A stretch of 63,813 nt of DNA, counting the filler, from Methanobacteriota archaeon (GTDB lineage Archaea; JACRDV01): assembly GCA_024860865.1 (NCBI GenBank). It is 4 parts of 4 records of this genome, joined end to end, with 100 filler letters (N's around TTAATTAATTAA, not from the genome) between each part and the next. Parts side by side here need not be neighbours in the genome. Positions count along the whole stretch, not along the records: positions 5,645 to 31,578 come from JACRDV010000030.1; 3 more parts are not named here. One strand, given 5' to 3'. A program made the position numbers and the translations under genes. The notes beneath the pieces were generated by a model. The model had not been told where the DNA came from, did not search any database, and was given only the letters and a program-made list of their open reading frames with translations. Below, piece by piece: positions 1-63,813 of the stretch (position 1 is its first letter; the number at the start of each line of letters is the position of its first letter).

Positions 1-73
1 AATGCGCGGTTCTAAACATGACCCCGACTGGCACAAATATCAAATTACAGATGAAGGATTCAAAATTATTTAG
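1..73 (+). CDS. 3' end of a KaiC/RAD55-family ATPase (partial)
   Basis: 2..73 reads MRGSKHDPDWHKYQITDEGFKII*, the typical RAD55/KaiC C-terminus; near-identical to the end of 59651..60141. Confidence 0.8.
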   Translation, partial: MRGSKHDPDWHKYQITDEGFKII

Positions 74-604
74 CTAAATTTTGTTTATTGTAGGTAACTC
101 CCAATATCTTTGTGGAAATCAAGACAGTCCCCATTCACCAAAGTTATTTTAAGATTAGAAGCTCAGTTCCAGTGGGATCCGAATCCGAGCTTCCATGTAA
201 AGGCCGATAGATTATTTGGTCCAGTGTTCTAAAAAATAGATAATGGTTTTTAGCAATTCAAACTCTAGTTTAGGCTTTTAGAAAAAAGTTTACTTTCTTT
301 TTAAGGAACGAGAGTTCCATCATTTTGAAAAAAGTTAATCAATCATCTTGACTTGACGCTACGTGATACAATTTGTACCATCTACTTAGAATCGAATTAG
401 GGGTTTCAAAAATACTAATGGAGTTCTATGGGCTCCGAAAATGATTTTAGTAAATTTCATTTATATGATTATACAATTGTTTTATTCACGTATTAGAAGG
501 TCTCAAAATTAATAGCACCTGAACTTCTATCAAAGATAATGCTGAAATAGGAATCAAGGAAAAAATTGCGCAAATCCAAGAAAAAATACAAATTAACATG
601 AAAG

Positions 605-2203
605 GTGATATGGTTGCATATTCCGATACATTGGGCAGATAAAATTGCAGAAGAATTAATCGCAACTGGTGCCCAAATTCATGTAATCGCTACAGGCATC
701 ACCCCTTCTGGCCCGGTACATATAGGGAATATGCGGGAAGTGTTAACCGCTGATGCTATTCTTCGAGCTTTAAAGGATAAAAGAGCTCACGCAAAACTTT
801 TGTACATAGCAGATGATTACGATCCGCTCCGCAGGAAATATCCATTTTTGCCTGAAAAATTTTCGCAGTATATTGGAAAACCACTAGTTGAGATTCCTTG
901 TCCAGAAAATTGCTGCCAAAATTATGCTCAACATTTTTTAAAACCATTCTTTGAAAGTTTAGATAGGCTTGGCATTCATCCAGAAATTCATTTATCTTCT
1001 GAAGCTTATCGAAGCGGAAAATATACAAAGTTGATTAAACTAGCTCTCACTCACAAGGACGAAATTAAAAAAATACTTGAAGAAAAAACTGGCCGAAAAA
1101 TGCCGGAAGATTGGGCTCCATTTAATGTCCGATGTGAGAAATGCGGTCGATTGAATACTACATTTGTAAAAAAGTTGGAAAATAATAAAGTTCACTATTT
1201 TTGCAAAGCATGCAATATTGAAGGCAAAGTCGATATTACTAAAGGCAATGGAAAACTACCTTGGCGAATTGACTGGCCAGCGCGCTGGGTTATTTTTGGC
1301 GTAACATGTGAACCGATGGGGAAGGATCATGCTGTTGCAGGGGGATCTTACGATACTGGCAAAGAAATCGTTAAGCTTTTCGGGGGGCAGGCTCCCTATC
1401 CAGTGCCATACGAGTGGATTTATTTCAAAGGAAAAGGCGCGATGAAAAGCTCAAAAGGCATAGCCTTTACTGGAGCCCAATGGTTGCAAGTTGCTCCGCC
1501 TGAAACCCTTCGATATTTAGTTATCAGGACAAAACCGCTGAAGCACATAGAATTTGACCCGCAGTTTGGTTTAATTGATATAATTGATCAGTACGACCGA
1601 ACTGAGAGGATCTATTTCGGAAAAGAAATTTCAGAGATTAGAGAAGAGGCCGAGGAGATGAAGCGCTCATATGAGCTCTCTCAAATTAAAGAAATACCAA
1701 GGCAATTGATACTTGCCTTGCCCTACAAATTTGCATCCATTTTAGTTCAAGTCCTGCTTGATAAGCAAACCCAACTCCAGAAAACTGTTGAAATATTAAG
1801 AAGAACCGGGCACTTAACAGAATCTCCAACCGATGTTGAGCTTAAAAAGACTAAAGAGCGATTAGAATTAGCTGAAAAATGGATAAATTGGTACGCACCT
1901 GAAGGTATGAAGTTTAAGCTTTTAGAAACTTTGCCAGAAAATATTATCTCACAGCTAACTGCAGAGCAAAAGCAATCGCTAAAAGAACTTAAACAATCGC
2001 TTCAAGCTAAAGATTGGACGCCAGTTGATTTACATAATGAATTTTATCGAATTGCTACAGAAGCAAAAATTAAACCACAGCAATTGTTTGAGGCAGCATA
2101 CCAGGTGCTTACAGGGAAGAAATTTGGGCCAAGGCTTGGATGGTTTTTGCTTTCTTTAGATAAACCTTGGATACTAAAAAGGTTGGAGGAAGCAGCTAGC
2201 TAA
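605..2203 (+). CDS. lysS: Class I lysyl-tRNA synthetase
   Basis: HWAD, TPSGPVHIGN, KLPWRIDWPARW, EPMGKDH, MKSSKG, GPRLG motifs. Confidence 0.97.
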   Translation: MIWLHIPIHWADKIAEELIATGAQIHVIATGITPSGPVHIGNMREVLTADAILRALKDKRAHAKLLYIADDYDPLRRKYPFLPEKFSQYIGKPLVEIPCPENCCQNYAQHFLKPFFESLDRLGIHPEIHLSSEAYRSGKYTKLIKLALTHKDEIKKILEEKTGRKMPEDWAPFNVRCEKCGRLNTTFVKKLENNKVHYFCKACNIEGKVDITKGNGKLPWRIDWPARWVIFGVTCEPMGKDHAVAGGSYDTGKEIVKLFGGQAPYPVPYEWIYFKGKGAMKSSKGIAFTGAQWLQVAPPETLRYLVIRTKPLKHIEFDPQFGLIDIIDQYDRTERIYFGKEISEIREEAEEMKRSYELSQIKEIPRQLILALPYKFASILVQVLLDKQTQLQKTVEILRRTGHLTESPTDVELKKTKERLELAEKWINWYAPEGMKFKLLETLPENIISQLTAEQKQSLKELKQSLQAKDWTPVDLHNEFYRIATEAKIKPQQLFEAAYQVLTGKKFGPRLGWFLLSLDKPWILKRLEEAAS

Positions 2204-2430
2204 AAAACTGTTGTTAAAGAAGCCAGCTGTTGAAGTTCATTTGCTGTGATTGGTTGATGGAATAATTCACTTACGAAGCGCTTAACATCAGAATGCGGGC
2301 CTTCAACGACTAACCAGACATTCTTGCCTTTAACACGTTTGCTCCATATTTGGCACTTACCAATGCTAACTGGTTGCCTCAAAATCGAGTCGTTAAAAAT
2401 TGGGAGTACTAATCGCATTTTAATCCTCAA
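2200..2430 (-). CDS. Small hypothetical protein (likely start ATG 2418)
   Basis: 76-aa ORF converging on lysS with overlapping stop codons; TATA-like sequence upstream; no family recognised. Confidence 0.4.
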   Translation of the reverse strand: MRIKMRLVLPIFNDSILRQPVSIGKCQIWSKRVKGKNVWLVVEGPHSDVKRFVSELFHQPITANELQQLASLTTVF

Positions 2431-2840
2431 GAATATTTGGAGTTAGAAAATATATAAACCCGTCCGACATTAGTCAGACTATCTAACGGACAGAAAAATC
2501 CTTTAAACGAATATCTAACGATAAAAACAAATGTCAGTTCAGATTTCTACTTTAAAATAATGTTTGATGTGTGTTTTAGAAAACTATCACTTGGATTTGA
2601 AAAAAATTCTCATTATATCTTGTGTTCTTCCCTATTTTTGTAGAGGAATTTAGGCATCAGTTGGAAATCCTTTAACTTCCTGAAACCTAACTCCTCATTT
2701 TCCGTTTGAGGATTCAACTTGTAGAGGTTCTTCACACTTAGAATCGGCAATTTTAGTCATTTGTTTCACTTTCAATGAATTGCATAAACCAGTCGCTAAG
2801 GCGATGCACAATCACAGCTTAAAAGAACAAAAAAATTAGC

Positions 2841-2906
2841 GGCGCTCTGGATCAGGTGCGATCGTCATAAGTTTCCCTCTGTTTGGGACGGCTTCATCAT
2901 TGCGCC
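2841..2906 (-). ncRNA. Archaeal C/D-box methylation guide sRNA
   Basis: Minus strand: GGCGC A ATGATGA [AGCCGTCCCAAA] CAGA GGGAAACTT ATGACGA [TCGCACCTGATC] CAGA GCGCC = terminal stem, box C, 12-nt guide, D', C', 12-nt guide, D, stem; followed by a T-tract. Confidence 0.85.
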
Positions 2907-2945
2907 AACTTAACTATATTTAGGACTCTTTTCATAAACTTTTTC

Positions 2946-4031
2946 ATGGTTAGAAAAATCCAGAAAACTGAAGCAGAATCTCTTTTAGTAGGGGAAATGC
3001 CAGAAGGTTGTCAACTTTGCATAAAAGGCGCTAAGCTTGTTCTTTTTGTGACTGGATTATGCAGTCGATACTGCTATTTTTGCCCCATATCCGAAAAAAG
3101 AAAAGATAAGGACGTAACTTATGCTAATGAACGGTTAGTAAAAAAAGATGAAGATATAATTGAAGAAGCTAAGCTAATGGAAGCAGAAGGAACAGGGATT
3201 ACTGGGGGTGAGCCTTTAGCCCAATTTGAGAGAACTCTCTATTACATCAAATTATTGAAAAAAGAGTTCGGAGATAAACATCACATTCACTTATACACTA
3301 ATGGTGATTTGCTAACAGAAGCGAAACTTGAAAAATTGGTTTCAGCCGGACTTGATGAGATTAGATTACATCCAGTAAGCGGTGATTTTTCAATAATTGA
3401 GCAGGTAATCAAATCAAAGATTGATGTAGGTTGTGAGATTCCTGTAATTCCAAACAACAAAACAGGGATCATTAAACTTGCTGAGTTTCTTGAAAATTGC
3501 GGTGCAAAATTTCTTAATTTAAATGAATTAGAATTCTCTCCAACTAATGCAGAAGCTCTCCTGCAACGAGGACTTAGTCTTAGAAATGAAATTTCAACAG
3601 GGGTTAAAGGATCAGAAGAACTTGCTAAAGAAATTCTTGAGTGGGCAAGCGACCATACAAGAAGATTAAGTTTACACTACTGCCCTGCTCGACTCAAAAT
3701 GGTTTTTCAATTTAAGAACCGTTTGCTAAGGAGAGCTAAGCATGTTGCCAAACCATATGAGGAAATCTCTGATGAAGGGCTGCTAATTAAGGGTATAATT
3801 TTTTCAGAGGGTTTATCCGCTGAGCAACTGCATCGGCTAAGAAATGATCTAATCGAGGAGTTAGGAATACCAAGCGAGTTAATCGCTGTGGATGAAGAGA
3901 AAATGAGGCTAGAAACAGCTTGGCACTTCATCGATGAAATTGCCCGCAAAAAAAAGTCTGGTCTAAGATTGGCTGTAGTTAAAGAGTACCCAACAGCTGA
4001 TCGGCTTGAAATCGAAGTAATCCCGCTTTAA
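2946..4031 (+). CDS. Radical SAM protein (archaeal COG2108-like)
   Basis: GCQLCIKGAKLVLFVTGLCSRYCYFCP (CxxxCxxC), GITGGEP. Start moved to ATG 2946 because the longer ORF overlaps the sRNA. Confidence 0.88.
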   Translation: MVRKIQKTEAESLLVGEMPEGCQLCIKGAKLVLFVTGLCSRYCYFCPISEKRKDKDVTYANERLVKKDEDIIEEAKLMEAEGTGITGGEPLAQFERTLYYIKLLKKEFGDKHHIHLYTNGDLLTEAKLEKLVSAGLDEIRLHPVSGDFSIIEQVIKSKIDVGCEIPVIPNNKTGIIKLAEFLENCGAKFLNLNELEFSPTNAEALLQRGLSLRNEISTGVKGSEELAKEILEWASDHTRRLSLHYCPARLKMVFQFKNRLLRRAKHVAKPYEEISDEGLLIKGIIFSEGLSAEQLHRLRNDLIEELGIPSELIAVDEEKMRLETAWHFIDEIARKKKSGLRLAVVKEYPTADRLEIEVIPL

Positions 4032-4179
4032 AGGCTATTAATTCATCTGTTTTCGTGTTTAAGAGATAATTTGAGCTTAATAAACCATTTGGAGTTCTAT
4101 AATTTTCGTACGAAGAAAAAGCATATATATAAAAAGAGCTTGAGTCAATGCGTGTTTCGGCGATTGGGGGTGCAGTATA

Positions 4180-4389
4180 ATGGGAGAATTGCCGTTAGCT
4201 CCAGTTGATCGAATCATTAGGAAAGCTGGCGCTGAGCGGGCTTCTGCTGAGGCGGTTAAAGCTTTAGCTGAAGCAATGGAAGAAATTGCAACTGACATTG
4301 CAAAAGAAGCAGCTATTTTAGCTGTTCATGCTGGAAGAAAAACTGTTTCAGCTGAAGATATTAAACTTGCTACTAAGCGCTTCTTATAG
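4180..4389 (+). CDS. Archaeal histone (HMf family)
   Basis: [20 protein letters not shown]...HAGRKTV..EDIKLA. Confidence 0.97.
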
Positions 4390-4496
4390 CTTACTCAGCT
4401 TGTATTTAAACGGTCTAAACAATCGTAAACTTTTGGTTTGTTTATTTCGGAAATGCCTTTATAGTTGGTTATCTCTTTTTTACCAGAGGAGCAAGA

Positions 4497-4946
4497 TTGA
4501 GCAACTTTACTCAGGTTAAAGTAACTGGCGTGTTCATGTCTGGTTCAGCTACGCCTCAGCCAGTAGTCCTGCTAGAAGATGGTAAGAAAAGATTTTTGCC
4601 TATTTTTATTGGAGTTGCAGAGGCGTTTTCAATCCAAGCTGCTTTATCTAAAAAAATCTCGCCTAGACCGCTAACACATGACCTTGTAGCAACTGTTCTT
4701 GATGAAATTGGAGTTAAAGTCAAACAAATCACTATTGATCAGCTTAAGGATGAGATTTTCTTTGCAAGACTTACTATTGAAACAAATGGCAAGCACAAAG
4801 AGATCGATGCTAGACCAAGCGACTGCATTGCTATTGCTTTACGAACTAGCGCTCCAATTTTTGTGGCTGAAGATGTAATGAAAGTAGCTAGTATAGCAAA
4901 AAATTTAATAAAAGACCAATTTGAGCAGCTAAATGGCTATGCTTAG
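4497..4946 (+). CDS. Bifunctional nuclease family protein (DUF151)
   Basis: LPIFIG..EA, RPLTHDL, IDARPSDCIAIA. Confidence 0.93.
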   Translation: MSNFTQVKVTGVFMSGSATPQPVVLLEDGKKRFLPIFIGVAEAFSIQAALSKKISPRPLTHDLVATVLDEIGVKVKQITIDQLKDEIFFARLTIETNGKHKEIDARPSDCIAIALRTSAPIFVAEDVMKVASIAKNLIKDQFEQLNGYA

Positions 4947-5057
4947 TTTTTAATTGCAACGATTTAAAACTAAAAAAAAGATTATTTAGAGCTTAGATGG
5001 CTTTAATTAAAGAGATACTCCGCATAAATCAAAAAAACATTTTTCGATTTAAATTTC

Positions 5058-5544
5058 TTAATGCTCTATTTTTAAAGGATATCTTAATAAAGCTGCTATT
5101 CCGCCTAAAGCAAGCAATTTTTTTCCAGATTCATGTTCAGTGCTGACGATTATTATCGCTCCGCGAGCTTTTCTAGCGGTTTCAAGAATTGAATCAATAT
5201 CAATAGCCTTTTCAAATCTAGCCTTCCGCAAGAACTCATCAGCTACTAGCAGCGTTTCAATAGCACCATAGTTTGCTGCCGTTTCAACTGCTTCAAACCC
5301 ATAAGTTGCTAAATTTGAATCCTTCCCAATTTCTTCAAAAACTCTTTCAACTAATGTTGTTTCTTTTGCAACTCTAGTTTCTTTAACTACTCTATCTATT
5401 ATGCCCCGCTTGATAGCTTCCTGTACGCCAGCTGTTCCAACTGCACTCACTGTCTCAACTGAAGTCTTAGAAGCGATCTCTAGATATTTCTCTTTTAATA
5501 AATCAAAAAATTCATTTTTAACAAAGCCTGGCCCAGCTATAACA
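5058..5544 (-). CDS. pelA: mRNA surveillance protein pelota, C-terminal part (5' end lost at contig break)
   Basis: VIAGPGFVK..., ATYG, GAIETLLV, STEHESGKKLLALGGIAALLRY. Confidence 0.9.
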
Positions 5545-5644
5545 NNNNNNNNNNNNNNNNNNNNNNNNNNNNNNNNNNNNNNNNNNNNTTAATTAATTAA
5601 NNNNNNNNNNNNNNNNNNNNNNNNNNNNNNNNNNNNNNNNNNNN
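5545..5644. other. Artificial contig linker
   Basis: 44 N + TTAATTAATTAA (stop codons in all six frames) + 44 N. Confidence 0.98.
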
Positions 5645-6229
5645 ATACTCTCCTCTTCTATCGAATATCACAAGATGCAGTGCCGGGTCTAACTCTTTTT
5701 TTGCCGCTGCTGCTAAAGAAAGCAAAAATGTGGATTTGCCGGACCTTGTTTGGCCACAAATAAAGCAGTGTCCTTTTACAAGACCATTTACATCAATAGA
5801 AATTGGAATTTTTAAATTCCTTAAGTTTCCAATTTTAAGGTAGTATCCATCTTTTGTTGGAGTAATGAATTTCTCTAAGTCTTTTTCTTCAGCCTCATAA
5901 ACAGGAGTCCAAGTGGAAGGCGGGACTTCTAATGGCCTAAACTTGTTTCCTTCAAAATATCCCAAAGGTTCAGCTGAAGCAACTAAAATTTCCTGGTCAG
6001 AAGAAGGCAACTTTAACCCTTTCTTTGCATATCTGGGGCCATACCGAGTGATATCCATCTCAGGATTCTTGTAATTGATTCCAACTGCGCGTGTTAATAC
6101 TTCAACTCCTTTTGTTGGATGCTTAACGATGTAATAATTTCCAAATTCAACATGTTTTTCCTCTAATACTACAAATGAAAAGCTATCATGTGCGGAATTA
6201 TCAAGTACCCAACCGACTATTTCTTTCAT
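5645..6229 (-). CDS. HerA-like ATPase/helicase, N-terminal part (HAS barrel + Walker A), truncated by contig end
   Basis: N-terminal barrel, GHCFICGQTRSGKS, LVIFDRRGEY; directly downstream of a NurA-like gene. Confidence 0.85.
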
Positions 6230-6230
6230 C

Positions 6231-7316
6231 CTAAAGCCTCCATATTTCAAGCCTTCTTAGATTGATCATATCCAAATCTTTCTCAGACAATTCGCCCGAC
6301 TTTACCTTATCCATAGCGTGTGAAATGAATCTAGTATAAGTTAAGTCTGTTGTCGGTATGTTTACTTTGGTTAAAATATCTGCCCTTAAGATATGAAATG
6401 GTATTCCAGTGAGAGGGTCAGCGGTTGAATGTATTAATGAAGAAATTTCATCCACTTCCTTGCTCAACCATCCCGGAATTTCAACTCTTATCGGGCTCAT
6501 TCCTTCAGTACTTTTTATAAAGAAGAGCTTAATTTCCTTATGTTCTTTCGGAAACTCATCTTTTAACATTCTGCCTTCTGCCGGGTCAATTAAATCAGTT
6601 CTTTGCCCCTTTTTTAGAACTGGATTTAGCAGAACAGAATCTCTTATAGATTTTGATAGGCCAAGAATATCAGAATAATAGGTCGATCTCACACGTTTGA
6701 CAACACATGCAAAAAGCATTCCTCTTCTCTTATATTCCTTTTGAGCCAGATTAAGCAGTGAAAAAAGGGCTGTTTTCATTTCATTGTAATCCTTATTGTA
6801 TTCTTTTGAATCCTCTCTGCTTGGAATATATCTGCTGTTTGGTATCAATGGTCCATCTATTAACAAAAAATCAGGCTTTCTTTTTTCAATTGCTTTTGTT
6901 GCAACGTCATACATGAAACGGTCTCTAATCGCAGCTGCTCTTCTACCAGGGTCAACTTCATCATCCCATATTAAAGATTTGCCAAAAGAAATTGGGGTTT
7001 TGTCTTCTTCTTCAAGACCTTGTGATGTATAGGCTATAGCCCCAACAATTCCAAAATAAAAGCCCTCTAGCTCCTTTCCGTTGTCCCCGCCATCAGCACC
7101 AGTAATTTTATATTTAGCAATTTTTTTCATATCGTATCTAACTACATCGATGGGTTTGACTTTTTTAGAAACATTTTTTAAGTTTTTTCTTCTGTCTTCT
7201 ACAAAATCAATAAAAGTCTTGATTGAATTTGGAATTTCTTCCACCACAAATTGGTATATTTGGGGGTGGAGTGTATCAATATCAAAATCCCTATCAATTT
7301 TCAAGGCGCTCACCAC
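6231..7316 (-). CDS. NurA-family nuclease
   Basis: ITGADGG, LLIDGPL, VVKR, IRVE, GIPFHILRAD motifs. Confidence 0.85.
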   Translation of the reverse strand: MVSALKIDRDFDIDTLHPQIYQFVVEEIPNSIKTFIDFVEDRRKNLKNVSKKVKPIDVVRYDMKKIAKYKITGADGGDNGKELEGFYFGIVGAIAYTSQGLEEEDKTPISFGKSLIWDDEVDPGRRAAAIRDRFMYDVATKAIEKRKPDFLLIDGPLIPNSRYIPSREDSKEYNKDYNEMKTALFSLLNLAQKEYKRRGMLFACVVKRVRSTYYSDILGLSKSIRDSVLLNPVLKKGQRTDLIDPAEGRMLKDEFPKEHKEIKLFFIKSTEGMSPIRVEIPGWLSKEVDEISSLIHSTADPLTGIPFHILRADILTKVNIPTTDLTYTRFISHAMDKVKSGELSEKDLDMINLRRLEIWRL

Positions 7317-7364
7317 TGAATAAAACCATGTATTTATAAAATAAGTTATTTACTATACGAAAGT

Positions 7365-9266
7365 ATGGTTGGTCTAAAATTTTTCCCTTACCCAGCTTTT
7401 AAAGAAAGCCAGAAAGTCGCTTATGAGAGGCTAAAAACTTCACTTGAAAATCAGATGCACTTTTTGCTACACTTGCCCACTGGGGGAGGAAAAACTGCAG
7501 TTGCTTTATCACTATCTCTCCAAACTGCTCAGGAAAAGGGATTAAAAGCAATTTATTTGACCTCAAGGCACGAGCAGCATAGAAAACCAATTGAAGAGTT
7601 TCTTAAAATTCGGCAGGAATGTGGATTAAATTTCTATGTTTCTTCTTTTAAGAGCAAACAAACAATGTGCCCACAGTTAAAAGGTGAAGAAATTAGGGAT
7701 TTCTATGAGATGTGCAAGCTCGCAAAGAAAAACAAGACATGCGCTTACCATTTAAATTTAAGCGATTTCGATCTGGTTTTAAAGGTTATTAAAAAAATTA
7801 AAAATGAAATTTCCAATCCAGAAAAGCTTGAAGAAAAGTATAAATTTGACTTAACTGAATTAATTTATGACTATTCTAAAAAATCAAAATTGTGCCCATA
7901 CGAAATTTCTGGATTTTTAGCTGAAGATTCGATTTTAATAATCGGCGATTTTTATCATGTTTTTGGCCACCATCAAGCTGAATTCTTAAAAAGAGTTGGG
8001 AAGAAATTAAAGGAGATCATTTTAATTATAGATGAAGGAGATCAGCTTCCTGATAGAATCAGAGGACACTTCAGCGAGCACCTAACTACTTTTATGATCA
8101 ATGCTTCAATAGCTCAAGCAAATAGATTTAAGCAAAATTTAACCCAAGCGCAAATCGAGTTTTGGGAAGGTTATTTAAACAGATTAGGTGATTTAAAAAC
8201 TGCTTTTGAAGAATTTTGTATTTCAAATCTCAAGGGTAAAGAAGCTAAAGTTGAAAAAGAACAATTCAATGAAATCCTTTTAAAATATTTTAATTTAGAA
8301 GAAACGATCAAGGTTTTCTTTGATGCTGAAGAAATCATTAGAAATACAGGAAAAAGAGCTTACAGAATAGCAGAATTTTTAGCAGATTGGAATGAAGATA
8401 AACCGAGTTATGCAAGAATTCTGCATATAAATATGGGGAATTTTGTTTTAGACCATTTATGCTTAGACCCGGCTGAAGTCGCATCTCAAATTATAAACAA
8501 AACTTATGCCACGATTTTAATGAGCGGTTCTTTAACTCCGGTTGGAGCATACGCTGATTTTCTAGGATTTGATAGAACTCGAACAGAGATGCTAGAGCTG
8601 CCAAGGTCTAAAGAAGATTTTCCAATTGAAAATTCTTTGGTTACATTTGATATTTCAGTCACCACTTGGATCAAAAGAAGAGAAGCTCAAATTGAGAGAA
8701 TAGCTGAGCATGTTGAAGGAATTATAAATAACACACCTGGAAGTGCAATTGTTTATTTCCCAAGTTATGAGCTGAGAGATCGAATTGCTAAAATTATGAA
8801 GTTAAAAAAACTAACTTTGCTTGAAAAGCCAGAAATGACACAAGCTGAGAGATCAGACGCAATTAAGGCTCTATGTAAAGAAGCTGTTTTCTTGGGAGTT
8901 TTGAGTGGAAAGTTTTCAAGAGGAATCGATTTGCCTGGAGTGCTCAAAGCCATTATTGTAGTTGGAGTTCCAGTCCATCCACCTGACCTTTTTTCTAAGT
9001 TGTTGGAAGAATACTATTCTGATAAATTTGGTTCAAAGAATATCGGTGCTCTTTATGCTTGGCGAATTCCAGCGATAAATGCAGCAATCCAAGCTGCTGG
9101 AAGATTAATTCGAACTAAAGATGACAGAGGAGTAATTGCTTTTTTAGATGGAAGATATCTTTTTGTGAGAGATTACTACAAAATCTTGCCAGTAGAGTAT
9201 CGAGATTATAAAAAAGTTGTTCGAGATCCAATTCCTTTTGTTAGAAAATTTTGGGGCTATCAATAA
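7365..9266 (+). CDS. XPD/Rad3-family Fe-S DNA helicase
   Basis: Q motif, PTGGGKT, four Fe-S cysteines including CPYE, IIDEG, MSGSL, YFPSY, GID, QAAGRLIR. Confidence 0.92.
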   Translation: MVGLKFFPYPAFKESQKVAYERLKTSLENQMHFLLHLPTGGGKTAVALSLSLQTAQEKGLKAIYLTSRHEQHRKPIEEFLKIRQECGLNFYVSSFKSKQTMCPQLKGEEIRDFYEMCKLAKKNKTCAYHLNLSDFDLVLKVIKKIKNEISNPEKLEEKYKFDLTELIYDYSKKSKLCPYEISGFLAEDSILIIGDFYHVFGHHQAEFLKRVGKKLKEIILIIDEGDQLPDRIRGHFSEHLTTFMINASIAQANRFKQNLTQAQIEFWEGYLNRLGDLKTAFEEFCISNLKGKEAKVEKEQFNEILLKYFNLEETIKVFFDAEEIIRNTGKRAYRIAEFLADWNEDKPSYARILHINMGNFVLDHLCLDPAEVASQIINKTYATILMSGSLTPVGAYADFLGFDRTRTEMLELPRSKEDFPIENSLVTFDISVTTWIKRREAQIERIAEHVEGIINNTPGSAIVYFPSYELRDRIAKIMKLKKLTLLEKPEMTQAERSDAIKALCKEAVFLGVLSGKFSRGIDLPGVLKAIIVVGVPVHPPDLFSKLLEEYYSDKFGSKNIGALYAWRIPAINAAIQAAGRLIRTKDDRGVIAFLDGRYLFVRDYYKILPVEYRDYKKVVRDPIPFVRKFWGYQ

Positions 9267-9311
9267 TTAGATTTTTTGAAACAAATAAAAACTACACAGA
9301 AAGATTTTAAA

Positions 9312-11045
9312 CTAACTAATACCCGTATCTAATTTGCCAGAATAACCATTGATGTAAATTTTCCTGGTTCTACCTTTATCGTTGGTCAAGCTAATACAAT
9401 AGTATGGATAATAAACTAGTTTGGCTTTTTCAACTTCAGCCATTTGAAACATCCCCTTAATTATCTTTCTTATCGTATCTTCACTAAACTTTGGCTTTAA
9501 AGAACTAATTTCACCTTTTGAAACACTGTGCTCTTGCGGTAATACTGTGCTCAAATTTTCGAGCTCATTTGGAAAAGAAACTTCTACCAATGGGGCATAT
9601 TTGTATGTTCTGCCAATCATTTCAACTGTTGTTGTCAATCCTTTTTCCCTTAGGCTCCGCAAATTTGTGGTAACTATTTCCTTAGATAATTTAGTTTTTT
9701 GCGCAATCTCAAAAGGTGTAAGGTCTTTTCCTTTTGAAAGCTCTTTAAGCACCATCACCTGATTTTCATTTAGCTGATGGAGGCGCGAAAACCCTTTGCT
9801 TCTCTCCAAGTTCCCATTTGGATCATATTTAATCCATTCTCCAGTTGCCCCATCCCAACAAGAATAAATTTCAACGAACTTTCTGCCTAAAATTCCTCTT
9901 TTCAATGCCTTAATCTTACAAACAATAATTGGATGATAGTAAGCAGTTAGATTTGTAATATTCTCAACAGGAGCTCCAATTCCAAACTTTCTTTTCTTGT
10001 ATTTTTCAGCTTCCGCTAAAGCAGTTTGTTCAGTTAATACAAATGGAATTGCGAGTATGCCCTCTTTAACTTTTTCTTCTGCTTTGGGTTTAGAAACTTG
10101 AATTTCTTTAGGTTCAACTTGTGGAGCTATTTCAACTTCTGAAGTTACTTCAATCTCTTCTTTGAGTCGTTCGATAATTTCAGCAATCTTTACTGGCTGG
10201 CCCTTTTCAACAGTTGGAGTGAAGCCGCCGTGAGGTGTTTCTCTTTTTCTAACTTTGATTACCTTTGGATATTGAACAACATCGCCCATTATGAAGAATT
10301 GACCCGGCTCTAAATTAGGCAGCTTATAAAGGTCTTCCTTTCTTTGAAAGAAAAATTTCACAGCTTCAAGATCATTCATTAAAGTGAGTTTTCCTAAAAA
10401 CTGATTGCCACATTGTGATAAAATATTTTTATCAACCATAGCAGGCCTTTGAGTCGCTATGGTTAATCCAATTCCTCTTTTTCTGCCTCTCCGGCTGATA
10501 CTTTGTAGCTCTTCCACTCCTCCTCTTTTGCTTTGGGGAGCAAATCTATCAGCTTCTTCAACAATTAGCAGATATGGTTTTCTCAGTTTTGTTTCAAGCT
10601 CATATAAAGCCTTACAAAATTTTGATACTATTGCAACATCATCATCGCATTCTGAAACATCTAAAATTAATGGGATATTAGCATCCAAAACCTCATTTGC
10701 AAGCCTCTCAGCATTTTCAATTTTAAGTGGAACATCTGCTTGTTCTCTAGGGCCCGCCCATAGGACTTCGAATTTTCTCTTAAGACTGCTGTACTCCCCT
10801 TCTGGGTCTACTATTGCGAAGCCAGCATTCTTCTTGCAAAGTTCTTCGCATATAATCCCTATAAAGTGCGATTTGCCACTCCCTGACTGCCCAATCACAG
10901 CAGTTCTGCCAGTGACTATCTTTTGTAATGGAACAGAAATTCCCTCTCCCTTATGCTCCCCTAGGTAAAGCTGGTCTGATGGCAAAAGTATCCCAAAAAT
11001 AATCTTCAGCTCTTTAAATTTAAAATTCGCTATTTTGTCTGACAA
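9312..11045 (-). CDS. HerA/DUF87-type P-loop ATPase with C-terminal winged HTH
   Basis: GQSGSGKS, VDPEGEY, VEEADRFAP, RGRKRG, ATQRPA; C-terminal LTPFEIAQKTKLSKEIVTTNLRSL HTH; exact start uncertain. Confidence 0.85.
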   Translation of the reverse strand: MSDKIANFKFKELKIIFGILLPSDQLYLGEHKGEGISVPLQKIVTGRTAVIGQSGSGKSHFIGIICEELCKKNAGFAIVDPEGEYSSLKRKFEVLWAGPREQADVPLKIENAERLANEVLDANIPLILDVSECDDDVAIVSKFCKALYELETKLRKPYLLIVEEADRFAPQSKRGGVEELQSISRRGRKRGIGLTIATQRPAMVDKNILSQCGNQFLGKLTLMNDLEAVKFFFQRKEDLYKLPNLEPGQFFIMGDVVQYPKVIKVRKRETPHGGFTPTVEKGQPVKIAEIIERLKEEIEVTSEVEIAPQVEPKEIQVSKPKAEEKVKEGILAIPFVLTEQTALAEAEKYKKRKFGIGAPVENITNLTAYYHPIIVCKIKALKRGILGRKFVEIYSCWDGATGEWIKYDPNGNLERSKGFSRLHQLNENQVMVLKELSKGKDLTPFEIAQKTKLSKEIVTTNLRSLREKGLTTTVEMIGRTYKYAPLVEVSFPNELENLSTVLPQEHSVSKGEISSLKPKFSEDTIRKIIKGMFQMAEVEKAKLVYYPYYCISLTNDKGRTRKIYINGYSGKLDTGIS

Positions 11046-11180
11046 AAAATAAGTCTTTTTTATTCTCTAAAAACTTTCAGCTACAAATTTTCTATCAAAA
11101 TCAAACTATTATGGGATTTAATAGTAATGAAAGCAAATAATAATAAGCTACCTAATCAGGCTAAATACGTACAAAAAATT

Positions 11181-11870
11181 TTACTCACTCCATCTCCATG
11201 GCCATGGGAAGCGGGAGGGCTTTCGAGGCTTACCAGGTTTTTCAGTTTTTTCGAATTTCTCTGACTTCTCTACTTTTTCCGTTTTTCTAGGGGGCTCTGG
11301 TTTAATTTTTTTGCCAACAATAAAGGGTATAAGGTGCTCGCCTACTGTAGAGAATGCAAGTATGCTGTAGGCTTTTCCATCAACAATCGCTTGGCCAATA
11401 ACGATGCGTACTCCGCCATTTTTGACCTCTTCAGTTAAAATAATACTCCCAGCTGCTTGTAATGTATCATTCTTCGTTACAACTATTGTACCCAAGAAAG
11501 TATGAGCTTCTGTTGTTTCATTTTTTTCTATTGTAATATTTTTCAGCCCATAGACTTTGGTCCCCAGCTTCATAGTCCCTTTGTACTCGTAGGTAATGTT
11601 AAATGGCTCTGCTAGAAACCCTTCTTCCTTAACCAATCCAGGTGGGAGGGGCGCTTTAGTTACGCGAATCCAGAAGAACTCAAAATTTCTGTGGCTTTCT
11701 GTAGGAAATGCGAATCCTTGAGCCTCATATGTCTTCACAGGGATGCGCATCCAACTCCAGTTGACTCCTTCCGGTTGCGCTAAAATCGGCAAAACTGACC
11801 AAGCTAAAGCTCCTACAAACGCCACTGTTATTGCCATTATTTTTGTTAGGTATTGATTCATTTTTATCAC
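11181..11870 (-). CDS. Secreted hypothetical protein
   Basis: N-terminal signal peptide; beta-rich body; KxE repeats near the C-terminus. Confidence 0.7.
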   Translation of the reverse strand: MIKMNQYLTKIMAITVAFVGALAWSVLPILAQPEGVNWSWMRIPVKTYEAQGFAFPTESHRNFEFFWIRVTKAPLPPGLVKEEGFLAEPFNITYEYKGTMKLGTKVYGLKNITIEKNETTEAHTFLGTIVVTKNDTLQAAGSIILTEEVKNGGVRIVIGQAIVDGKAYSILAFSTVGEHLIPFIVGKKIKPEPPRKTEKVEKSEKFEKTEKPGKPRKPSRFPWPWRWSE

Positions 11871-11941
11871 ATTTTTTTAATAATGAAACAAACTATCTAG
11901 TTAGCCTGAAACGATTTGGAACAATTTTAAGACAAACAAAG

Positions 11942-12850
11942 CTAAGTAAAAGGCTTTTTTTCAAGAGCCCATTCAGAAAATTCTACTAAGTTTGTTTTTC
12001 CAACACCTACCAACTTGATTATATTTTTCCGTTCAAGCTCTTTTAACGTCCTATGGAGAGTAGCTTTTGGTATACCTGTGGAATAATATAGTTTAGCTTG
12101 TGTTGTTTTACCTCCAAATTTTAATAGTTCATCAATTATTTTCCTTTCTCTTTCATCTAAAGTTGGAAGAACTGTTGTTAAATTAGTTGAGGGCTGAATA
12201 GTTGCAGGCTGGATGGGAATTACTTTGCGCCTTTTTAAATAAATTGCTGAAGCAACTCCAGCTAAGGAAATTAAACCTAATGCTAGCAACAAATAATAGA
12301 AATAAGCCTCAGTTGTGCCAGATAAGGCACTGGCTTTAGGTTGGTAATTAATTGCAGAAGAAAATTGCTCACCATCCTGAACCAACCAAGATATTGTTAT
12401 TTGCTTGTTTGCAAGTTCGATAAACGGTTCAATTTTTGGATAGCTTTCAATGTGCCTTATTATTGAACTTGGCAAGTAGATATTTACTTCAAGCATGTGA
12501 AATGAAGTTGGAAAAGTAAAATTTAAAGTCCAAATTGAACCGCTTTTTGAAGTCAAAGCGTCTGTGGAAAATGTAACTGCAGATTCATTAGAAGTTGGAG
12601 AAAAAGTCAAAAAAGTTTTGTTTCTAAAATAACTGAGAGGACCTTTTTTATCAAATACTTCTAGTTTTTCTGTCGGGTAAGGAAGGTAAAGAGTAACATT
12701 TTCAGGTCTAGGTATAGTTAAAGCTATAAAAGCTCTTCCTGTTTCTGAAATGGTTATGCTAATAGTACTGGTAGCTAATTCTTGAGCAGCTACCAATTGA
12801 ACTAACACCAATGTGAAAATAAAAACAGATATAGTCCTTTTCATGCGCAT
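11942..12850 (-). CDS. Membrane-anchored winged-HTH regulator (COG2512-like)
   Basis: Signal peptide, extracellular domain, one TM helix, then LDERERKIIDEL..GGKTTQ..L...TGIPKATLHRTLKELE..GKTNLV. Confidence 0.85.
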   Translation of the reverse strand: MRMKRTISVFIFTLVLVQLVAAQELATSTISITISETGRAFIALTIPRPENVTLYLPYPTEKLEVFDKKGPLSYFRNKTFLTFSPTSNESAVTFSTDALTSKSGSIWTLNFTFPTSFHMLEVNIYLPSSIIRHIESYPKIEPFIELANKQITISWLVQDGEQFSSAINYQPKASALSGTTEAYFYYLLLALGLISLAGVASAIYLKRRKVIPIQPATIQPSTNLTTVLPTLDERERKIIDELLKFGGKTTQAKLYYSTGIPKATLHRTLKELERKNIIKLVGVGKTNLVEFSEWALEKKPFT

Positions 12851-13041
12851 CGCGAACTTAGATTGTTTTTTCTGATCATGGAGCCAAATATTTATTCAAT
12901 TTAGATTAATTTATTTAGGTTTATATTTTAAGGGACTTTTGTAATATTAAGTTAGTATAAACAATATTATAATCAAGGACTAAGATAACTTTAAGAGAAT
13001 TTAAATTGAAAATGCAGTAGCTAATATTCCTGGGGATTTCC

Positions 13042-14358
13042 ATGTTTGACTCTCTCGGTGATTGGAGAAGGACCCATTATTCGACCCAAATTAAGCCCAG
13101 TATGGACGGTCAAGAGGTAGTTCTTATGGGTTGGATCCATGACTTGCGTGACTTAGGCGGCGTTAGATTCGTAATTTTGCGCGATAGTGAGGGCTTCATT
13201 CAATCAACCCTTCATAAAGAGAAATCAGATCCAACTCTCTATGATAAAATAGGCTCTCTTAAGAAAGAATATGTTGTTGCGATAAAAGGAGTTATTAAAG
13301 CAATTAGACAGGCCCCAAGAGGAGTCGAAGTAATCCCCAAAGAAATTAGAATTTTAAACACAGCCGATGCAGTTTTGCCATTGGATGTAACAGGAAGAAC
13401 TGATGCTGATTTAGATACTAGGTTGAATGTTAGAGTTCTGGATTTAAGGAGACCAAAGTCATTTGCAATTTTTAAAATAAGAAATGTTGCTCTATCTTCA
13501 GCTCGAGAATTTTTAGTAAAAGAAAATTTCTTTGAAGTAAACACGCCAAAAATTATTGCTTCCGCAACAGAAGGCGGAACTGAACTTTTTCCAATAAGTT
13601 ATTTTGAAAAAGAAGCTTTTTTGAGTCAGAGCCCACAATTGTATAAAGAACAGCTTACAACAGTCTTTGATAAAGTTTATGAAATTGGACCATATTTTAG
13701 AGCCCAAGAATCAAACACAACTAGACATTTAAGTGAAACAATTGCAATCGATATTGAGCAGGCTTTTGCCACTCAAGAAGATGTTATGCAAGTTTTGGAG
13801 AGATTAGTTGAGTTTATCTTTAAGCAAGTGAATGAAAAATGTCAAGAAGAACTGAAAATACTTGAGCGCAAACTCGAAGTTCCTGAGGTTCCATTTGAAA
13901 GGTTATCTTATGATAAAATTATAGAGACGTTGAACAAACATGGTATCCCTATTAAATGGGGAGAGGATATTCCAACTCCTGCAGAGCGTAAGCTTGGCGA
14001 GCTTTACAATGAGTTTTTCTATATAATTGATTGGCCTACCAAAATAAAGCCTTTTTATATAATGCCAAAAGAAGATGACCCAAAGCATTGCTATTCTTTT
14101 GATTTGATGTATGGTGGGTTGGAGTTAGCATCGGGCGGAACACGCGTTCACGAATATGAACTTTTAGTCAAACGCCTACGTGAACAAGGCCTTAGGCCTG
14201 AGAGCTTTCAATATCATTTGAATGTCTTTAAGTGGGGAGTTCCACCACATGGGGGTGGGGGATTAGGGGCAGATAGGCTAGTTATGGTCTTAACTGGAGC
14301 AGCAAACATAAGGGAAGTCGTATATTATCCAAGGGATAGATTCCGGTTAACTCCATGA
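13042..14358 (+). CDS. aspS: Aspartyl-tRNA synthetase, archaeal, probably non-discriminating (tRNA-Asp/Asn)
   Basis: LSQSPQLYK, FRAQES, PPHGGGGLG. GWIH (His) and QAPRG (Pro) in the anticodon domain are the ND-type residues. Confidence 0.95.
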   Translation: MFDSLGDWRRTHYSTQIKPSMDGQEVVLMGWIHDLRDLGGVRFVILRDSEGFIQSTLHKEKSDPTLYDKIGSLKKEYVVAIKGVIKAIRQAPRGVEVIPKEIRILNTADAVLPLDVTGRTDADLDTRLNVRVLDLRRPKSFAIFKIRNVALSSAREFLVKENFFEVNTPKIIASATEGGTELFPISYFEKEAFLSQSPQLYKEQLTTVFDKVYEIGPYFRAQESNTTRHLSETIAIDIEQAFATQEDVMQVLERLVEFIFKQVNEKCQEELKILERKLEVPEVPFERLSYDKIIETLNKHGIPIKWGEDIPTPAERKLGELYNEFFYIIDWPTKIKPFYIMPKEDDPKHCYSFDLMYGGLELASGGTRVHEYELLVKRLREQGLRPESFQYHLNVFKWGVPPHGGGGLGADRLVMVLTGAANIREVVYYPRDRFRLTP

Positions 14359-14468
14359 CTCTCACAAAATTTTTAAAAATCTCTTAAATACAATTGTTGT
14401 TGTTCTTTAGGCGACATCGCCAAAAGTATTTATTGTTACGAAGTGATGTTGGAAGGGATGATATAAAC

Positions 14469-15650
14469 ATGAGTCTAATGGGTGAATACATTAACAGAAA
14501 ATTGAGCGTCCCTGAATTGGAATCTGAATTATTGAGATTAATATCGGAATACAACAAATTGAGAGACACATATTTATTTGTATATGCCGCTGCGATTGGA
14601 AAACCAATCCCAACTATTCCATTAGAGCAAGCGGACTTTTATGTAATTCGAGATTTGTTAGCAGGCAAAAAAGGCCTTCAGAAAGTTGATGTGTATATCG
14701 AGACACCGGGAGGAAGCGGCGAAACAGCAGAAGAGATCGTTAGGTTCTTACGCAATAATTTTGATACGATTTCCTTTGTAGTGTCTGGAGAGGCTAAAAG
14801 CGCAGGCACAATTATTGTTTTATCAGGCGATGAAATCTTAATGACTGAAACTGGAAGCTTGGGTCCGATTGACGCTCAAATAAAAATTGGACGCTCGGTA
14901 GTATCAGCATATGACTACATCGAGTGGGTTGAAAAGAAAAGGAAAGAAGCAGAAACGCAAGGTGCGCTTAACCCGTTTGATGCTACAATGGTAGCACAGG
15001 TTACACCTGGCGAATTAGGCAGTGTATTTCATGCACTAAAATTTGCTGAAGATCTAGTGGTTGAATGGTTGATAAAATACAAATTTAAAAAATGGACTGT
15101 TACCAAAACCCGCAAAATACCTGTAACTGAAGAAATGAAAAAGAAACGAGCAGAGGAGATTGCGAAGGAATTAACAGACCATTCTAAATGGAGATTACAT
15201 GGAAGATCAATAAAAATTGATGATTTAGAAGAAATTGGGTTAAAGATAACAAGGGTAGATAATGACCCGAAATTGGCTGAAATTGTATATAGAATTCAAA
15301 CAGTTTGCAGGCTGCTTTTTGAGTCTACTACCACCTTTAAGATATTTGCAACTCAAGATAACAAAATATTTAGATATGCTGTTCCTGTTGAGGCTCTCAT
15401 AAGAACTCCAAAAATGCAAACACCTGATGTAGTTGTGATTGAACAAAAATGCCTAAAATGTAATACGGTTCATAAGATATATGCAAAATTTGCTCCTAAC
15501 CCCCAGATCGATATAGACTTCAAAAGTAAAGGATTTATACCTTTTCCAAAAGATGCTAAGATTGTATGCAAATGTGGCTTTGAGATAGACTTATTAGGTA
15601 TTAAGAACCAAATTGAAATGCAAATAGGAAGAAAAGTCATTATTCAATAG
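14469..15650 (+). CDS. ClpP/S49-like serine peptidase (SDH_sah type) with C-terminal Cys-rich (Zn-ribbon-like) tail
   Basis: ETPGGSG, AKSAGT, LGPIDAQ, HGR; tail CLKC...CKCG. Start set to ATG 14469, inside the cassette. Confidence 0.85.
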   Translation: MSLMGEYINRKLSVPELESELLRLISEYNKLRDTYLFVYAAAIGKPIPTIPLEQADFYVIRDLLAGKKGLQKVDVYIETPGGSGETAEEIVRFLRNNFDTISFVVSGEAKSAGTIIVLSGDEILMTETGSLGPIDAQIKIGRSVVSAYDYIEWVEKKRKEAETQGALNPFDATMVAQVTPGELGSVFHALKFAEDLVVEWLIKYKFKKWTVTKTRKIPVTEEMKKKRAEEIAKELTDHSKWRLHGRSIKIDDLEEIGLKITRVDNDPKLAEIVYRIQTVCRLLFESTTTFKIFATQDNKIFRYAVPVEALIRTPKMQTPDVVVIEQKCLKCNTVHKIYAKFAPNPQIDIDFKSKGFIPFPKDAKIVCKCGFEIDLLGIKNQIEMQIGRKVIIQ

Positions 15651-15662
15651 GGAGAAAAAATC

Positions 15663-15839
15663 ATGGAGGTAAAGAGGAAAGAATTAAGACGGGAAGAAGA
15701 GAAGGTGTTGTTAACCTTTTTAAAACAAACCCGAGAAGGAAAGTATGCAAAAATAGATGAAAGTTCACTCCCGTATTCTAGACTTAAAGAACATAGAGAA
15801 GGACCTTATTATGAAGAGTACTACTATAGTGTTAGATAG
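15663..15839 (+). CDS. 58-aa hypothetical protein, second cassette gene
   Basis: GGGAGA RBS, then MEVKRKELRREEEKVLLTFLKQTREGKYAKIDESSLPYSRLKEHREGPYYEEYYYSVR*; stops just before attC. Confidence 0.65.
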   Translation: MEVKRKELRREEEKVLLTFLKQTREGKYAKIDESSLPYSRLKEHREGPYYEEYYYSVR

Positions 15840-15866
15840 AATAAGCAGGTAGTAGGTTGCAACATC

Positions 15867-15948
15867 GCCTAACACAGCATAAAAGGTTCGCTTTCACTCG
15901 CCCAAATTTTTGTTCGCAAAAACTTCTTTTATGCTGGGACCGTTGTGC
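15867..15948 (+). other. attC recombination site
   Basis: R'' GCCTAAC, arms CAGCATAAAAG (15875-15885) / CTTTTATGCTG (15926-15936), inner hairpin TTTTTG-TTCG-CAAAAA, R' GTTGTGC. Confidence 0.8.
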
Positions 15949-16380
15949 GAAATTGTAGCTCCGAAACGCCTTTCTAAATCGGACAAAGCGGACGGATAAA
16001 TCAAAAGAAATCGTTACGGAGCCGAAACCAAAGCTTAGAAGCATGAGAAAGCCGAGCAATCTACCTTTAAAAACTTGTTTTTACGTAATGACTTTTAAAA
16101 CGAAAAAAACCACGCCAAAATACTTGAATTATTTTCTTGCGAATTTCTTACGAATTTTATCTTTAAATTTAAAAATCCTTAGTTATGAGCGATTTAAAAT
16201 TAGATTTCCTAAACTTTATGAATTTAGATTAAGAAAATCTACCTAAAAATGAACTATGTTTACAACCGCAATCTCAATATAAGAGCGTTAAAAAAGTTTA
16301 TAACGAAGTTTTAAACATCTGACTTCTGTCTGACTCAAATTCTTATTATTTGAAGTTATTAGATTTTAACGGGTCAGTTT

Positions 16381-19300
16381 ATGGCTTATATTAAAGAAAT
16401 TACTTTGCATAATTTCAAATCATTTGGAAAACGCGTTGTAGTATCTCTCCCCAAGGGTTTTACTGCAGTCGTCGGCGCAAATGGGAGTGGGAAATCAAAT
16501 ATCATCGACGGCATTTGCTTCGTTTTAGGCCGCAGAAGCTCAAAATCAATGAGAGCTGACCGTTTAGTTGACTTAATTTTTAACGGAAGCAATGGTAGGC
16601 CTCCAGCTGACTTTACTGAAGTTAGCTTGATTTTTGATAATACCGATTCAGCTTTCCCAATTGACTCAAGCAATGTCACAGTTTCTAGAAAAGTCAACAG
16701 AGCTGGCTACTGCGCCTATAGAATTAACGATCGCATGGCAACTAGAACTGAAATTATTGAATTATTGAGCCATGCTGCAATCAATCCAGATGGCTATAAC
16801 ATAATCATGCAAGGGGATATTGTCAAAATAGTCGAAATGAATGCCGCTGATAGGAGAAAAATAATAGATGAAGTCTCAGGAATCGCCGAGTACAATGAAA
16901 AGAAAGAAAAAGCAATGCATGAGCTTGAAAAAGTCAAAAACAACATTGATAAAATTAACATAGTTATATCAGAAGTTGAAACACAATTATCGAAATTAAA
17001 AAGTGAACGCGAAGATGCATTAAATTATAAAGAATTGCAAACAAAACTCGAAGAAACTCGTGGCTTATTAATCAATAAAAAACTTTCAGATGCTAAAGCT
17101 GCTTTAAATAATTTACTAGATACATTGGGTACAACTGAAGCTGACTATCAGAAGTTCAATCAAGAACTTCAAGCACTTGTTTCAAGTTCACAAGAGAGCG
17201 AGCAGAAATTAAATCAGTTGAATCAGATTATTGCAGAAAAAACTGAGAAAGAACAATTATCCCTTCAAAAAGAAATTGAAGAAATAAAAGGAACAATCCA
17301 TAGAGCTCAAGATTCTATTAAACTTGCACAAGAAGAAATTGAGAGAACATCGAATGAAAAGAGAGAAACTGAATTAAAACTTCAACGATTTGAAGCTGAA
17401 ATTTCTGAACTTCAAAAGAATATTGCTCAATTAGAATATCAAAGGTCAGAAGTAATAGCTCAAATTGGAAATAGAAGCAAGGAATTAAGAGATATTTTAG
17501 AAGCGGTCAAAGAGATAGACTCTGAATTTGCAAAATTAAATGATGAGTTATCCGGAATTAATGTTCAACTTGAACAAAAAAAGGACAAATTTTTTGCAGT
17601 TCAGAGAGAGATGGAAAAATTACGAGAACTTCTTCAATCAAAGCAGACAGAGAAAAGCAATGTTTCATCTAAGCTTGAGCAATTAAAAACTCAATTGGTT
17701 GGTTTAGAAGCCAATTATGCTGAAGCTATTGAAAAACAAACACAGCTTCAAAATCAGAAGTCGAGACTAGAGATTGATCTAACTAAACTCACAAAACAAG
17801 AAGAACTCGAGCTGCGCGAAAAGATTACAGTAATTGAAGAAAAGTTACGAAAAGCTCAAGAAGACTATGCTCGTGTAGAAACTAAACTAAAAACTTTAGA
17901 AGAGATTTCTTACCCAAAGGCTATTAGTGAAATACTGAAAGCTAGAGATATAGGCCTCTTAACAGGGATTTACGGAACAATTGCAGAATTGCTTAAAGTC
18001 AAACCTGAACATGAAGTTGCGATTGAGGTGGCAGCCGGTTCGCGGCTGCACCATATTGTTGTTGAATCAGATGAAGATGCATCTCAGGCAATTAAATTTT
18101 TAAAAGAAAATAAAATTGGTCGAGCTACATTTTTGCCCCTCAATAAAATTGAATTTAAAACTCTAGATCCTCGATCTATAGATGCTAGCAAGGCTGAAGG
18201 AGCAATTGGTTTAGCAATAAATTTAGTAGACTTTGACCCGAAATTTCAATTTGCATTTAATTATGTTTTTGGGGATACAGTCGTTGTTGATAATTTAGAA
18301 ACAGCAAAAAAACTTGCGAACGGTCTTAGAATTGTGACGCTTGATGGCGATCTGATAGATGCAAAGTGGGCAATTACAGGCGGCTTTTATCAAAGGAGAG
18401 GTATCAAATCCGTTAAGCAAGAAGAAGATTATCTTCAACAATTAAAAGCTGGAATTTCACAGCTTGAAACTTCTAAGCAGGAAATTTTAGTTAAGCTCAA
18501 AGAGCTCGAAAAATTTGTAGGAGAATTATCACAACAAAAAATCAATGTTGAAGCTGAATTAACAAATCAAACTTTAATCTTAGATAATGCACAAAAACAA
18601 ATTCAAAACCAAAAAAATGAGTTAATTCAATTTGAGGCTCAATTTGCCCAATTATCAAAAGAAATTGAATCATTTGAAGTTAAGTATAATTTACATTCAG
18701 CTGAATTAAATCAGCTCCAAGATGAGCTAAAACAACTTGAAAGTAAAAAAATTGAGATCAATGAGAAACTTAGCTCTTCTAAAGCTAGTGATTATACAGC
18801 AAAAACAAGAGAAATTGAGCAAACAATTTATCAACACCGCGAAACTCAGCAAAAACTTGATACAGAGATCGGCTCTTCAAAAGCAAAAATTGAGAGCGGG
18901 TTGCAGCCTTCTATTCAAACATGTAAGAATAATTTGGCAAACCACCAAGAAAAAAGTGAAAAATTAGTGAATATGGTTCAACAAAATCAAGCTTTAATTT
19001 TACTTCAGACCCAACAGCTCAATTTAAAAGTTGATCTTGTAGGCAGTTTAACCAAAGACGTTGAAGGATTACGCATACAACGCGAGCAGTATCAACGAAC
19101 GATTTCTGAGCTTTCAGTTAAGCGCGAGGAACTCTACCAGAAGCTTGCTAGTATTCAGACGGTCCGTTCAAATCTGAACGCTGAAAAAATGGCGCTTGAA
19201 AGCAAGATAAATGAGCTATCTATTGAAGCTCAAAAATATCAAAATTTAGCCGCCTCAGAAGTTGAAGTAAAAATATCTGATCTAGAACAAAAGGTACAAA

Positions 19301-19920
19301 CTCTTGAAATCGAAATGAAAAAGCTTGAACCAATAAACATGCGCGCAATTGAAGACTATGATAATACTTTACAACGCCATGAAAAACTTTTTGAACAAAA
19401 TAAAAAGCTAACAGAAGAAAGAAATGCCATACTTAAATTAATGACTGAAATAGATGAACGAAAATTAGCAGTTTTTATGGAGGCTTTTGAGGCAATTAAC
19501 CGAAGTTTTAAAGAGATTTTTTCACAGCTCTCACCTGAAGGCGAAGCGGAGTTAATACTTGAAAACTATGGCGATCCCTTTGAAGGTGGCTTAGAAATTC
19601 GGGCAAAACCAGCAGGAAAAGAAGTTCGCTCGATTGAATCAATGTCGGGAGGCGAGAAAACGCTCACAGCACTGGCTTTTGTCTTTGGGTTAGCTCGCTA
19701 TAAACCGGCACCATTCTATGTGCTAGATGAAGCAGATATGTTTCTAGATGGCGATAATGGTGAAAAATTTGCCAATCTAGTGAAAGAATTTTCTAAAAGC
19801 GCTCAATTTATAGTGGTATCTTTTAGAGAAAGCATGGTATCTTCTGCTGATCAGTTAATTGGTGTTGCTATGCAGGATGCTGGCTCAGATATAGTTTCAG
19901 TCAAACTAGGAGGCCAGTAA
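16381..19920 (+). CDS. smc: Chromosome segregation protein SMC
   Basis: NFKSF, GANGSGKSN, hinge GRATFLPL, MSGGEK, LDEAD, long coiled coils. Confidence 0.97.
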   Translation: MAYIKEITLHNFKSFGKRVVVSLPKGFTAVVGANGSGKSNIIDGICFVLGRRSSKSMRADRLVDLIFNGSNGRPPADFTEVSLIFDNTDSAFPIDSSNVTVSRKVNRAGYCAYRINDRMATRTEIIELLSHAAINPDGYNIIMQGDIVKIVEMNAADRRKIIDEVSGIAEYNEKKEKAMHELEKVKNNIDKINIVISEVETQLSKLKSEREDALNYKELQTKLEETRGLLINKKLSDAKAALNNLLDTLGTTEADYQKFNQELQALVSSSQESEQKLNQLNQIIAEKTEKEQLSLQKEIEEIKGTIHRAQDSIKLAQEEIERTSNEKRETELKLQRFEAEISELQKNIAQLEYQRSEVIAQIGNRSKELRDILEAVKEIDSEFAKLNDELSGINVQLEQKKDKFFAVQREMEKLRELLQSKQTEKSNVSSKLEQLKTQLVGLEANYAEAIEKQTQLQNQKSRLEIDLTKLTKQEELELREKITVIEEKLRKAQEDYARVETKLKTLEEISYPKAISEILKARDIGLLTGIYGTIAELLKVKPEHEVAIEVAAGSRLHHIVVESDEDASQAIKFLKENKIGRATFLPLNKIEFKTLDPRSIDASKAEGAIGLAINLVDFDPKFQFAFNYVFGDTVVVDNLETAKKLANGLRIVTLDGDLIDAKWAITGGFYQRRGIKSVKQEEDYLQQLKAGISQLETSKQEILVKLKELEKFVGELSQQKINVEAELTNQTLILDNAQKQIQNQKNELIQFEAQFAQLSKEIESFEVKYNLHSAELNQLQDELKQLESKKIEINEKLSSSKASDYTAKTREIEQTIYQHRETQQKLDTEIGSSKAKIESGLQPSIQTCKNNLANHQEKSEKLVNMVQQNQALILLQTQQLNLKVDLVGSLTKDVEGLRIQREQYQRTISELSVKREELYQKLASIQTVRSNLNAEKMALESKINELSIEAQKYQNLAASEVEVKISDLEQKVQTLEIEMKKLEPINMRAIEDYDNTLQRHEKLFEQNKKLTEERNAILKLMTEIDERKLAVFMEAFEAINRSFKEIFSQLSPEGEAELILENYGDPFEGGLEIRAKPAGKEVRSIESMSGGEKTLTALAFVFGLARYKPAPFYVLDEADMFLDGDNGEKFANLVKEFSKSAQFIVVSFRESMVSSADQLIGVAMQDAGSDIVSVKLGGQ

Positions 19921-19922
19921 TT

Positions 19923-20645
19923 TTGGATTATAATATGCAGCACATAGAAATATTGATTGATTTAGTAACAACAAATCAACTTGACATCTGGCAGGTAGAT
20001 ATAATTGAAATCGCAGATAAATTTACAGAACGCATTAACCAGATGGAAAAATTAGATTTAAGAATTTCTGCAAAAACTTTGCTCACAGCTTCAATTTTAT
20101 TAAGAATGAAATCTGAAATTTTAGTTCAAGAAGGAGAAAGTTTAACAAGATCCCAAATCAATGAAATTTTATCAGGAACCCAAGAAGCTCAAATTGATGA
20201 AATAGCTCAATTATTTGGTCAATATCCCGGTTTACAAAATTTAGTTGAAGCAACTCAAGTTCCATTATCTCAACCCATTAGAGGTCAAGAACTTAAAAGA
20301 AAAATTACTTTCTTTGAATTGCTCGAATCACTTCAAAAATCGTTAAATGACATTCGCTCTAAAGCATTAAAATCCAGCATCCAACCAAAAACAATTGAAA
20401 CGGAAGGAATCATAGCAGATGTAATGGAAGAGCTTGGAAATAGAGTAAAATTATTATTGGAACATATCCTCTCTCTAAATTCTAAAACGATTAAATTTTC
20501 TGAGTTGATCAAGCAATGGACTCCTAAAGAGGTTGTTAAAATTTTATTGCCTTTGTTATTTCTAGCAAACCAGAAGAGAGTTAAAATTTCTCAGTCAGAG
20601 TGGTGTGGAGAAATATACATTACGCTAGGTGAATCCAATGCATGA
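19923..20645 (+). CDS. scpA: Segregation/condensation protein A (kleisin)
   Basis: LDIWQVDI, LLTASILLRMKS, LLPLLFL; follows smc. Confidence 0.92.
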   Translation: MDYNMQHIEILIDLVTTNQLDIWQVDIIEIADKFTERINQMEKLDLRISAKTLLTASILLRMKSEILVQEGESLTRSQINEILSGTQEAQIDEIAQLFGQYPGLQNLVEATQVPLSQPIRGQELKRKITFFELLESLQKSLNDIRSKALKSSIQPKTIETEGIIADVMEELGNRVKLLLEHILSLNSKTIKFSELIKQWTPKEVVKILLPLLFLANQKRVKISQSEWCGEIYITLGESNA

Positions 20646-21183
20646 TAAATTGATGGTTGAAGCTGCTTTATTTGCCGCTGGGAAACCGCTGTCATTGAGT
20701 GATTTAGCAGCTGGCTTAAATTTAACTCAAGATAGAATTAAAGAACTTATTGGGCAGCTAAGGCTTGAATACTCCGCACGAGAAAGCGCAATTGAGTTGG
20801 TTCAGATACTTGAAAACAAGTATACAATTCAAGTTAAAACCGAATATGTAGGCGTCGCCAGCAATTTTTCTAAGCGAAGAGAGCTTTCGTCTAGCCTGAT
20901 TAAAACGCTTGCTATGGTGGCATATCAGCAACCAATTACTCAGGCAAAAATAGTGAAAATTCGCGGTTTAATGGCATACGACCACATTAAGGCGCTTAAG
21001 CGAAGAGGGCTAATTAAATTCAAACCATTTGGTCGTACTAAAATTCTTCATACAACTAGAAAATTTTGTGAATATTTTGGATTAGAAACTGATGAACCAA
21101 AGGAAATTAGAGTTTGGATTGAAAAACATTTGAAAAAAGAAATTGGAGAAACTTCGGAAACTTCAAAAATGGTCCAACAATAG
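20638..21183 (+). CDS. scpB: SMC-Scp complex subunit ScpB
   Basis: VEAALFAAGKPL, TLAMVAYQQPITQ, IRG, TTRKFCEYFGL. Confidence 0.94.
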   Translation: MHDKLMVEAALFAAGKPLSLSDLAAGLNLTQDRIKELIGQLRLEYSARESAIELVQILENKYTIQVKTEYVGVASNFSKRRELSSSLIKTLAMVAYQQPITQAKIVKIRGLMAYDHIKALKRRGLIKFKPFGRTKILHTTRKFCEYFGLETDEPKEIRVWIEKHLKKEIGETSETSKMVQQ

Positions 21184-21831
21184 TTGTGTTTTTTTCATTC
21201 CAGTTAATTTTTTTATTGGAGACCAAGATAATCTAACAAAATCTGGAAAACCATTTCCATTTCTAACTAATGATCTCAAATAGATGCGGGTTGTTGGGTC
21301 AGAAGGATATCCGGAGCCGATATCTCCATAAGTTTCTTTTAATTTTTCAATTTCATTATCTCTTGTAACTTTTGCAAGAATAGAAGCTGCAGATACAACT
21401 GGATAGCGAACATCTGCCGTATGTTCTGAAACTAGTTTTATTGCTAATTTTGTACTTTCATGTAGATACTTATAAATTGATTCCGCAAAATGAACACAAG
21501 AGTTGTCAGCAGCATCAACTATTACTTTTTGCGGCCGAAGCTCATTAATCGCTTCAGCCATTTTCATCGCTTCAATTTCAGTAATAGTAAGATTTTCTTC
21601 AATGCGCAATTTGTCGAGTTCGCGAGCTGATACTTTAATTATAAGAGAAGTTTCAGCAGTTTCTTGAATTAGAGGGAAGAGCTTCAATCGACGAGCAGCG
21701 CTAATGCGTTTTGAATCTCGGACGCGCAATTCTCTTAATTTTTGTTCTCCACTTTCATCAACGACTACTGCACCAATTACTAGCGGGCCAAGAATAGGAC
21801 CACGGCCAGCCTCATCTAAGCCTCCAATCAA
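21163..21831 (-). CDS. rnhB: Ribonuclease HII
   Basis: GLDEAGRGP, DSK, VSAASILAKV, GSGYPSDP. Confidence 0.96.
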   Translation of the reverse strand: MIGGLDEAGRGPILGPLVIGAVVVDESGEQKLRELRVRDSKRISAARRLKLFPLIQETAETSLIIKVSARELDKLRIEENLTITEIEAMKMAEAINELRPQKVIVDAADNSCVHFAESIYKYLHESTKLAIKLVSEHTADVRYPVVSAASILAKVTRDNEIEKLKETYGDIGSGYPSDPTTRIYLRSLVRNGNGFPDFVRLSWSPIKKLTGMKKTQLLLDHF

Positions 21832-22223
21832 TTATTTCTAACCCTCTGGATTTAACCATGTTTTTATTAAAAAATTAGCTTTTAAATACTTATTTAAACG
21901 ATTTTATGGCAATTCGAGACTCTAAATTTGAAAACTATTATTTTTAACAAATCTAACAAAAAAAGAGGCTTTTATGGGTTAGTTTGACTGGCGTGAATTA
22001 GACTTTCAATTTCGCCTATACTTCCAATTAATTCAAAACACACAACGAATCATCCCATTTAGATTAAGTTATTGTAAAAGCCACTGTTTCGTGTTAAACT
22101 ATTCCAAGCGTTTGTGGCTGATATCTGAGCCGCTTCAATATTTTTCGAAATATAGGTAAAGGTTGGTTTAAGTCTCAATAGAAAGATTGAAAAATAAATT
22201 AGCTGTAATTATGCTTGATTTAA

Positions 22224-23387
22224 ATGGTTCTTAAAAAAATGTTTTTAATTAGCTTAGCACTTATATTTTCGTTTTCTTTAGCATATAACCTAGTTTCAGC
22301 TCAAGATCGCATTACAGTCATAACATTGCTTGGAGGCATTCCATTAGATTACACAAAAGCTGAGCATAAATTCTTATCGAATCCTATTGTTAATGAAAAA
22401 GAGCTGAACTCCCTTCAAGCTCAAGGTTTATCAAAAGATCATTCTACAAGAATAATTACTGGCAGATATTTTGGCGGATATGATTGCGCAGGTTATTCTG
22501 AAGAGGTGTTTTTAGTTAGAGTGGATCTAGGGGTTGATGCCGCAACAATTATCCCCGTAGCTGCTCAAAGAAATATCCCTATTATAATGACCGATTCAAC
22601 ATTTTTACCCAGCGGAACAATTGAGTATCTAACAGATTTGAGAACTAAAAAAATTACAATAATCGGAGGAACGATTGCAGTTAATGAAAGTATTAAAAGT
22701 GCACTAGAAAATAACAAGTTAATCGTAAATAGAGTTTGGGGCAAGACAAGGTATGAAACTTCTTTAGATGCCGCAAGGCGATATTATCCTAGCACATCTT
22801 ATGCCGTACTTGTTAACGGCGAAAATGAAACAGAGGCTTTGCTAGCAGCTCCATTTGCAAAACTTAAGAGTGCCCCACTAATATTAGTAAAGCCTTATGG
22901 AATACCAGAGTCAGTTAAACAATCATTAAAAGATCTTCAGGTGAAAAGAGTCTATGTAATTGGAACTGTTTCGCCCATAGCTACAAATGAATTGAAGCAA
23001 ATGAATATCGAAGTGCTAGAAAAAATAAGTGCAAGCGATTTAGTTTCGCTATCTGTTGAAATTAGCAAACGAATTGAAAATGAAGTGGTTATTAACAAAT
23101 TTAAGGATATAGGTTATAATTGGAGCAATTTAGGGACGCCAATTTATGCTGCTTATTTCTTAAACCTAAAAACTCGAGTAGTAGTTTTACCTAGTGATAT
23201 GGTGGAATCATATACTCTTTTTGGGTTTGCTGCGAATAAGAACGGATCTGTCCTTTTAACTCCAAGAAATAAAGTATCGGATCAAGTTGCTTCTTGGCTT
23301 CAGGAACGTAAGTTCAGAGAATTAGCTCTAAGCATGTATTTCTCAAATCAAGTTTTAGTAGACATTCAGTCAAAGTCAGTAAAATAA
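22224..23387 (+). CDS. Secreted protein with cell-wall-binding repeat 2 (CWB2-like) domains
   Basis: Signal peptide; IIGGTIAV, RVWGKTRYETS, APLILV, VYVIG repeats. Confidence 0.78.
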   Translation: MVLKKMFLISLALIFSFSLAYNLVSAQDRITVITLLGGIPLDYTKAEHKFLSNPIVNEKELNSLQAQGLSKDHSTRIITGRYFGGYDCAGYSEEVFLVRVDLGVDAATIIPVAAQRNIPIIMTDSTFLPSGTIEYLTDLRTKKITIIGGTIAVNESIKSALENNKLIVNRVWGKTRYETSLDAARRYYPSTSYAVLVNGENETEALLAAPFAKLKSAPLILVKPYGIPESVKQSLKDLQVKRVYVIGTVSPIATNELKQMNIEVLEKISASDLVSLSVEISKRIENEVVINKFKDIGYNWSNLGTPIYAAYFLNLKTRVVVLPSDMVESYTLFGFAANKNGSVLLTPRNKVSDQVASWLQERKFRELALSMYFSNQVLVDIQSKSVK

Positions 23388-23405
23388 TCGCTTTAAGGTA
23401 TTTTT

Positions 23406-24074
23406 TTGGGATTTTTTACGATTGCAAAGGGCATGAAAGGATGGGTTATCTGTAGCATTATACTTGCCCTTGCTACCCTTTACTTCTATACTAGATTGGG
23501 CTATCTCTTTAGTTTAATTGCTATTTTTTTATTATTTTTTTCACGTGACCCAGAGAGAAAACCACCTGTTGAAAAAGGGATAGTTGTTGCTCCAGCTGAT
23601 GGGAGATTTTTAAACGGAAGAGTTTTCTCGGTTGAAAAAGTTACAAAAAACGAATTTGATTTTATTGAGAGCGAAGGAATCAGAATTAGTATTTGTATGA
23701 GTTTATTTGATGTTCATGTTCAAAGAGTTCCAGTTTCAGGGAAAGTTCTTAAAATCGAGAGAGTTTCTGGAAAGCATCAAGCAATAATTGAAAGAGGATC
23801 AGGTTCCCAAAACGAAAGAGTGTTAACACTTATTGAAACAAAATATGGATTTAAGATTGGCGTAGCTCAAATTGCTGGAATCTTAGCTCGCAGGATTATC
23901 ACATATATTAAAGAAGGAGAAGAAGTCAAGATTGGCGATCGTTTGGGAATGATTAAATTTGGCTCTAGAGTCGATGTTATTTTACCAGTCAGGGAAGGTC
24001 TTCAAATCTTAATTAGAGAAAATGATAGCGCTATAGCTGGAGAAACAGTGGTTGCTCGCTATAGAACTAATTAG
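23406..24074 (+). CDS. Phosphatidyl/archaetidylserine decarboxylase proenzyme
   Basis: FFSRDPER, APADG, DVHVQRVP, GMIKFGSRVD (self-cleavage GS). Confidence 0.93.
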   Translation: MGFFTIAKGMKGWVICSIILALATLYFYTRLGYLFSLIAIFLLFFSRDPERKPPVEKGIVVAPADGRFLNGRVFSVEKVTKNEFDFIESEGIRISICMSLFDVHVQRVPVSGKVLKIERVSGKHQAIIERGSGSQNERVLTLIETKYGFKIGVAQIAGILARRIITYIKEGEEVKIGDRLGMIKFGSRVDVILPVREGLQILIRENDSAIAGETVVARYRTN

Positions 24075-24122
24075 CAAAGAATAAAATATAGCTTTTATAC
24101 AACTGCTCCGGAGCTGACTTAC

Positions 24123-24821
24123 TTGGAAAAGATGAGAGAACTAATAAGGTCCCCAGATCTATTTTCAATAACTAATGCTCTCTTCGGTTCTCTAGCTATA
24201 TTTGCGGCTTTGGTTAGAGATTTAAGTTTAAGCGCGCGTTTGATAATTCTCGCTGCATTTGCAGATGGGATGGATGGGCTAGTTGCAAGGAAAAAAGGAG
24301 CTTCTGAATTCGGAAAGAATCTAGATTCACTTGCTGATACTATTTCATTTGGAGTTTGTCCAGCAATTTTGGTTTTTCAGACAAATACAATTTTTCCAGA
24401 AGTTGTAAGCGGATTGTCTGCATCTCTTATTGTGATTTGTGGAATTTTAAGACTTGCTAGATTCAATATTTTAAGTGAGGAAATTTCAATGAAAATGTTC
24501 GTTGGATTACCGATCCCTGCTGCCGCAATGTTTATTATCTCTCTTTTTTTAGCACTTCCAGCTGAATGGACTGGTAAGATAATAGCCTTAGTTGCACTAA
24601 CTCTAGCTCTGCTTATGGTTAGCTCTATTAAATATCCGAAGTATACTGGTAAGAAACTCAGACCACTTCTTATCATGATTGGTTTAATTGCGATAGTAGT
24701 AGTAACAAAACCAAATATTTTTATGGGGATTTTTACTAAATTGTTTCTGGTTGGGGCATTTTGTTACGTGGTTTTCAGTCCCATAATTTTCAGAGGAGGA
24801 AAAAATGATAATGAAAGCTGA
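24123..24821 (+). CDS. pssA: Archaetidylserine/phosphatidylserine synthase (CDP-alcohol phosphatidyltransferase)
   Basis: DGMDGLVAR...FGKNLDSLADTISFG, LRLARFN, FVGLPIP. Confidence 0.93.
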   Translation: MEKMRELIRSPDLFSITNALFGSLAIFAALVRDLSLSARLIILAAFADGMDGLVARKKGASEFGKNLDSLADTISFGVCPAILVFQTNTIFPEVVSGLSASLIVICGILRLARFNILSEEISMKMFVGLPIPAAAMFIISLFLALPAEWTGKIIALVALTLALLMVSSIKYPKYTGKKLRPLLIMIGLIAIVVVTKPNIFMGIFTKLFLVGAFCYVVFSPIIFRGGKNDNES

Positions 24822-25935
24822 TTTGCCTTCAGGTCCTTCTATACCTGGATTGAAAGAACGCGTTGAAGAAATGAGAGAAAAAGTTACAGAGCGCCCTCCG
24901 CCAAAGAGAAGACTGCCTATTGTGGTCGGCATACTTGTAATTGTGCTAGTAATAGCGGGTGCAGGGTTTATCGCCTCTTACTTTCTTTACTATAAGCCCA
25001 TACTGGTTGAAACAAAACAGTTCGACCTTGAAAAAGCAAAGAAAATAGAGCTAATAAATAATGTTTTTACAGGACCTTTAGCTGATGCTGCTGAAAAACA
25101 AGAATTGATCAAAGATGTAAAAGTCGCAACAACCTCTTCAGATTTAGCTGCTGTTGAAGCTAAACTTAAAACATATGGCCTTAAAGCCTGGAAAGATCAG
25201 AGAACAAAAGATGTCTTAGAAAATCTCGATGGCAGAGTTATGATTGAGGTCCAACAGCAAGTTGGAAGTTATACAAAAGATGAGGCTTTAGCGTATATAC
25301 AATCATTTACAACGATTACCCCACTTACAGAAATGAAAATTGGAAAGCCTGATTTAGTTTCTGTGCCAATTGTGCTTGGAAGATTAAATGCATCTGCAGG
25401 AGTGCTCCATACAGGCGATATAGTCGATATTTTTGTTTCAAATAAAGATGGTGTTAAACTTCTTACAACGGGAGCGCGCATCGTTGCAATCTTTAGAGAC
25501 AAATCAAGTGGAGAAATAACTCTAACCGAAAGCGAGAAAAAACTTCAAAGCGGCGGAGGAGTTGAAGGGAAAGGTACAGTTGAGACATTAGTTATTGGAG
25601 CGGCCACAGCAACTTTGACTGGGAGCTTCACAGGTTCAAGTGGTGTGAGAGTAGGGGAATATGAGTCGAAGTATACAACAAGCGTTGAAGAAGTGTTAAA
25701 AGCAGCTGCTGCCGATAAAATCAGCAGAGCTTATGTTAAAAGTGTTTTGGGTGAATATGGCTGGACATTGGGAACGCTAGAGAGAATTGCGCACATTGCA
25801 GAGTTCAATTCTAAATACATGATTTTAATTGAAGTCCCAAGAGGGCAGGCTGGAAATGTATTAGCTAACATGAATTCATTAGTTTTAACAATTCCTACCG
25901 CACGAGCTCCTGCTTGGGTGAGTTCGGTGGAATAG
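24805..25935 (+). CDS. DUF515-like membrane-anchored protein
   Basis: Single N-terminal TM, GDIVDIF SAF-like segment, EVLKAAAA, YGWTL..LER, YMILIEVPR. Confidence 0.7.
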   Translation: MIMKADLPSGPSIPGLKERVEEMREKVTERPPPKRRLPIVVGILVIVLVIAGAGFIASYFLYYKPILVETKQFDLEKAKKIELINNVFTGPLADAAEKQELIKDVKVATTSSDLAAVEAKLKTYGLKAWKDQRTKDVLENLDGRVMIEVQQQVGSYTKDEALAYIQSFTTITPLTEMKIGKPDLVSVPIVLGRLNASAGVLHTGDIVDIFVSNKDGVKLLTTGARIVAIFRDKSSGEITLTESEKKLQSGGGVEGKGTVETLVIGAATATLTGSFTGSSGVRVGEYESKYTTSVEEVLKAAAADKISRAYVKSVLGEYGWTLGTLERIAHIAEFNSKYMILIEVPRGQAGNVLANMNSLVLTIPTARAPAWVSSVE

Positions 25936-27006
25936 ATGCATCTAAAGTCTAAAGCTAGAGTTACTTTTTTAGTTCTTTTATTGACTATATTATTAATTCC
26001 ATTAGTGGTTATCGCTGCAATCCGTCCATTTGATATAAATGAGACTCTAAACCTTGGACCACCTTCCGTCCTTGTTTACCTTACAAAAATTGACACAATA
26101 ATAACTGTTCGGAACCTTGCAGATGAACCAAGATTTTTAGCTGCTGATGATTTCCAGATGGTATTGGTGTCTTTGCCGTTACCCCGTTTTAATTCTATAT
26201 CTGATTACAGTAAACAAAGTCCTGGCACTTTGAAGTGGAAAATTAACAAAACTGTTGATATGGTAGTTTATAACGGATACCATGGCTGGTGGATCCAACC
26301 TAACCTAGAGAAAGTGATACGCGTGGAATTCGTCACAGTAGGGGGAGATGCTTTATCTCAAATGACTTTTGATGCCGCAATAAAAACAGCTTTTCCCTTT
26401 CATACCGTTCCACCATTGGTGTCGTCAAGTTACCGATTAATTGACCCAAATAATGTAGAGTTAAAGAACCCATCGCTAAGGGTAACTGAATATAAGCAGA
26501 ACATTACTTTTACTGTTTACAATCCTCCTCTTGGATTTGTTTGGGGCTGGCTTCCACGACCTGCAAACATCTCTAACTGGACAGAGGAGCAAGGGTATAT
26601 TCCAGTCGGTTTTAATGTGACAGCAATTGTATGTGTGCCAATAGTTGTTAAGGGCGGTAAAATGACCAGTGCAACTCCTGCCCCAACTTTTGAATACATC
26701 GAATGGTACTATAATACATCAAAATTTGAGAATCCAATGATCATGCCATGGTCAGCGTGGATTACTACTTTGACACCGTTACCTTTCACGAGCACGCACT
26801 TAAGCCAGACTGGTTGGACGTATATGTGGTATTATCATAAATACGATACACAAAAGTTTCCAGTTTGGGAGCTAAAATTAGCTTTAGGCGAAAGCGTTAA
26901 AATTAACTACTTTTATCATTGGACGCGAATCGGGAAAGTTACTGGAATTCCAATTGAAGAAAAAGAAACACTTTCAACAGTTTCGGATTGGCTCAGTTAT
27001 AGTTAA
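25936..27006 (+). CDS. Secreted/membrane-anchored hypothetical protein
   Basis: N-terminal hydrophobic segment; aromatic, beta-rich body; abuts the DUF515-like gene. Confidence 0.7.
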   Translation: MHLKSKARVTFLVLLLTILLIPLVVIAAIRPFDINETLNLGPPSVLVYLTKIDTIITVRNLADEPRFLAADDFQMVLVSLPLPRFNSISDYSKQSPGTLKWKINKTVDMVVYNGYHGWWIQPNLEKVIRVEFVTVGGDALSQMTFDAAIKTAFPFHTVPPLVSSSYRLIDPNNVELKNPSLRVTEYKQNITFTVYNPPLGFVWGWLPRPANISNWTEEQGYIPVGFNVTAIVCVPIVVKGGKMTSATPAPTFEYIEWYYNTSKFENPMIMPWSAWITTLTPLPFTSTHLSQTGWTYMWYYHKYDTQKFPVWELKLALGESVKINYFYHWTRIGKVTGIPIEEKETLSTVSDWLSYS

Positions 27007-27048
27007 TATTTCGAAAATCAAATATAACTTATAAACGACTTTTGTTAC

Positions 27049-27786
27049 ATGATTATTGATTCGCATACTCATATTCTTCCTCCAGAAATTGCAAAAAATC
27101 CGCCTAAAAATTTGCCATCTTTTTGGAAAAAGTTTGCTCCAATTTGTACGGCTGATAATTTAATTGAAATGTTTAGAAAAGCAAATATTGACGGTGGAAT
27201 TGTTCTTCCAGCTGGTGCAGCAATTCTAAGTTGGAGTATAGAAAAAGTTAATGACTTCATTGCAAACTCGGCTAAGGAACATAAAAATTTAATCGGGTTT
27301 GGTTGGGTAAATCCAAACTTGGAAACAGCGACTTTTGAAATGGAGAGATGTGTAAAGGAGTTAAAATTAAAAGGATTTGGAGAATTTCACCCAGTAGCCC
27401 AAAATTTCAAATTGAACTCTTGTAAATCAATTATTGAAAAAGCAATTGAGCTTGATGTGCCGATAATATTTCACTTTGACGAGAGAACTAATTTTATTGA
27501 ATTTTTAAATTTAGTTAGAACTTATCAAAATGCTAAAATAATTTGTGCACATCTCGGGGCTGGTTTATTTGAAAAAACAGATCTAAGTTTTTATTACGAT
27601 ACATCTTTTGGCAAAAATTTAGAGTTGGCGCTTAAGCGAGTAGGGACCGATAGGATCTTGTTTGGAACTGATTTTCCATTTGCTAAAAATCCAAAGTTAG
27701 AGCTTGAAAAAATATTACGTTTAGAGGTTCCAGATGAGGAGAAAAAAGAGATTCTGGGTGGAAATGTTTTAAAACTAGTAAAATAG
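27049..27786 (+). CDS. Amidohydrolase family 2 protein
   Basis: IIDSHTH, GFGEFHP, ICAHLG, ILFGTDFP. Confidence 0.9.
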   Translation: MIIDSHTHILPPEIAKNPPKNLPSFWKKFAPICTADNLIEMFRKANIDGGIVLPAGAAILSWSIEKVNDFIANSAKEHKNLIGFGWVNPNLETATFEMERCVKELKLKGFGEFHPVAQNFKLNSCKSIIEKAIELDVPIIFHFDERTNFIEFLNLVRTYQNAKIICAHLGAGLFEKTDLSFYYDTSFGKNLELALKRVGTDRILFGTDFPFAKNPKLELEKILRLEVPDEEKKEILGGNVLKLVK

Positions 27787-27808
27787 ATGACTTGGAAGCG
27801 GTGTTTAG

Positions 27809-28489
27809 ATGCGAAAAAAACTTCGACTAATTTTATTAATAACAGTTTTGGCTGCACTCTTAGTTTTGATTGGATTGCTTGGAAGTGAATTTCTCATGGC
27901 TTATAAAACAGGCCTTATTAAGGCAAGAACTTGGTCGGCTCTATTTTTGATAGTTGTGGTTATAACAGGAATAGAAACAATTCCCTTTGGTCCTGAAGTT
28001 ATTAGCATATCTGCAGCTGCCTTAGGATTCAATTTTGTGGGGATAGCATTTATTGGTGGATTTGGGAGCGTTGTAGGTTCTCTTATCGATTATTTCTTAG
28101 GCTTTTACTTTGGTAAACGAATATTAGAAGCTTTTTTTACCGATAAATTAATTCAATATGGAATGAGTCGGTTTAAATACTACGGAATTTGGGCGCTTAT
28201 TGGATGCAGGTTAATTCCATTCATACCAGCAAAGCCATTTTTCTTTTTAGGTGGTACTTTGCGCATGCCCTTAACAGTTTTTTCAGTTGCGATATTTGTA
28301 AGTTCATGGATTAGATACGCCATGGGTGCTTATGCAGGCTCATATGTAATAGAGTTTGCGAGAGATTTTAGTCGCTTCGCACAAGAGCACTTCATTATAG
28401 CATCGCTCTTATCAGTTATTATTGTTTTAGCTGTTCTTTACATTGTTGTAAAATGGTGGATGAGATATCGACACTTGTTCCAAGAATAG
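27809..28489 (+). CDS. DedA/VTT-domain membrane protein
   Basis: GSVVGSLIDYFLG, RLIPFIP, multiple TM segments. Confidence 0.82.
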   Translation: MRKKLRLILLITVLAALLVLIGLLGSEFLMAYKTGLIKARTWSALFLIVVVITGIETIPFGPEVISISAAALGFNFVGIAFIGGFGSVVGSLIDYFLGFYFGKRILEAFFTDKLIQYGMSRFKYYGIWALIGCRLIPFIPAKPFFFLGGTLRMPLTVFSVAIFVSSWIRYAMGAYAGSYVIEFARDFSRFAQEHFIIASLLSVIIVLAVLYIVVKWWMRYRHLFQE

Positions 28490-28497
28490 TTATTTAA

Positions 28498-28881
28498 TCA
28501 GTTGCCTTTTTCTTTAAAATTCATTCTAGTTGTTTTTTGGCTGGCTAACCAAATTCGATAATCAATATATGCTCCTTTTCCAACGCCCGGGCATTTTGGA
28601 TCCGAAACTAGTTCAAAATTTTTACCACGAGTTACTAGTCTAAAAGGGTATCTTTTACATGTTATAGGCCTAGCGCTATAAATTTTACAATAAAAAATTC
28701 CATCTTGCATTTTTTCAAGAAAGAAGCATGCATTATTTAATCTTTTCATTCTAGGGTGAACAAACCCATCAACAAAATTCTTTCTTTTATAACCAAGCAT
28801 TTCGATTCTATGGATGTCTTCTTTGGTTAATCGAACGGCTAGCTTGCAACATCTTCCACAATGAGTACACTCAAATAACAT
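28498..28881 (-). CDS. YkgJ-family cysteine cluster protein
   Basis: FECTHCGRCC, CFFL, CKIYSARPITCKRYPF. Confidence 0.9.
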   Translation of the reverse strand: MLFECTHCGRCCKLAVRLTKEDIHRIEMLGYKRKNFVDGFVHPRMKRLNNACFFLEKMQDGIFYCKIYSARPITCKRYPFRLVTRGKNFELVSDPKCPGVGKGAYIDYRIWLASQKTTRMNFKEKGN

Positions 28882-28964
28882 GGTATAATTATATAGGTGA
28901 CTTAGAGATTTTAAATTTGACTAGACAAAATCATTTTGTTTGACCTTTAGTCAGTTGTGGGAAT

Positions 28965-29546
28965 ATGTTTTCTGAATTTGATCAAAACCTCTTCTTAGCG
29001 ATAAACCAAGGGCTGGCGAATTCATCAATAGACTCTGCTATTATTGGAATCACTTATTTGGGGTCTAAAATAGCTTGGTTTCTGATTACAATGGCGATTT
29101 GGCTTGCTGGAAAAAGGCGGACAGCCATAATTTTGTTAAGTGGATTAGCAATCGGAGCATTTGTTTCTGAATTTCTTAAATTCTTCTTCCCTCGACCACG
29201 GCCATTCGTTGATCTAAATGCTCGGGTTTTAGTTAATAGCTCTCTTTGGGAAGAATCAGTAGAAGAACCCCTCGCTAGTTTTCCAAGCGCACATGTTTTA
29301 GCTTCTTTCGTTGGGGTTAGGGTCTTAGGAAACAAATTCAATAAAAAATGGGGGGTAGGTTTCTACTTGTTAGGTTTCTTTGTGGCTTTCTCGCGGATTT
29401 ATGTTGGGGTTCATTACCCAACTGATGTTATTGCAGGCGCAATTTTTGGACTTTTTATTGGGCAGTTGGTTTTGAAAATAGAACCATTAATTGAAAAGGC
29501 ATGTAAAAAATTGAAGCTTGAAAAATTGTGCGAGGATAAAATTTGA
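28965..29546 (+). CDS. PAP2-family phosphatase
   Basis: KFFFPRPRP, SFPSAH, SRIYVGVHYPTDV. Confidence 0.93.
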   Translation: MFSEFDQNLFLAINQGLANSSIDSAIIGITYLGSKIAWFLITMAIWLAGKRRTAIILLSGLAIGAFVSEFLKFFFPRPRPFVDLNARVLVNSSLWEESVEEPLASFPSAHVLASFVGVRVLGNKFNKKWGVGFYLLGFFVAFSRIYVGVHYPTDVIAGAIFGLFIGQLVLKIEPLIEKACKKLKLEKLCEDKI

Positions 29547-30082
29547 AGAATATAGTCATAACTGGGCCACCAGGTATTGGAAAAACATCAATTTGTCAAA
29601 AAGTGATTGAAAGTTTGAAATCAAAGGATTTTAAGGTTGGCGGCATGCTTTCTTCTGAAGTTCGAGAGAAAGGTTCTAGAGTTGGTTTTAAAATTCTTAA
29701 TATTTCCACTAACCAAGAAGGTTGGTTAGCTCATATTAACCAGAAAGTTGGGCCTCAGGTATCAAAATATAGGGTTATTTTGGAGGATATTGAAAAGATT
29801 GGAACAAAAGCAATTGAAAAAGCTATTGAAGAAGCTGATGTTATTCTTATCGACGAGCTCGGCCCAATGGAATTATACTGCGATTCATTTAAAGAAACTG
29901 CTCAACGAGCTTTTGACTCAAATAAGCCGGTATTGGCCACTATCCATTATAGATCAACACACCCATTTATAAAAAATATTAAAGAAAGAAAAGATGTGGA
30001 GTTAATTTTAATTGATTTGGAGAATAGAGAAAAATTGCCGGAGGAAATATTCAAAAAGTTGCTCAGAAATCTTAAAAAGTAA
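29543..30082 (+). CDS. NTPase (THEP1 family)
   Basis: ITGPPGIGKT, IDELGPME. Confidence 0.93.
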   Translation: MKNIVITGPPGIGKTSICQKVIESLKSKDFKVGGMLSSEVREKGSRVGFKILNISTNQEGWLAHINQKVGPQVSKYRVILEDIEKIGTKAIEKAIEEADVILIDELGPMELYCDSFKETAQRAFDSNKPVLATIHYRSTHPFIKNIKERKDVELILIDLENREKLPEEIFKKLLRNLKK

Positions 30083-30093
30083 CAGGTGATTAT

Positions 30094-30357
30094 ATGCTAG
30101 GTGTAATAGTAAACTATGTCGGATCTCATAAACACCAGAAACCATTTCAATACATAATTAAGCCCGAAAGAGTATCATCGAAAAATGAAGCTGCGAAGTT
30201 AATTGGCAAAAAAGTTCAATGGAAACAGCCAAAATCTAACAAGGCATTCATTGGTAAAATAATAGATGTCCATGGAAATAATGGAGCTGTGCGAGTTAGA
30301 TTTAATAAGGGCTTACCAGGTCAAGCTATTGGCTCTTCAATTCAAATATTTGAGTGA
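30094..30357 (+). CDS. rpl35ae: 50S ribosomal protein L35Ae
   Basis: AAKLIGKKV.W, GKIIDVHGNNGAVRVRF..GLPGQAIG. Confidence 0.93.
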   Translation: MLGVIVNYVGSHKHQKPFQYIIKPERVSSKNEAAKLIGKKVQWKQPKSNKAFIGKIIDVHGNNGAVRVRFNKGLPGQAIGSSIQIFE

Positions 30358-30389
30358 ACTTTTTTAAAGTATTGTTTAAGTGAAAAGAA

Positions 30390-31578
30390 TTGCATGCTCA
30401 TTCAGAACCCATCTATACTACCAAGATAAAAGAAGGTATAACTGAACTAATTGTTCCTAATGCAGATAAATATGTCAAAGCTCCAGGGGAGTATATTCCA
30501 GCAAAACTGCCAGTGTTTTACAATCGGATAATGGAACTTAATAGGGACATTTCTATCGGGGTTATTCAAGCACTTCAGCGAGAAATGAATAAAGAACTTT
30601 ATATTTGTGATTTACTGGCCGCAACAGGGGCTCGTGGAGTTCGGATAGTAAAAGAGATTAGTGGGATTTTTAGAGTTGTTATAAACGATATGAATCCAGT
30701 TGCTATTGAATTAATTAAAGAGAATGTTAAATTTAATCAAATTGAAACGAAAGTTGAAGTCTCGCAAAAAGATGCAGCTTTTCTAATGCTTGAGCACTCT
30801 AAGCGCGGAGTTCGGAAGTTCGATTACATAGATATTGACCCCTTCGGAACTCCAGTTCCATTCGTTGATCATGCGATCTTTGGTTTATTTCATTTCGGCG
30901 GGATGTTGGGAGTCACTGCAACCGATACGGCTCCTCTATGTGGAGTTTATCCAAAAGCTTGTTTTAGAAAGTATGGATCGATTCCGCTAAGGACTGAATA
31001 TTGTCATGAAATTGGAGTTCGGATTTTAGCAGGGTATCTTGCAAGAACAGCAGCTAAACTTGAAGTTGGACTAAAAATTCGTTTAGTTCATTCAACTGAC
31101 CATTACTTTAGGGTTTATGCTATAGTTGAACGAGGAGCTCAGTTAGCAGAAAAAACAATTGAACAGCTCGGGTATATTGTTCATTGTTTCAAATGTGGAT
31201 ACAGAGAATTAACCTCAAAGTTAACCCAAATTCTGCCGAATCGATGTCCAAATTGCAATGAAGATCTCAATTTTGCTGGGCCACTGTGGGTCGGTCAATT
31301 ATTTGATAAATCCTTTTGCGAAAAAGTATTATCTGAAATAACAGGCAGGGAATTAGGACAAAAGAAAAAAGCGATCAAAATTTTTTGTCAAATTCTAGAA
31401 GAAGCTGAAGCTCCCCCTACATACTATGATTTGCACAAACTCTGTCAAGAACTAAAAATCTCTCCGCCAAAACTTGAGATAATAATCCAAAAATTAAAAG
31501 AACGGGGTTATAAGGTAACAATAACTCATTTTAAAGAAAACTGCATTAGAACAAATGCAAATAGCAAAGAGTTGAAAA
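30390..31578 (+). CDS. trm1: tRNA (guanine26-N2)-dimethyltransferase, truncated at contig end
   Basis: VFYN..MELNRD, ATGARGVR, DIDPFGTP, VTATD, GPLWVG. Confidence 0.95.
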
Positions 31579-31678
31579 NNNNNNNNNNNNNNNNNNNNNN
31601 NNNNNNNNNNNNNNNNNNNNNNTTAATTAATTAANNNNNNNNNNNNNNNNNNNNNNNNNNNNNNNNNNNNNNNNNNNN
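31579..31678. other. Artificial contig linker
   Basis: 44 N + TTAATTAATTAA + 44 N. Confidence 0.98.
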
Positions 31679-31794
31679 AGAAGAATCTAAGCAAGAGCGA
31701 TTATGTAACCATTCTCTCCGCCCTTCTTAAGCTTGGTGTTAATTGTTAAGCTAAGCTCTCGGTCGCACTCCATTTATTTCTTCTTTTATGCAAA

Positions 31795-32907
31795 TTATAC
31801 TAACTGCTTCCTATCCTTTAGCTTTTCTAACACCTTCGGCAATGTAGTATATTCCATTTCTTCGGGGCCTAAACGGGCAGGCATAAATTCGCCCATTCTT
31901 CTCATAAATGCAGTGATATCATTTGCTATAGCTCTAGCTCTATCGAATGCTGGGTCGTCAAATAAGTCAGCCGGCTCTTCTCCACGAAGTCCGACCAGTT
32001 GCCCATTAGATAAGTTAAAGCCAAGAGCAACAACTCGAGGAGGTCCATCGAAAACGGTGCACACAGCATTTTTAAGTGATACCGGCATAATTGGACCATA
32101 ATGACTTCCCCTCATAAATCCGGGAACGAGCCAAGGTTCGCTGAATGCTACAAGTACTTCGCCCACGGCAGGAAGACCATGTTGCATCCTTATTATCATA
32201 CATGGGTCATCTTTTCCCACATACTTTCCAGCTATAAGTGAAAGACGTGTTGTGCTTGAAACAGCAGCTAGTAGCTTATCATCAGCTCGATACACTCTTT
32301 CAATTACGTAACGTTCTGTTGTTCCGATTAAGGTAATAAGGTCATACATTTCCGCTGGACATGCTAAATCTACATGCTTTCCCTCCTTAACATCAAGAAC
32401 TCTAAATATAAATCCTCCATGCATCTTTGGGTCAATTATGAGCCCTGCAGTATTTGACGGGTCACCAAAGATTCTGAATAGCGGTAAGTTAAATCCGCCC
32501 GTACTTGTTTTGTCCGCCGCGACCACTATAAACGGCTCACTTATCCTTTCTTCAATTTCCATCTCAGCTACCCCTGGCCCCATACCTTTAACTGTTCCTG
32601 CAAAAGCCTCTTTAAGCAAATCTTGTCCAGCAGCATATAGCTTTAATGGCTTTGAAACTTTTTCTGTAACTTCTTTAAATGTATCCCAAGCTAATTTGTG
32701 TATTTCAGGGTTGTTCTCGCCTTTTGTATGCACCATGAGAAGTTCAAGATCGTCCCCGCAGTTGAATACATAGTGATCAATGATTAAACCATTTTTTTCC
32801 GCTTCTTCTAAGGATTGTTTTGCAACTTCGATTTGCTTAGGTATGACTATATGATGACCAGCTAGGGAACCTACATCTGCTTTGATTAAAGATATTGTTA
32901 CTTTCAT
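31795..32907 (-). CDS. fbp: Fructose-1,6-bisphosphate aldolase/phosphatase
   Basis: IKADVGS..GH, GDD, YAAGQDLL, GKYVGKDDP, MRGSH, EMEYTTLP. Confidence 0.96.
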   Translation of the reverse strand: MKVTISLIKADVGSLAGHHIVIPKQIEVAKQSLEEAEKNGLIIDHYVFNCGDDLELLMVHTKGENNPEIHKLAWDTFKEVTEKVSKPLKLYAAGQDLLKEAFAGTVKGMGPGVAEMEIEERISEPFIVVAADKTSTGGFNLPLFRIFGDPSNTAGLIIDPKMHGGFIFRVLDVKEGKHVDLACPAEMYDLITLIGTTERYVIERVYRADDKLLAAVSSTTRLSLIAGKYVGKDDPCMIIRMQHGLPAVGEVLVAFSEPWLVPGFMRGSHYGPIMPVSLKNAVCTVFDGPPRVVALGFNLSNGQLVGLRGEEPADLFDDPAFDRARAIANDITAFMRRMGEFMPARLGPEEMEYTTLPKVLEKLKDRKQLV

Positions 32908-32964
32908 TTTTCACCCTCCATTATAAGTCAAAAAACACGATACAATAATTATACTTTATGTCTT

Positions 32965-33846
32965 TTACTTAACTACCGCTCCAACTAAAAACGCGAGAAG
33001 CGCGACCCCCATCCCAAATTTTAAGATTCTCTTGACCTCTGCAGCTCTTGCTGGTGTTGGATTGGACAGTAATAACCCAATTGCAACCAGAAACACTAAA
33101 TCAGCAATTCCCACTACAACTAGATAGCTATACCCAAATAATCTAAGCAAATATGGAAATGGGCTGAGCGCAATGGCTGCTACAAGGAAAATAAGCATGA
33201 TAACGCTGGCTTTAGCCGGGCCAATTAGAACTGGCAAAGTTTTTGCCCCACAGGCTTTGTCGCCAACGTAGTCTTCAATTCCCTTTGCAATTTCACGGCT
33301 GATAGTTGCTAGCATTGCACATAAAGCAAGAATTCCAGCTGCAATTAAGTTGCCAATTGCTGCTCCGCCAAAGAGAAAGGTTGAACCAACAAGATATCCA
33401 ATTGTTATATTTCCAGAAAATCCAGCGCGTTTTAAGCGCGCAGAATACGCAATCAGCAAAACAGAGTTAAACAAAGCAATGAAGAAACAAACTTTTCCAG
33501 CCCAACCTAACCTTGGGTTAATGAATAAGCTAAGGAAAACTCCGTGCGCAAATAAAACTAGGGCAAATATTAAAGCCTCTTTTCGCGTTAGGCGGCCAGA
33601 GGGTATGGGTTTTTGCGATTTATTTATTCTATCAATATCTGTGTCATAGTAATCATTTATTGCATTACCAGCAGCGGAAATCGCTATTGCAACAAATATT
33701 GCTAATGAAATATTTTTAAGATAAACGGAGAAAATCTCTGTGTAATTTACGAGTGAAATGAATCCTCCAAGGAGAACTGCGAGGCCAGCCATTAAGCAAT
33801 TAACCCATCTGCTCAATTCTAGATAAGCTTTAACTTTAAGCAACAC
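32965..33846 (-). CDS. Digeranylgeranylglyceryl phosphate synthase (UbiA family)
   Basis: NDYYDTDIDRIN..PIPSG, REIAKGIEDYVGD. Confidence 0.9.
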   Translation of the reverse strand: MLLKVKAYLELSRWVNCLMAGLAVLLGGFISLVNYTEIFSVYLKNISLAIFVAIAISAAGNAINDYYDTDIDRINKSQKPIPSGRLTRKEALIFALVLFAHGVFLSLFINPRLGWAGKVCFFIALFNSVLLIAYSARLKRAGFSGNITIGYLVGSTFLFGGAAIGNLIAAGILALCAMLATISREIAKGIEDYVGDKACGAKTLPVLIGPAKASVIMLIFLVAAIALSPFPYLLRLFGYSYLVVVGIADLVFLVAIGLLLSNPTPARAAEVKRILKFGMGVALLAFLVGAVVK

Positions 33847-33948
33847 AATTTAGGCCTCGCTTTTCTTTTTTGGCACTACCACTAAAAGAGCAATCTCACA
33901 AATCAGAACTATATAATTCATGTAAAATTATCAAGAGTTAAAGATTTA

Positions 33949-34260
33949 CTAGGTCTTTTCCAATAGTTTTAAAATTATTTCTGCAATTTCTTTACCTTGT
34001 TCGAAATTAGAGGCAGTTGTAATAATGAAGATTTCTTGAACAGAAGCCCCATTTGCAAGCAAAGCTTTGATATTGCCCTTTGAATCGACTCTTGTGACTT
34101 TAAATCTAACTCCGCCGCCACCTTTGGCTCCCTTTGCCTTGATTTGACCAGGTACGACCTTTTTTATATATGGGATCTTTGCAACTTCCAACAGTTTTTC
34201 TAGACCTTTTCGTTCGCCAATAATAGTTGGATGTTTTCCGCAAATTTTGTTTTTAAGCAT
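33949..34260 (-). CDS. DUF2103 family protein
   Basis: GKHPTIIG, IKKVVPG.I, GASVQEIFIIT. Confidence 0.8.
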   Translation of the reverse strand: MLKNKICGKHPTIIGERKGLEKLLEVAKIPYIKKVVPGQIKAKGAKGGGGVRFKVTRVDSKGNIKALLANGASVQEIFIITTASNFEQGKEIAEIILKLLEKT

Positions 34261-34388
34261 AGAACGTCGTTAATGAGACTATTAACTTTTTCTCGGATTT
34301 AAAATTTCTATGATAATCCACAAATAGAAAGAAATCTTGAAAACTGCACTAATTTGAATACTGATGTTGACTTAATGAGAACTTAAAA

Positions 34389-34622
34389 TTATATTACAGT
34401 TGTGATTAGTGTTTCAGTTGATGAAACGCCTGGAATTGCTCTAATTTTGCCCACTACAAGTTGCCCCATAGCTTCAACATCTTCAGTCTCAGCTGTAACT
34501 ACAGCATCCCAACGCCCAAAAACAGCCTTCACATCAGTTACTCCTTTAATATTCTTGATTTTGGCAAGCGCAGCTTTTTCTTTCCCAGCCACGAACCTAA
34601 CTAATACCAAACCTACTGCCAA
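34389..34622 (-). CDS. Stand-alone Lrp/AsnC ligand-binding domain protein
   Basis: VFGRWD.VV, IRAIPGVSSTETLI. Confidence 0.88.
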   Translation of the reverse strand: MAVGLVLVRFVAGKEKAALAKIKNIKGVTDVKAVFGRWDAVVTAETEDVEAMGQLVVGKIRAIPGVSSTETLITTVI

Positions 34623-35224
34623 GGATTTTCACCTCCGATTAGTTTTAATTCATCTTTAACTATGTCTTTTTTTAGGTATTTAATAAGACCTGGCGTGATT
34701 TTTAATTTTTTGCCAATAACTGGAACAGCATATCCCAATTGAATGCTATGATTTTTTCTTATTTTTATTTCAGGGTTTAAGCGAGCTTTTATTTCACTTA
34801 ATTTTTTTCCGCCTTCAATTAACTTTGCCACTAGGATTGCTCCATCTATACTAAATTGGGCTTTGCCAAGGTTTCTTGCTTTAACATTTCTGATTTTTTT
34901 TGTGATGAATTCATGGGTTCTGCCAAGCGGTATAGCTTCACCGAGAATTCCACCAACGACGAGTATTGGATTACTCTTTAAATCCGAGGCTTTGAGCGGT
35001 TTTCTTGCCTTTGGATCAAGCACAATTAACTCAGCTTTTTTAAAGGGCAGCTTAGTTATGCTCTCCGAAAAAGTAGTTCCGATTCTCTGTAGTTTTCCTT
35101 TTGCTAGGTTTTTGACGTTTGAAAAAATTAAGTTTCGTTTGCCAATGAGTTTTGAAGCATATTTATATTCTAACAGCAGCCAAGTTGATAAAACTGGTTC
35201 ACAATGTTCAATTATAACTTTCAT
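34613..35224 (-). CDS. SPOUT methyltransferase (Sfm1/DUF431-like)
   Basis: IIEHCE...W..LEY, LDP.A, VGGILG, RNLG..QFSIDGA. Confidence 0.82.
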   Translation of the reverse strand: MKVIIEHCEPVLSTWLLLEYKYASKLIGKRNLIFSNVKNLAKGKLQRIGTTFSESITKLPFKKAELIVLDPKARKPLKASDLKSNPILVVGGILGEAIPLGRTHEFITKKIRNVKARNLGKAQFSIDGAILVAKLIEGGKKLSEIKARLNPEIKIRKNHSIQLGYAVPVIGKKLKITPGLIKYLKKDIVKDELKLIGGENPWQ

Positions 35225-35254
35225 AGAACTCTCGTTAAAAATTTAAGTTTAAAA

Positions 35255-35497
35255 CTAATGGCCAAGTTTAGTTTGAAGCACTATATTTTCATTTGAAATT
35301 TTTATTTCGCTAAATGGAATCAGAAGCTCCCCGCCCTCTCTTACGCCTATAATTAAGTGCTCACACACTCCATTTGAATTTATCTCAATGTCTTTTACTT
35401 TGCCGATTTCTTTTTCATTCAAATCAATTACATCTTTTCCGTGTATATCTTTTAAATAGCGCGCATTCACTCCAAACACCAGATTAGATTTTTGCAA
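35255..35497 (-). CDS. PRC-barrel domain protein
   Basis: GKDVID...EIGKVKDIEI, LIPFSEI. Confidence 0.82.
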   Translation of the reverse strand: MQKSNLVFGVNARYLKDIHGKDVIDLNEKEIGKVKDIEINSNGVCEHLIIGVREGGELLIPFSEIKISNENIVLQTKLGH

Positions 35498-36284
35498 TAG
35501 GAGGTATCGCTCTTTTATGCCTTGATTTTTTCACCATAGATTTAATGCGTTCGACTTGGCTTAAATCAATGTTTAATTTTGTTGCAATCTCCTTTAGCTG
35601 AAGCCCTCTCTCAAACCCGAGCAAAATTAGGTCTAGGAAGCCATATGTAATCCCAAGCTCACTTTCATCTGTTTGCCCTACCCAGAGGCCGGCAGTTGGA
35701 ATTTTATTTATTATTTTTTTGGGAACTCCTAAATACTCTGCTAATTGTTTCACTTGAGTTTTATATAAACCGCCAATTGGTAAAAAATCTACACCGCCAT
35801 CTCCATACTTGGTAAAGTAGCCGCAAAGCAATTCTGATTTATTTCCTGTTCCAGCGACTAATCGGTCCAGTTTATTTCCATAATAGTAAAGAATCAACAT
35901 TCTAGCGCGGGGCTTAAGATTTCCATAGGCTATTTTATTCTCTGGGTCAAATGCCGGACATGTTTTTTTGAAAGAATTAATAATTGGGTTAATATCGACT
36001 ATTTCATGCTTAATCCCGAGCATTTTTGAAACTTTCATCGCATCTTTAATATCATTTGGATTAGTAACATTTTTTTCCGGCAGAATTAAGCCAAGCACTT
36101 TTTCTTTTCCTAATGCTTTAGCACATAGAACAGCTGTAGTGCTTGAATCGACTCCGCCACTAAGCCCAACTACAACTCCATCTGCATTTGCATTTTTTAC
36201 AACTTTTTGAATAAAGGAAACAATTTTTTTCTCTACCTTTTTTGCATCTATTTTTAGTGTATCGGTAGATATTTCCCGGGACAT
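35484..36284 (-). CDS. nadE: NH3-dependent NAD+ synthetase
   Basis: GLSGGVDS, GTGNKSE, GYFTKYGDG, PTAGLWVGQTDE. Confidence 0.96.
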   Translation of the reverse strand: MSREISTDTLKIDAKKVEKKIVSFIQKVVKNANADGVVVGLSGGVDSSTTAVLCAKALGKEKVLGLILPEKNVTNPNDIKDAMKVSKMLGIKHEIVDINPIINSFKKTCPAFDPENKIAYGNLKPRARMLILYYYGNKLDRLVAGTGNKSELLCGYFTKYGDGGVDFLPIGGLYKTQVKQLAEYLGVPKKIINKIPTAGLWVGQTDESELGITYGFLDLILLGFERGLQLKEIATKLNIDLSQVERIKSMVKKSRHKRAIPPIAKI

Positions 36285-36423
36285 CGCTCAGACATCCTTC
36301 TCTTAATTAAAGGGTTATTAAATTAATACTAGTTGTTATCTACTATAAATCAAATAGTTACTTGACCAACTGACCAAAAACTACTTATTTAAATCTGTTG
36401 TATCAAGCTAAAGGTGGTTAAAC

Positions 36424-36777
36424 TTGGTACGGACACCAAAAGAAAGCGAAAAAAGTATAGTTGAGCTAGTGAAAGCTGAGACAAACCCAAAAATCACTTT
36501 GACGCCGTCTAAGATTGCCTTAAAAACTGGCAGTTCTGTCTATTCATATCATCCAACTGACTCCGATGACTATAAGAAAACCATAGCCGAGATTATCGAT
36601 GTTATCGCTGAAAAGCGCGGAGTTGTTATAAAGCCTGAGGTTAAGGAAGAGGTTAAGGTTGAGGAAAAACTAGAGGAAAAAGAAGCAGAGGCTGAAGAAA
36701 AAGGTGAAAAGAAAAAACCTCGAAAACCCTCGAAAAGAGCAATTAAACGAAAAGAACTTGAAGAGCTAACTAAATAG
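36424..36777 (+). CDS. Hypothetical protein with charged C-terminal tail
   Basis: GGTGG RBS, TTG start; ~65-aa globular part plus E/K-rich tail. Confidence 0.6.
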   Translation: MVRTPKESEKSIVELVKAETNPKITLTPSKIALKTGSSVYSYHPTDSDDYKKTIAEIIDVIAEKRGVVIKPEVKEEVKVEEKLEEKEAEAEEKGEKKKPRKPSKRAIKRKELEELTK

Positions 36778-36882
36778 TCTAAATAATCCAAACTTTTTGG
36801 GATTAATTTTTTCTGCTTTTTTCAGAATAATCTTGTGATTTTAAAAATTAACAAATTCAAAAAGACAAAGAAGTTATTTCGT

Positions 36883-36944
36883 AGTCTCCGATACCCTAGG
36901 GCTCTTCATTTTTTGATCAGCGGTTGTTCGCATCTTCATTGACC
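36883..36944 (-). ncRNA. Archaeal C/D-box methylation guide sRNA
   Basis: Minus strand: GGTC A ATGAAGA [TGCGAACAACCG] CTGA TCAAAAA ATGAAGA [GCCCTAGGGTAT] CGGA GACT; two 12-nt guides; TTAATATA about 25 nt upstream. Confidence 0.85.
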
Positions 36945-36987
36945 AATTGATATCTATATTGGGCCAATATATTAATTTTAGGTAAAC

Positions 36988-38016
36988 TTGCTCAAAGAAG
37001 CCTTGCTCTACAATAAAATAGGCGAAAACAAAGTCAAATGCAATATTTGCGCTCGGAAATGTATAATCGCTGAAGGTGGACGAGGCTTTTGTAGGACTAG
37101 AGAGAACAGAGACGGTATGCTTTTTACACTGATCTATGGAGAAGTCTCCGGCATCTCACTTAATCCTTCTGAGAAAAAGCCCTTTTTTCACTTTTGGCCA
37201 GGGGCTCTCTGGGTTTCAATAGGGACAGTTGGTTGTAATTTCAAATGTCAATTTTGCCAAAACTATGAAATCTCTCAAGCGAGCCCGGAGGATAATATAA
37301 CTCGATTTTACTCGTGTGAAGAGATGGTTGATCTTTGTAAGAGTCATAACTCGCCCGGATTATCCTATACTTTTAATGAGCCAACAATTTGGTTTGAATA
37401 TACATATAATTGTTCGAAGCTAGCTCATAAAAAAGGTTTGCTTAATAATTATGTTACGAATGGTTATATCTCTGCAGAAGCGCTCGAGCTAATTGCTCCT
37501 TATTTAGATGCGATGAATATTGATATTAAAGGTGGAGAGCAATTTTATAAAGAAATTTCTAAAGCACCTGGAAGAATACCAGTTTTTGAAACAGCGAAGC
37601 TTGCAAAAAGGAAGGGAATCCACTTAGAATTTACAACTTTAGTTATACCGGGTAAAAATGATAATGAAAATGATTTGGAAGAAATTGCTCGTTTCATTCG
37701 AAATGAAATCGGAGATTACGCATGGCATATTACTAGATTTTTCCCGCACTACAAAATGACAGACATCCCTCCAACCCCGATCAAAACACTTGAAAGAGCA
37801 CGTCAAATTGGGAAAGAAGAGGGATTAAGTTATGTTTATGTGGGTAACATTCCAGGTCACAAGTTCGAAAATACTTGGTGCCCAAACTGCAATGAGTTAT
37901 TAATCGAACGTTATGTTTTTGATGTAGTGAAATATCAAATCACCCCTGACAAATGTTGCTCTAATTGTGGCAAAAAAATTCCAATTATTGGAGAATTTTT
38001 GAAGTTTAAAACATAA
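36988..38016 (+). CDS. amrS: AmmeMemoRadiSam system radical SAM enzyme
   Basis: CNICARKC, EKKPFFHF.PG, GCNFKCQFCQNYEISQ, YTFNEP, RFFPHY, YVGN. Confidence 0.93.
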   Translation: MLKEALLYNKIGENKVKCNICARKCIIAEGGRGFCRTRENRDGMLFTLIYGEVSGISLNPSEKKPFFHFWPGALWVSIGTVGCNFKCQFCQNYEISQASPEDNITRFYSCEEMVDLCKSHNSPGLSYTFNEPTIWFEYTYNCSKLAHKKGLLNNYVTNGYISAEALELIAPYLDAMNIDIKGGEQFYKEISKAPGRIPVFETAKLAKRKGIHLEFTTLVIPGKNDNENDLEEIARFIRNEIGDYAWHITRFFPHYKMTDIPPTPIKTLERARQIGKEEGLSYVYVGNIPGHKFENTWCPNCNELLIERYVFDVVKYQITPDKCCSNCGKKIPIIGEFLKFKT

Positions 38017-38407
38017 TATTTTTCAATTAGACTTAACTGAAAAGCCTGTGATAATATGGAAATCCTTTCGCTATTTGCTTTAGTTGGAGCAATTATTGTA
38101 CTTGGATTTATTGGAATTTTGATTTTTGAGCGCACACAGGTTCCTGATATTATATGGCTCCTTGCATTTGGCTTGCTAATTGGCCCTATTTTCGGGTTGG
38201 TTGATGTAGTGGTTTTTTCTAAGATAACCCCTTTGCTAGCAGCACTAGCTTTAATAATTATTCTATTTGATGGTGGTCTTAGCATGGACCTTAGAAAATT
38301 TATTTTCCATTCTCCGAGAGGAGTTTTGTTGGCAATAGTAGGTTTCGTATTTAGTATCAAAAAAACTCAAAATGGTTATATAGCCATATATGTTCAAATG
38401 TAGTCGT

Positions 38408-38931
38408 ATGAAACTATCTAATTGGGCGAAATTGCAAGGAATTTCGTATAGAACTACATGGAGGCTATGGAAGGCAGGCAAACTCAACGCTTATCAACTG
38501 CCAACAGGAACGGTCATAGTTAGGGATGAAACGAGACCTTCTTTTCCTGAAAAAGTTTGTATATATGCGAGGGTTTCGAGTAGTGAAAACAAAGATGATC
38601 TTGACCGACAAGCCCAACGACTTAAAGAATATGCTATTGCAAGGATAGCCGAAAGCAACTCAACAAATTGCTTATTGATGGTGGTTACAATACGCTCATT
38701 GTGGAACATAAAGACCGATTAACTCGATTCGGATTCAACTATCTTAATAATTGGTTTGAGAGCATTGGAAAACGGATAGAGGTTGTGAACGAAACGGTTA
38801 ACGATAAGGATGATTTGATGCGAGACCTCGTTTCGATAATAAAATCATTCTGTGCGAGGTTATATGGATTGAGACGAAGCAAACGTAAGACGGAGAAAAT
38901 CATAATGGAGTTGAAGTCTAATGTTGATTAG
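38408..38931 (+). pseudogene. tnpA: IS607 TnpA serine recombinase with internal deletion/frameshift near 38644
   Basis: MerR-like HTH, IYARVSS, DLDRQ; the usual E(I/V)GSG..N segment is missing; continues in another frame as DSRKQLNKLL...EHKDRLTRFGF...DLVSII.SFCARLYG. Confidence 0.88.
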
Positions 38932-40000
38932 AACTGTACAAATCCACTCCCCCGCAAATCAGTCTAAGGTATCACAAATCAAAGAGTTTCTCGTCGAATA
39001 TAACCGATGCGTAAATTATTTCATACGTCGGCTATGGGCGGAAAAGAAATTTACAGGTAGGTTTCTTGATAAAAAATACATCCAAGACGCAAAAGATAAG
39101 TTCAATCTAACAGCCCGTTTGATTCAATGTGCAGGAAAGCAGGCACAACAAATCGTTAAATCCCAGCGAGAAAAGTCCTTTTCGCAAAGAACCATGCCTC
39201 GATTTAAAGTCCTCATGGCAGACCTCGATGGGCGATTCTGGAAGTTCGGAGATAATACCAAATCATTCGAGTGGCTCGTTCTCCAATCGGGATTCAAGGT
39301 ACTCATTCCATTCAAGAGAACGAAGATGTGGACCAAATGGGAGGGGAGGGGTTTTACTCTCTCGAACAGCATACGCTTGAAGTACGATGAAGGTTCTCTT
39401 ACACTGGAATTCTTTTTTGAAAAGGAGAAACCACCACTCAAACCGACAGGGGCAGTTGAAGGCATCGACCTCGGCTATGTCAATACCATCACTTGCACCA
39501 ACGGACAGGTTATCGGTGCGGGAATGAATAAGGTCATAGAATCGTTCTCAAAGCGTGAAAAACACACACACGAACAGATAAAGAACCGCATCTTTCACGA
39601 ACTGAAATCACTTAACATATCCAACGTAAAAAAGTTGGCTATTGAAAACTTAAAGTCCGTTAAGTCAAATACACGGGGGAAGTTCTCCCGTAAACGGAAT
39701 AGGCGGCTATCTCACTGGCTCTATGCCAAGGTTGTGGAGCGTCTTGCACGGCGTTGTGAAGAAGAGGGGGTTCGGCTCGTAAGTGTGTCGCCCTGGAAAA
39801 CTTCACAATACTGTCGGTTCTGCAACAACTGGGATAGACGAAACCGCAAGGGAGAAGTGTTCAAATGCGTTGTTTGTGGACACACAGACCACGCTGACAT
39901 GAACGGTGCTATGAACATCAAACTCTTGGGGTTGGCGGAAGCGTATAGTCTCCGTTCACTACCAAGCAATTTTATGGGTGTTCGGAATGAATGTCTATAA
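38921..40000 (+). CDS. tnpB: RNA-guided endonuclease TnpB (IS607-associated)
   Basis: RuvC-I GIDLG, RuvC-II IENL, TSQYCRFC/CVVC zinc finger, RuvC-III HADMNGAMNI, all intact. Confidence 0.93.
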   Translation: MLIRTVQIHSPANQSKVSQIKEFLVEYNRCVNYFIRRLWAEKKFTGRFLDKKYIQDAKDKFNLTARLIQCAGKQAQQIVKSQREKSFSQRTMPRFKVLMADLDGRFWKFGDNTKSFEWLVLQSGFKVLIPFKRTKMWTKWEGRGFTLSNSIRLKYDEGSLTLEFFFEKEKPPLKPTGAVEGIDLGYVNTITCTNGQVIGAGMNKVIESFSKREKHTHEQIKNRIFHELKSLNISNVKKLAIENLKSVKSNTRGKFSRKRNRRLSHWLYAKVVERLARRCEEEGVRLVSVSPWKTSQYCRFCNNWDRRNRKGEVFKCVVCGHTDHADMNGAMNIKLLGLAEAYSLRSLPSNFMGVRNECL

Positions 40001-40934
40001 AATCAGCAACTATAGCAGTAGTTGTGCTCATAACATATATTGCATTTGAATGGCCAATTTTACAAGGAATATTATTGGGCGCCATCATTGGTGGAACAAG
40101 TTCCCCTATTGTTATATCGATTACATCACAGCTCAAAGCAAGAGAAGAGGTTTCATTGGTTTTAAGCATTGAATCGATCTTTACTGATATACTTTGTATT
40201 GTAGTTGCAATTGCTTCTATTGAAATGTTAGTTGCTAGGCAAGCAACATCGCTATCTTTAGCTGCTCATAGTATATTGAGCGCATTTTCAATCGGAGCAA
40301 TGGTTGGCTTGATTGGAGGCATAATATGGTTATACATATTAAGTAGGATTCGGGGCAAACCTCTTTCTTATATGCTTTCCCTTGCGATGTTATTTTTCAT
40401 CTATGCTGGAACCGAATATGTTAAAGGTAGTGGAGCGATTGGTGCACTACTGTTTGGACTAGTTCTCGGAAATAGCAAGGAAATCTCTAGAATGCTTCGT
40501 ATAAAAGAAGAGTTGGTTATCGATGATATAATTCGCAAATTTGAAGTTGAAGTCTCATTTTTTATTAGAACATTTTTCTTTGTATACTTAGGGCTTATAA
40601 TAAATATTAAGGATATAATTAGTATTGGGTACGGTATCCTTTTAGTAATAGGAGTTGTAGCACTAAGACCGCTGGCCGTTCGATTAAGTGCAATAAGGAG
40701 TGCTTTTACTAAAAGAGAAATTTTTCTAATGTCAATTATGGTGCCTCGGGGGTTAGCGGCCGCTGTCTTAGCTTCCTTACCATTAAGTTACGGTTATGGT
40801 GCAGCTAAAATGTTTCCAGAGTTGGTATTTACCGTAATAGTTGGAACAATTATTTTTTGTTCTATTGGTGTATTCCTAAGTAGAAAAATTCCTGAACCTA
40901 CCGAAGGTTTAGCTATTTTACCGAGCAGCAAAAA

Positions 40935-41234
40935 TTAACCAAAAATTGCACCAATACCAGTTTCAGCTGCTTCCTCCTCTGCCTTGATTTTAGCAGTAAT
41001 TTCTTCCAGCTCTTTTCCAGATAATTTTTCAACTGGGCCACTAGCTTCTAGCAACTCATCAATTTTTGCAAGCATTTCTGCAGATGTATTGATATAAACA
41101 AAGAACCCTTGCCGTTCTGAACCCAATGATTTGCACTCGCGCAAAGTATACCCTAATCGCTTAAAAAAGTCATCCTCGAGAGTTTTCATAAAAGTCTTTT
41201 TTACATCATAGCCAAAGAAATAAACAGCTTCCAT
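40935..41234 (-). CDS. Conserved-looking hypothetical protein
   Basis: GGAGGAG RBS; last gene of the ThiS-TtuA run; ends GIGAIFG. Confidence 0.7.
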   Translation of the reverse strand: MEAVYFFGYDVKKTFMKTLEDDFFKRLGYTLRECKSLGSERQGFFVYINTSAEMLAKIDELLEASGPVEKLSGKELEEITAKIKAEEEAAETGIGAIFG

Positions 41235-41245
41235 ACTCTCTCCTC

Positions 41246-42178
41246 CTATGTTTTAAGCTTTTGTAATAATTCACATGCTTTACAAACCTTATACTGGGTT
41301 GGCTCGCCACAATATTTGCACTCTTGCAGTGGTGGGTGCCCAAATTTTTCTTTTAAGGTAGGTAAAAGCTTATCGAAACCCCTTAAAATCGAGTATTTAG
41401 TCCCAGGATACTTTACTTCTACTTCATTTAACCAATTTCTTATAACTTGTCTGAAAGATTCCCCGGCATATGGACATTCTCCTAAGTGCACTTCTATCTC
41501 ATTGAGCAAAGCATAAAGCGCAACTTCTCGCTCCGGGACTTCGCGGAGTGGTTTAACCCTTGCCACAAGTTTTGAATGTCTAGGCTCAGTTTTTGGGCCG
41601 AGCCTGCTTTCCCTTTCTATATCCGACCTCATAAAATTCATTAGGATAGCTTGAACATCATCATCGAGGTTATGCCCAGTTACAACTTTTGTTGCCCCAA
41701 GTTCTCTAGCAGCTCTGTTTAGCAACGATCTCCTAAAAACACCGCAGTAAGCGCATGCTTTTAATCGCCTTTTTTGGGACTTAGTAAGAACTAACAAGTC
41801 ATCAAGGATGTACCCATATGTCTCTTTAAACGATACAATTTTGTGTTCAATCCCAAGCTGTTTTGCATTTTTTTCTGCAATTGGGATGCTTTCATTTCTA
41901 TAGTCTTTGATTCCCTCATCAATTGTAATAGCAATCAGTTCGATATCAGGCCGGTTTTCGGTTATTTGATTGAGTAAGTGCATTATTGAAACTGAATCTT
42001 TCCCCCCACTGAGACCTAATGCAATACGGTCATTTTTTGAAATCATAGCATGCCTTCGAATGGTTCGCTTAACATTTTGTTCAATTGATTGAGTAAAACA
42101 ACTTTTACAAAGCCTAACTCCAGAGTACCTTCGCCACACAACAGCTTCATGTTCCTCACATAAGTTACAAAGAGCCAA
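41246..42178 (-). CDS. tRNA 2-thiolation protein (TtuA/NcsA, TIGR00269-like)
   Basis: SGGKDS PP-loop, CAYCGVFRR, TGHNLDD, CPY, N- and C-terminal zinc fingers. Confidence 0.93.
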   Translation of the reverse strand: MALCNLCEEHEAVVWRRYSGVRLCKSCFTQSIEQNVKRTIRRHAMISKNDRIALGLSGGKDSVSIMHLLNQITENRPDIELIAITIDEGIKDYRNESIPIAEKNAKQLGIEHKIVSFKETYGYILDDLLVLTKSQKRRLKACAYCGVFRRSLLNRAARELGATKVVTGHNLDDDVQAILMNFMRSDIERESRLGPKTEPRHSKLVARVKPLREVPEREVALYALLNEIEVHLGECPYAGESFRQVIRNWLNEVEVKYPGTKYSILRGFDKLLPTLKEKFGHPPLQECKYCGEPTQYKVCKACELLQKLKT

Positions 42179-42181
42179 GAA

Positions 42182-42388
42182 TTAGCCTCCGGTTATTACT
42201 CGAATTATTGTGAGTTCATCATTAGTTTTGACTTTTGCATCCTCAGTCACTATTTTTTCATTCAGTTTAACTACCACAGTTTCGAGATTAAATCCCAGTT
42301 TTTTAACTACGTCTTCAACGGTTGAACCTTCCTCTACTTTTGTTTCAGTTATTTCAGAAAAATATTTGATTTTAATAGGAATTTCCAA
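42182..42388 (-). CDS. ThiS/MoaD/SAMP ubiquitin-like sulfur carrier
   Basis: 68 aa, C-terminal GG, directly upstream of the TtuA-like gene. Confidence 0.9.
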   Translation of the reverse strand: MEIPIKIKYFSEITETKVEEGSTVEDVVKKLGFNLETVVVKLNEKIVTEDAKVKTNDELTIIRVITGG

Positions 42389-42597
42389 AATAAACCCTCA
42401 AATATAAATTATATTATCTGTGAAACTAATCTTCTTATAATTAAAGCTGTTTAAATTGTGATTTTGCCTTTTTTATGCTATTTTTTGATGCTTACACCTC
42501 AGTAAAAAGCATTATCAAATTTAGTATAGCAATATTTTCTTTCGAATAGATTAGAGAAAATTTTAAGCAAAGAGAAACTAGATAGAATATTAAGTTT

Positions 42598-44643
42598 GTG
42601 CTACCGAGGACCCTTAAAGTGGAACTTAAAGAAGCGATTGTTTTTGGGGTAGATGTAGCAACAGGTTCTATTAGAGCGCAAAAGCAGCCGCAATATGCAG
42701 TTGTTGCTTTAAAAAATGATAGGATTATATTTGAAGAGCGTAACTTGAGTTATTTTAAACTCATTAGATTAATTAGAAAACATTACCCAGCTATTATTGC
42801 TACTGATAACATTTATGAGCTAATACCTTCTAGAAGAGGGCTTTTCGAATTTATTTCAAGGTTACCTGTTGGTACAAAGCTTATCCAAGTGACTGGTTCA
42901 CCTAAAAGCGGAATGCTTCCACTTCACGTTTTAGCAAATTCCCATGGCATTGCGCTTGGGGCCTATGCCTCCCCCCAAGAAGAGGCTTTAACTTCAGCTA
43001 GACTCGCATTAAAAGGAGTTGGATATGAGATTGTAACATTTGAAGATGAAGCTAGAGTAATAGTTAGTAGAGCTAGAAGTCTAGGGCCAGGTGGTTCTAG
43101 TCAAGACAGATATAGGCGCCGGCTCCATAATTTAGTCCAGTATAAAGTAAGGGAGATTCAACGATCTCTTGAACAAAATAAGTTAGACTATGAGCTTGAG
43201 GTTAAAGAGGCCGATTCCGGTTATGCTAGGGGAGAGTTCATTATTTGCGCTAATCCAATCGATGTTAGAAAGGTGGTTCGCAAAATAAGAGGTCCAGACA
43301 TACAAGTTAAAATCAAACCAGTTAAAAGCGGGGGATTAAGTTTCGTTCCTCTAACTGAGACAAAAGAAAAAATTAAAACCTTTCAAAAGAATTTAATCAT
43401 CGGTATTGATCCGGGCATAACAACAGCAATTGCTGCCTTAGACTTTAAGGGAAAATTAGTAAAATTACACAGTTCAAAAGAATTTCCAAGGAATGAGATA
43501 ATCAGATTTATATCTGAATTGGGCAATCCGATTATTTTTGCAACCGATGTCTTACCACCTCCAAAATCTGTAGAAAAGTTAGCAAGTTCCTTTGAAGCTG
43601 AATTATTCAACCCTGCCCAATCTCTTTCTATTTCTGAAAAAAATGAGCTAATTGAGAATTATTTGGAAGATAGCGAGGACGAAGCTGAACCTGTTGATGC
43701 TCACCAAAGGGATGCACTTGCTGCAGCTATCAAAGCTTATAACCACTACAAAAATAAATTCAAGCAAGTTGATCAGCAGCTCAAAACCGTGGGGAAACCG
43801 GAAATTGAGGAGAAAGTCAAAGAATTAGTTATTGCAGGTCATTCTATAAGCTCAGCTATTGAACTTGCTACCAGTAAGGAAGTTGAAGTTAAGGCTGAAA
43901 AAATTGAAATTAAACCTAAAGAAGAAAAAATTGAACCAGAATTGATAATTGATCTCAAAAAGAAACTCAAATTTCAACGAGAAGAAATTGAGCAATTAAA
44001 AACATTAAATGAAAAATTAAAAGCTGAGCTCAAATATTATAATGAAAAAATCGCTAAAATTGAGCAAAAAATTGACTTTATAAAAAGTGCTGAATTTAGA
44101 GAACTCAAAGCTACGCAAGAAATTGCTCATAGAGATAAACTTATTCGTCATTTAAAAAATGAATTTGATCAAGTTCACAAAAAATATCAAATGTTGGTCA
44201 AAGAATTTGAGCAACTAAAGCAAATTAGAGTTTTAGAGATATCTGGTAAGAGAATTCCAATTAAAGTAGTTCAAACCTTTGCTAAAGAAGGAGTTCAAGA
44301 AGCTATTAATAAGTTTGGACTTAAGAAAGGCGATGTTATATTATTAGCCAATGCAAGTGGAGGTGGAGCCTCTACTGCTGAGTTTTTGATCAAACTTGGA
44401 GTAAAGGCAGTTATATACGGTGGAGATATGTCCCATCTTGCAATTGAAAAATTTCAAGGAGCCAGTTTGCCCTTAATTCCTGTCGAAACAATTAAGTTTG
44501 AGAAAGTCGGAGATATCGTAACCATTGACCCAATAGAGCTCGAAAATAGCCTAAAAAAGTTCAAGAAAAAGTTGTCTACCGAGGAACTAGTCGAATTGTT
44601 GGAAGAATATAAGGTAGAAAGAGAGAAAGATTCCACTCTCTAG
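42598..44643 (+). CDS. DUF460 domain protein (RNase H-fold, coiled coil)
   Basis: IIGIDPG.TTAIA, HQRDALAAA, GGSSQDRYRR. Confidence 0.88.
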   Translation: MLPRTLKVELKEAIVFGVDVATGSIRAQKQPQYAVVALKNDRIIFEERNLSYFKLIRLIRKHYPAIIATDNIYELIPSRRGLFEFISRLPVGTKLIQVTGSPKSGMLPLHVLANSHGIALGAYASPQEEALTSARLALKGVGYEIVTFEDEARVIVSRARSLGPGGSSQDRYRRRLHNLVQYKVREIQRSLEQNKLDYELEVKEADSGYARGEFIICANPIDVRKVVRKIRGPDIQVKIKPVKSGGLSFVPLTETKEKIKTFQKNLIIGIDPGITTAIAALDFKGKLVKLHSSKEFPRNEIIRFISELGNPIIFATDVLPPPKSVEKLASSFEAELFNPAQSLSISEKNELIENYLEDSEDEAEPVDAHQRDALAAAIKAYNHYKNKFKQVDQQLKTVGKPEIEEKVKELVIAGHSISSAIELATSKEVEVKAEKIEIKPKEEKIEPELIIDLKKKLKFQREEIEQLKTLNEKLKAELKYYNEKIAKIEQKIDFIKSAEFRELKATQEIAHRDKLIRHLKNEFDQVHKKYQMLVKEFEQLKQIRVLEISGKRIPIKVVQTFAKEGVQEAINKFGLKKGDVILLANASGGGASTAEFLIKLGVKAVIYGGDMSHLAIEKFQGASLPLIPVETIKFEKVGDIVTIDPIELENSLKKFKKKLSTEELVELLEEYKVEREKDSTL

Positions 44644-44705
44644 CTAAAAACATAGGTAAACTATTTGTATGTAGATTTCTCCCATAAAGGAAATTTTGTG
44701 AGAAA

Positions 44706-45899
44706 ATGAGAAACATAATAGTATCTGAATCTAGGGAAACACCAGTTGGAAAACAATCAATCGAGATGGTTGAAAGAAAAGGTTTAGGCCATCCAGATTT
44801 TATGGCTGATTCTATAGCTGAAGATTTTTCTAGAGCACTTTGCAAAGATTATTTGAGAAGATTTGGAGGATTATTACACCACAATGTCGATAAATTAGAA
44901 GTAGTTGGTGGAGAGACCCAACCTGCCTTTGGCGGAGGAAAAGTAATAAGACCAATTTTAATTTTCTTTTCTGGCCGAGCCACCTACAGAGTAAACGAAG
45001 AAAAAATACCATTGGAAGAAATTGCTATTAATGCTGCAAAAAACTGGATTAGAAAAAATTTTAGATTTTTAGATCCAGAGACAAATGTAAGATATTTGGT
45101 TGAAACAAAGGGTGGAGCAGGAAATTTAACAGATGTTTATAAAAGACAAGGTAGTATAGGTGCGAATGACACTTCATTGGGTTCTGGTTATGCACCATTG
45201 ACAATTACTGAAAAAATTGTTTTAAATACAGAGAAAATGATTAACTCTGAAGAATTTAAAAAGGAATTTCCAGTAACAGGTGAAGATGTTAAAATAATGG
45301 GCTTGAGAAATAAAGATAAAGTTATTCTTACTATTGCAACATCTTTTATTGATAGATTTGTTAAAGATTCTAATGATTATGTAAGACAAAAAAAAGAAGT
45401 AATAGAAAAAATTAGCGAGCATGTTAGTTCCTATGGGCTAGAAGTTGAACCATGCCTCAATTTATTAGATAAGCCAGAGCGTGGAATTAATGGCTGTTAT
45501 TTAACAGTTACTGGGACATCTGCTGAACACGGTGACGATGGAGCTGTCGGTAGGGGCAATAGGCTGAATGGTTTAATTCCGTTTAATAGACCCATAAGTA
45601 TGGAAGCTTCGGCAGGAAAAAATCCATTGAATCATATTGGAAAAATTTATAACATTCTTGCTTTTAGGATTTCTGATCAAATATACCAGCTGGGCAATAT
45701 AGAAGAGGTTTATGTCAGAATTTTATCCCAAATAGGCAAACCTATTAATGATCCATTGCTTGCGGCTGTTGATATAATACTGAAAAATGGCAAACTTTCT
45801 GATATAGAGAAGGAAGTTAGAGAAATAGTTGATAAAAATTTGGATAATATAACAAAACTAACACAGGATATAATTGAAGGAAAAGTAGAGATGTTTTAA
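44706..45899 (+). CDS. mat: Archaeal S-adenosylmethionine synthetase
   Basis: [45 protein letters not shown]. Confidence 0.96.
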
Positions 45900-45933
45900 T
45901 TTCTAAAAATCTTTTTTAATCTATCGCAAGAAA

Positions 45934-46815
45934 CTAACCAATTCTTCTAGTTGTGTAGAAAGCCATACCTGCAATCGGGTCAATTTCCATTATGATTTCT
46001 CCATCTTTAAAAACGCGGATCATCCCGCCGCTCTTTGAAACTGTAACTGCTAGTGCTCCAGTTTCTTTGGTTATTGCAGCTGCAGCGGCATGCCTCCCTC
46101 CGAATCCCTTTGGAATTTTTACTGAAGCAGCATCAACATCAAGATATCTTCCAGCAGCTTTGACCATTCCATCCCTAGTTAGCACAAAAACACCATCAAG
46201 TTGAGAGAGCTCTTTTACTGTGCCTCTAACCATCTGGTCCGTAATATACTCTGTTCGCCCCTCGAATGGGTTTAAAATAAGTTGGTAAGAATTTTTTAGA
46301 ACTTTTTCAGAGTCTCCAATTACAAAAGCTGTGCCCACAGGTTTGCCTTCTCTCCCTTCCCTTCCAATTTCAATTGCAAGCTCGAAGATAGTGCTTAAGA
46401 CTTCTGGCTTGATTTTTTCCATTTCCTGAATAAACGTACAAATATTTAGGTCAAGCGGCTTTCCACCGACCTTATATACAAAAATAGAATCGCTGCTTCG
46501 AAGTTCGCCCAGTACTCCAACAATTACGTCCCCAATATCTACTAATCCTTTGCTCAACGCTAGTGCTGTTGCATATACAATCTGGTCCACTCTAAAGGGG
46601 GATTTTAGAAAGAGCAAAATTGATTGAGCTTTCTCGCTAAGCTTATAGAAAGTTTCATTTTTAGATGTGGCGGCAATTACCGTTGTTTTTGGTTGATACT
46701 TTTGTATTAGATTATAAGCGCGTTCATTATCGCTAACAACTAAAATCGCTTTTGCATTAACTTCATTAGCAATTTGAGTTGCGGCTTTTGCAATTGCATC
46801 ATCAATGCTCGGCAT
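45934..46815 (-). CDS. dacZ: Diadenylate cyclase, DacZ type (PK_C-like N-domain + DAC)
   Basis: EGREGKPVGTAF, LDG, GGRHAAA, VSKSGG. Confidence 0.88.
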   Translation of the reverse strand: MPSIDDAIAKAATQIANEVNAKAILVVSDNERAYNLIQKYQPKTTVIAATSKNETFYKLSEKAQSILLFLKSPFRVDQIVYATALALSKGLVDIGDVIVGVLGELRSSDSIFVYKVGGKPLDLNICTFIQEMEKIKPEVLSTIFELAIEIGREGREGKPVGTAFVIGDSEKVLKNSYQLILNPFEGRTEYITDQMVRGTVKELSQLDGVFVLTRDGMVKAAGRYLDVDAASVKIPKGFGGRHAAAAAITKETGALAVTVSKSGGMIRVFKDGEIIMEIDPIAGMAFYTTRRIG

Positions 46816-46880
46816 TTTTTATTCCGAAGTTTGCACTTAATTTAAATCCTTTCTATGGGAGAAAAAATCACCAGATTTTT

Positions 46881-47681
46881 TTAAAGTTTTTGTAGGTGGA
46901 TACATTCTCCTGCTATAATTCTCTTTAGAGAGCCATCAGCAAGTTCAAGTATTAATGCACCATCGCTATCTATTCCAATGGCCTCCCCTACAATTGATTC
47001 ATCTTTAATGTTTATTCTAACTAAATTACCTATTGTAGCTGAGAGCTCTTTATATTTTGTTAGGATAGGTAGAAAATCTTCTTTAAAAATTTCATAATTT
47101 TTTTCGAGCTCTTCCATCAATCGCTGCACAAGTGGAATTCGCGGGGCATCTTTTTTAAGTTCTTTTTTCAAAGATGTAGCTCCTTCGCGTATCTCTGCTG
47201 GAAAAATATCTACATCAACATTTGCGTTTATACCTATGCCGATAACGACATACTCTATAGTATCCATATCCCCACTCATTTCAGTTAATATGCCACAGAG
47301 CTTTTTTCCATTCAAAAGAATATCATTAGGCCACTTTATTTTTACATTTAAACCGCAAACTTGGCGAATTGCTTCTGCAACTGAAACTCCTGTAATTAAT
47401 GTCAGTTTTGGCGCTTGGTGAGGGCTAATTTTAGGCCGCAATATGAGAGACATCCATATCCCACCGCTTGGGGATATCCATGTTTTTCCGAAACGCCCTT
47501 TTCCTGCTTTTTGAACTTCAGAGATTACGACTGTGCCTTCCTTAGCACCTTTAAAAGCTAATTCTTTAGCAAAGTCATTTGTTGAATCGATTTCTTTAAA
47601 ATGGTGAATCTCTTTTCCAATATACTTAGTTTGCAATCCTTTTTTAATTTCAGAAGTTAATAATAGATCAGAAACACCCAT
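46881..47681 (-). CDS. birA: Biotin-[acetyl-CoA-carboxylase] ligase
   Basis: DSTN, GKGRFGK.W.SP, KWPND, KLCGIL. Confidence 0.95.
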   Translation of the reverse strand: MGVSDLLLTSEIKKGLQTKYIGKEIHHFKEIDSTNDFAKELAFKGAKEGTVVISEVQKAGKGRFGKTWISPSGGIWMSLILRPKISPHQAPKLTLITGVSVAEAIRQVCGLNVKIKWPNDILLNGKKLCGILTEMSGDMDTIEYVVIGIGINANVDVDIFPAEIREGATSLKKELKKDAPRIPLVQRLMEELEKNYEIFKEDFLPILTKYKELSATIGNLVRINIKDESIVGEAIGIDSDGALILELADGSLKRIIAGECIHLQKL

Positions 47682-47773
47682 TAAAATCTCCAGTTTTATT
47701 TTTACATAGAGTCTATTTTACTGGCTCTAATACATTTGCTTTTAGAATTGTTAAAAAAATTTTTAAACAAAAA

Positions 47774-49267
47774 TTAGGTTTTGTTTGCAGTACTTTTTGC
47801 ACTAGCTATGTAAGTATCTATCGCAGCAGAAATCGCAGCAACTTTTTTGCCTTCTTCAAATATCTCTTCAAGTCTGCTTTTGTGGACTCTTTCATATTCT
47901 ACTATCTTTCTTACTTCCTCTACAATGTTCTGCTCCTCAATGAAATGAGTGCTTATGTCTCCCTTTCTAAAGGCCTCGTTATTCATGACAGCTTTATGAA
48001 ATGGAATGTTAGTTTTTACTCCTCTTATAATATACTCATAAAGTGCCCTTTTTGCCCGCTCTATTACTTCTGCTCTATTTCTTCCCCAAACAACAAGCTT
48101 AGAAATCATTGGGTCGTAGTAAGGAGAAATTACATAGCCCATATGCACTCCGCTGTCAACTCTAACTCCAATTCCTCCTGGAGAGCGATATCCAGTGATT
48201 TTACCTGGAGCTGGAGCAAAGTTATTCAAAGGATCTTCTGCATTAATTCTGCACTCTATTGCCCAACCATGAGGTTTAATCTCTTCTTGTTTGCAACTCA
48301 GTTCATATCCAGCTGCTATTCTTATTTGCTCTTTTGTTAGATCAATCCCATAAACTACCTCAGTTATAGGGTGCTCAACTTGGAGGCGAGTGTTCATTTC
48401 TAAAAAATAAAAATTGCCACGTGAATAAATGAATTCAACTGTACCAGCATTTTCATAATTTATTGCAGCAGCTGCGCGCTTAGCTATATCTCCTATTTTT
48501 TCTCGCAACTCACTTGTCACTATTGGAGAGGGAGTCTCTTCAATTAATTTTTGGTGCCTTCGTTGAATTGTACACTCCCGCTCTCCAACATGAACGATAT
48601 TACCTTTTGAATCCGCCAATACTTGAAATTCTATATGTCTTGGTCTCTCGAGATATTTTTCAATATAGACAGTTGGATCTCCGAAAGCAGATTTAGAAAC
48701 TGCTTTAGTCGCTTCTAGCGCGTGCGGCAGTTCTTCTTTGCTATTAACAACTCGCATGCCAATTCCGCCACCACCTGCAGAAGCTTTAATAAGCACTGGG
48801 TAGCCAATTTTCTCCGCTATTTCAATTGCTTTGTTAACATCTCTAACTTCATTTTCAGAACCAGGTACTATCGGTACATTTGCTTTTTTCATTATTTTGC
48901 GCGCTTCGATTTTATCCCCCATCTTTTCAACTGCAAAGCTGGATGGCCCAATAAATTTGATTTTATGTCTTTCACATTCTTTAACAAAATTTGGATTTTC
49001 TGCTAAAAACCCATATCCTGGGTGAATTGCTTCTGCACCACTTTTTTTAGCTACCTCCAGGATTTTTTCTATGTTGAGATAACTCTCACTAGCAGGAGGT
49101 GGGCCAATTCTATAAGCTTCATCTGCATACTTTGCAAATATTGCATTTTTATCTGCATCAGAATAAACAGCTACTGTTTTTACTCCCAACTCTCTGCAAG
49201 CTCTCATTACTCTAACAGCAATTTCTCCTCTGTTAGCAACAAGAACCTCTTTGAACATTCTACTCAC
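47774..49267 (-). CDS. pycA: Pyruvate carboxylase subunit A (biotin carboxylase)
   Basis: [35 protein letters not shown]; pycB nearby. Confidence 0.92.
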
Positions 49268-49435
49268 TAGTATGGATTCTAGTTGTATATTTTAGGGAAT
49301 TTCGCTACTTAAGGTTTCTTAAGTCTTTCTAAGGTTAAAAGGTTAGGTTTAACAAAACTTTTAACTCATTAAAACTTTGCCTACATGAAAAAGCGAAAAG
49401 TATAAATTTTGCAAGCTCAATTCAGAGCTGGAGGA

Positions 49436-50125
49436 ATGGAAATTAAAATATCAGATATATTTGCGATATTTTCGATCCTTTTTCTATTGGTTGCATTAAG
49501 CGGATGTGTCGGTAAAGAAAAACCAACTCAAGGACCCCCAGAAACCACTTCTAAACCAACTGAAACGTACTCTGCGCCAACATGGAAGGTTGGACAATGG
49601 GTGCAATATAATGTAAAAGATAGAGAGGGTAAAGAAAGCACAATGAAGTATTCAATAGTCGGTTCAGAAGTAATTGAAGGAAAAACGTATTTTTGGTATG
49701 AAATGAAAGTTGAAACAGCTCAAGGCAAAAGTATTCTAAAGTATCTCTTTTCACCGGATCTTAGTGAAATAAAAAGGGTTGTTGTAAAATCCGGTGACCA
49801 ACCAGCAGTGGAAATGCCGGCCAGCTTTTTCGGACAATATAAGAAGAGCGCACAAACTGCACCAAGCCAATCCACCGTTGAAACGGGCAAAGTAGGTACT
49901 GAAGTGATAAATGTGCCTGCCGGGACATTTACGTGCATTCATTATAGGACTACTACTGATAGTACTACATTTGACAGTTGGATAAGCGGTAAGGTTCCTA
50001 TTATTGCGATGGTAAAGTCTGCTGGCAGTGATGGTTTTACCATGGGTCTAATTGAATATGGAACAACCGGGGCACAAACAGAAATTACTGAGACGCCACA
50101 GCAAATGCCGATACCAACACAATAA
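49436..50125 (+). CDS. Putative lipoprotein
   Basis: GGAGG RBS, lipobox LSGC, WKVGQWVQY, VPAGTF motif. Confidence 0.8.
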   Translation: MEIKISDIFAIFSILFLLVALSGCVGKEKPTQGPPETTSKPTETYSAPTWKVGQWVQYNVKDREGKESTMKYSIVGSEVIEGKTYFWYEMKVETAQGKSILKYLFSPDLSEIKRVVVKSGDQPAVEMPASFFGQYKKSAQTAPSQSTVETGKVGTEVINVPAGTFTCIHYRTTTDSTTFDSWISGKVPIIAMVKSAGSDGFTMGLIEYGTTGAQTEITETPQQMPIPTQ

Positions 50126-50464
50126 TTTTTTAATTTTTAAAAATTTGGTATTCTGAGCACTTCATAGAGCCAATTTGAGCAAACGTTTTTAATCTCTCTG
50201 TTTATTATCTCTGCTCCATTTGAGTTTGGAGAATATTTTGGAAAAGGGTTAGACTTTAATAAAAACTTTGGCTAAAGTAATCAAGTTGCGGCTCAGTTGG
50301 TCCGGACTTATTGAAGTTACTGGAAGCTGAGAAAAATTTGGCGCATTAACTGCTATTGCTTATATAGACAAACCTGATGACACCGTTAAACTTATTTGAT
50401 AATTGTCTTTCAAATTTTCTAAGAAATATTTAAATACTAAGATTTTATAAAAATCTTAGATTAA

Positions 50465-50737
50465 GTGATGTTCTTGACTATTAGCGCAGTTAGTAAGAAA
50501 GGACTAACGACCATCCCAAGACGCATAAGGGCTTTACTTGGCATTAGAGAGGGCGATAAAATAGAGTGGCGTGCAATTAAAGATCAAGGCCGAACTATAA
50601 TTCAAGTAGAACCTATAAAAAACCCCTACGAATATCTAAAGGGCAAAAAAAGCGATTCTAGGCTGACTTACGAAAAAGTCGAGCATATAGCTGATTCGCT
50701 ATTGCTAAGGGAGATTAAAAAAGGTGCCCATCGTTGA
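50465..50737 (+). CDS. AbrB/MazE-type antitoxin
   Basis: VSKKGLTTIPRRIR..LGIREGD. Confidence 0.88.
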   Translation: MMFLTISAVSKKGLTTIPRRIRALLGIREGDKIEWRAIKDQGRTIIQVEPIKNPYEYLKGKKSDSRLTYEKVEHIADSLLLREIKKGAHR

Positions 50738-51137
50738 ACTTGATATGCTTATAGCATTTGTAAACGCACTAGATAGGAATCACAAAGTTGCCAATACGCT
50801 ATTTGTTAAGATTAAAGAAAAAAAGGTCGTTGGGACAAAAGTTGCTACCTCTGCGTATTTGGAATACGAGCTGATACATAAATCCAGAGGGTATCCTGAG
50901 AAAGAGATAAGAGCTGAAATCGAAGCGTTTAGAAATTATCCAAACTTAGATGAAGAAGAATTGACATCAGAAATAATATTAAAAGCCTCTGAGCTCAGAG
51001 AGAAATTTAATATGACATACTTCGACTCATTACACGCTGCTACTGCCGTACATAGCGATAAAAAAATAATTTCTTTAGATCTAGCATATGAAGATATTGA
51101 GGAACTAACTAGGATGGACCCTAAAAAATTAAGATAG
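50724..51137 (+). CDS. VapC PIN-domain toxin
   Basis: ELDMLIA, E, YFDSLHAATA, IISLD; overlaps the antitoxin gene. Confidence 0.88.
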   Translation: MPIVELDMLIAFVNALDRNHKVANTLFVKIKEKKVVGTKVATSAYLEYELIHKSRGYPEKEIRAEIEAFRNYPNLDEEELTSEIILKASELREKFNMTYFDSLHAATAVHSDKKIISLDLAYEDIEELTRMDPKKLR

Positions 51138-51580
51138 GTTTATGAAAATTTAAACTCAATACGTCATAAAAATGGTTCAATTCCACATTTCCCCTGTGCT
51201 GTAGAACTATATATCTAAGTTGGCATTACTCAGCATTGCAAAGCATAATAAGCGGCTGCCAAGCCATCGGCAGTTGAGTCGTTTGAACGCGTTTTTCTCT
51301 AAAAATCATTAATGGCTTACTTAAGCACATTGAGTATCGAATTTTAACTCCGGCTATACTTTTCTTCAACCCCTCTAACGTTTCCTCTGAGAACATAAAA
51401 AAGTTACCAGCTACCGAGTATCATCAGATCAAATTTATATTTCTTCAAGATTTTACCTCACTTATCCTTTTAATTAAAGCTAGTTTTCTAAGAAGTTTAG
51501 GTATTTTTTATAGTTTTAGTAAGGAATTTTGGATTAATATAAAAAATATCTTTTTTTAATTTAAATTTAGAGGGATAAAA

Positions 51581-51730
51581 ATGAAAGCCGAACTTTTTGG
51601 CCTTGAAGAAAAATTCAACGCAAATTGTATTAAATGCAAAAATTTACTAGCCATTTTAGAACGTGATCTACAATTTGGGACTTGCAGATTTATCTGTTTA
51701 GAATATTGCGGAATTAAGTTAAAAAGTTGA
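51581..51730 (+). CDS. 49-aa cysteine-rich microprotein
   Basis: GAGGGA RBS; MKAELFGLEEKFNANCIKCKNLLAILERDLQFGTCRFICLEYCGIKLKS*. Confidence 0.45.
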   Translation: MKAELFGLEEKFNANCIKCKNLLAILERDLQFGTCRFICLEYCGIKLKS

Positions 51731-51767
51731 AGACTAATATTTCACGAAAGTTCTAAATAAAAAAGGT

Positions 51768-53492
51768 TTACTTAATCACCATTAAAGTATCGCCTTGGCT
51801 TACTGATTGCCCTTCATTAACAAGTATCTCTTTCACAACAACACTAGCTGGAGCTCGCACATCATTTTGCATTTTCATTGCTTCAAGAACAGCTATTATA
51901 TCGCCAGTTTTAACAAAATCACCAGTTTTAACTTTCAACTTAAGCACAGTTCCTTGCATTGCGCTAATTACTCCCCCTTCCAAATTCTTTGGTTTAACTT
52001 CTTCTGCTCTCTTTATTTCCTTTACTGCAGATTGGCCCACTTGTATAATTTTTACATCATAGATATCCCCATTGACTTCAACTTTAAACTCAGTTGGTAT
52101 TGTAGGCAGAGCAGTTGGTGCAGTTTTTTCTTTAAGTTCTACCAGCGGTTCTTCTTTAATTTCGCCCTTAAGAAATTTCACAGCTACTTGAGGAAACAAA
52201 GCATAAGTTAGAATATCTTCTTCTTTTTTCACTAATCCCAATTGTTTAGCTTCTTTTTCCATTCTCTCAAGCTGAGGCTCAATTAGATCAGCAGGTCGGC
52301 GAGTAATTAGTTTTTCATCACCAATTATCTTTTTTCTTATTTCATCTGAGATAGGACCTGGAGGGCGACCATAGAATCCTTTAACATAGTCCTTCACTTC
52401 CCTTGGCACAACCTTGTATCTCTCCCCCATTAAAACGTTCAAAACAGCTTGAATTCCAATTATTTGGCTTGTAGGTGTAACTAAAGGAGCATACCCTAGC
52501 TCAGCTCTCACCCGCGGTACTTCCTTCAAAACTTCTTCATATTTATCAAGCGCATTTTGCTCCTTTAATTGAGAAATTAAGTTAGAAATCATTCCTCCAG
52601 GAATTTGGTATCTTATTACATTAGTATCAACTCTCTCGGAGATCGGATCTAGAAGGCTTGCATATTTCTTTCGCAAATCTTTGAAGTATTCAGCAATTTC
52701 TGTTAAAAGTTCTAAATCTAGGCCAGTATCATGTGGAGTGCCTTTCAAAGCAGCAACGATGCTTTCAACTGGCGGTTGCGAAGTGCCCCATGCAAAAAGA
52801 GAGAATGCCGTATCAAGGATATCAACGCCAGCATTGCAAGCAGCATAATAGCTTGCTGGAGCCATTCCGCTTGTGCAGTGTGAATGCAGATCAACAGGTA
52901 TGTTTACTTCTTTTTTCAATGCTTTAACTATCTCATATGCATCGTGTGGCGAAATCATGCCAGCCATATCCTTTATGCATAAAGAATCGCAGTTCAACTC
53001 TACTAACTGTTTTGCCAGCTCTACATATTTTTCAATTGTATGAACTGGACTTATTGTATAACATATTGCTCCTTGCACATGTGCTCCTTTTCTCTTTGCA
53101 ACTTTTATTGCAAACTCCATGTTTCTAACATCATTCAATGCATCGAAAATTCGAAATATATCCACGCCGTTCTCAGCTGCTTTTACAACAAATTTTTCAA
53201 CTACATCATCTGGATAATGTTTATATCCAACTAAATTTTGCCCTCTAAGAAGCATCTGTGCTTGAGTATTTTTAAGACGATTTTTTATTTCTCGGAGCCT
53301 TTCCCACGGGTCTTCATTTAAGAATCTTATACAAGTATCAAAAGTTGCTCCACCCCAGATTTCCATAGAGAAGAATCCTGCCTGGTCCATCTTCTCTACA
53401 ATAGGCAACATATCTCTAGTCCGCATTCGAGTCGCTAAAAGCGATTGGTGCGCATCTCGAAGCGTTGTATCCGTTATTTTTACTTTTTTCAT
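51768..53492 (-). CDS. pycB: Pyruvate carboxylase subunit B (carboxyltransferase + biotinyl domain)
   Basis: RDAHQSLLATRM, WGGATFD, IKDMAG, QIPGGM, EAMKM. Confidence 0.93.
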   Translation of the reverse strand: MKKVKITDTTLRDAHQSLLATRMRTRDMLPIVEKMDQAGFFSMEIWGGATFDTCIRFLNEDPWERLREIKNRLKNTQAQMLLRGQNLVGYKHYPDDVVEKFVVKAAENGVDIFRIFDALNDVRNMEFAIKVAKRKGAHVQGAICYTISPVHTIEKYVELAKQLVELNCDSLCIKDMAGMISPHDAYEIVKALKKEVNIPVDLHSHCTSGMAPASYYAACNAGVDILDTAFSLFAWGTSQPPVESIVAALKGTPHDTGLDLELLTEIAEYFKDLRKKYASLLDPISERVDTNVIRYQIPGGMISNLISQLKEQNALDKYEEVLKEVPRVRAELGYAPLVTPTSQIIGIQAVLNVLMGERYKVVPREVKDYVKGFYGRPPGPISDEIRKKIIGDEKLITRRPADLIEPQLERMEKEAKQLGLVKKEEDILTYALFPQVAVKFLKGEIKEEPLVELKEKTAPTALPTIPTEFKVEVNGDIYDVKIIQVGQSAVKEIKRAEEVKPKNLEGGVISAMQGTVLKLKVKTGDFVKTGDIIAVLEAMKMQNDVRAPASVVVKEILVNEGQSVSQGDTLMVIK

Positions 53493-53618
53493 TTTTTAAT
53501 CACTAATTTTTATAGTTATTAGGGCATTTTTAATTTTGCTATAATGGGTCTATATCCTTTGTGGATACAAAACATTCAAATTTTTATCTGAAAAAGATGT
53601 AATATAGGGGAAATTTAG

Positions 53619-53957
53619 ATGCAAGATATTATTGTAAGAAAGAAAGGAGAGAGTCAGAGGACCATTAGTATCGGTGGAAATCCAACACATTTGTTAACAA
53701 AGTCTGAAGTGCTAGAAAGCATGTTAGTAGAAATGGATCCTGGAAAAGGCATTCCGAGGGTTTACTCTCATGAAGGGGAGGAAGTACGAATAGTATTAGA
53801 AGGCCAGCTCGAAATTGAGGTCGCGGGTAAAAAATATCACCTACAAAAAGGCGATACGATGTGGTTCAAATCTAAATTACCTCACAAGGTAAGTAATCCT
53901 AGCAAAGAAAAGACAGTCTATTTTGCAGTTAGTGTTCCGCCTACTTTGACTTGGTAA
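53619..53957 (+). CDS. Cupin domain protein
   Basis: HEGEE...LEG, GD..WF....PH. Confidence 0.88.
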   Translation: MQDIIVRKKGESQRTISIGGNPTHLLTKSEVLESMLVEMDPGKGIPRVYSHEGEEVRIVLEGQLEIEVAGKKYHLQKGDTMWFKSKLPHKVSNPSKEKTVYFAVSVPPTLTW

Positions 53958-54063
53958 AAATCTAAAAATGTCATTCAATCGGTAAATTTGCCATTATTTA
54001 GAATGGATAATAACTAGAAAATTGTTTATACGGTTAAGGATTAGTAAGCAGAAGGTTACTATT

Positions 54064-54720
54064 ATGGAAGTAAGTACAATTATTTCAAAATATAAGCGTG
54101 CAAGGTACAATTTTTTTAAATGGCGATATGAATCAAGTTTTGCGCATAAAGTAGTTTTAGCTCTTGTTATGGCTTGTTTAACTGGTATTGGAGCACAGAT
54201 CAGAATTTACTTACCCTTTACACCAGTGCCCATTACACTTCAGGTATTTTTTGCTCTACTAAGTGGGATATTACTTGGGAAGTGGTATGGAGGGTTAAGT
54301 CAAGCATTGTATGCAGGAATTGGCGGAGCTGGGGTTCCATGGTTTGCTCCAAAAGTAGGGATGCAAATTTTTTCTAGCGGAGGTATCTCTATCCTTAAAG
54401 GAGTAACTGGTGGATATATAATTGGTTTTGTAATAGCAGCAATAATAATCGGATGGTTTGTTGACAGATATACAAAGGCAAGATCTATTTTCCCGCAACT
54501 TTTGCTGATGATGCTTGGCGTGGGAATCATATATGCATTGGGAGCTTTGCAACTCTCTTTGATATTGCATATTGGATTTCAAAGAACACTAGAGTTAGGG
54601 GTTCTCCCTTTCATTCCAGTCGATATAGTCAAAGCTATTGCTGTTGCAATTATTAGTACAGCAATGTTACCAAAAGAAGCATACAATGGTGAAGTTGACG
54701 TTAGAAATAGGAAAAATTGA
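54064..54720 (+). CDS. bioY: Biotin transporter BioY
   Basis: FTPVPITLQ, TGGYIIGF, PFIPVD.VK. Confidence 0.93.
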   Translation: MEVSTIISKYKRARYNFFKWRYESSFAHKVVLALVMACLTGIGAQIRIYLPFTPVPITLQVFFALLSGILLGKWYGGLSQALYAGIGGAGVPWFAPKVGMQIFSSGGISILKGVTGGYIIGFVIAAIIIGWFVDRYTKARSIFPQLLLMMLGVGIIYALGALQLSLILHIGFQRTLELGVLPFIPVDIVKAIAVAIISTAMLPKEAYNGEVDVRNRKN

Positions 54721-54852
54721 CCATTGTTACATTTCCTATTATTTTTTCGTTATAATCTATTTGAAATCAATTCATGTATAAGCAAAATTTAAAATTTTGT
54801 ATATACTTAATTTTTTTATTGTAATTACAGAAAGATGATTTAGTTGTTCCAA

Positions 54853-55068
54853 ATATCCAGAATATCGAGGTAAGCCTCTGGTGCCTTCATCTTCAGCAGC
54901 CGAAGAACTACTGAGACAAGGACTGGATTTGAATGACATTAAAGAGATCTTAGAGCGGGGATTCGATTGTGCGCGAAGCAAGAGGAAAGCAGGAACGCTG
55001 GAAAAATGTATTATTGTTGGGGATTGGTTAAGAAAAGCTGTGGTAATAGAAAAGGCACTTTCGGTCAC
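54853..55068 (+). pseudogene. Truncated small protein (DUF4258-like) cut by a mini IS element
   Basis: YPEYRGKPLVPSSSAAEELLRQGLDLNDIKEILERGFDC...LEKCI; no clean start; runs into an IS left-end motif. Confidence 0.4.
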
Positions 55069-55238
55069 CTCTCTCCACTTGTTTTTTGTTCGGAAATTAT
55101 TAAATAAAATTTATGTTTCAGTTTAAAACCATGGAAGTTAAGAAAACAATAAAAGCAAAGGTTGTTGCTTTAACAAAAATTAAGAAGCAAATTTTAGATC
55201 AATAATACAAAAACCTCCAGCTCTTCTAGGTAGTTCAC
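55063..55238 (+). mobile_element. Heavily deleted IS200/IS605-type TnpB element
   Basis: Left-end-like GGTCACCTCTCTCCACTT, TnpB-like N-terminus MEVKKTIKAKVVALTKIKKQILDQ*YKNLQLF* (55131-55229), right-end terminus GGTAGTTCAC. Confidence 0.65.
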
Positions 55239-55292
55239 TTAGTATAAGTTAAGGAAATATTTTTAAGGTTACGAAGCCGAGTATGAACAGGT

Positions 55293-55754
55293 GTGTATAT
55301 GCTATCTGACGTAAAGCAGGCGACGATAGTGCTTTCTGGAGAAGTGCAATACGTTGGACTGAGAGCTGAGATGGAAGAGCTTCTAGCAAAGCACGGTTTT
55401 CCGGGCTTTGTGTACAACGATGCAAGGGATGGCACATTGAAGTTAGTGTGCGAAGGAGACGACGCTGAGATAAAGCGGCTAATTGATGAAATAACCGCGG
55501 TGCATCCTGAGGTCAGCATCTCGCTAGAGGAACGGGTAATACTGCCTAAGCCAGCGGGCAGAGTTGTTATCGGCGTGGAGAGGGGAATTTTCGAGAGGCT
55601 TGATCTGGGAGTGAATAGGCTGGGTTCCATCGATGATACACTTAAGTTTATGAATAAAAAGCTGGATAAACTAGACACTTTAGATAAAAAGCTAGATAAA
55701 CTAGACACTTTAGAAGACATCAAGAAATTGCTTGAAAAAATCGCGGAGAAGTAA
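55293..55754 (+). CDS. Acylphosphatase-like domain protein with C-terminal coiled-coil repeats
   Basis: SGEVQYVGLR, GFVYN..DGT..LVCEG; KLDKLDTLD repeats. Confidence 0.8.
   Translation: MYMLSDVKQATIVLSGEVQYVGLRAEMEELLAKHGFPGFVYNDARDGTLKLVCEGDDAEIKRLIDEITAVHPEVSISLEERVILPKPAGRVVIGVERGIFERLDLGVNRLGSIDDTLKFMNKKLDKLDTLDKKLDKLDTLEDIKKLLEKIAEK
55654..55714 (+). repeat. 30-nt tandem duplication
   Basis: ATAAAAAGCTRGATAAACTAGACACTTTAG x2, one mismatch. Confidence 0.9.
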
Positions 55755-56061
55755 GTCATACTTTTATTACCTCCTAAATACTTCGCACTGCCCAGCCTAG
55801 TGTTGGCGGCGGCGGAATTTCAACGTTTATATCCACAGTGTTGTTGAAGCTCCCGTAGTTGCCGCTTCTGATTTATTGATTAAAGATTTCGTAACTATTT
55901 AGTCATTTGAACATTTTTGCGCTGACGATTTCCTCCAAAAAGTTAGAAATATTAAAACGAAAAAACGCAAAACTTTAGTTTAGGATTTAATTATTTGTTG
56001 GAATACCAAATGAAAAACAAATCTAAAATATGAAAACCTTCATAAAAAATTAATTTTGCAA

Positions 56062-56943
56062 TTATCTTTTTAATTTTGCTTTAACTAGTTGGAGTATTTC
56101 AACGGGTATTTTAGCGACAGGAACTCCAGCTCTTTCAAATGCTTTTATCTTGCTCTCTGGGGTTCCAGCAGCCCCGGAAATAATTGCTCCAGCATGCCCC
56201 ATCCTTTTTCCAGATGGAGCACATCGACCAGCTACAAAAGCTATTACTGGTTTTGAAATTTTTCCTCGAATAAATTTCGCAGCTCTCTCTTCTTCATCTC
56301 CTCCAATTTCCCCAACCAAAACCACGCCTTCAGTTTGAGAATCTTTTTCAAAAAGAGATAATATCTCTGTAAAACTTGTTCCAATAACCGCGTCTCCGCC
56401 TATCCCAACGCAAGTTGATTGACCAAGTCCTCCATTTGTAATGATCGATGCAATTTCATATGTCAAAGTTCCACTGCGAGATACCATCCCTATTTTTCCA
56501 GGCTTGAAAATATTTCCCGGCATTATCCCAACTTTGCTTTTCCCTGGAGAAATTATTCCGGGAGTATTTGGCCCGATTATAGTTGCTTTTTTCTCTGAAG
56601 CATAATTTATGATTTCGAGCGTGTCTAAAATTGGAACATGTTCCGTGATTATTACAATGAGTTTTATTCCTGCATTAATTGCTTCTAATGCTGCGTCTTT
56701 TGCAAAAGGAGCTGGAACAAAAATAATGCTTGTATTTGGGTTCTGTTCTCTCATGGCTTCTTCAACTGTGTTATATACTGGAATTCCGTGAACGGTTGTG
56801 CCCCCTTTCCCAGGCGTTGTTCCCGCAACAACTTTAGCTCCGTACTCTAACATTGATTTAGCATGAAAACTTCCATGATGTCCTGTTACGCCCTGGACTA
56901 AAATACGAGTGTTTTCATCTATGAGAACTGACATTTTTCTCAT
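56062..56943 (-). CDS. sucD: Succinyl-CoA synthetase alpha subunit
   Basis: VQGVTG, GPNTPG, SRSGTLTYE, GIGGD, RMGHAGA. Confidence 0.93.
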   Translation of the reverse strand: MRKMSVLIDENTRILVQGVTGHHGSFHAKSMLEYGAKVVAGTTPGKGGTTVHGIPVYNTVEEAMREQNPNTSIIFVPAPFAKDAALEAINAGIKLIVIITEHVPILDTLEIINYASEKKATIIGPNTPGIISPGKSKVGIMPGNIFKPGKIGMVSRSGTLTYEIASIITNGGLGQSTCVGIGGDAVIGTSFTEILSLFEKDSQTEGVVLVGEIGGDEEERAAKFIRGKISKPVIAFVAGRCAPSGKRMGHAGAIISGAAGTPESKIKAFERAGVPVAKIPVEILQLVKAKLKR

Positions 56944-57027
56944 TATGAGATTGGTTCTATAAATTAAAAAATCTTTTCAACCATAAATTTAATAATTTAA
57001 ATCCCACATTAAAATAAAGGTATTAAA

Positions 57028-57318
57028 ATGAATGAAGAGGATGAGTTACTAAATATAAAACCAGTAACTAAGAAACTTACCCATAGACAAGAATTTGATA
57101 TATCAATGTCTCCAATTAAGATGCAGATAATAAAAATCATTGCAGCAAAAGTTCCTGCTCCAACTATCGATTATCTCCATGCTAAAATTGATGCTAAACC
57201 GGAAATAATTGATTATCATCTAGATGTTTTAAAAAGTTTAGACTTAATTGTAGAGGAGAGAGGAGTATTAGTTTTTACAGAAGAAGGTATGAAATTAGCG
57301 CGAAACCTTGGTTTGTAA
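57028..57318 (+). CDS. Winged-HTH (ArsR-like) protein
   Basis: SPIKMQII, IDYHLDVLKSLDLI, FTEEG. Confidence 0.7.
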   Translation: MNEEDELLNIKPVTKKLTHRQEFDISMSPIKMQIIKIIAAKVPAPTIDYLHAKIDAKPEIIDYHLDVLKSLDLIVEERGVLVFTEEGMKLARNLGL

Positions 57319-57413
57319 AGGGCTAAAAAACAGAGGGTAGATTATAAAAAATAATACCATATTAGCGAGGCAGAATTTATACGAAAAAATTACCTATCTT
57401 TGGAATAATTCGT

Positions 57414-58598
57414 TTATAATGCAAATATCTTCTTATCATGCCCCTTCTTTAACTCATTAAGTTCTTTGGCGACAGAAACAGCTTTTTTTGCGGCTTCGAA
57501 CATAGAATCAAAAAATGGGGTTTTATTTTCCTCTAAAATCTTTTTACCTTCAGCTTCATTTGTACCAGTTAATCTAACAGTAATTGGTTTTTGAATGTTG
57601 TATTCTTTAATTGCAGTAACAATTCCTCTTGCTACTTCATCACATCTAGTGATTCCAGCAAATACATTGATTAAAATTACTTTAACATTTGGCTTAGAAT
57701 GAATGAATTTAAGGGCCCTTATAACCACTTCTGTAGATGTTCCTCCGCCAAGGTCTAAAAAGTTAGCAGGTTTACCGCCAAATTGGGAAACTAAATCTAA
57801 AGTTGCCATCACAAGCCCTGCACCATTGCCGATAACACCAATATTACCATCAAGTTCTACGTAAATTAGGTCTTGTTCTTTAGCCAACCTTTCCTCATCA
57901 GAAAGTTCGGAAGCTTCAGGTCCAAATTCTTTAACTAAATCCTGATGCCTAAATAGCGCATTATCATCGATGATTATTTTTGCATCTGCAGCACATAACT
58001 CATTGCTCTTTGAAAGAACTAAGGGATTGATCTCAACTAATTCTGCATCTAAGTCAAAATAGATATCGCTTAATTTTTTGATTATGTTTCCAATTGCTAT
58101 ACACTGCTCACCTGAAAATCCAAGCTTTTTAGCGATTACACGTCCTTCAAATTCCCTCAAACCAGTTCTGATATCTATTGGATATTTGATTAGCTTCTCA
58201 GGAAATCGCTCTACAATAGTTTCTACATCCACGCCGCCTGTTCTAGAGGCTAGAACTAAGACTTTTCTAGCCCCTCTATCTAAGGTAACGCTCACAAAAA
58301 GTTCCTTTAAAATATCTAACTTTTCTTCTACCAAGACTTTCCTTACAGGAAAACCATCAAGTGAAGCGCCTAAGAGCGAAGAAACAACTTTTTTTACATC
58401 TTTCGGGAACTCAGCAAATTTTATTCCCCCAACTTTTCCCCTTCCTCCTACTAAAACTTGAGCCTTCATTGCAACTGGCTTTTTCAATTCTTCAGCAATT
58501 TTTCTAGCTTCCTCCGGAGAAATTGCGACTCTTCCTTTTGGAATTTGAATTCCGTACTTTAACAAAATAGATTTAGCTTGAAATTCTTGAAGCTTCAT
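57414..58598 (-). CDS. sucC: Succinyl-CoA synthetase beta subunit
   Basis: MKLQEFQAK, KAQVLVGGRGK, EINPL, GNGAGLVMATLD, PANFLDLGGG; start at ATG 58598. Confidence 0.93.
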   Translation of the reverse strand: MKLQEFQAKSILLKYGIQIPKGRVAISPEEARKIAEELKKPVAMKAQVLVGGRGKVGGIKFAEFPKDVKKVVSSLLGASLDGFPVRKVLVEEKLDILKELFVSVTLDRGARKVLVLASRTGGVDVETIVERFPEKLIKYPIDIRTGLREFEGRVIAKKLGFSGEQCIAIGNIIKKLSDIYFDLDAELVEINPLVLSKSNELCAADAKIIIDDNALFRHQDLVKEFGPEASELSDEERLAKEQDLIYVELDGNIGVIGNGAGLVMATLDLVSQFGGKPANFLDLGGGTSTEVVIRALKFIHSKPNVKVILINVFAGITRCDEVARGIVTAIKEYNIQKPITVRLTGTNEAEGKKILEENKTPFFDSMFEAAKKAVSVAKELNELKKGHDKKIFAL

Positions 58599-58867
58599 GG
58601 AACTTTTTGTGTTTTTCTTGACATTTAAAAGTGCCCCAAAATTAGATTTTAGGATATTTGTCGCAAAATTCTCCAAACGGTATTTTTTGAAATTCCAAGC
58701 TTTAAAGCGATTTGTTGAACCGATAAAAAATTAAGGAATCCGCAAAAACGTTATACTCAATCGCTTCTTGCTTTCGTAACTATCGGCTTTAAATAGCCGC
58801 TAAGTTTTTATCCATCTGTGTATACCATGATATTATAGTTAATCCTCATAGTATAATGCGTGATAAC

Positions 58868-59063
58868 ATGAGCGAAGCGGTAAGGAGAAAGCATACAACT
58901 GGATGGATAACGATATCCTTGGATGAGTATGAAGAGCATGAAAAGGACAATCGAAGTTCTCTCTGATAAAGACCTCATGAAGCAGATTGATGAGAGCAAG
59001 AAGGCAAGGGCAGCGGGAAAAGTAAGAAATTTTGATGATGTTGCAAAAGAACTCAGTATCTAA
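58868..59063 (+). pseudogene. Antitoxin (Phd/YefM-like C-terminus) with a 1-nt frameshift near 58932
   Basis: MSEAVRRKHTTGWITISLDEYE / SMKRTIEVLSDKDLMKQIDESKKARAAGKVRNFDDVAKELSI*. Confidence 0.65.
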
Positions 59064-59310
59064 AACTCGTCTTTGTGTTTGATAGCTTCTACAGTAACTA
59101 TATTTTCTTGAAAATCAATTGTATAGAGAATCCTGAATTTGTTTTCGAATTTTAACTCCCAGTATCCATGGAGTTCTCCCCTTAAAGGTTTTCCATAAAT
59201 ATCTGGGGCGTCTTTCAATTTTCTTATTATTAGCAAATCTTCGCTGAATTTCTTTGTCGAACTTTTTCAATCTCCTTTCGGGGCTCTGTGATCTTGATGA
59301 TAAATGGCAT
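59060..59310 (-). pseudogene. RelE/ParE-family toxin with two frameshifts
   Basis: MPFIIKITEP / ERRLKKFDKEIQRRFAN / IRKLKDAPDIYGKPLRGELHGYWELKFENKFRILYTID....VTVEAIKHKDEF*. Confidence 0.78.
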
Positions 59311-59650
59311 GATTTTAACTCTTTGTCGGAGTGATATATTTTTTATGCTTAACCGAATTGACCGAATTGACCGATACGCTCGGACTACGGGTAACGGACT
59401 ACTACTTTTATGATCTTTATAAGAAAAATTTCAGAAATCTTTGAGATAAAGAAATACAAAGTGATAGATATTTTACTTTATAGTTAAAAGAGAAAATTCT
59501 AAAAAATAAATCTGTTGGTTGAAAAATGCTTTAGATTCACTAGCAGGATTATTCGTATTGCATGAAGTAAGTGGAATGCAAATAAAACTACAATGTTTGA
59601 ATTTAACTTCATCAACATCCAATAGCTACAAAAGCGCAAGAAAAGGCTAG

Positions 59651-60141
59651 CTAAATAAATTTGAATCCTTCATCTGTAATTTGATATTTGTGCCAGTTTG
59701 GGTCATGTTTAGAACCGCGCATTCTAGCAACTCTTAGAGCTCGCTCTCCATTTTTAAAATCGAGTTCGATTTTGCCATCTGACAGATAATCCAGTGCTGC
59801 ATTAGTCTTTTCATCTAACACTCCCTTATCCATTATCGATATGTTTATGATTCCTCTAGTTTTGCAGCGAGCATTTAATATCTGAATGAATTTTAATACA
59901 GCTCTACTTTCGATTTTTAACATATAGCTGGTTAATGAATCAAAAACAGTCCTGCTGCCTTCTTTTGAATCTGTTTCTTTTTGCGCATCAAGCAGCAAAA
60001 TTGAGAGGTGATTTAAATCAGTTGGGCTTCTCAAAACAAACTTTTCTTTTGACTCGACAAACTCTCCAAGCAAACAAGTAAAGGCGTCGATAAATCTGAA
60101 CGAATTTTGTTGCTCGAATTTGGATATATCCCATTTGAAGC
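59651..60141 (-). CDS. KaiC/RAD55-family ATPase, C-terminal part (5' end lost at contig break)
   Basis: FIDAFTC, VFDSLT, DG.IEL, LRVARMRG..H. Confidence 0.82.
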
Positions 60142-60241
60142 NNNNNNNNNNNNNNNNNNNNNNNNNNNNNNNNNNNNNNNNNNNNTTAATTAATTAANNN
60201 NNNNNNNNNNNNNNNNNNNNNNNNNNNNNNNNNNNNNNNNN
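60142..60241. other. Artificial contig linker
   Basis: 44 N + TTAATTAATTAA + 44 N. Confidence 0.98.
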
Positions 60242-60349
60242 AATGGATATGTGAAATTGTATGAGATCAGTTAAAAATACATCCGGTTATTCTCTCCTAC
60301 TAAAAATTTCGCTGTTGTTACTGAAGTTGTGGTTGAGCGATAACTAGGT

Positions 60350-60437
60350 CATAACAAAACTGAGGAAAGCCATGCAAATTGCTCAGTGTTATTTTCGGTT
60401 CTTGCATGGAGGTATTGAAGAGCACATTTTGAATCTA
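60350..60437 (+). repeat. 88-bp direct repeat, copy 1 (RBS + first 22 codons of the glycosyltransferase)
   Basis: Identical to 61374-61461. Confidence 0.95.
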
Positions 60438-60485
60438 GGAAAAATTTATTGTTTAAAAGGCTATAACAATAGTGCAAGAATAATT

Positions 60486-60529
60486 TATGAAAATATTAAT
60501 TAATATGAAAATTCATAATATTATGAAAA
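60486..60529. promoter_or_regulatory. Putative RHH operator
   Basis: TATGAAAA at 60486, 60504 and 60522 (18-nt period); palindromes ATATTAATTAATAT and TTCATAATATTATGAA. Confidence 0.55.
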
Positions 60530-60808
60530 ATGAGAAAAATGCAAAGAATAACGATAAGTTTGCCAAAAGATTTGGCTGATGTGCTAGGAAAAATAGTCAA
60601 AGAAGAGCCAAAATTTGGAAAAAAATCACATCTTTTTGTAGAGGCTTTAAAAGAGTATATCGAATTCCATCATCCAGAACATTTTATCCAAGGGAAACCT
60701 AAGGGTCCTCTAGTGCTCAAAAGCCTCAAAATCCGGCAGAAATTAAGAGGGCCCTCTTTAGTTCTTAAAGGGAGACCTAAGCTTGAGGGGTTTAGAATCG
60801 AAGAATGA
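60530..60808 (+). CDS. Ribbon-helix-helix (CopG-like) protein
   Basis: MQRITISLPKDLADVL...KSHLFVEALKEYI. Confidence 0.82.
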   Translation: MRKMQRITISLPKDLADVLGKIVKEEPKFGKKSHLFVEALKEYIEFHHPEHFIQGKPKGPLVLKSLKIRQKLRGPSLVLKGRPKLEGFRIEE

Positions 60809-60809
60809 T

Positions 60810-61235
60810 TTGAGCTATAAATATGCCAAGGATGGCAAAACCCAAACCAACAAGATAATTCCAAATATTCCAATCATGTGGTTACGATTGCGCACTGCAC
60901 AGAGATCTGCTGTAACTCCGGCCATAGTTGATAGCGGATTCGATGGAGGCCTTTATTCAGATGATAAGTTGCCAACTATTTTAGAAGAAGAAACTCCTAT
61001 TGGAATTGAAACATTATATTCACCAGGAAGTGAAGTGAAATGTGAAATTTTTAAAGTTAGAGCATGGTTGATAGAAGAGAAAGGTGGCAAGGATAAAATA
61101 GATATTGGTCAAATTCTCATTTATGTCCCAATTAGAGTTAGAGATTTAGCCGAAAATATTATTCTTGGAAGAGAAGTTCTCAATAAATTAGATGTTGCTT
61201 TAGAACATGGAGAAGAAACCCGTATATATAAGTAA
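60810..61235 (+). CDS. Retropepsin-like (clan AA) aspartyl protease
   Basis: AIVDSGFDG, ILGREVLNKL; TTG start right after the RHH stop. Confidence 0.8.
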   Translation: MSYKYAKDGKTQTNKIIPNIPIMWLRLRTAQRSAVTPAIVDSGFDGGLYSDDKLPTILEEETPIGIETLYSPGSEVKCEIFKVRAWLIEEKGGKDKIDIGQILIYVPIRVRDLAENIILGREVLNKLDVALEHGEETRIYK

Positions 61236-61373
61236 ATATCTTCTCAAAGACTAGGATCTCGAAAAAAAGAGAAAAGCCTTGAAGGCTCAGAATGCTAGGT
61301 GTGAGCTCTAGCTAACCACTTCGCTAGAAACTACTTAATAGCACCTGATTTTGGGGCTATGGTCCTAGCTATC

Positions 61374-61461
61374 CATAACAAAACTGAGGAAAGCCATGCA
61401 AATTGCTCAGTGTTATTTTCGGTTCTTGCATGGAGGTATTGAAGAGCACATTTTGAATCTA
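61374..61461 (+). repeat. 88-bp direct repeat, copy 2
   Basis: Identical to 60350-60437. Confidence 0.95.
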
Positions 61462-62427
61462 AGCGAAGAGATTAAAACTCAAGGGCATTCGGTCGATTTA
61501 ATAGCTGGAGGGTGGTTAAGAAAAGATGCACCCATGTTTCCGTTAAAAGAAACTGGTTATGCTAATTTTCCGTTGCTGAGAAAATATTCATTTGCTTCAA
61601 AAGCCAGCAAATATTTGAAAGATTTTGATTTGGTTCATTGTCACGATTGGTCCTCAGCGCTAGCTGCTCAAGAAGCAGAAGTACCTTATGTTTTAACATG
61701 TCATACTTTTTATCCTTATAAAAGTTGGAAAAATTTATTGTTTAAATATTTTTTAAAAAAGGCTCTTTCGAAAGCCAAGGGTATAATTGCAACGAATAAC
61801 TTTGTAAAAGAAGGATTAAATCGCGAATACAATGTAGAAGCTGAAGTAATTCCAAATGGAGTTACTCTGAAAGAATTTTATAGGTCAAAAAGCGAGCCTT
61901 TCATACTTTTTGTTGGCAGACTCTCACCGGAAAAAGGATTACGTGTTTTAGTAAAAGCATTCGATGCTATTTGCAAAAAACGCAATGATGTTAATTTAAA
62001 AATAGTAGGCGATGGACCCCTTAAGTTAGAGCTAATCGAATATTCAAAAAAAAATCCTCAAATTGAAATCTGTGGATATATCACAAAAGATGAGCTCAGG
62101 AATCTATACTCCCGGTGCAGTTTTTTAGTTTTGCCATCTGTAATTGAAGATTTTGGTGTAGTTCTGTTAGAAGCACAGGCATCATCTAAGCCAGTCATTT
62201 CAACTAACGCTGGAGGAATTTCGGAGATAGTGCAACATAAGAGAACTGGGTTATTAGTCAAACAAGGAGATGTTAAGGAGCTTGTCGAAGCAATGTTGTT
62301 GTTAATAAATGATGAAAAACTTAGAGAAAATATGGGGGCACAAGCAAGATCATTTGTAGAGCAATTCGATTGGGGAAAAATTGCATCAAAGATAGTTAAA
62401 GTTTATGAAGAAGCTATTAAGAGGTAA
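61396..62427 (+). CDS. Glycosyltransferase family 4
   Basis: GGIE, HCHDW, IPNGV, FVGRL..EKG, EDFGVVLLEA. Confidence 0.94.
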   Translation: MQIAQCYFRFLHGGIEEHILNLSEEIKTQGHSVDLIAGGWLRKDAPMFPLKETGYANFPLLRKYSFASKASKYLKDFDLVHCHDWSSALAAQEAEVPYVLTCHTFYPYKSWKNLLFKYFLKKALSKAKGIIATNNFVKEGLNREYNVEAEVIPNGVTLKEFYRSKSEPFILFVGRLSPEKGLRVLVKAFDAICKKRNDVNLKIVGDGPLKLELIEYSKKNPQIEICGYITKDELRNLYSRCSFLVLPSVIEDFGVVLLEAQASSKPVISTNAGGISEIVQHKRTGLLVKQGDVKELVEAMLLLINDEKLRENMGAQARSFVEQFDWGKIASKIVKVYEEAIKR

Positions 62428-62630
62428 ACTACTCGGCTAAATAAAGCCCCGAGCATTCCTTCAGGTGATTAAGTTGCAAACCTTCAGCTTCATCGGAACA
62501 GAAGGATGGGTTTACTTCCATCCCACCCGGAGTAATAAGAAAAGCTCGCACTCCGAGCAAAGCAATTGGAAGCTCGCAGAGCTTATACCATGTAATTATA
62601 ACTTCCAAATATATAAGTTGACAGAGGTGG
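62424..62630 (-). mobile_element. Non-coding IS200/IS605-derived mini-element (left end + putative omegaRNA + right end)
   Basis: 23-nt left end shared with 63774-63796; several hairpins; right end GGAATGCTCGGGGCTTTATTTAGCCGAGTAGTTTAC. Confidence 0.65.
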
Positions 62631-62807
62631 CCAGAAGTATTCTTTTGAATTTAAAGCTCCGAAATTCTTTCCCACAGCTGAAGCAGGGGTATCCTTTCGA
62701 TTGTGTCAACCATGAAAGATTGTTCTTTTATTTATTTAGAGGCGGCTTGAAACATACATCTCATGCGCTATCGGTTGCAGCTTTTTCAACACTTTTTTAA
62801 CTTTACT

Positions 62808-63185
62808 TCAAGATTTTTGTTCTTGAATTACTTCAATTCTTTTTTCTGATACTAAAATTAGACTTCTAATGTGTTTCTCCAATCTGACTTTAGTTAGAAG
62901 TTTGTCAAGAAATTTTTTAACTTTTTCAGGTGTGGATGGATGGACATGCATAATAACCACTCCAAAGGATGCTTTTAATTGATAGTAAAGTGGTGCAAAG
63001 TCTATATCGAGCGAGAAAATGATTCTATTTTCTTTAATAGCCGCTCTAATAATTTCTCGATCGGAAGCTCCTCTTAGGTTTATTTCTGAAGATCGAACTA
63101 CATCATAACCCAAATTACGAAGCCAAATTAAAACGCTGTATGGGAAATCTTCATCAACTAATATTTTAGCGGAATTAGGCTTCAA
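62808..63185 (-). CDS. DUF5615 PIN-like toxin
   Basis: ILVDEDF, LGYDV, GASD.EI, RIIFSLD.DF. Confidence 0.88.
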   Translation of the reverse strand: MKPNSAKILVDEDFPYSVLIWLRNLGYDVVRSSEINLRGASDREIIRAAIKENRIIFSLDIDFAPLYYQLKASFGVVIMHVHPSTPEKVKKFLDKLLTKVRLEKHIRSLILVSEKRIEVIQEQKS

Positions 63186-63402
63186 TTGGTATCACTGTTT
63201 CATGTTGGAGCATCAATGAAGCGTATTTAAGTGCAGCTTGTATGTCCTCTCGAGTTAGCTCGGGATATTCCTTTAAGACGTCTTCGATGCTCATCCCAGC
63301 AGCTAAAAGTTCCAAGATTAGATATACAGGGATTCTAGTACCTTTTATTACGGGCTTGCCTGCTAAGATTTCGGGGTTTATTTCGATGCGTTCAGTTTTC
63401 AT
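63175..63402 (-). CDS. DUF433 antitoxin
   Basis: RIEINPEILAGKPVIKGTRIPV, EYPELT.EDI.AAL.YA; ATG 63402. Confidence 0.92.
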   Translation of the reverse strand: MKTERIEINPEILAGKPVIKGTRIPVYLILELLAAGMSIEDVLKEYPELTREDIQAALKYASLMLQHETVIPIEA

Positions 63403-63499
63403 GGTTATCCTTATTTGAAACAATAGGAGAAAGTTAAATATATTATTACCGCATCCTCACCTTATTTTTGCTCTTTAAGCAGTTTTACCCAGTCCTTCG

Positions 63500-63760
63500 T
63501 AATTTGGATGCTTTTTGGCTTTCCATTCCTTCTATTGTTCCAAGCGAAGAGCCTTGCCTGCTCCGCAAGCTGGCTAGGGAGATTTGTTTTCTCTCTAACA
63601 ATTTTATAAGTAATTTGGTGAAGCTCAGTTGAGGTTTTGGGTGAAATTGCTTGATTGCATCAAAGCAAATTCCAAAAGCCCTTGAATACTCAAAAGAAAG
63701 ATTGTTTAAGGCTGTCTCCTTAATATTTGTTAATGGCAGCGTATCTAGCTCAATGGGATT
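63500..63760 (-). pseudogene. Frameshifted TnpB N-terminal remnant
   Basis: LTNIKETALNNL..EY...F / ELHQITYKM / REKTNLPSQLAEQARLFAW....KPKSI; preceded by the shared left end. Confidence 0.65.
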
Positions 63761-63813
63761 ATATGCTACTTTTCAAATATATAAGTTGACAGAGGTCACC
63801 AAATATTCCTCCC

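Follow-up and report, generated by a model that had tools for sequence, protein, structure and literature searches.

The aspS-smc interval and its cargo genes

The window, by which we mean the whole 63.8-kb stretch of DNA analysed here, carries aspS at 13042-14358 and smc at 16381-19920. Between them lie a gene for a serine peptidase of the SDH/ClpP fold (393 aa; 14469-15650), a gene for a partner protein of 58 aa with a conserved aromatic C-terminus (15663-15839) and a hairpin of 82 nt (15867-15948), and all five elements lie on the plus strand. In other loci, too, the partner gene adjoins the protease gene and retains the aromatic C-terminus of its product, down to 53% protease identity. The two genes and the hairpin make up a cassette at 14407-15942 (plus strand), and the non-coding stretch from there to smc (15943-16380) would be the spacer as it was before, holding a pseudo-site that resembles the core, or else what is left of a second cassette.

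The chromosome that hosts this cassette is archaeal. The window encodes a class-I lysyl-tRNA synthetase (lysS_arch, 599 bits), a rad3-type helicase and ScpA, and the named matches of aspS all come from Bathyarchaeia or Bathyarchaeota, at 57-61% identity. In a database search the best relative of the host aspS reached at most 64% protein identity, and a search of genome contigs found no aspS relatives for a comparison of gene order. ARAGORN detected no tRNA in the window and Rfam gave no match at gathering threshold. A tblastn search of the 63.8 kb with two classical IntI queries and one Xer-like query found no tyrosine recombinase, the best E value being 0.55. An earlier note, made from the DNA alone, had described a cassette between aspS and smc in an archaeal chromosome with no integrase in view; the gene order, the archaeal markers and the recombinase search agree with it on each of these points.

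The peptidase matches PF01972 with 50.3 bits (cut-off 31.3) and scores 56.8 against the 250 of the NCBIfam equivalog NF047768, a low score by which it is assigned to a divergent subfamily. Its serine motif GxAKSAG (S111) and the cysteines C328, C331 and C369 are invariant in 30 peptidase sequences, C367 is present in at least 90% of them, and the C-terminal part that carries these four cysteines is zinc-ribbon-like. With a dN/dS of about 0.14 the gene is, judged by its coding sequences, under purifying selection. The structural model (pLDDT 85) found its best matches in the 1510-N stomatin-specific protease (3viv), SppA and ClpP, with E values of 6.6e-5 for 3viv and 2.8e-4 for 4kwb. Both the 1510-N/NfeD protease (3viv) and SppA (4kwb) are ClpP-fold serine peptidases that have been shown with a C-terminal or substrate peptide bound. 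The cassette peptidase is only 12-15% identical to them and differs by an extra C-terminal half of about 170 aa with the four cysteines; its partner is a soluble protein of 58 aa, whereas that of 1510-N is stomatin. This partner has no family in Pfam, NCBIfam, PHROGs or PADLOC. PADLOC returned no family for either cargo protein, and a literature search for a link between the protease family and anti-phage activity yielded nothing relevant.

A complex of peptidase and partner was predicted with a score of 0.47, the best of three controls scoring 0.00. The mark set on this score is reached by 58 of 80 solved complexes and by 2 of 110 mismatched pairs, and with a score of 0.60 or less it is reached by only 7 of those 80 solved complexes and by both mismatches. 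The prediction runs agree in at least 82% of contacts, with a partner pLDDT of at least 63. These models hint that the two proteins form a complex, in which the peptidase might, by analogy with 1510-N and SppA, bind or trim the C-terminus of its partner. The window copy of the cassette also has a leader insert of about 22 nt (14427-14448, plus strand), A/T-rich and BRE/TATA-like, that is present in this copy only; in all other copies the conserved start runs straight into the ribosome-binding region. From its motifs, the insert may be an archaeal promoter.

Cassette borders and the recombination site

The hairpin at 15867-15948 (plus strand) is an attC-type recombination site. It begins with the R'' box GCCTAAC (15867-15873), the end of an extended R'' box (15857-15873) that is complementary to the first bases of the cassette itself, and continues with two perfect 11-nt stem arms (15875-15885 and 15926-15936) on either side of a variable loop that contains CCCAAAT. 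After a one-sided 5-nt spacer (15937-15941) comes the crossover G|TT (15942|15943; GTT at 15942-15944). An extended R' box, GTTGTGC and then GAAATTG, covers 15942-15955 and equals the cassette-start consensus of the site family described below. The earlier note had read the GCCTAAC, the inverted arms and the GTT exactly at these positions. Classical sites follow the consensus RYYYAAC for R'' and GTTRRRY for R'. The R'' of the window fits the first of these; the R' in situ, GTTGTGC, has a T instead of the expected purine as its fifth base, and the GTTAGGC of the circular form fits.

The bottom strand of the site folds with about -19 to -19.6 kcal/mol in situ (z -2.7), and when the cassette ends were joined in silico the value was -24.0 kcal/mol as against -19.6 in situ. 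No other exact copy of the 11-nt arms occurs in the window, and with up to one mismatch there are 5 matches where 2.7 are expected. The available text of a published account describes the attC as an imperfect palindrome; its bottom strand folds into a structure with extrahelical bases, a central spacer that stays unpaired, and a variable terminal structure (PMC8946536). The bottom strand of the window site folds and has a variable loop, but its stem is a perfect 11 bp without a single extrahelical base, and its spacer measures 5 nt on one side and only 1 nt, between R'' and the stem, on the other, unlike the textbook attC. Generic AAC...GTT scanners, whether based on energy or on stems, were not discriminating, and the stem-based one gave 66 candidates in this AT-rich window.

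At its 5' end (14407-14426, plus strand) the cassette starts with TTAGGCGAC, the right half of the core (R') in the circular form. The base before it is T14406, where the other copies have G, a departure that the earlier note had already pointed out. That note had also drawn attention to TTAGGCGA at 14407-14414 as the complement of TCGCCTAA at 15865-15872, 1458 nt downstream. The complementarity is exact, and in other copies the first bases pair with those before their own R'' over about 17 nt, but taken alone the 8-nt match in the window is at the level of chance (in a 15-nt version 11 of 15 positions pair at the true site and 11-12 of 15 on control strands) and it was dropped as stand-alone evidence. 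The left border of the window cassette is set by homology and not by the 8-nt complement.

This homology is extensive. Among database sequences the protease counts more than 100 relatives with 75-89% identity, the named ones from Brocadiales, Smithella and Pseudomonadota; it is encoded in six species-representative genomes (a Planctomycetota, two Desulfobacteraceae, a Methanocellales archaeon, an Eubacteriales and a deltaproteobacterium) and in 57 metagenome contigs. With such relatives the peptidase is no vertically inherited neighbour of aspS, the finding that the earlier note had named as speaking against it. At the DNA level the cassette is 79-87% identical to loci in metagenome contigs and in genomes of Desulfobacteraceae, Planctomycetota, Bacillota and Methanocellales, in alignments that begin near 14453 and end at 15839-15955. 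Of the 63 loci, 11 remain homologous up to 15939-15955, through the same hairpin to G|TT, after which the DNA is different in each. At the left end, junctions of the G|TTAGGC type mark the start in 13 loci (L002, L003, L019, L021, L023, L024, L027, L028, L030, L031, L032, L065 and L066), and another hairpin site stands directly before this junction in L002, L019, L021, L024, L032, L027/28 and L065/66. One and the same cassette is thus found in differing contexts with its borders at G|TT, as for a classical cassette (11 right ends, 13 left starts, and arrays). From these views of the left and right ends across loci it follows that the borders proposed in the earlier note are the borders of exchange, and the mobile cassette with a folded attC-type site at its end that it had postulated is supported both by this homology and by the site family. 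What lifts the case above chance is the DNA homology of the whole unit with exact borders, the match to the site model (below) and the fold of the bottom strand. We conclude that a solitary integron-type cassette with these borders is real, and that a mobile cassette is placed on an archaeal chromosome, between aspS and smc, beyond doubt. Since copies with 79-87% DNA identity stand in bacterial arrays, it is a concrete example of a cassette shared between the two domains.

The nearest copies of the peptidase gene differ from that of the window by a dS of about 0.47-0.52, and the sampled sequences therefore include no recent donor. A DNA tree groups the window copy with that of Methanocellales at a support of 86/93, under the starred threshold of the tool. 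The G+C content of the cassette is 35-37% in every host, which equals the 36% of the window as a whole and is lower than the 40-47% of its bacterial flanks. Among candidate vectors, a plasmid collection gave one partial match at 69% and a phage collection none, and none was identified as the vector; one locus on viral contigs encodes the protease at 71% protein identity.

A site family common to archaea and bacteria

We trained a covariance model, R1, on six sites, all of them from other cassettes, and ran it on the window with filters off. It gave a single match, at 15867-15948 on the plus strand (55 bits, E 1e-10). The next came at E 1.8 or worse, so that there is no second site at E<1 in the 63.8 kb and the cassette is indeed solitary within the window, as had been claimed. 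In the protease loci, which total 418 kb, R1 found 24 sites, every one on the strand of the genes, and these include arrays of five sites in L002, a Desulfobacteraceae chromosome, and of four in L024. Among the sites of the protease loci 94.5% of stem cells are paired, and both partners vary in 9 of the 11 stem pairs. A second set of 49 sites, taken from other loci and including 40 from archaea, has 91.6% of its cells paired and again 9 of 11 pairs with changes in both partners. In 500 shuffles neither the covariation score nor the proportion of paired cells came up to the observed value. The alignments were fitted to the R1 model, which favours the structure, and the slid-partner controls, with 27-47% paired, speak for it all the same. 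In runs X2 and X4 the depth over 15869-16019 rises to 244 and 190, against about 8-14 in neighbouring bins, with loose ends at 15870 and 15944; in these communities the site therefore stands behind many other genes.

At E<=1e-4 R1 detected the family in 33 of 151 sampled genomes of the phylum to which the Methanocellales genome belongs, where a single genome may have as many as 24 sites; of the Desulfobacterota genomes, 16 of 151 carry it. The site family is common to archaea and bacteria and not rare in archaea, and the view that such sites are uncommon in archaea, taken in the earlier note, does not hold for this phylum. We also searched upstream of 36 sites in 20 archaeal regions for the reverse complement of the R'' flank. 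Eight of the 36 have such a complement at 13 of 15 positions or more, each directly after a G, and both controls gave 0 of 36. Two of the eight, L087 and L088, are solitary cassettes in one 1.07-Mb archaeal contig, and the situation seen in the window thus recurs in archaea.

Elsewhere the family lies next to recombinases. Short integrases, co-oriented with the sites and 0.4-2.1 kb upstream of them, are encoded in five archaeal genomes, namely G037, G033, G122, G011 (frameshifted) and G133 (one stop). On contig L021 an R1 site stands in front of the protease cassette, and a recombinase gene with the same orientation as both ends some 860 nt ahead of that site. The L021 recombinase passes the NCBIfam model XerA_Arch (241.5 bits, cut-off 220), fails the integron-integrase model (232 against 265) and is without some 41 residues at the position of the IntI-specific domain. 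The short integrases of L021, G037, G033, G122 and G011 are 60-77% identical to each other and 31-32% to classical IntI; those scored with TIGR02249 (four, the frameshifted G011 copy being left out) reach 230-243 bits, below the cut-off of 265, and about 41-45 aa are missing in the IntI-domain region. Directly after the stop codon, four of five inspected loci (L090, L091, L107 and, in a variant form, L021) have an attI-like palindrome that resembles the stems of the sites, and L106 has a short related motif only, before the same type of junction. The first cassette beside the short integrases starts at ...G|TTATATG-type junctions. By its R1 score of 55 bits the window site belongs to the family found downstream of these enzymes. 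By eye, the site of the first cassette beside the G011 integrase closely resembles that of the window.

The 'reverse-orientation' integrons of Spirochaetota are mentioned in PMC9668308. What they have in common with the platforms described here is an integrase transcribed in the direction of the cassettes. Unlike the short integrases, those of Spirochaetota keep the IntI domain. Housekeeping-grade XerA matches (257-304 bits) adjoin no sites among the matches listed. Three bacterial carriers of the cassette (G002, G003 and G005) encode a classical IntI at 375-446 bits, and four contigs with a classical IntI (L015-L018) have no R1 site and bear arrays with a different site of about 60 nt. The recombinases beside arrays of the family, at six loci, are short and XerA-like, and no array of this family was seen beside an IntI that has the IntI-specific domain; the word integron, as the earlier note had used it, is thus too narrow in its classical sense. 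We found neither published solitary archaeal cassettes nor published XerA-type integrases with cassette arrays, at the level of search results. Two further observations come from Desulfobacterota, where one array adjoins an IntI-like C-terminal fragment of untypable class and one genome has recombinase fragments in the same position relative to the sites.

Probable capture of the cassette and its possible origins

The window segment 14407-15942 is probably a mobile gene cassette of an integron-type gene-capture system that works along the following lines. On a free circle, the single-stranded bottom strand of the site would fold into its hairpin and be recognised by a tyrosine recombinase. Strand exchange at G|TT with a double-stranded target would then insert the cassette between aspS and smc, oriented like these two genes. 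We infer that the enzyme was most likely one of the short XerA-like integrases, whose gene would lie at another place in the genome or have been there only transiently. The cargo would be a gene pair of a serine protease and its small partner under purifying selection, expressed by read-through from aspS or from the TATA-like leader insert specific to the window. On a wider scale, the cassette could be a product of an integron-type lineage that spans both domains, in which short XerA-like integrases without an IntI domain, an attI-like palindrome and cassettes are co-oriented and cassettes are scattered singly in archaeal chromosomes at core-like sites; for this reading we see the chances as evenly balanced.

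A cassette from a bacterial integron of the classical kind, inserted by a canonical IntI at a secondary attG-type site, would make the locus an archaeal SALIN. We consider this unlikely. It accords with the fit of R'' to RYYYAAC and of the circular R' to GTTRRRY, with the cassette lying within the five-site array of a Desulfobacteraceae chromosome and with the IntI genes of G002, G003 and G005. Since these three bacterial carriers encode IntI and one array lies beside an IntI-like fragment, classical IntI may also act on sites of the family; in the available texts IntI insertion outside att sites is documented (10.1101/2022.09.11.507474) and archaeal attCs are recombined by IntI1 (PMC9668308). 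However, contigs L015-L018 combine a classical IntI with arrays of another site, all typable recombinases beside the family are without the IntI domain, the left junction does not have the G of the 5'-GWT-3' consensus, and the family is no less frequent among the sampled archaea than among the sampled Desulfobacterota. That the hairpin does no more than terminate transcription, or that the insert is a chimera of the assembly or a transposon with inverted ends, seems to us very improbable. The hairpin does come after the last gene, the cassette ends do carry inverted repeats of about 17 nt, and the run that spans both junctions may be the very sample behind the window assembly. But the hairpin recurs behind unrelated genes, as seen in the depth of 244 over it against about 14 in the flanks and in the loose ends at 15870 and 15944, its stem shows compensatory changes, and conservation goes on for 75 nt past the right inverted repeat, up to G|TT. 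There is, moreover, no transposase, cassettes stand head to tail in arrays, and a 1876-nt contig spans 14350-16225 with zero differences.

How the cassette came to be solitary bears on the stretch to its right. It could be all that remains of a small array, or of an insertion of two cassettes of which the second, from 15943 to about 16195, has decayed, a serious contender that we rate somewhat short of even. In a position weight matrix built on 68 sites, the consensus for positions 8-14 after the crossover G reads GAAATTG, and the right flank of the window cassette carries exactly this GAAATTG, with 9.5 bits, a score reached by only 0.044% of the 7-mers in the window. In the end views, sites with no cassette after them often have no consensus of this type. 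Contigs of related strains (97-98%) break off at 14300 or 14379 and begin again at 16196, some 250 nt past the cassette, and none joins across this gap. Against a lost neighbour stand the single site at E<1 in the window and the stretch 15943-16380 itself, which has no convincing ORF and shows no homology to any fetched locus; and a chromosomal pseudo-site that resembles the core would be favoured by the recombinase as well. Neither 15943-16380 nor 14359-14406 had a meaningful blastn match in the fetched loci, and nothing to the left of 14407 resembles a site or an attI-like palindrome. An empty-site allele was searched for in four runs and no joint that skips the cassette was found, runs X2 and X3 having little or no cover at 14359-14509 and 16020-16170.

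The presence of the family in 33 of 151 archaeal genomes, together with its link to short integrases, suggests that integron-type capture in archaea is commoner than reported and mechanistically broader. If a short-integrase lineage does span both domains, it would be a routine vehicle of gene exchange between archaea and bacteria. The short integrase, the attI-like palindrome and the window site now make it testable whether recombination at hairpin sites needs the IntI-specific domain.

A survey of archaea, as set out in the available text of Ghaly et al. 2022 (PMC9668308), reports integrons in 75 of 6718 archaeal genomes, with all singleton attCs excluded, and describes an archaeal cassette and one from Planctomycetota as 92% identical in nucleotides; only about 7% of the integron-bearing MAGs had an archaeal marker on the very contig of the integron. 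The window cassette resembles these archaeal integrons and CALINs in that cassettes with folded attCs lie in archaeal MAGs and their site families are common to bacteria. There are differences as well: the archaeal IntIs of that survey, as described there, have the IntI-specific domain, whereas the recombinases that adjoin the present family do not, and the survey leaves out singletons, whereas the window cassette is solitary and its family occurs in 33 of 151 genomes of one phylum. A further likeness is offered by the SALINs of Loot et al. (10.1101/2022.09.11.507474), which are single cassettes with their attC outside an array and with no integrase nearby, as is the window cassette in its 63.8 kb. 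That work concerns bacteria and IntI1-3, the word 'archaea' occurring zero times in its available text, whereas the host of the window is an archaeon. According to the same text a SALIN cassette can be expressed from a neighbouring promoter. The attG target given there is 5'-G|WT-3'; the left junction of the window, T|TT, departs from it, and the right junction reads G|TT, with a flank that matches a 14-nt core consensus.

Composition and surroundings of the cassette

The cassette in the aspS-smc spacer (window 14407-15942) and its relatives at five comparison loci (L001-L005) have a G+C content of 35-37%, also in hosts whose flanks lie at 40-47%. Since this value is kept in richer flanks and equals the 36% of the archaeal window, the ultimate donor of the cassette may be a low-GC organism. 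The protease pair of the cassette was also present in a Methanocellales genome (L004 6001-7373), where no hairpin site accompanies it and its neighbours are a Lon_C-like gene on one side and hemC and hemL, for haem synthesis, on the other. It represents a second copy in an archaeon, with decayed ends. In the likely source run and in two runs with 97-98% related strains, contigs all break at window 14350-14379 and 16196-16236. These breaks fall beyond the cassette borders and hint at strain variation in the spacer.

Recombinases and possibly rearranged arrays

Directly 3' of the stop codon of the short, XerA-like integrases we found a conserved palindrome with GGATATACC-type arms (L090 3600-3700; L091 3290-3370; L107 after 1770), and downstream of it the first cassette starts at G|TTATATG. 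This palindrome is a candidate attI. A Methanocellales MAG contig (L076, G004:C38; 4872-9121) carries a XerA-like recombinase of 430 aa that includes a zinc ribbon, then SpoVG, and after these at least three small cassettes, two of them PRiA4_ORF3-like. The cassettes are divided by sites of the family matched by R1, our covariance model from six sites of other cassettes; one of these dividing sites scores 58 bits and another is degenerate. The contig looks archaeal from an RrmJ-TRAM fusion and a TbsP-like gene.

In the L027 copy of the protease cassette, the site (1551-1639; R1 26 bits) keeps the usual 5' half but departs from it in the 3' half, as would be expected had two sites recombined. 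Within one Desulfobacteraceae array (L002), which is flanked by ilvC and ilvB, a cassette start of about 20 nt recurs identically behind two different sites (3528-3550 and 5906-5925), suggesting that a cassette was duplicated or re-inserted.

Direct repeats near the window end

Apart from the cassette site, the only R1 matches in the window were very weak (E 1.8 and 3.8) and correspond to short hairpins, one inside each of two perfect 88-nt direct repeats (60350-60437 and 61374-61461; spacing 1024 nt). The repeats lie shortly downstream of an N run (60200-60241), enclose a small RHH-like gene and may have arisen by duplication or through the assembly, or may form an att pair.
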